Assembly (NCBI GenBank): GCA_026991575.1
Contig: JALXBF010000116.1
Location: forward strand, 44,495 to 64,494
Source of the DNA: Planctomycetota bacterium
Lineage (GTDB): Bacteria; Planctomycetota; Planctomycetia; JALXBF01
Direction: 5' to 3'
DNA length: 20,000 nucleotides
Shown here: positions 1 through 20,000 of the stretch, piece after piece
How positions within the stretch are numbered: the first letter of the stretch is position 1
Layout: each line of letters starts with the position of its first letter
Translations under genes and position numbers: made by a program
Notes under the pieces: generated by a model
Seen by the model: only the letters and a program-made list of their open reading frames with translations
Told to the model about the DNA's origin: nothing
The model's database searches: none

Positions 1-2
1 CG

Positions 3-2864
3 GCGGAACAACTCTGCCAGGGAATCGAAGAGTTGCTGGGTAAGGCGCAGGCGTTGCGGATCATCGGCGCCGCCCCGGGTGATCGACTCGGCTTTAGCGT
101 CGCGGCTGTCGGCGATGTGATCGGTAACTCCGCACCCGACCTGCTCGTCGGCGCCCCTTTCGCTGAACTGAGCTGGCCTACTCCCGAGCCGGCCGACACA
201 GACCGGGGGATCGTCTACCTGATCGGTGGCGATCTGCTGCAGTCGGCCTGGCTCCGGGCTCAGGCTGAGTACCAGCGGCTGCGAGCAGAGGCGGTCGCCA
301 CGGGCCGTGATCCGGAGCGTGTACGGGTGCCGATCGAGCTGGTAACAATCGACCTGGCTGATCTGGACCCGACAGCAACTACTCAACCCGGATCCTGGCT
401 TGCCTATGTTGGCGCTGCACCGGGTGACCATGCCGGTTTCTCCGTGGCTGGCCTGGGCAACGGGGCGCTGATCATCGGAGCCCCGCGCGCCGAGCCGGCG
501 CTTGAACCCCCTACCGCCAACACCGGCGCGGCGTACGTGGTTCGCGGTGACGAGCGTCCCTACGAATTCACGCTCACGAGCCTGGACGAATTGGTTGACG
601 ACAATCGCGGCTCGGTGCTCTTTGGACCGCATCCCGGCGCCCGCTTTGGCTGGAGCGTCAGCGGGATGTTCGAACCGGGGCTGGCCACGGGCGGCACAGC
701 CTTCAGCATCGACGGCGACGTGCTGCCGGATCTGTTAGTCGGTGCTCCGTTCGCCTTCGCCGATGAGACCGGGCCGGGCAGTCAACCAGGGGCCGCGTAC
801 TTCGTGCCTGGTACGCTGCTGACCGACCCGACCGTGCCCGCGGGAGTCTACCGGTTGGACCAGGTCTCGGACCGCAGCGCGCTCGGTTTGGTCGCGTTTG
901 TCGGCTCGCAGGACGGCGAACGGTTCGGCCATGTTGTCAGCAGCATAGGCGACTTCGATGCGGATGGCTTGAGCGACTTTGCCATCGGAGCGCCGCTACA
1001 CGATGTCCCTGCGCGCCGGGGAATACGCACAGATGCCGGTGCTGTGTACGTCGTGTTTGGCCGGACCATCGCCGACGGCAGCTTGCCGGCCATGGGTGGT
1101 CCAGAGCGGCGGCCGATATCAGCCGCGCTGCTCGCTGCTGCTCACGGTATGGAACTGCTTGGCGCCGAAACCGGCGAGCGAGCTGGCTGGTCGATCGGGC
1201 CAGCGCTTAACGCTCGGGACCCGAGAAGCTTCGTGCAGTCTGCCGGCACGGAGGATTTCCTCATCGGCGCGCCGTTAGCCGACCTTAAGCGGCCCGACGG
1301 CCGTCTGGTGCGCGACGCCGGACGAGTGTATCTGGTCCAGGGCAATCCGGCGTACGCCCAGTTGGCGGGCGCAAGTGTCAGCTTGGCGGTGACCGGTCGT
1401 CCGCAGGGCGAGGCATTTGGCGCCGTCGCACACGGGCGGGCAGAGCGTCAGTTCTTTGGAACGGCGGTCGGTTCGGCCGGTAACGCAGCCGATCCGCCTT
1501 TGATCGGCCGTGGCGTCGACGTGCTGATCGGCGCCCCAGGTAGTGACCGCCCGGTCGGGCCGGGCAGCACGCTGGAAGACACCGGCGAGGTGGTCCTCTC
1601 GTTCCTGCGGCCGCTCATGGGCGACCCGGTCAAGGACGATAATCCGGGCGGCTTTTCCAACCCCGGCCTGTTCGGGCATCAGGCCGTTGTGGCCGGTTAC
1701 TGGAGCTGGACGAATCGGACCCCACCCGCTGGCAGCGACGTCTTCTTGCCCCTGGTGGCTGGGGTCATCGGCCCGTTCTCAGCTCCGTATCTGCTCGGCA
1801 GCATCAACTTTTACCCCGATCCCCCGGTCGCCCTCGTCGACCCTGCCGGCCACCTGCACGTCGTCGAGCGCGCACGCAAACGTGTGGTCGGCACCGATGT
1901 AACTGCAGAAGCGGGCGGTCCGCCGGTCAGTGCAGCCGCGGGCCTGCTCCGTGACCGATCGGGCCGTGCCCGACACGTGTTTGCCGTCAGCGACACCGTA
2001 GGCACGTTCGCCTGGTACCAGCGTGCCCGGCGCGGTTGGCGATTGCGCGAGTTACCGGCGTTCCTGCCTGCGCGGATCGAGGCGGCCCGAGTGGTACGGG
2101 CCAAAGGCGGGTTCGTGGCCGTGATGCAACAGCGGAACGGGCAACTGTTCGCGGTCCGCTACCTGAAGGGCCACGGTTGGCAGAGGCTGCGCGTGCCCCG
2201 CGCAGCAATCGGCCCGGTCCAGGATTTGATGGCTGTCCGGGTGCTTCGCCCTCAGACCTCACGCGCAGCGCTAGAGCTGCTGGTTTCCAGTCGTGCCGGC
2301 CAGCTAGTGCTGGCACGGATTCCGCTATCAGGCGCCAAACCGAAACTGCTGCGCTACGATCTGGCTGACCGCCTGCTGCCCGACACGACCGTAAGCGTCA
2401 CGCAGTACGGTGCGCGGGTGACCATCGCCATGTTGGCTCCGGACGGTTCAATCACGTACGCGCGTGTCGGCCGCGGCGGGCTCCTGTGGGAGGAACTACC
2501 TGTTCCACAGACCATGGAAGCCAAGCCAAGTGGCGGCGTCGCGATCTATCGGTCTGCTGGCCAGGAGACAGTTTTCTACGTCGATAGGTTTAACCGTGTC
2601 GTCGAAGCCAAACGCGCCGACAGCGGCTGGAACTTCCAGCTACTGCCGAACTTGCCGCTTGGCTACGGTGTCGGCGCGATCGCAGGCGTGGTGCCCGGCG
2701 CCGTGAGCAGACAACCGGTACTGACGGTATTCGACGACCGAGGCGTACTCGCTCGGTTTACACGCGATCCTGACGGCGACTGGCAGGCTGCGTACGCCGG
2801 CGACGATAGCTCGCCGCAAACGGCGCTCGATTACCTGATCGAGCTTGGTCTGAAGGCCCGGTGA
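3..2864 (+). CDS. Large FG-GAP (integrin-alpha-like) repeat protein, 5'-truncated, with a distinct C-terminal region
   Basis: The frame is open from position 3, so the true start is probably upstream of the window. Six visible repeats of the form G(F/W/H/T)xV/I...(D)LL(V/I)GAP, e.g. GFSVAAVGDVIGNSAPDLLVGAP and FGHVVSSIGDFDADGLSDFAIGAP, each followed by a G(A/I/R/E)(V/A)Y-type motif. Stop TGA at 2862-2864. Confidence 0.85.
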   Translation, partial: AEQLCQGIEELLGKAQALRIIGAAPGDRLGFSVAAVGDVIGNSAPDLLVGAPFAELSWPTPEPADTDRGIVYLIGGDLLQSAWLRAQAEYQRLRAEAVATGRDPERVRVPIELVTIDLADLDPTATTQPGSWLAYVGAAPGDHAGFSVAGLGNGALIIGAPRAEPALEPPTANTGAAYVVRGDERPYEFTLTSLDELVDDNRGSVLFGPHPGARFGWSVSGMFEPGLATGGTAFSIDGDVLPDLLVGAPFAFADETGPGSQPGAAYFVPGTLLTDPTVPAGVYRLDQVSDRSALGLVAFVGSQDGERFGHVVSSIGDFDADGLSDFAIGAPLHDVPARRGIRTDAGAVYVVFGRTIADGSLPAMGGPERRPISAALLAAAHGMELLGAETGERAGWSIGPALNARDPRSFVQSAGTEDFLIGAPLADLKRPDGRLVRDAGRVYLVQGNPAYAQLAGASVSLAVTGRPQGEAFGAVAHGRAERQFFGTAVGSAGNAADPPLIGRGVDVLIGAPGSDRPVGPGSTLEDTGEVVLSFLRPLMGDPVKDDNPGGFSNPGLFGHQAVVAGYWSWTNRTPPAGSDVFLPLVAGVIGPFSAPYLLGSINFYPDPPVALVDPAGHLHVVERARKRVVGTDVTAEAGGPPVSAAAGLLRDRSGRARHVFAVSDTVGTFAWYQRARRGWRLRELPAFLPARIEAARVVRAKGGFVAVMQQRNGQLFAVRYLKGHGWQRLRVPRAAIGPVQDLMAVRVLRPQTSRAALELLVSSRAGQLVLARIPLSGAKPKLLRYDLADRLLPDTTVSVTQYGARVTIAMLAPDGSITYARVGRGGLLWEELPVPQTMEAKPSGGVAIYRSAGQETVFYVDRFNRVVEAKRADSGWNFQLLPNLPLGYGVGAIAGVVPGAVSRQPVLTVFDDRGVLARFTRDPDGDWQAAYAGDDSSPQTALDYLIELGLKAR

Positions 2865-2934
2865 AGGTCCAACCTCGCCGCTGACGAGGTGCCCGCAAGC
2901 ATGGCAGTAAATGGCTGAAGGCCGGTGAAGGTCC
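2850..2934 (+). repeat. Imperfect 20/21-bp direct repeat CTGAAGGCC(C)GGTGAAGGTCC
   Basis: Copies at 2850-2870 and 2915-2934 differ by one C. The 44-bp spacer contains a small ACCTCG/CGAGGT hairpin. Confidence 0.6.
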
Positions 2935-2952
2935 GAGCTCGCCCTGGCCCGT

Positions 2953-3582
2953 TCACCGCAACAGCCATGCGGTCGGGTATGCTACCAGAATCGACCCGGC
3001 TACCGTGAACAGCACCGCGGCCAACGACCAGTGAGCTCGATAGCCGAGCTGCCACAGCTGCCGATACGCACGCCGAAGCTCGCAGGCCAACAAGCCCACG
3101 GCCGATCGATCGCTGACGTAAACGGTGGCCGCATCGAGCGCTTCAAACGGACGGAGCTCTACGAGGAGCTCCGCAGGATGAAGCACCAGCTTGCCTTTCC
3201 CGGCAGCTGGCCGAAGCTGTTGTCCCATGCCGCCGGCAGCCAGTCTGATTGCCTCCTCCAGCGCCTGCGGACTCGTGCAGTAGACAACCACGTAATTACC
3301 GCTGCGGTACACCCACGCGGCCGCCAGTAGCAGGTACAGCAGCCAGGGTAGCGACGGATGCTCGGTGTAGAGGCGGTAAAGAGGGGTCGCCTCCACCAGC
3401 AAGCTGATGCTACCGGTCACCATCAGGCCGGAAATGGCCAGGGAAAGCAGTAAGCTATCCACTCGGCCGGTAAGAACCACTGGCCTGCCGAGCACGTTGA
3501 CAAGGCCCAGCAGGATCAGATAGACGCCTAACGGGATAAGCGACACGACGAGCAGTTGTAGTGTATCGAAAGTGATGAGCAA
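2953..3582 (-). CDS. Hypothetical membrane protein (about 4 hydrophobic segments)
   Basis: 209-aa ORF with TTG start preceded by GGGAGG. Three N-terminal hydrophobic stretches, a soluble middle region and a C-terminal hydrophobic helix. Confidence 0.75.
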   Translation of the reverse strand: MLITFDTLQLLVVSLIPLGVYLILLGLVNVLGRPVVLTGRVDSLLLSLAISGLMVTGSISLLVEATPLYRLYTEHPSLPWLLYLLLAAAWVYRSGNYVVVYCTSPQALEEAIRLAAGGMGQQLRPAAGKGKLVLHPAELLVELRPFEALDAATVYVSDRSAVGLLACELRRAYRQLWQLGYRAHWSLAAVLFTVAGSILVAYPTAWLLR

Positions 3583-3638
3583 GCCGAACCTCCCGCGCGC
3601 ATCAGAAGCGACCTACCTTCAGTTTTCCCCCTCTCCAG

Positions 3639-3668
3639 ATCATAGGCCATTTCGGTAGCACCGACCAA
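3639..3668 (-). promoter_or_regulatory. Putative sigma70 promoter for the membrane protein gene
   Basis: Minus strand reads TTGGTC-18 bp-TATGAT, about 55 bp upstream of the start. Confidence 0.4.
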
Positions 3669-3830
3669 GGGGGCTCGCTGCGTCGTGAACGTCGGTTTCC
3701 ACGGGTCTGACGGCAGCTTGGCGGCGTCGCCGCAAGCCTGGCTCGGGACGCACTCTCGGCCGTGGGGGACCTCCGCCGACAGGGCTTTTTTCAGGTGGGC
3801 GTCGCCTGCTCGCTCCGCCAAGGGCGGCCG

Positions 3831-4790
3831 TCAAGCAGCCGGTCGGCGACGCTGTTCGGGGGAGGGGCGCCTCTGGCGGCGGGCTGTCGGCTGATGCTTC
3901 CAACGCCGGTGCAACCAGAGATACTGCTCCGGTGCCGATCGGACGGCCCGCTCCAAAGCATGCGCGGTCCGCTGGGTGAAGTGCTTGACGGGGTTGGTTG
4001 CTTCCAGCGAATCACTCGGATCTAGCACGGCGGAGGTGGCCATCTCGTAGCGAAGGCCGTCGTCGAGGCGAACGGCATAGCCCACAACGACCGGCGCATT
4101 GTGCTGCAGGGCCAGAAGCGCCGGTCCCTTGTGCGTCGAAGCGGGTCGGCCGAAGAACTCGACAAACAGCCCACGCGAACCGGCGTCCTGGTCGTTGAGG
4201 ATAGCGATTGTGCCGCCCTGTCGCAGAATGCTGTCGACTTTGTCAAATGCACCTTTCTTGTAGATGATCCGTTGGCCGGTACGCACTCGGAACGACCGCA
4301 GTAGCCGCTCCAGGTATGGGTTGTCCAGGGTGCGCGCAACGGAACAGGGCCGGAAGCCGAACAACCCGAAGACGTAGCCGCCGATTTCCCAGTTTCCGAA
4401 GTGCCCGCTCTGCAGGATCACGGGCCGGTCGCTCAGCAGCAGCCGTACCACGTCCTCTTGGCCACGGAGCGAGATATACTGCCGCCAGTTGCGCTCGTGC
4501 AGCTTTCTCACGATGAATGCCATGTCCACGATCACGGACGCGAAGTGGCGGTAGACGTTGCGGACAATTCGTTGCCGATCGTCGTCGGTCAGGTCGGAGC
4601 CGAAGGCGAACCGCAAGTTTTCCAGAGCGACGTCACGGTGCCGCCTGTCGAGGTGGTAGGCCAGCCATCCGATGAAGGACGCGATGCGGTAGCACACTTT
4701 CAGCGGCAGCGCCTGCAGCACGCAGAGGACCGTGCGCACGAGCAGGTATACCAGCAACGCTGGCGGCCGTCGCTTCCGTTTTCGCGCCAT
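3831..4790 (-). CDS. Lipid A biosynthesis lauroyl/myristoyl-type acyltransferase (LpxL/HtrB family, LPLAT)
   Basis: SGHFGNWE catalytic motif, DQD, FVEFFG, PEQYLWLHRRWK and an N-terminal TM anchor. ATG at 4790 preceded by GGAGAG. Confidence 0.88.
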   Translation of the reverse strand: MARKRKRRPPALLVYLLVRTVLCVLQALPLKVCYRIASFIGWLAYHLDRRHRDVALENLRFAFGSDLTDDDRQRIVRNVYRHFASVIVDMAFIVRKLHERNWRQYISLRGQEDVVRLLLSDRPVILQSGHFGNWEIGGYVFGLFGFRPCSVARTLDNPYLERLLRSFRVRTGQRIIYKKGAFDKVDSILRQGGTIAILNDQDAGSRGLFVEFFGRPASTHKGPALLALQHNAPVVVGYAVRLDDGLRYEMATSAVLDPSDSLEATNPVKHFTQRTAHALERAVRSAPEQYLWLHRRWKHQPTARRQRRPSPEQRRRPAA

Positions 4791-4818
4791 CCTGGCAGCT
4801 CTCCGTGATGTCCTCGCA

Positions 4819-5913
4819 CTAGCGCGGCGGTCCACTCGGCCGCCGCACGCTTTTGCCTGCGGCTAGCGGCAGGCGCACCTTCTTGCCGGTGCGCGCCGCC
4901 TTGTAAATCCCGAGGATGATCTCTACCGATTTTCTTCCTTCTCGTCCATCGATCAACGGCGCGGTACCCCGGTCGATCGCGCGCACGAAGTCCTTCAGTT
5001 GTGCCAGGTGGCCGTGATGGGTGATACCTCGTGGATCGCTCGCTCCACCTTTCGCGGCCGCTGCGGCAGCAAATCGTTCCCGAATCTTGCGATCGCGTTT
5101 CGTTTCACGCGCGAACTGCCAGCATGTGATCGCATCCTGCTCGACAATGGCCGTACCCTGGTCTCCGTGAACTTCGGTACGCTTCGGCAGTCCCGGGTAC
5201 GCACTGGTGGTGCCTTCGATAACCCCTAGGGCGCCGTTCTTAAACCGCAGGCAGGCGACTGCGGTATCCTCGACCTCGATCCGCTCGTGGGCGAGCGTAT
5301 CGGTGAACGCGACGATCTCTGACACGTCCCCCATGAACCAGTACAACAGGTCGACGTTGTGGATCGACTGGTTCATGAGCGCGCCGCCACCGTCCAGTGC
5401 CCACGTACCGCGCCAGTCTCCTGAGTCGTAGTACGACTGAGGTCGCCACCATTTCACGTACGTGTCGCCCAGTGTCAGGCGGCCAAATCGGCCAGCCTCG
5501 ATGGCTTCTTTCACCAGGCGATTCGCCTCGCTGAACCGCGACGGGAAGATCGTACAGAGCTGGACGCCGTTTCGATCGCACGCTTCGATGATGCGATCGC
5601 AGCGAGCCAGGGTGATTTCCAGGGGCTTCTCCACCACCACGTGCTTGCCTGCTTCCGCTGCGGCCACGGCCGGCTCCATGTGCGCGCCGCTGGGAGTGCA
5701 CACGTTGACAATGTCGATGTCGCTGCGTTGCAGCATGGCATCAAGATCGGTGTAAATGTCGCAACCACCGACCAGGGCGGCAATCCGCTCGGCATTCTTC
5801 CGGTTGCGGCTCTGAACCGCCACAAGCCGTGCCCCCCGCAGATCCATGATCGCGCGGGCGTGGTATTCGGCGATCATGCCGCAGCCAACAATCGCGAAGC
5901 CGTGCTTTGCCAT
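4819..5913 (-). CDS. Gfo/Idh/MocA family oxidoreductase
   Basis: IVGCGMIA Rossmann motif, CTPSGAH, HVVVEKP, WRGTWALDGGGALMNQSIH. GGGGAG RBS before the ATG at 5913. Confidence 0.9.
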   Translation of the reverse strand: MAKHGFAIVGCGMIAEYHARAIMDLRGARLVAVQSRNRKNAERIAALVGGCDIYTDLDAMLQRSDIDIVNVCTPSGAHMEPAVAAAEAGKHVVVEKPLEITLARCDRIIEACDRNGVQLCTIFPSRFSEANRLVKEAIEAGRFGRLTLGDTYVKWWRPQSYYDSGDWRGTWALDGGGALMNQSIHNVDLLYWFMGDVSEIVAFTDTLAHERIEVEDTAVACLRFKNGALGVIEGTTSAYPGLPKRTEVHGDQGTAIVEQDAITCWQFARETKRDRKIRERFAAAAAAKGGASDPRGITHHGHLAQLKDFVRAIDRGTAPLIDGREGRKSVEIILGIYKAARTGKKVRLPLAAGKSVRRPSGPPR

Positions 5914-5931
5914 CGATCGCACTCTCCCCTA

Positions 5932-7152
5932 TCACGAAGCTAATCGGATACGGACCACACGCCGTTTGCCGACGCGCACGATGAGCCCATCGCTGAGTTC
6001 GATCTCGGCATTCGGGTCGGCCACGAGCGTCCGCTCCGGACCGATGCGCACCGCCTTCTGCTGCACTAGCCGCCGGGCATCGCTGTTGCTGGCTGCCAAA
6101 CCTGCCAGCACCAGAAGGCGGCAAATCCAGAGCTTTCCGTCGCTGAGCTGATCCCGGCTGATCTGCACGTCTGGGATTTCGCTCGGATCCTGGCCGTGCC
6201 GGAAGCGGCGACGAAACTCCTCCGCAGCACGCTCCGCTTCCTCCTGGCCGTAGTACTGGGCGACCACCTCCTTGGCCAGCCGTTCCTTCGCGTCCCGCGG
6301 GTTCTGGTCCGGTGCCAGCAGCCGCTCGATCTCGGCCACAGGCAGGTCCGTGAGCAGTTCGAAGTAGGAGCGCATCACGTGATCGGGAATGCTCATCAAC
6401 TTGCCGAACATCTCATCCGGTGGATCAGCAACGCCGATATAGTTGCCCAGGCTCTTGCCCATGCGGCGTACGCCATCGGTGCCAACCAGAATTGGCAGAG
6501 TGATTGCCACCTGCGGCTCCTGCCCCTGCCAGCGCTGAAGATCTCGGGCGACCATCAGGCTGAACAGTTGTTCCGAGCCACCTAGCTCAACGTCGGCCTG
6601 AATCATCACGGAGTCCCATCCCTGCATCAGCGGGTACAGGCACTCGTGCAGATAGATCGGCACCCCCTTTTGCATGCGGCTGCTGAAATCGTCGCGCTCC
6701 AGCAGCCGGGCCACGGTCATCTGTGCGCAGAGTTCGATGACCTGCTTGAGCCGCATGTCAGCGAACCATTCGCTGTTGCGGTGCACCTCGACCCGGTCAA
6801 TGTCGAGGATGCGGGCAATCTGTCGCAGATAATCCTCGGCGTTGCGTCGCACGGTCGCCTCGTCCAGTCGGGCTCTGGTCTCGTCCCGACCGCTGGGATC
6901 ACCGATCAAGGCCGTATAGTCGCCGATAATCAGCACGGCCTGGTGGCCCAGCTCCTGGAACTGGCGCAGCTTGCGCAGAGGGACCGTGTGGCCCAGATGA
7001 ACGTCGATCCCAGTCGGGTCAATGCCGTACTTGATCCGCAGCGGTCGGCCGGTCTCGTACGAGCGGCGGAGCTTTTGGAGCAGTTCCTCCTCGGGCACGA
7101 TCGCCTCGACCCCCCGCCGGATCACGGCCAATTGTGCTTCGGGTTCAAGCAC
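5932..7152 (-). CDS. tyrS: Tyrosine--tRNA ligase
   Basis: KYGIDPTG, HIGH-like HLGH, YPLMQGWD, LGGSEQ, KMSKS-like RMGKS and a C-terminal S4 domain. The likely start is GTG at 7152 after GGAGGG; the longer ORF to 7446 overlaps the divergent gene. Confidence 0.96.
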   Translation of the reverse strand: MLEPEAQLAVIRRGVEAIVPEEELLQKLRRSYETGRPLRIKYGIDPTGIDVHLGHTVPLRKLRQFQELGHQAVLIIGDYTALIGDPSGRDETRARLDEATVRRNAEDYLRQIARILDIDRVEVHRNSEWFADMRLKQVIELCAQMTVARLLERDDFSSRMQKGVPIYLHECLYPLMQGWDSVMIQADVELGGSEQLFSLMVARDLQRWQGQEPQVAITLPILVGTDGVRRMGKSLGNYIGVADPPDEMFGKLMSIPDHVMRSYFELLTDLPVAEIERLLAPDQNPRDAKERLAKEVVAQYYGQEEAERAAEEFRRRFRHGQDPSEIPDVQISRDQLSDGKLWICRLLVLAGLAASNSDARRLVQQKAVRIGPERTLVADPNAEIELSDGLIVRVGKRRVVRIRLAS

Positions 7153-7299
7153 GGAGACGCCCTCCGAGAAAGACCGTTGCTCTGCGACCGCGAAGGATGG
7201 ATTATAGAGCCAGCCCGGGCTGACCTGACGTGACACAGTCAGCCTCCGCCATGTCTCCGGCGACAGTCGTGATCCGGACCAGAGCCAGGAGAGAAAAGC

Positions 7300-8079
7300 G
7301 TGGTAGCTATTCTCGCCTCCCTTGGCATGTGTGCGGTGGGTACGGCGTTCTTCTTGCTCGTGCTGCGCATGGTGCTTCGGCCGGCAAGCACGCCACCACC
7401 TCCCGTGGCAGGTCGCACCGTGCTGTGGGTAGCTGCGGCCGTCCACGGCTGTGCCCTGCTGGTCCCGCTGGTCGCCCGTTCGATCGACGACGGCACGGCT
7501 TGGATCGACCTGGCCAGCGTGATCCTGCAGGACGGCGCCGGTCTGGCCCTGTCGCTGCTGGCGGTACGTCTCACCGAGTCCAGCGGGTGGCTGAGGCAGG
7601 TATCACGCTGCCAGCTGGCGGGGAAGCTCAGGATGCCGGTCGCCGTCGTTGTGATGTACCTACCACTTCGGCTTGCGGTCGACGCTCTGTATGACGCCAG
7701 CGTTCGCGTTTCCGTCGCGTTGGGCTACACCGGGCCGACGACACAGCCGCTGCTTGAAGCCATCCCGCAGATGTCGCTGGTCGCTCAGCTGGTAATCATC
7801 GTCTGGGTCGCGCTGCTGACGCCCGTGTACGAGGAGGTGGTGTTCCGCGGTGTCGTGTACGGTTGGCTGTCCAGCCGCTTCCCGGAACCGTGGGCAGCTC
7901 TGGCCAGCGGACTGATCTTCGGGCTGTACCATGATCCGCCTGTGTTGCAACCTTGCATCGCTCTGCTGGGGACAGGGCTTGCGCTTGCCTATCGCCGCAG
8001 CGGCTCGTTAGTGGTTCCAGTCCTGTTGCACGCGATGTTCAACGCGCACACGACGCTGGCCGTGCTGCTGGGCTTCTAA
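7300..8079 (+). CDS. CPBP/Abi (type II CAAX) family intramembrane metalloprotease
   Basis: EEVVFRG, FGLYH and HAMFN motifs, multiple TM helices, AGGAG RBS before the GTG. Confidence 0.88.
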   Translation: MVAILASLGMCAVGTAFFLLVLRMVLRPASTPPPPVAGRTVLWVAAAVHGCALLVPLVARSIDDGTAWIDLASVILQDGAGLALSLLAVRLTESSGWLRQVSRCQLAGKLRMPVAVVVMYLPLRLAVDALYDASVRVSVALGYTGPTTQPLLEAIPQMSLVAQLVIIVWVALLTPVYEEVVFRGVVYGWLSSRFPEPWAALASGLIFGLYHDPPVLQPCIALLGTGLALAYRRSGSLVVPVLLHAMFNAHTTLAVLLGF

Positions 8080-8107
8080 TCGACACCCTTCAAGGACACC
8101 CGCGTCA

Positions 8108-8749
8108 TCAGGCTTTCACGACCGGGGGCATCTGTTCGAGCACGATGTCCACGATGCCGTAATCGCGTGCCTCCTCAGCAGACATGAACTTGTCCCGGTC
8201 AGTGTCCCGTTCGATGTCCTCCAACGACTTGCCCGTATGTCGCTGGAGAATCTCATTGAGTCGCTGCCGCAGGCGGAGTGCTTCCTTGGCGTGGATCTGG
8301 ATTTCGGTTGCCGTGCCTTCGATGCCGGCCATGGGCTGGTGGATCATGATGCGGGCGTTGGGCAAGGCGTAGCGCTTGCCCGGCGCGCCGGCCGCAAGCA
8401 AGACGGCGCCCATCGAAGCAGCCTGGCCAAGGCAGTAGGTGGCCACATCACAGGAGATGAACTGCATCGTGTCGTAGATGGCCAGGCCGGCGGTCACGGA
8501 ACCGCCCGGCGAGTTGATGTACAGCGAAATATCGGCTTCCGGGTCCTCGAACTGCAGGTACAGCAACTGGGCCACGACCAGGTTGGCAAGCTGGTCATCA
8601 ATCGCGGAGCCCAGAAACACGATGCGGTCCTTGAGCAGGCGACTGAAGATGTCCATCGCCCGCTCTTCACGCCCGGTCCGTTCGATGACGAACGGCACGA
8701 GCTGATTGATCAGCGGGTTGTCTGCAGCCGGTTTCTTGTCACGTGCCAC
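8108..8749 (-). CDS. clpP: ATP-dependent Clp protease proteolytic subunit
   Basis: [21 protein letters not shown], catalytic Ser in AASMG, His in MIHQP, Asp in DRDKFM. AAGGAG RBS, GTG start. Confidence 0.96.
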
Positions 8750-8770
8750 CGTGTCTGCTCCTTGGTCCGT

Positions 8771-9394
8771 CTACTTCGAGCTGCTTTCCGGCTTTTTCTT
8801 CTGGAGCACGTCGTCCACGATGCCGTACTCCTTCGCCTCGTATGCGGTCAGGAAGCGGTCACGCTCGGTGTCCTTCTCGATCCGCTCGATCGGCTGGCCG
8901 GTATGGTGCGCCAGGATTTCGTTCAACATGCGGCGCATGCGGAGGATCTCCTCGGCATGGATCTGAATGTCTGACACCTGGCCGCCGACCGCGCCCCAGG
9001 GCTGGTGGATCATGATCTTGGCGTGGGGCAGAGCGTAGCGTCTGCCCTTGGTGCCACCGGCCAACAGGATCGCACCACCACTGGCGGCCATTCCGATGCA
9101 GTAGGTCGCGATCGGACACTCCAGGAACTGCATCGTGTCGTAGATGGCCAACGTCGAGGAGACGGCACCGCCCGGCGTGTTGATGTACATGCTGATCTCC
9201 TGCGTCTTGTTCTCGGAATGCAGGTAGAGCAGCTTCATCACCGTCAGGTTGGCCATGGCATCGTTGATGACCCCCTCGACGAACACGATGCGGTTCTCCA
9301 AGAGGAGGTCACCCAGCGTCATCTGCCGCTGGCGGGTGTATTCACGCCAGCGCTGCAAGCGGGGCGGCAGATGCTCAAGCCACTCAAAATCCAT
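8771..9394 (-). CDS. clpP: ATP-dependent Clp protease proteolytic subunit (second paralog)
   Basis: LLENRIVF, YINTPGG, AASGG (Ser), MIHQP (His), ERDRF (Asp). GAGGTGG RBS. Confidence 0.94.
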   Translation of the reverse strand: MDFEWLEHLPPRLQRWREYTRQRQMTLGDLLLENRIVFVEGVINDAMANLTVMKLLYLHSENKTQEISMYINTPGGAVSSTLAIYDTMQFLECPIATYCIGMAASGGAILLAGGTKGRRYALPHAKIMIHQPWGAVGGQVSDIQIHAEEILRMRRMLNEILAHHTGQPIERIEKDTERDRFLTAYEAKEYGIVDDVLQKKKPESSSK

Positions 9395-9489
9395 GGTTCC
9401 ACCTCACCCAGGTCACCAGCGGAAAACGTCCGGTGCGCGAGCCGGCTCAGTCAGTCGCTGGCGAGGCATTCGCGTGGTCAACCGAACCC

Positions 9490-11208
9490 TTATGCGGAGG
9501 GCTGTTCGGGCGAGTTTGCTTCGCCCGTCTGGTCTTGCTCTCTCGGCTGCTGAGCTTCCCTCTCCACCTCAGCACTTTCCTGCTGCTCGGTGCTGACTTC
9601 GCCCCCCGGCGACTCCGCCGACGCAGCCGTCTGCCCAGGAACAACCTGCTCCAGGACGGTCTCCTTGTCGACTGGTCGCTTCATTAAGTCCTCGACCGTG
9701 ACCTCCCACGGTTCGTCCTCGAACTCGCAGTAGTCGAGGACCCGCTGGAACGCAAGGTGCTCGAGCACCTCGGCCTCGATCTCACGCAGGACTCCTTCCC
9801 GCTCCAGTTGTACGCGGAGCCGACGCGGCGATATTCCCTGAGCATCCGCCAGCTCCTGAAGGTACTCGTCCAGCTCCTCCTGACTGACTTCGATCCCTTC
9901 GGCCTTGGCAATTCGTCGGAGGACGAAGAACTCCCGAAGCGCCCGTTCGGTCATCTCTGGCAAGCCGCTACTGAGTGCCGCGAGCCGGCGATCGATTTCC
10001 CTCGCCTGATACCGCATCAGCACCAGCCGCCGAACGATGCGTCGCCTGAGAATGCTGACTTGGCTCTCGACCGTATCCCTATCCAGCGGGATGTCAATCC
10101 CTTCGAGCAACTGCCCCATCACCTGCTCACGGACTCGCTGCTGCGCGGTCTGGTCCAGCTCACGGCGCAGCAAGCTCTCCACGTGCTCCATCAGCTGCTC
10201 TTCGTCGTCCAGGCCCATGACTTCCGCCAGGCGCTCCAACAGGTTCTCGGGGAACCGGTAGATCCCCTCGACAACGACTTCAACGTCCACTTCCTTGCCG
10301 CGAAGTTCCTCGTTCGCAGCGTCTTCGTCGATGCGAGCCTTGAGCGTGCGGGTCTCGCCGGTAACCGCACCGCTGATCTGTTCGTCGAACCGCTCAATCA
10401 CTGCGTCTCGGAAGCGTAGTGTGGGGAGGACACGGACCTCCGTAGGGCCCAGCTCGCGGACGACCCGTCCGCCCAATTTGAATCGGAATGTCAGATCGAC
10501 CAGGTCCTCGGGTTGAACCGGTCCTTCAGCCCGTTCGGGTGGGATGACCGCTTCGGCCAGAAGTCGGGCACGGGCTTGAACCAGTTCCGGCGTTACGATC
10601 GGACGAGGCCGCCGGACCTTAAGCCCCTTGTAGTTCGGCACATCGAATTCCGGCTGCACCTCTGCTCGGAACTCGAAGTAGAAGTCCTCACCCTGAGCGG
10701 GTGGGTTCAGTGCACCGACGTCAAGCTCCGGCTCGTCGACAAACTCCAAGTTCTTCTCTTCAATCAGCTTCTGCAGTGACTTGCCAACCAGAAAGTGCTT
10801 GAGATCTTCGAACAGTTCTTTGCGAAATCTTCGCAGTACGAGCTTCGGCGGTACCTTGCCCTTGCGAAACCCGGGCATCCAGGCCGTCTTGCAGAACTCG
10901 CGTAACTGCGCATTCAGAATCCGATCCACCTCTTCAGCCGGGATGCGGATCTTGATCAACCGCTTGCAAGCGCCCAGCTGGTCGATGTCGACCTGGATCG
11001 CTTCCAGTCGCAGCTCGTCCTGTTGTTGCGTCTCACTGGCACCGGTTTGTTCCTGGTGCTCGACCGTGCCAGTTTGTTCCTCACTGGCCTGCACCGCCGT
11101 GGTCGTGCTGGCAGTCTCCGACTGGCCAGCATTGTCCCGGTCCGCCACCGGCTCACGGGTCTCGTTCTTGGCGAGGTCGTGTTGGCGGTCTTCGGCTTCA
11201 GCGCTCAT
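9490..11208 (-). CDS. tig: Trigger factor with long acidic N- and C-terminal extensions
   Basis: Ribosome-binding signature PGFRKGKVP, NYKGL, degenerate FKBP-like middle domain, IAKAEGIEVS C-domain. Located upstream of clpP. AAGGAG RBS before the ATG at 11208. Confidence 0.9.
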   Translation of the reverse strand: MSAEAEDRQHDLAKNETREPVADRDNAGQSETASTTTAVQASEEQTGTVEHQEQTGASETQQQDELRLEAIQVDIDQLGACKRLIKIRIPAEEVDRILNAQLREFCKTAWMPGFRKGKVPPKLVLRRFRKELFEDLKHFLVGKSLQKLIEEKNLEFVDEPELDVGALNPPAQGEDFYFEFRAEVQPEFDVPNYKGLKVRRPRPIVTPELVQARARLLAEAVIPPERAEGPVQPEDLVDLTFRFKLGGRVVRELGPTEVRVLPTLRFRDAVIERFDEQISGAVTGETRTLKARIDEDAANEELRGKEVDVEVVVEGIYRFPENLLERLAEVMGLDDEEQLMEHVESLLRRELDQTAQQRVREQVMGQLLEGIDIPLDRDTVESQVSILRRRIVRRLVLMRYQAREIDRRLAALSSGLPEMTERALREFFVLRRIAKAEGIEVSQEELDEYLQELADAQGISPRRLRVQLEREGVLREIEAEVLEHLAFQRVLDYCEFEDEPWEVTVEDLMKRPVDKETVLEQVVPGQTAASAESPGGEVSTEQQESAEVEREAQQPREQDQTGEANSPEQPSA

Positions 11209-11315
11209 CAGGCTCACTCCTTCCCCATAGACCGACTCGGTAGGGGCTCCGCCAGAGGGTCCACGTCGTCCCTAGGGAACATTGAAGTGTAGTCGGTGAG
11301 GGGCCATAAAAAAAG

Positions 11316-11388
11316 AGCGGGTGACGGGACTCGAACCCGCGACATCCACGTTGGCAACGTGGTGCTCTACCAACTGAGCTACACCCGC
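11316..11388 (-). tRNA. tRNA-Gly(GCC)
   Basis: GCGGGTGTAGCTCAGTTGGTAGAGCACCACGTTGCCAACGTGGATGTCGCGGGTTCGAGTCCCGTCACCCGCT forms a full cloverleaf with anticodon GCC and discriminator U. CCA is not encoded. Confidence 0.97.
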
Positions 11389-11427
11389 GTACCACGGCCC
11401 ACCCGTTGGTGAGCCTCGTTCATTGCT

Positions 11428-11456
11428 ATGCTACGTCGCAGCCAGCAGCCGGTCAA
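11428..11456 (-). promoter_or_regulatory. Putative sigma70 promoter for tRNA-Gly (and possibly tig-clpP-clpP)
   Basis: TTGACC-17 bp-TAGCAT on the minus strand, about 40 bp upstream of the tRNA. Confidence 0.6.
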
Positions 11457-11580
11457 GCATTCCTGTGGCCGTTGCGTATCCCACGGGCAGCTGGTACCTA
11501 AGGGCAGCGGGAGGCCGCCAGCGGCTGGCTGCGGCCGGACCGCTAGCAGATGCTGCCGCCAGGGCACGGCGTTCGCCCGG

Positions 11581-11609
11581 TTGCGACCTCATAGAATTAC
11601 CGGTAGAGT
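11581..11609 (+). promoter_or_regulatory. Putative sigma70 promoter for the FHA gene
   Basis: TTGCGA-17 bp-TAGAGT. Confidence 0.45.
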
Positions 11610-11673
11610 AGGAGTTGTGCGTGGGGCGCGTGAGCAGTGGGGTACGGAGCAGCCGAGTGGGGTGTGAACGACG

Positions 11674-12264
11674 ATGCCCACAGTGAAACTCATCGCCCAG
11701 CGCGGGGCCAAGCGAGGTACCGAGGTCATCATCCAACGGGAACAGACGCTGATCGGTCGGTCGCGCTCCTGTCAAGTGTGCATCCCGGCACCGCAGGTAA
11801 GCCGCCAGCATTGCGCGATCCTGATCGAAAACGGCCAGGTCATCGTGCGCGACCTTGGCAGCACAAACGGGACGTTCGTCAACGGGGTCCAGGTCTCCGA
11901 ACAACAGCTCACCACCGGCGACACGCTAACGATCGGCAACGTCGTGTTCCTGGTCAAAGTAGAAGAGGCTGAGGCTCTGGCAGGTTCGGACACCGCACGT
12001 CCTGGCCAGCTCGCTGCGGTCGACGAGGCCGCTGCCGCCGAGGCCGTCGACTCGGACCTGGTCTTCGCCGATGAGGCCGAAACGCAGCAGGCCGTCGGAG
12101 CGGTCGCGGAAGAGGTACTCGATGCGGAAGTCGTAGAAGAGGAAGGCGTTGTGACAGCCGAGCCGGTCGAAGAGGCGGTGCTTGACGCAGAGCCGATCGA
12201 CGAGGATCGGATCACCGATTTCCTTACCGACCTTCAACAGCAACAGGACAACCAGCAGGGCTAG
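11674..12264 (+). CDS. FHA domain protein with acidic low-complexity C-terminal tail
   Basis: FHA signature IGR...VSRQH...DLGSTNGTFVNG. The last ~100 aa are Glu/Asp/Ala/Val-rich. Confidence 0.92.
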   Translation: MPTVKLIAQRGAKRGTEVIIQREQTLIGRSRSCQVCIPAPQVSRQHCAILIENGQVIVRDLGSTNGTFVNGVQVSEQQLTTGDTLTIGNVVFLVKVEEAEALAGSDTARPGQLAAVDEAAAAEAVDSDLVFADEAETQQAVGAVAEEVLDAEVVEEEGVVTAEPVEEAVLDAEPIDEDRITDFLTDLQQQQDNQQG

Positions 12265-12267
12265 CGG

Positions 12268-13257
12268 TTACAGCTCTGTGACTTCAAAGACCACCGGTCC
12301 CACCTCTGCGACCTCGTCCGGCTCCAGCACGCGCAGTCCAGCGTCGATTCCTCTCTTGTGGAGATTGATCGCATTGGTCGTACACGTGTAGGGTTCAATG
12401 CAGATCGAACCGCGCTGCGGCGGCGTGTACACGACAATCTCCCGAAACTCGTTGCCCAACCGGATGTTCAGCCGGTAACCTGCCTCTTCATCGGTGAGCG
12501 TGCAAGTGACCCATTCCTCCTCGTCGTACTGCAGGTCGGTGTAGACGTGATCGAGCTTAAGCTCGCTCAACCGCCTGGGCTCGCGCAGGTCCAGCTCCTC
12601 CGGCACCGGGAGCACGCGCCCCGTTGGCAGGAAATCCTTCAGCTCCCAGATGGCATTGGCCGGTACCTGAACCTTGCAAGCTTCCTCCTTGCCAAACATG
12701 TCCAGCGGTAGCCGGAAGTACGGATGCAGCCCTAAGCCCCAGGGCATGGCGCGATCCCCGATGTTGCGGACGGCGAAATGCAGCGTCACGGTCCGGCCGT
12801 TCAACACGACCACGGCCTGCAGCTCGAACTGGCCGGGCCACAGATGCTTCAGCCCAGCAAGCTGCCAGGTGGAGCTGATAACCCCTTCGACAGAGCTATC
12901 CGCGGATCGCAGCTTCACGCTCCATGGCTTGTCTAGCACGAAGCCGTGGATCGCGTTGACGTTGCGTTCATTCCTGGGCAACTCATAGACGCGCCCCTCC
13001 CACGTGAACCGCCCCCCTGCGATCCGGTTTGGAAACGGGAAAAGGATCGGTGTGCCATTGCCGGCAGCACGCGCAGGCTGATCAGCGAAATGATCGTCGG
13101 CCCGCAGCACGTCTCGTAGCCTGCCGTGCACCGGAACGCGGAAGCTGAACAAGTTAAAACCGTATGTGGCGTGGACCAGCGCGTCACTGTTGTGGTCCTT
13201 GTCCACCAGACGCACGACCGTGTGGTCGCCGTAGTGAAGCAGCGTGCTTTCACCCAT
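12268..13257 (-). CDS. Aldose 1-epimerase family protein
   Basis: PILFPFPNRI, NAIHG, GLHPYF, LDH, ICIEPYT motifs. Likely ATG at 13257; the upstream extension looks non-coding. Confidence 0.9.
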   Translation of the reverse strand: MGESTLLHYGDHTVVRLVDKDHNSDALVHATYGFNLFSFRVPVHGRLRDVLRADDHFADQPARAAGNGTPILFPFPNRIAGGRFTWEGRVYELPRNERNVNAIHGFVLDKPWSVKLRSADSSVEGVISSTWQLAGLKHLWPGQFELQAVVVLNGRTVTLHFAVRNIGDRAMPWGLGLHPYFRLPLDMFGKEEACKVQVPANAIWELKDFLPTGRVLPVPEELDLREPRRLSELKLDHVYTDLQYDEEEWVTCTLTDEEAGYRLNIRLGNEFREIVVYTPPQRGSICIEPYTCTTNAINLHKRGIDAGLRVLEPDEVAEVGPVVFEVTEL

Positions 13258-13454
13258 CTCTCTACCCGCTCCGCTGCCACTAGTCCCGTGGTACAGGAAT
13301 CGACTGGGACAAGTATACGCAGTCCCGGCCGCTAGACCCGATCGCCTCAATCGCGCAACAGACTGTGCAGGGCCGATCATTCCGGGAACGCCGATCGCGT
13401 GCCCGCGACCACGACGGGCACGACCTGGATGGCCCGGCTGCGTGGTGGTTGCTC

Positions 13455-13482
13455 TTGGCAGATAAGGCCCACGGGCTAGACT
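13455..13482 (+). promoter_or_regulatory. Putative sigma70 promoter for murA
   Basis: TTGGCA-16 bp-TAGACT, about 50 bp upstream of the start. Confidence 0.4.
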
Positions 13483-13532
13483 GATTCTCGCCCGTGCCAA
13501 CAGCAGCGGTGTTTTTCAGGAGGGCTACTCCG

Positions 13533-14831
13533 GTGGCAACACTACGGATCCAAGGGCCGGTGCGTTTGGCGGGAACCGTCACGGTTGCGGGTGCGAAGAA
13601 TGCCACGCTGCCGCTGCTCGCCGCGGCTCTCTTGTGCGACGAGCCTTACGTCCTGGAGAACGTGCCCTGGGTCACTGACGTCAGCGTGATGATCCGCCTG
13701 CTGGCCGCATGCGGCGGACGGGCCCGCTGGACGGCGAGCCGGTCACTGCAAGTCATCCCCCCCGAGGGTCAGCTCACCTCCCCGGCCGACGTAGCCGGCG
13801 CGAGCAGCATCCGTGCCAGCTTCTGCCTGCTCGGACCACTGCTGGCGCGCCACGGCGAGGCGGTGCTGCCACTTCCGGGAGGCTGTCGCATTGGTCCCCG
13901 GCCAGTGGATCGCCACCTGGAGGCGATGCGCCGGCTGGGGGCTGAGGTGACCGTGCGCGACGGTATCGTTTACGCGCGCGCACCGCGCCTGCACGGCAAT
14001 CTCATCCACCTCGCTACCCACCGAGGCCCGACCGTTACGGGCACGTGCAATGCCATGCTGGCCGCAGTCGGGGCCCGGGGCGAGACGGTCCTCTACGGTG
14101 CTGCCCGCGAACCGGAGGTCGTCACGCTGGGACGTTTCCTGCAAGCCTGTGGCGTGGTCATCTCCGGGCTGGGAACGCCGACGATTGTCGTAAAGGGTGC
14201 CCGGCTGCCGCTTCGCCCTCCTACTCGGTTCCGGATCATCCCCGACCGTATCGAGGCCGCTACCTGGCTGTGCGCAGCTGCCGCCACCGGCGGCAAGATT
14301 GTGCTCCGTCACGTGGAGCCACGACATCTGCAGGCCCCGCTCGCGCTGCTGCGGCGCATCGGTTGCGCGATCAACGTCACAGACGCAACCATCGCGTTAA
14401 TTGCCCCGCAACGCCCGGTACGGGCATTCCTGGCGGTAGCGGAACCGTACCCGGGAATCGCCACTGACGTGCAAGCCCAGTTGACGGCCCTGGCCACGGC
14501 AGCCAATGGCGAAAGCACCGTACGCGACACCGTGTTTCCAGAGCGATTCCAGCACGTTCCGCAGCTTCAGGCCATGGGTGCCAGCATCCGCCGCCTGGCA
14601 GGCCAGTGCGTCATCAGCGGCCCGACGCAACTGCGGGGAGCGCGCGTCAAGGCCGTCGATCTGCGCGCGTCGGCTGCTCTGGTCATCGCCGCGCTGCTGG
14701 CCGAGGGCGAGACGGAGATCATGGGCCTGGAGCAGCTGCGGCGAGGCTATGACGAACTGCCCCGGAAGCTGGCCGCGCTGGGCGTCGCCGTCGAGGTAGA
14801 CGATGACGAACTGCTGCGGCCGGCGGCTTGA
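13533..14831 (+). CDS. murA: UDP-N-acetylglucosamine 1-carboxyvinyltransferase
   Basis: GAKNA, RAS, LPGGCRIGPRPVDRH (active-site Cys), PDRIEAAT, PYPGIATD, DLRA, RGY. AGGAGG RBS before the GTG at 13533. Confidence 0.96.
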   Translation: MATLRIQGPVRLAGTVTVAGAKNATLPLLAAALLCDEPYVLENVPWVTDVSVMIRLLAACGGRARWTASRSLQVIPPEGQLTSPADVAGASSIRASFCLLGPLLARHGEAVLPLPGGCRIGPRPVDRHLEAMRRLGAEVTVRDGIVYARAPRLHGNLIHLATHRGPTVTGTCNAMLAAVGARGETVLYGAAREPEVVTLGRFLQACGVVISGLGTPTIVVKGARLPLRPPTRFRIIPDRIEAATWLCAAAATGGKIVLRHVEPRHLQAPLALLRRIGCAINVTDATIALIAPQRPVRAFLAVAEPYPGIATDVQAQLTALATAANGESTVRDTVFPERFQHVPQLQAMGASIRRLAGQCVISGPTQLRGARVKAVDLRASAALVIAALLAEGETEIMGLEQLRRGYDELPRKLAALGVAVEVDDDELLRPAA

Positions 14832-14840
14832 TTCATCGCC

Positions 14841-15890
14841 CTACGAGCCTGCGGCCGTAGCTGTCGTCTCCGCCGCCGGCACCCGTTCCAGAATCACCGT
14901 ACCCCGCAGCCGCCGGGCACGAACGCCGCCAGGCAGATCCCACGCCCCCTCTGCCCCGTGCACGAGTCCTGCCAAATGGTGCCAGTGCTCGAAACTCATC
15001 TGTTTCTCCGGCCAACCGTGCCGAGACCAGATCCGTCGAAACACCTCGCGCACCAGCAGGCCTGGCGCGCGCTCCAGTGCCGGCACGCTCAGGATCACCC
15101 GCTCCGGAGTCTCGTTCAGCAGGCAGCGTTGCTCCAACTCCACGACCAGCGGCTCCAGGATCGCCACGACTTCCGCTGCCACCGAACTCAAACGGCAAAG
15201 CGCTTCCCTGACCCGTGGGTTCAGCTCGCGCAGCAGCGGCATCACCTCATGGCGAATCCGGTTGCGCGTGAACCGCGGATCCTCGTTCATGGCATCCAGC
15301 CGGTAGCCATAGCCGCCGGCCCGGAGCCAGTCGAGCACCTGGTCGCGGCTAAGTTGCAACATCGGTCGGATGACCGAGACCCCGTTCAGCTTGCGTCGTA
15401 CCGGGATGCCGGTCAAGCCGGCCAGCCCCGTGCCGCGCACGATGCGGTGGAGCACCGTCTCCGCCTGATCGTCCGACGTGTGGCCGGTGGCAATGTACGG
15501 CGCAGCGTGTTGGGCGGCTGTGCGCACGAGGAAGTCATATCGGCACTTGCGCGCCCACTCCTCGATCGTCTCTGAGCGATCGCTCCGCTCGGAATGATCC
15601 CGATCGGCCGTACCGACTGCGCACGGCAGAGCCAACTCCTCAGCCAGTGCAACAACAAACCGCTCATCCTCGTGGCACGCCGGCTCTCGAAGGCGGTGGT
15701 TGAAATGGGCAACGATCAGCTCGAGTTGATGTCCGAGCCGCAACGCGTGCAGCGACCGAAGCAGCGCAACGCTATCGGGCCCTCCAGAAACCGCAACGAC
15801 GACTTTGCACTGCCTTACGCCAAGACTGTCCAGCTCTTCGCCAACGGCCGTAACCAGATCTGTACCCATCGTCTCCTGCTCGTAGGTCAC
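14841..15890 (-). CDS. tilS: tRNA(Ile)-lysidine synthetase
   Basis: PP-loop VSGGPDS, HFNHRLR, EEWARKCRY, TGHTSDDQAET, IRPML, RNRIRH. An alternative start is ATG at 15869. Confidence 0.95.
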   Translation of the reverse strand: MTYEQETMGTDLVTAVGEELDSLGVRQCKVVVAVSGGPDSVALLRSLHALRLGHQLELIVAHFNHRLREPACHEDERFVVALAEELALPCAVGTADRDHSERSDRSETIEEWARKCRYDFLVRTAAQHAAPYIATGHTSDDQAETVLHRIVRGTGLAGLTGIPVRRKLNGVSVIRPMLQLSRDQVLDWLRAGGYGYRLDAMNEDPRFTRNRIRHEVMPLLRELNPRVREALCRLSSVAAEVVAILEPLVVELEQRCLLNETPERVILSVPALERAPGLLVREVFRRIWSRHGWPEKQMSFEHWHHLAGLVHGAEGAWDLPGGVRARRLRGTVILERVPAAETTATAAGS

Positions 15891-15971
15891 AACGGCTCGG
15901 GCACCCCACCCCCGCGACTTCCCATTCTATGGCCCATCGAGGCACCGCCGCCCGAGCGGCCCAAGCTGTGA

Positions 15972-16000
15972 TTGGAACGAACCGACTCGGCCGGTATTAT
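15972..16000 (+). promoter_or_regulatory. Putative sigma70 promoter for rpmE
   Basis: TTGGAA-17 bp-TATTAT, 56 bp upstream of rpmE. Confidence 0.55.
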
Positions 16001-16056
16001 TCCGAGTGGAGTGGCCATGGGCACTGCGGAATCGGTCCTCAGCGTGAGACAGGCAT

Positions 16057-16281
16057 ATGAAGAAGGGCATCCATCCCGAATATGTCGAGTGCACGGTCAC
16101 GTGTAGCTGCGGTAACACGTTCGTGACGCGGAGCACTAAGCCGAAAATCCGCGTGGAAATCTGCTCTGCCTGCCATCCGTTCTTTACGGGCCAGGTGAAG
16201 TACGTGGACACGGCGGGGCGGGTGGAGAAGTTCGAGCGAAAGTACGGCTGGACCAAACGCCGGCAACAGCAGAAGAAATAA
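16057..16281 (+). CDS. rpmE: 50S ribosomal protein L31 (zinc-binding type)
   Basis: MKKGIHPEY...CSCGN...[10 protein letters not shown]...DTAGRVEKF. Confidence 0.97.
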
Positions 16282-16525
16282 CCTGCGGCCCAGCGGTGGA
16301 CTTGTGACGGGTACCGGCATGATGCCATTCTCAGCGGCAACAGCGACAGTGGCCTCCTCTCCAGGCAGAGCCGCCTTTCGTTAGCTGCGTGCGCCGTTCT
16401 GGTTGCGTCAAGTCGATGCGCACGGCTCGGCTCCGTGGGTGGAACGCACCCGCTTTGCCGCCGATCCAAATCAAGGAAACCCGTGGCATGTTGGTCGGTA
16501 CTGGACTGACTGGGAACGTTCCGCA

Positions 16526-17626
16526 ATGAATGCTCCGCTGAAGGCATCCCAGGGCAGCCAACTCAAGCAGCAACTGGACGACATCCTGCGCCGCTACCGC
16601 GAGCTTGAGCGTCAGCTGGTTGATCCGGACGTTGTGGGGGATCCGCAGCGGGTCGCGGCTGTGACGCGCGAGCACGGCCAGCTGGCTCGCATCGCGCGCC
16701 GGTACGAGCAATACCTGGAGGCCACGAAGCAGGCGCGCGAGGCGAAGGAGATGATCGAGCTGGAGGACGACGAGGAACTGGTCACGTACGCCAAGAGCGA
16801 GCTGCAACGGCTCGAGCAGGAGCGTCGCCAGCTCTGGCACGAGCTACGGAAGATGCTCTCCGGCGGCGATCTTGCCCGCACCAACAGCTTGATTATGGAA
16901 ATCCGCGCCGGTACGGGCGGTGAGGAAGCGGCCTTGTTTGCCCGCGATCTGTTCAACATGTACCAGAAGTACGCTGCCAAGAAGGGCTGGAAGATTGAGG
17001 TGATGGATGTCAGCACAAGCGACCGGGGCGGGTTCAAGGAGGTGATCTTCTCGGTCTCCGGCGACGGCGTCTACCAGCACCTGCAATTCGAAGCCGGCGG
17101 CCACCGGGTACAGCGGGTACCGGAGACGGAGGCTCAGGGGCGGATTCACACCTCGGCAGCCACGGTGGCTGTCCTGCCCGAACCAGACGAGATTGAGGTC
17201 GAGATCCGACCTGAGGACCTGCGCATCGATACCATGCGCTCGGGCGGCCCCGGCGGTCAGCACCAGAATAAGACCGAAAGTGGTGTCCGAATCACTCACC
17301 TGCCCACCGGCATCGTCGTCAACTGTCGCGACGAGAAAAGCCAGCACAAGAACCGGGCCAAGGCCATGCGTGTGCTCCGGTCCCGGCTGTACGAACTGCA
17401 GCGTAAGCAGGCTGAGGCCGAACGGGCCAGCTCGCGGCGACAACAGATCGGCAGCGGAGACCGGTCCGAGCGGATCCGGACGTACAACTTTCCCCAGAAT
17501 CGCGTCACCGACCATCGCATCGGCCTGACGCTGTACAAGCTCGATTCAATCATGGACGGTGACCTGGATGAGCTGATCGACGCGCTGTTGGCGCCGAGCG
17601 AAGACGAGGAAGTACCGGAGCTGTGA
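16526..17626 (+). CDS. prfA: Peptide chain release factor 1
   Basis: [20 protein letters not shown] (PxT stop-recognition motif), [12 protein letters not shown]. The start is uncertain; ATG 16526 was chosen. Confidence 0.96.
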
Positions 17627-17651
17627 GCCGTCGGTGACTCGCGCAGATCGC

Positions 17652-18560
17652 ATGCCACAAGCAGAGCGTCAGCCCCCCTCGGAGCCGCAGGGCGACCGCC
17701 AGACGTGGACGGTCGGACGGTTGCTCCAGTGGACCGTAGGCTACTTCACATCGAAGGGGATAGAGTTCCCGCGTCTGGACGCGGAGGTCCTACTGGCCGA
17801 CGCCCTCGGATGCGCCCGCATTGAGCTGTACGTCAACTTCGACAAGCCGGTAACAGCCGCTGAGCGTGCCCGCTTCCGCGACTACGTCCGCCGCCGGGCA
17901 GCAGGCGAACCGGTAGCGTACATCGTCGGGCGGAAAGAGTTCTACGGCTTGGAGTTCGCGGTCGGTCCTGAGGTACTGATCCCGCGGCCTGATTCGGAGT
18001 TCGTGGTCATGACCTACCTGGAACACTTTCGCAGACGACCGCGGGCCCTGGTCATCGACGTCGGTACCGGCTCGGGAAACCTGGCCGTTGCCATCGCTCA
18101 CGAACATCCTGGCGCGCGGGTCATCGCCACCGACATCAGCGAGCCGGCCTTGCGTCTGGCAGCGCGGAACGCCGCACGTCACGGCGTGGCCGCCCGGGTG
18201 AGCCTGGTGAGGTGCGATCTGTTATCTGCAGTGCGGCCCGAACCGCTCGCGGACGCCATCGTCACCAACCCGCCGTACATCCCTACGGACAACATCCGCA
18301 GCCTTGAGCCCGGTGTCCGCGACTACGAACCGCATGTCGCTTTGAACGGCGGTCCGAGCGGATTGGACGTGGTCCGACGCCTCATCTCCGAAGCCATCCC
18401 ACGACTGAAGCTTGGCGGCATGCTAATCGTGGAAATCGGCGCCCAGCAGGAAGAGCCAGTGCGTCGCCTGATGATCGAAACCGACCGGCTCGATGTCCTG
18501 CCCACCGTCTACGACTACGCTCGCCACCCTCGGGTCGTCGCCGGGCGGCGAGATGCGTAA
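17652..18560 (+). CDS. prmC: Release factor glutamine N5-methyltransferase (HemK)
   Basis: GEPVAYIVG, VLIPRPDSE, DVGTGSG, NPPY. Directly downstream of prfA. An alternative start is GTG 17634. Confidence 0.95.
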   Translation: MPQAERQPPSEPQGDRQTWTVGRLLQWTVGYFTSKGIEFPRLDAEVLLADALGCARIELYVNFDKPVTAAERARFRDYVRRRAAGEPVAYIVGRKEFYGLEFAVGPEVLIPRPDSEFVVMTYLEHFRRRPRALVIDVGTGSGNLAVAIAHEHPGARVIATDISEPALRLAARNAARHGVAARVSLVRCDLLSAVRPEPLADAIVTNPPYIPTDNIRSLEPGVRDYEPHVALNGGPSGLDVVRRLISEAIPRLKLGGMLIVEIGAQQEEPVRRLMIETDRLDVLPTVYDYARHPRVVAGRRDA

Positions 18561-18569
18561 CGGCAGCCA

Positions 18570-19592
18570 TCACCCTTTGGTGCCCACGTAGTTGACCCCA
18601 CTGCCGATGATCAGGTTGTGTTCGTATGCCCAGCGGTAGAGCCGCCCGGTCTTGAGTGGGCCGAGCCGCCTGAGTTGGTGAAACCCCGCCTCTTCGTACC
18701 AGCGTCGCACCTCCTGTTCTGTGTGGTGGAACTGGTAACGGCAAGCGTACCAGTCATAGTTGTCGCAGACGCGCAGTTCGCGATCGGGATGGTTGGAGAA
18801 GTTAAACAGCTTGTTCGCTGTGGTCCGAACCAGCGGGATCACGCCCAGAATCGCCAGCCAGTGGCACACGGACTGCAGCGTGGCATCGTCCATGCGAACG
18901 GTCAAGCCGCGCAAGACGTCGTTGATCCCTTCTTGTAGCCAGGTGTTCCGGCGGTACACCCAGACGGCCAACTGGCCGCCGGGGCGCACCACACGGGCCA
19001 GCTCGCGGAACGCCCCGTGTGGATCCGGGCAGTGGTGCAGCACCCCAATGGAGAAAACAAAGTCGAATTCGTCGTCCGGAAACGGCAACGCTAGCAGATC
19101 ACCCTGAATAAAGAAGACGTTCCCATGCAGGTGGCACAGCTCGGCGGCCGCGTCTACTGCCCTGCTTCGGTCCACCCCCACCACGTACGCCCCGGCTTCA
19201 GCCACCAGGCGGCTGTAGCGACCGCTGCCACAGCCGGCATCCAGTACCTTCAAGCCCGTCAGCTCTTCGGGCTGGCGGCCGGTCTTGGCGGCAAAAACCA
19301 CGCGGTCCTCTTCGGGCCGAGCCACCCGGAAGTGCCGCCACTGCCAGCCGAAGCTCGCCGTGTATGCGTCGTCTTGCACAAACCGCGCCACGCCGCGGTC
19401 GACGGGCACCTCGTGCCCACAGTCTGAGCAGCACAACGTCGCGGTCGTGGGTCGGCCGCTGGGCCCAAAGGCCGTGATCGTCTGCCAGGAAAGCGAATCC
19501 CGGCACCGCGGGCAACGCAGGCGAACCCACTGGCATGGCAATTCGCGTTGACGCGCGCCCTGCTCGCTCAAGGCGTCGGCTCCGGTTGGCAT
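18570..19592 (-). CDS. Class I SAM-dependent methyltransferase with N-terminal Trm112-like zinc-knuckle
   Basis: LRCPRC...CSDCGHEVPVDRGVARF N-terminus, then VLDAGCGSGR, FDFVFSIGVLHH, VRPGG. The exact start is uncertain. Confidence 0.85.
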   Translation of the reverse strand: MPTGADALSEQGARQRELPCQWVRLRCPRCRDSLSWQTITAFGPSGRPTTATLCCSDCGHEVPVDRGVARFVQDDAYTASFGWQWRHFRVARPEEDRVVFAAKTGRQPEELTGLKVLDAGCGSGRYSRLVAEAGAYVVGVDRSRAVDAAAELCHLHGNVFFIQGDLLALPFPDDEFDFVFSIGVLHHCPDPHGAFRELARVVRPGGQLAVWVYRRNTWLQEGINDVLRGLTVRMDDATLQSVCHWLAILGVIPLVRTTANKLFNFSNHPDRELRVCDNYDWYACRYQFHHTEQEVRRWYEEAGFHQLRRLGPLKTGRLYRWAYEHNLIIGSGVNYVGTKG

Positions 19593-19612
19593 CGGGAAAC
19601 GAGCGCTTCAGT

Positions 19613-19641
19613 TTGACAACGCACCGAGTGCAACCTAGGTT
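19613..19641 (+). promoter_or_regulatory. Putative sigma70 promoter
   Basis: Perfect -35 TTGACA (19613-19618), 17 bp spacer, -10 TAGGTT (19636-19641). Confidence 0.6.
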
Positions 19642-19646
19642 TGCGT

Positions 19647-19812
19647 GGACGGTCAAACGACCTGCCAGTGAATGCGAACGTGTTCGGCCGTGCGGCTCGG
19701 GCCGGCCGGCTGAGCACGCTGACTTTGCCATCGAGCGCCATTTCGCATCGCGCTGGCATCCTCCACCGAGTCGGGGTTTCGTGCGGGGTTCTCTCGCACG
19801 AAACCCTTTTTT
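19647..19812 (+). ncRNA. Candidate structured non-coding RNA (sRNA or attenuated leader), family unrecognised
   Basis: Lies between a promoter and a terminator. Nested stems TGCCAGTG/CGCTGGCA, ATGCGAA/TTCGCAT, CGTGTTCGGCCG/CGGCTGAGCACG and apical CGGC-TCGG-GCCG. G-U pairs favour the + strand. Confidence 0.5.
19774..19812 (+). terminator. Rho-independent terminator
   Basis: GGGTTTCGTGCGGG-GTTCT-CTCGCACGAAACCC followed by TTTTTT: 12 perfect bp plus 2 more including one G-U. Confidence 0.85.
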
Positions 19813-19947
19813 GTGTCTCGCAGCCCGTCCCGGTTGCCGGCATGGGGCAAGCCTGGCGACGGCTGAAGTCTCTAGAATTACCGTTGCGCCGCGTCCCGCA
19901 GTGGGCTGCGCGCATGTCAAGATCGGTTTGGGGCTGGAGATTTCAGC

Positions 19948-20000
19948 ATGAACCGTTACGCCACTCTGGCTGACCGCTACGGCATCCATGTCGGCCTGCG
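19948..20000 (+). CDS. Possible 5' end of a gene running off the window (MNRYATLADRYGIHVGL...)
   Basis: GGAGA RBS at 19936-19940, ATG 7 nt later, frame open to the window end. Too short to identify. Confidence 0.4.
   Translation, partial: MNRYATLADRYGIHVGL

Follow-up and report, generated by a model that had tools for sequence, protein, structure and literature searches.

We found that positions 19613–19812 of the window (the whole stretch of DNA that was analysed, 20,000 nucleotides of a Planctomycetota contig) hold what is well supported, by its sequence and the conservation of that sequence, as a real and self-contained non-coding RNA gene, with a predicted product of about 165 nt. On sequence comparison, the RNA is a member of an uncatalogued family of planctomycete bacteria, and a CCUCC stretch that it contains suggests a blocker of ribosome-binding sites on mRNAs. 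The reading as a whole, namely an independent non-coding RNA gene that would be the short form of this uncatalogued family and would act in trans through its CCUCC, has in our estimation about an even chance of being correct. Throughout, G000 is the host genome of the window, and the other G and L numbers are the other genomes and contigs compared. The unit spans 19613–19812 on the plus strand and runs from a promoter through a rod-like fold to a terminator; its features and those of the neighboring DNA are the following:

16403–17626, prfA, with PCRF and RF-1 domains
17634–18560, prmC, with a PrmC_N domain
18570–19592, minus strand, gene for a class I SAM methyltransferase (Pfam Methyltransf_11, E = 4.7e-27), the divergent neighbor, outside the RNA
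19613–19618, plus strand, −35 hexamer TTGACA, read from the sequence, with TTGAC invariant in G000, L024, and G001
19630–19641, plus strand, −10 region GCAACCTAGGTT, with the hexamer TAGGTT at 19636–19641 preceded by the family-typical (G)TGACC/GCAACC
19647–19649, plus strand, predicted transcription start at G/G/A, placed by the usual distance of 6–8 nt to the −10
19651–19662, plus strand, 5′ hairpin GGUC-AAAC-GACC of the minimum-energy fold, with UCGA-GCAA-UCGA at the same place in G001
19663–19678, plus strand, 5′ strands of the basal stems, UGCCAGUG and AUGCGAA, in the minimum-energy fold
19679–19718, plus strand, apical stem-loop, with a 12-bp stem (19679–90/19707–18), an internal loop, and the cap CGGC-UCGG-GCCG
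19719–19741, plus strand, one-sided bulge of 23 nt in the minimum-energy fold, at 19720–19724 and 19731 of which the variants differ
19742–19758, plus strand, 3′ strands of the basal stems, UUCGCAU and CGCUGGCA, in the minimum-energy fold
19755–19770, plus strand, invariant motif GGCAUCCUCCACCGAG, the proposed seed, which contains the anti-Shine-Dalgarno-like CCUCC and lies just before the terminator
19773–19812, plus strand, intrinsic terminator, with a stem of 15–16 bp, a 5-nt loop, and U6

The surroundings are as the first-pass annotation had described them, with prmC upstream followed by a convergent gene: the domains of prfA and prmC and the methyltransferase gene, which encodes two N-terminal CxxC pairs (a Zn-ribbon), were all confirmed. 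Because the methyltransferase gene is convergent to prmC, no co-directional gene feeds the terminator. As judged from sequence and conservation, and with the 5′ end predicted, the unit has its own promoter and a Rho-independent terminator away from co-directional upstream genes. A genome search returned a single copy of the unit within the host genome, by which a mobile element or repeat was ruled out. A coding role was rejected as well, as the 110-aa ORF at 19641–19973 crosses the terminator and its frame is lost in G001; between G000 and G001, indels of 10, 1, 2, and 3 nt shift every reading frame, and the RNA is therefore non-coding.

The promoter proposed earlier, TTGACA-17-TAGGTT, is present, and its −35 and −10 pattern is kept in three homologues. 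The TTGACA/TAGGTT pair was absent from the list given by a simple promoter scan of the window, because TAGGTT equals TATAAT at three of six positions only, and the reality of the promoter rests on conservation. In the alignment of G000, L024, and G001, all three sequences have TTGAC and the T-A-n-n-n-T of the −10 in common, and they differ in the 17-nt spacer between TTGACA and TAGGTT. The pattern TTGAC-N12–14-RMRACCTAnnnT occurs once in the host genome, at the RNA locus, and not at all in the reversed control. A promoter of this sigma-70 type is predicted to start transcription near 19648, and the RNA would begin with GGAC. With the −10 at 19636–41, the start is expected at about 19647–19649, so that most of the sequence GUGGA would lie outside the RNA; of the rod described in the first-pass annotation, all the named elements fold, but the GUGGA that was to close it would stand mostly before the first transcribed base.

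The minimum-energy structure of 19645–19812 was computed, with 200 dinucleotide-preserving shuffles as controls. The plus strand gave −88.2 kcal/mol versus a shuffle mean of −64.5 (z = −5.73, none of the 200 shuffles being as good), and the minus strand gave −76.0 kcal/mol (z = −3.62, with 2 of the 200 as good). Folding of the plus strand thus beats the shuffled controls named in the first reading of this DNA, and every one of the elements seen there by eye was reproduced, including the basal stems UGCCAGUG/CGCUGGCA (19663–70 with 19751–58) and AUGCGAA/UUCGCAU (19672–78 with 19742–48). The terminator (19773–19807 plus the U-run), which had been called the strongest in the window, heads a list of 10 terminator-like sites there and is the longest among them, with 16 pairs, nine of which are G-C.

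We then considered the known RNAs. With Rfam 15 at gathering thresholds over the window, there was no match at the RNA, and this includes the 6S models named for the check in the first pass as well as the T-box and riboswitch models. Across 16 family loci, Rfam returned tRNAs only, and relaxing the search to E up to 10 on 19500–20000 and on one long member gave chance-level matches only (VA, Clostridiales-2, Ms_IGR-5, and BASRCII26), far below their cut-offs. In the first pass, the RNA could not be matched to SRP RNA or tmRNA, and both are located elsewhere in the genome: SRP RNA, of the large type, is on C36 (181.5 bits), and the tmRNA was found by ARAGORN (tag ATPSYALAA). CsrA-titrating RNAs of the CsrB/RsmY type carry many GGA motifs in hairpin loops; two CsrA homologues are encoded in the host genome, and a CsrA sponge was rejected because the host RNA has one GGA only, at its 5′ end. 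The Rhodopirellula-1 motif, reportedly the one planctomycete-named motif without an Rfam number in the 2010 Breaker-lab survey by Weinberg, was also set aside, its supplementary rows (AAC..GAU..GAAC...GUUAUC) having nothing in common by eye with the RNA.

The loose likeness to 6S RNA that had been noted at first did not hold up. In 6S RNA, a large two-sided central bubble lies between the closing stem and the terminal stem. The host RNA, in its G000 form, is alike in length and in having an interrupted rod, but it differs in that the interruption is a one-sided bulge of 23 nt and the closing helix has at most 3–5 bp; moreover, its relatives are not rod-shaped, the other members being multi-branched or very short. 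The canonical 6S RNA of the host (RF00013) is on another contig, at C58:54670–54859, with 57.9 bits versus a cut-off of 46.4, while the same model scores nothing at 19500–20000 even at E up to 10. That the unit encodes a second, divergent 6S-like RNA binding RNA polymerase is, in spite of the similar size and interrupted rod-like fold, very improbable.

Among 60 relatives, a BLAST-type search returned one clear homologue (72% identity over query positions 34–212), in G001, the sole other genome in the host's family. A further one is on the metagenome contig L024, where 201 nt align at 85% identity. An 18-mer scan of metagenomes matched at least 119 stretches, and L024 was the one true new homologue among the matches listed; by BLAST, the other listed matches were short and lay in unrelated, mostly coding DNA. 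A 21-mer scan of the genome collection gave four loci, namely the G001 contig and three unrelated ones (two Pseudomonas and one Gemmiger), which were discarded.

In the three-way alignment of G000, G001, and L024, the basal stems and a 31-nt block ahead of the terminator are identical, whereas the apical and terminator stems vary with compensation. In these three sequences, from which the structure itself was derived, 95.1% of the alignment cells are paired, versus 36–45% when the partners are slid by 1–3 columns, and both partners are changed in eight pairs, half of them in the apical stems and half in the terminator. The four in the terminator are those of G001, while the compensatory changes of the apical stems are seen in L024 and G001. 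In the basal helix, 12 of the 15 pairs never vary, and since its sequence is invariant in the close homologues, covariation says nothing either way there.

A fourth natural variant was present in contigs of public DNA runs (X2–X4); among the runs listed as containing the stretch, none was an RNA run. It is homologous exactly over 19604–19812, with unlike sequence on both flanks, and its 22 substitutions and one indel all fall within 19683–19731, that is, in the apical stem and the bulge. Mapped by hand on the fold, they turn the pair 19684/19713 from U-A to C-G and the pair 19687/19710 from G-C to A-U, and they add a U-A pair at 19692/19705. The bounds of this homology and the pattern of change indicate that the conserved unit is the block from promoter to terminator. 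The tip of the rod appears to need only pairing, the remainder being under strong sequence constraint. The search for homologues and covariation that the first pass had proposed ended in a conserved RNA with compensatory changes in L024, G001, and the X2–X4 variant.

These data bear on the possibility that the locus is without function, its fold having arisen by chance next to a terminator in intergenic DNA. GC-rich DNA folds readily, but the z-score given above, the exact coincidence of conservation with the promoter-to-terminator bounds, the compensatory changes, and the sharing of promoter and motif by several families in differing genomic contexts all speak against it; the conservation data largely refute this explanation, to which we attach hardly any probability.

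The wider family was explored with two covariance models, R1 of the whole RNA and R2 of its 3′ module alone. On 151 genomes of the class, R1 gave weak hits only beyond G001, and the alignments of these weak hits all share GGCAUCCUCCACCGAG followed by a terminator, which led to the 3′ module. Of 401 class genomes, 33 contain the 14-mer CATCCTCCACCGAG, at 40 places in all, while the reversed control occurs in six genomes, by our own reading of the table. Thirty of the 40 places were inspected: in 17, a long terminator hairpin and a U-run come straight after the motif; 12 were chance-like in coding DNA, and one was ambiguous. With R2, the 151 class genomes yielded 11 strong hits, two of which (G029 and G147) are altered after CCUCCA. 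On 151 genomes of the phylum from outside the class, the same model gave three weak hits, with at most one of them plausible (G488), and because this sample was nearly empty, we make no claim for the family outside the class.

Taken together, the 3′ module (GGCAUCCUCCACCGAG and the terminator) and the promoter recur as RNA genes of 110–260 nt in about 19 genomes of six families, all in the same class. The distribution is patchy, with the family in about 4–8% of the sampled class genomes. The 14-mer core is identical in the 17 loci flanked by promoter and terminator, from five families, an invariance that is partly circular, as the members were collected via the motif and only two clearly diverged ones were recovered; these two, found with R2, keep GGCAUCCUCCA. 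What ties the members to the host RNA is a set of three features unused in the search, namely the promoter, the 5′ start, and the synteny.

The unusual promoter TTGAC-N13-GTGACCTAnnnT recurs in the family RNA genes. As a regular expression, TTGAC followed after 13–15 nt by (G)TGACCTAnnnT was matched in 14 of the 18 family loci, with four more recognized by eye, and in those 14 the promoters sit 162–267 nt before the end of the U-run. By our own count, GGA, often as GGAG or GGAGG, follows the −10 within 10 nt in 10 of the 14 loci with a recognized promoter. As for the synteny, the Zn-ribbon methyltransferase gene lies divergently upstream in G000, G001, L024, G002, G029, G091, G123, and G147, which represent four families, and tilS follows downstream after 30–110 nt, in the same orientation as the RNA, in G001, G003, G091, G123, and G147. 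What the family keeps constant is therefore the type of promoter, a GGA(G) at the 5′ start, the terminator, and the invariant stretch before it, and the body between the constant parts ranges from about 50 to 200 nt. The host RNA, with its approximately 165 nt, is a short form. The shortest member, of about 110 nt in G029, consists of the 5′ hairpin, the unpaired motif, and the terminator. Long members carry extra C/U-rich tracts, including a second AUCCUCC-like copy before the CUCGG hairpin.

In the host RNA, the motif reads AUCCUCCACCGAG, and the CCUCC within it is common to the host 16S rRNA tail, GGAUCACCUCCUUUCU. Its mean predicted unpaired probability is 0.53 in G000 versus 0.30 for the rest of the RNA. 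The invariant GGCAUCCUCCACCGAG, which ties the RNA to the wider family, is the most telling feature of the locus, and it was missed in the first pass.

In the reading that we prefer, the predicted RNA would form a hairpin at its 5′ end, followed by a long rod with a freely varying tip, and would present GGCAUCCUCCACCGAG ahead of a strong intrinsic terminator. The CCUCC stretch, like the tail of 16S rRNA, would pair in trans with the GGAGG-type ribosome-binding regions of particular mRNAs, and this pairing may lower the translation or stability of the targets. Such action would not involve Hfq or ProQ; both were looked for in the host genome (97.8% complete) and not found. A crude scan of this single genome for sites complementary to the 16-mer, with up to three mismatches, gave 128 sites versus 81 for the reversed control, none of them compelling.

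The trans-acting part of this reading draws on two described systems, as the layout is that of Yfr1 (PMC2190773) and the type of motif is that of the cuckoo/CcsR RNAs (PMC4615179). In the excerpted text of PMC2190773, the cyanobacterial Yfr1 is an RNA of 54–69 nt with two stem-loops separated by 16–20 unpaired nucleotides that contain ACUCCUCACAC, an ultraconserved CU-rich stretch between the 5′ stem-loop and the terminator-like 3′ stem-loop. The member of G029 has exactly this layout, and the two motifs share the core CUCC; the family described here differs in its size of about 110–260 nt, its large variable bodies, the sequence of its motif, and its phylum, and it is known from sequence (compared with the same excerpts of PMC2190773). 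The Yfr1 model of Rfam gave no match at the host RNA at E up to 10, so the likeness is one of layout alone. The cuckoo, CcsR1–4, and alpha-r14 RNAs of Alphaproteobacteria, as far as the excerpts of PMC4615179 describe them, have two to four adjacent hairpins with CCUCCUCCC in each loop. They share with the present family an anti-Shine-Dalgarno-like motif of the CCUCC type together with variable stems, but the host RNA has a single CCUCC, located in the linker that precedes the terminator and not in a hairpin loop, and there is no Rfam match (same excerpts, PMC4615179).

Literature searches on planctomycete small RNAs and candidate structured RNA motifs turned up no description of such an RNA. 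To our knowledge, very few regulatory RNAs have been described for planctomycetes. Small RNAs bearing CCUCC are known in several phyla, which makes the family unsurprising in kind; we would describe it as a new RNA family of what would be a known kind of regulator, with strong support as a gene. A 2022 review tabulates eight annotated small RNAs for the Planctomycetes-Verrucomicrobia-Chlamydiae group as a whole (PMC9029176). Families whose RNA bodies can no longer be aligned still share an identical 16-nt stretch. This stretch offers a handle for studying post-transcriptional control in a phylum that, judging from this genome, seems to lack Hfq and ProQ, and the family is a ready candidate for a new Rfam entry.

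The accessibility of the motif is not uniform, with predicted unpaired probabilities of 0.24–0.61 among 14 members, a wide range explained by the ability of the 5′ GGAG(G) to pair with CUCC. In several members, including G001, CCUCC is predicted to be paired with the RNA's own 5′ GGAGG, so that the motif might be part of a structural closing helix rather than a free seed. In addition, in 15 of the 18 loci the 130 nt preceding the motif contain the sequence CUCGG, which is in or at a hairpin loop in 13 of those 15. Most long members have, upstream of the motif, a hairpin with the loop CUCGG(U/G)A whose stem sequence differs between genera; as the loop CUCGG(U) is complementary to the ACCGAG of the motif, an internal pseudoknot is possible, which would be another reason for the conservation. 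The apical loop of the host RNA also reads CUCGG, and because this is not kept in G001 or the X2–X4 variant and is in another register in L024, it was not counted as a feature of the short form. A complement to CACCGAG in the leader of the methyltransferase gene is promoter-spacer sequence that is not kept in G001 or L024, and it was dismissed as a coincidence.

These observations are the basis of an alternative that we consider clearly less probable than the trans-acting one, although the most serious of its rivals: a structural or protein-binding RNA, in which a closing helix between the 5′ GGA(G)(G) and the 3′ CCUCC and a pseudoknot between ACCGAG and CUCGG would build a particle that binds or titrates a protein, with no pairing to mRNAs. 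One candidate for the partner is the divergently encoded Zn-ribbon methyltransferase. In minimum-energy folds, the 5′ GGA, GGAG, or GGAGG pairs with the motif in 8 of 18 members. Also in favor of this alternative are the frequent GGA at the predicted start, the CUCGG counts just given, and the recurrence of the methyltransferase gene as divergent neighbor in the genomes and contigs named above. Yet the closing helix is limited to 3 bp in G000, neither the shortest member nor several of the long ones have it, and the CUCGG loop is lost or shifted in the close homologues. The link to the methyltransferase is also loose, since 43 of the 49 genomes bearing it gave no RNA hit, the RNA-carrying families f7 and f14 are without it, and in many genomes the methyltransferase gene and tilS are direct divergent neighbors with nothing between them. 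At 28 further loci upstream of methyltransferase orthologues, a unit of promoter, motif, and terminator was found only in the known carriers G002 and G091; in two of the 28, L198 and L189, tilS starts directly there. In f7, the RNA adjoins a gene for a DtxR-type repressor, a hisF-like gene, or one for a MocA-type oxidoreductase, and in f14 it adjoins a tRNA gene and an alpha-2-macroglobulin-type gene.

A related but bolder proposal, which we hold to be improbable, is that the family mimics the 3′ tail of 16S rRNA, the 5′ GGAGG and the 3′ CCUCC-ACC forming a helix like that of Shine-Dalgarno and anti-Shine-Dalgarno sequences that would be recognized by, or compete for, a ribosome- or RNA-modifying factor. 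Here too, the divergent Zn-ribbon methyltransferase of four families would be the candidate partner. If this mimicry were true, the RNA, coupled to a protein, would control translation initiation globally in these planctomycetes.

Compared with the trans-acting reading, it is likewise unlikely, in our view, that the RNA is a cis-acting leader or attenuator, in which transcription would stop at the terminator and read through it in response to a signal, the ancestral target being tilS and the present one the 246-aa ORF. The first-pass annotation had left the choice between a standalone sRNA and a cis-regulatory leader; the former stands, as a standalone unit of promoter, RNA, and terminator, while the latter is unlikely given the differing downstream genes and the weak alternative pairing. 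The same-strand tilS genes listed above speak for a leader, most members are co-directional with the next gene, and, when the 3′ arm of the terminator is left out, weak pairing of the motif with the 5′ arm becomes possible. However, this alternative pairing amounts to about 7 kcal/mol versus about 27 for the terminator, with no convincing antiterminator, no riboswitch or T-box model matches, and the homology of the X2–X4 variant stops at the U-run, with unrelated DNA downstream. The genes downstream across the homologues (tilS, hisF-like, MocA-type oxidoreductase, DUF4432, and an unnamed ORF) represent five or more families that are unrelated to one another, and in some cases the gene is convergent. 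In the host genome itself, the gene downstream of the RNA is the unnamed ORF of 246 aa.

When strains that are nearly identical to one another were compared in public DNA runs, all differences in the 209-nt unit fell in a 49-nt stretch within the apical stem and bulge (window 19683–19731), where 22 or 23 substitutions were counted, against none outside it. The contrast between a helix tip that is free to vary and its frozen flanks is unusually sharp.

In long members of the RNA family (L137–L143), a second AUCCUCC/AUCUUCC-like tract lies about 20 nt 5' of the CUCGG-loop hairpin, and their 5' halves contain more CCCCUC/CUCCC tracts. Because of these extra tracts, long-member RNAs may present several anti-Shine-Dalgarno-like sites. 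In two family f7 genomes (G161 and G165), the 14-mer, which is the core of the invariant CCUCC-containing motif, is matched exactly a second time on a different contig. These matches could be second gene copies:

G161, contig C77, 1520–1533: second 14-mer match
G165, contig C102, 3034–3047: second 14-mer match

Two reading frames neighbor the RNA:

18570–19592, minus strand: class I SAM methyltransferase carrying two CxxC pairs near its N-terminus
19949–20000, continuing in L001 1849–2589, plus strand: 246-aa ORF 3' of the RNA

The methyltransferase reached no NCBIfam family cut-off, the top match being the DVU_1556 family (66.6 bits versus a cut-off of 155). Orthologues occur in loci L002, L024, L151, L152, L174, and L194 and, in the class sample, in families f1, f2, f3, f5 (27 of 28 genomes), f6 (14 of 28), and f8 (3 of 5), with tilS as the usual divergent neighbor. 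The ORF, which had no match in Pfam or NCBIfam, is conserved at this position in the metagenome contig L024; in G001, the only other same-family genome, tilS occupies that position.

Other RNA-related genes were located in the window's own genome (G000):

C36, 12289–12444: CsrA homologue
C36, 14540–14804: large-type SRP RNA gene
Window 11316–11388, minus strand: tRNA gene (73.9 bits)

One of the two CsrA homologues lies about 2 kb from the SRP RNA gene, whose product is the large (Bacillus-type) rather than the small 4.5S form. The tRNA gene has a promoter-like site, TTGACC-17-TAGCAT, at 11456–11428.
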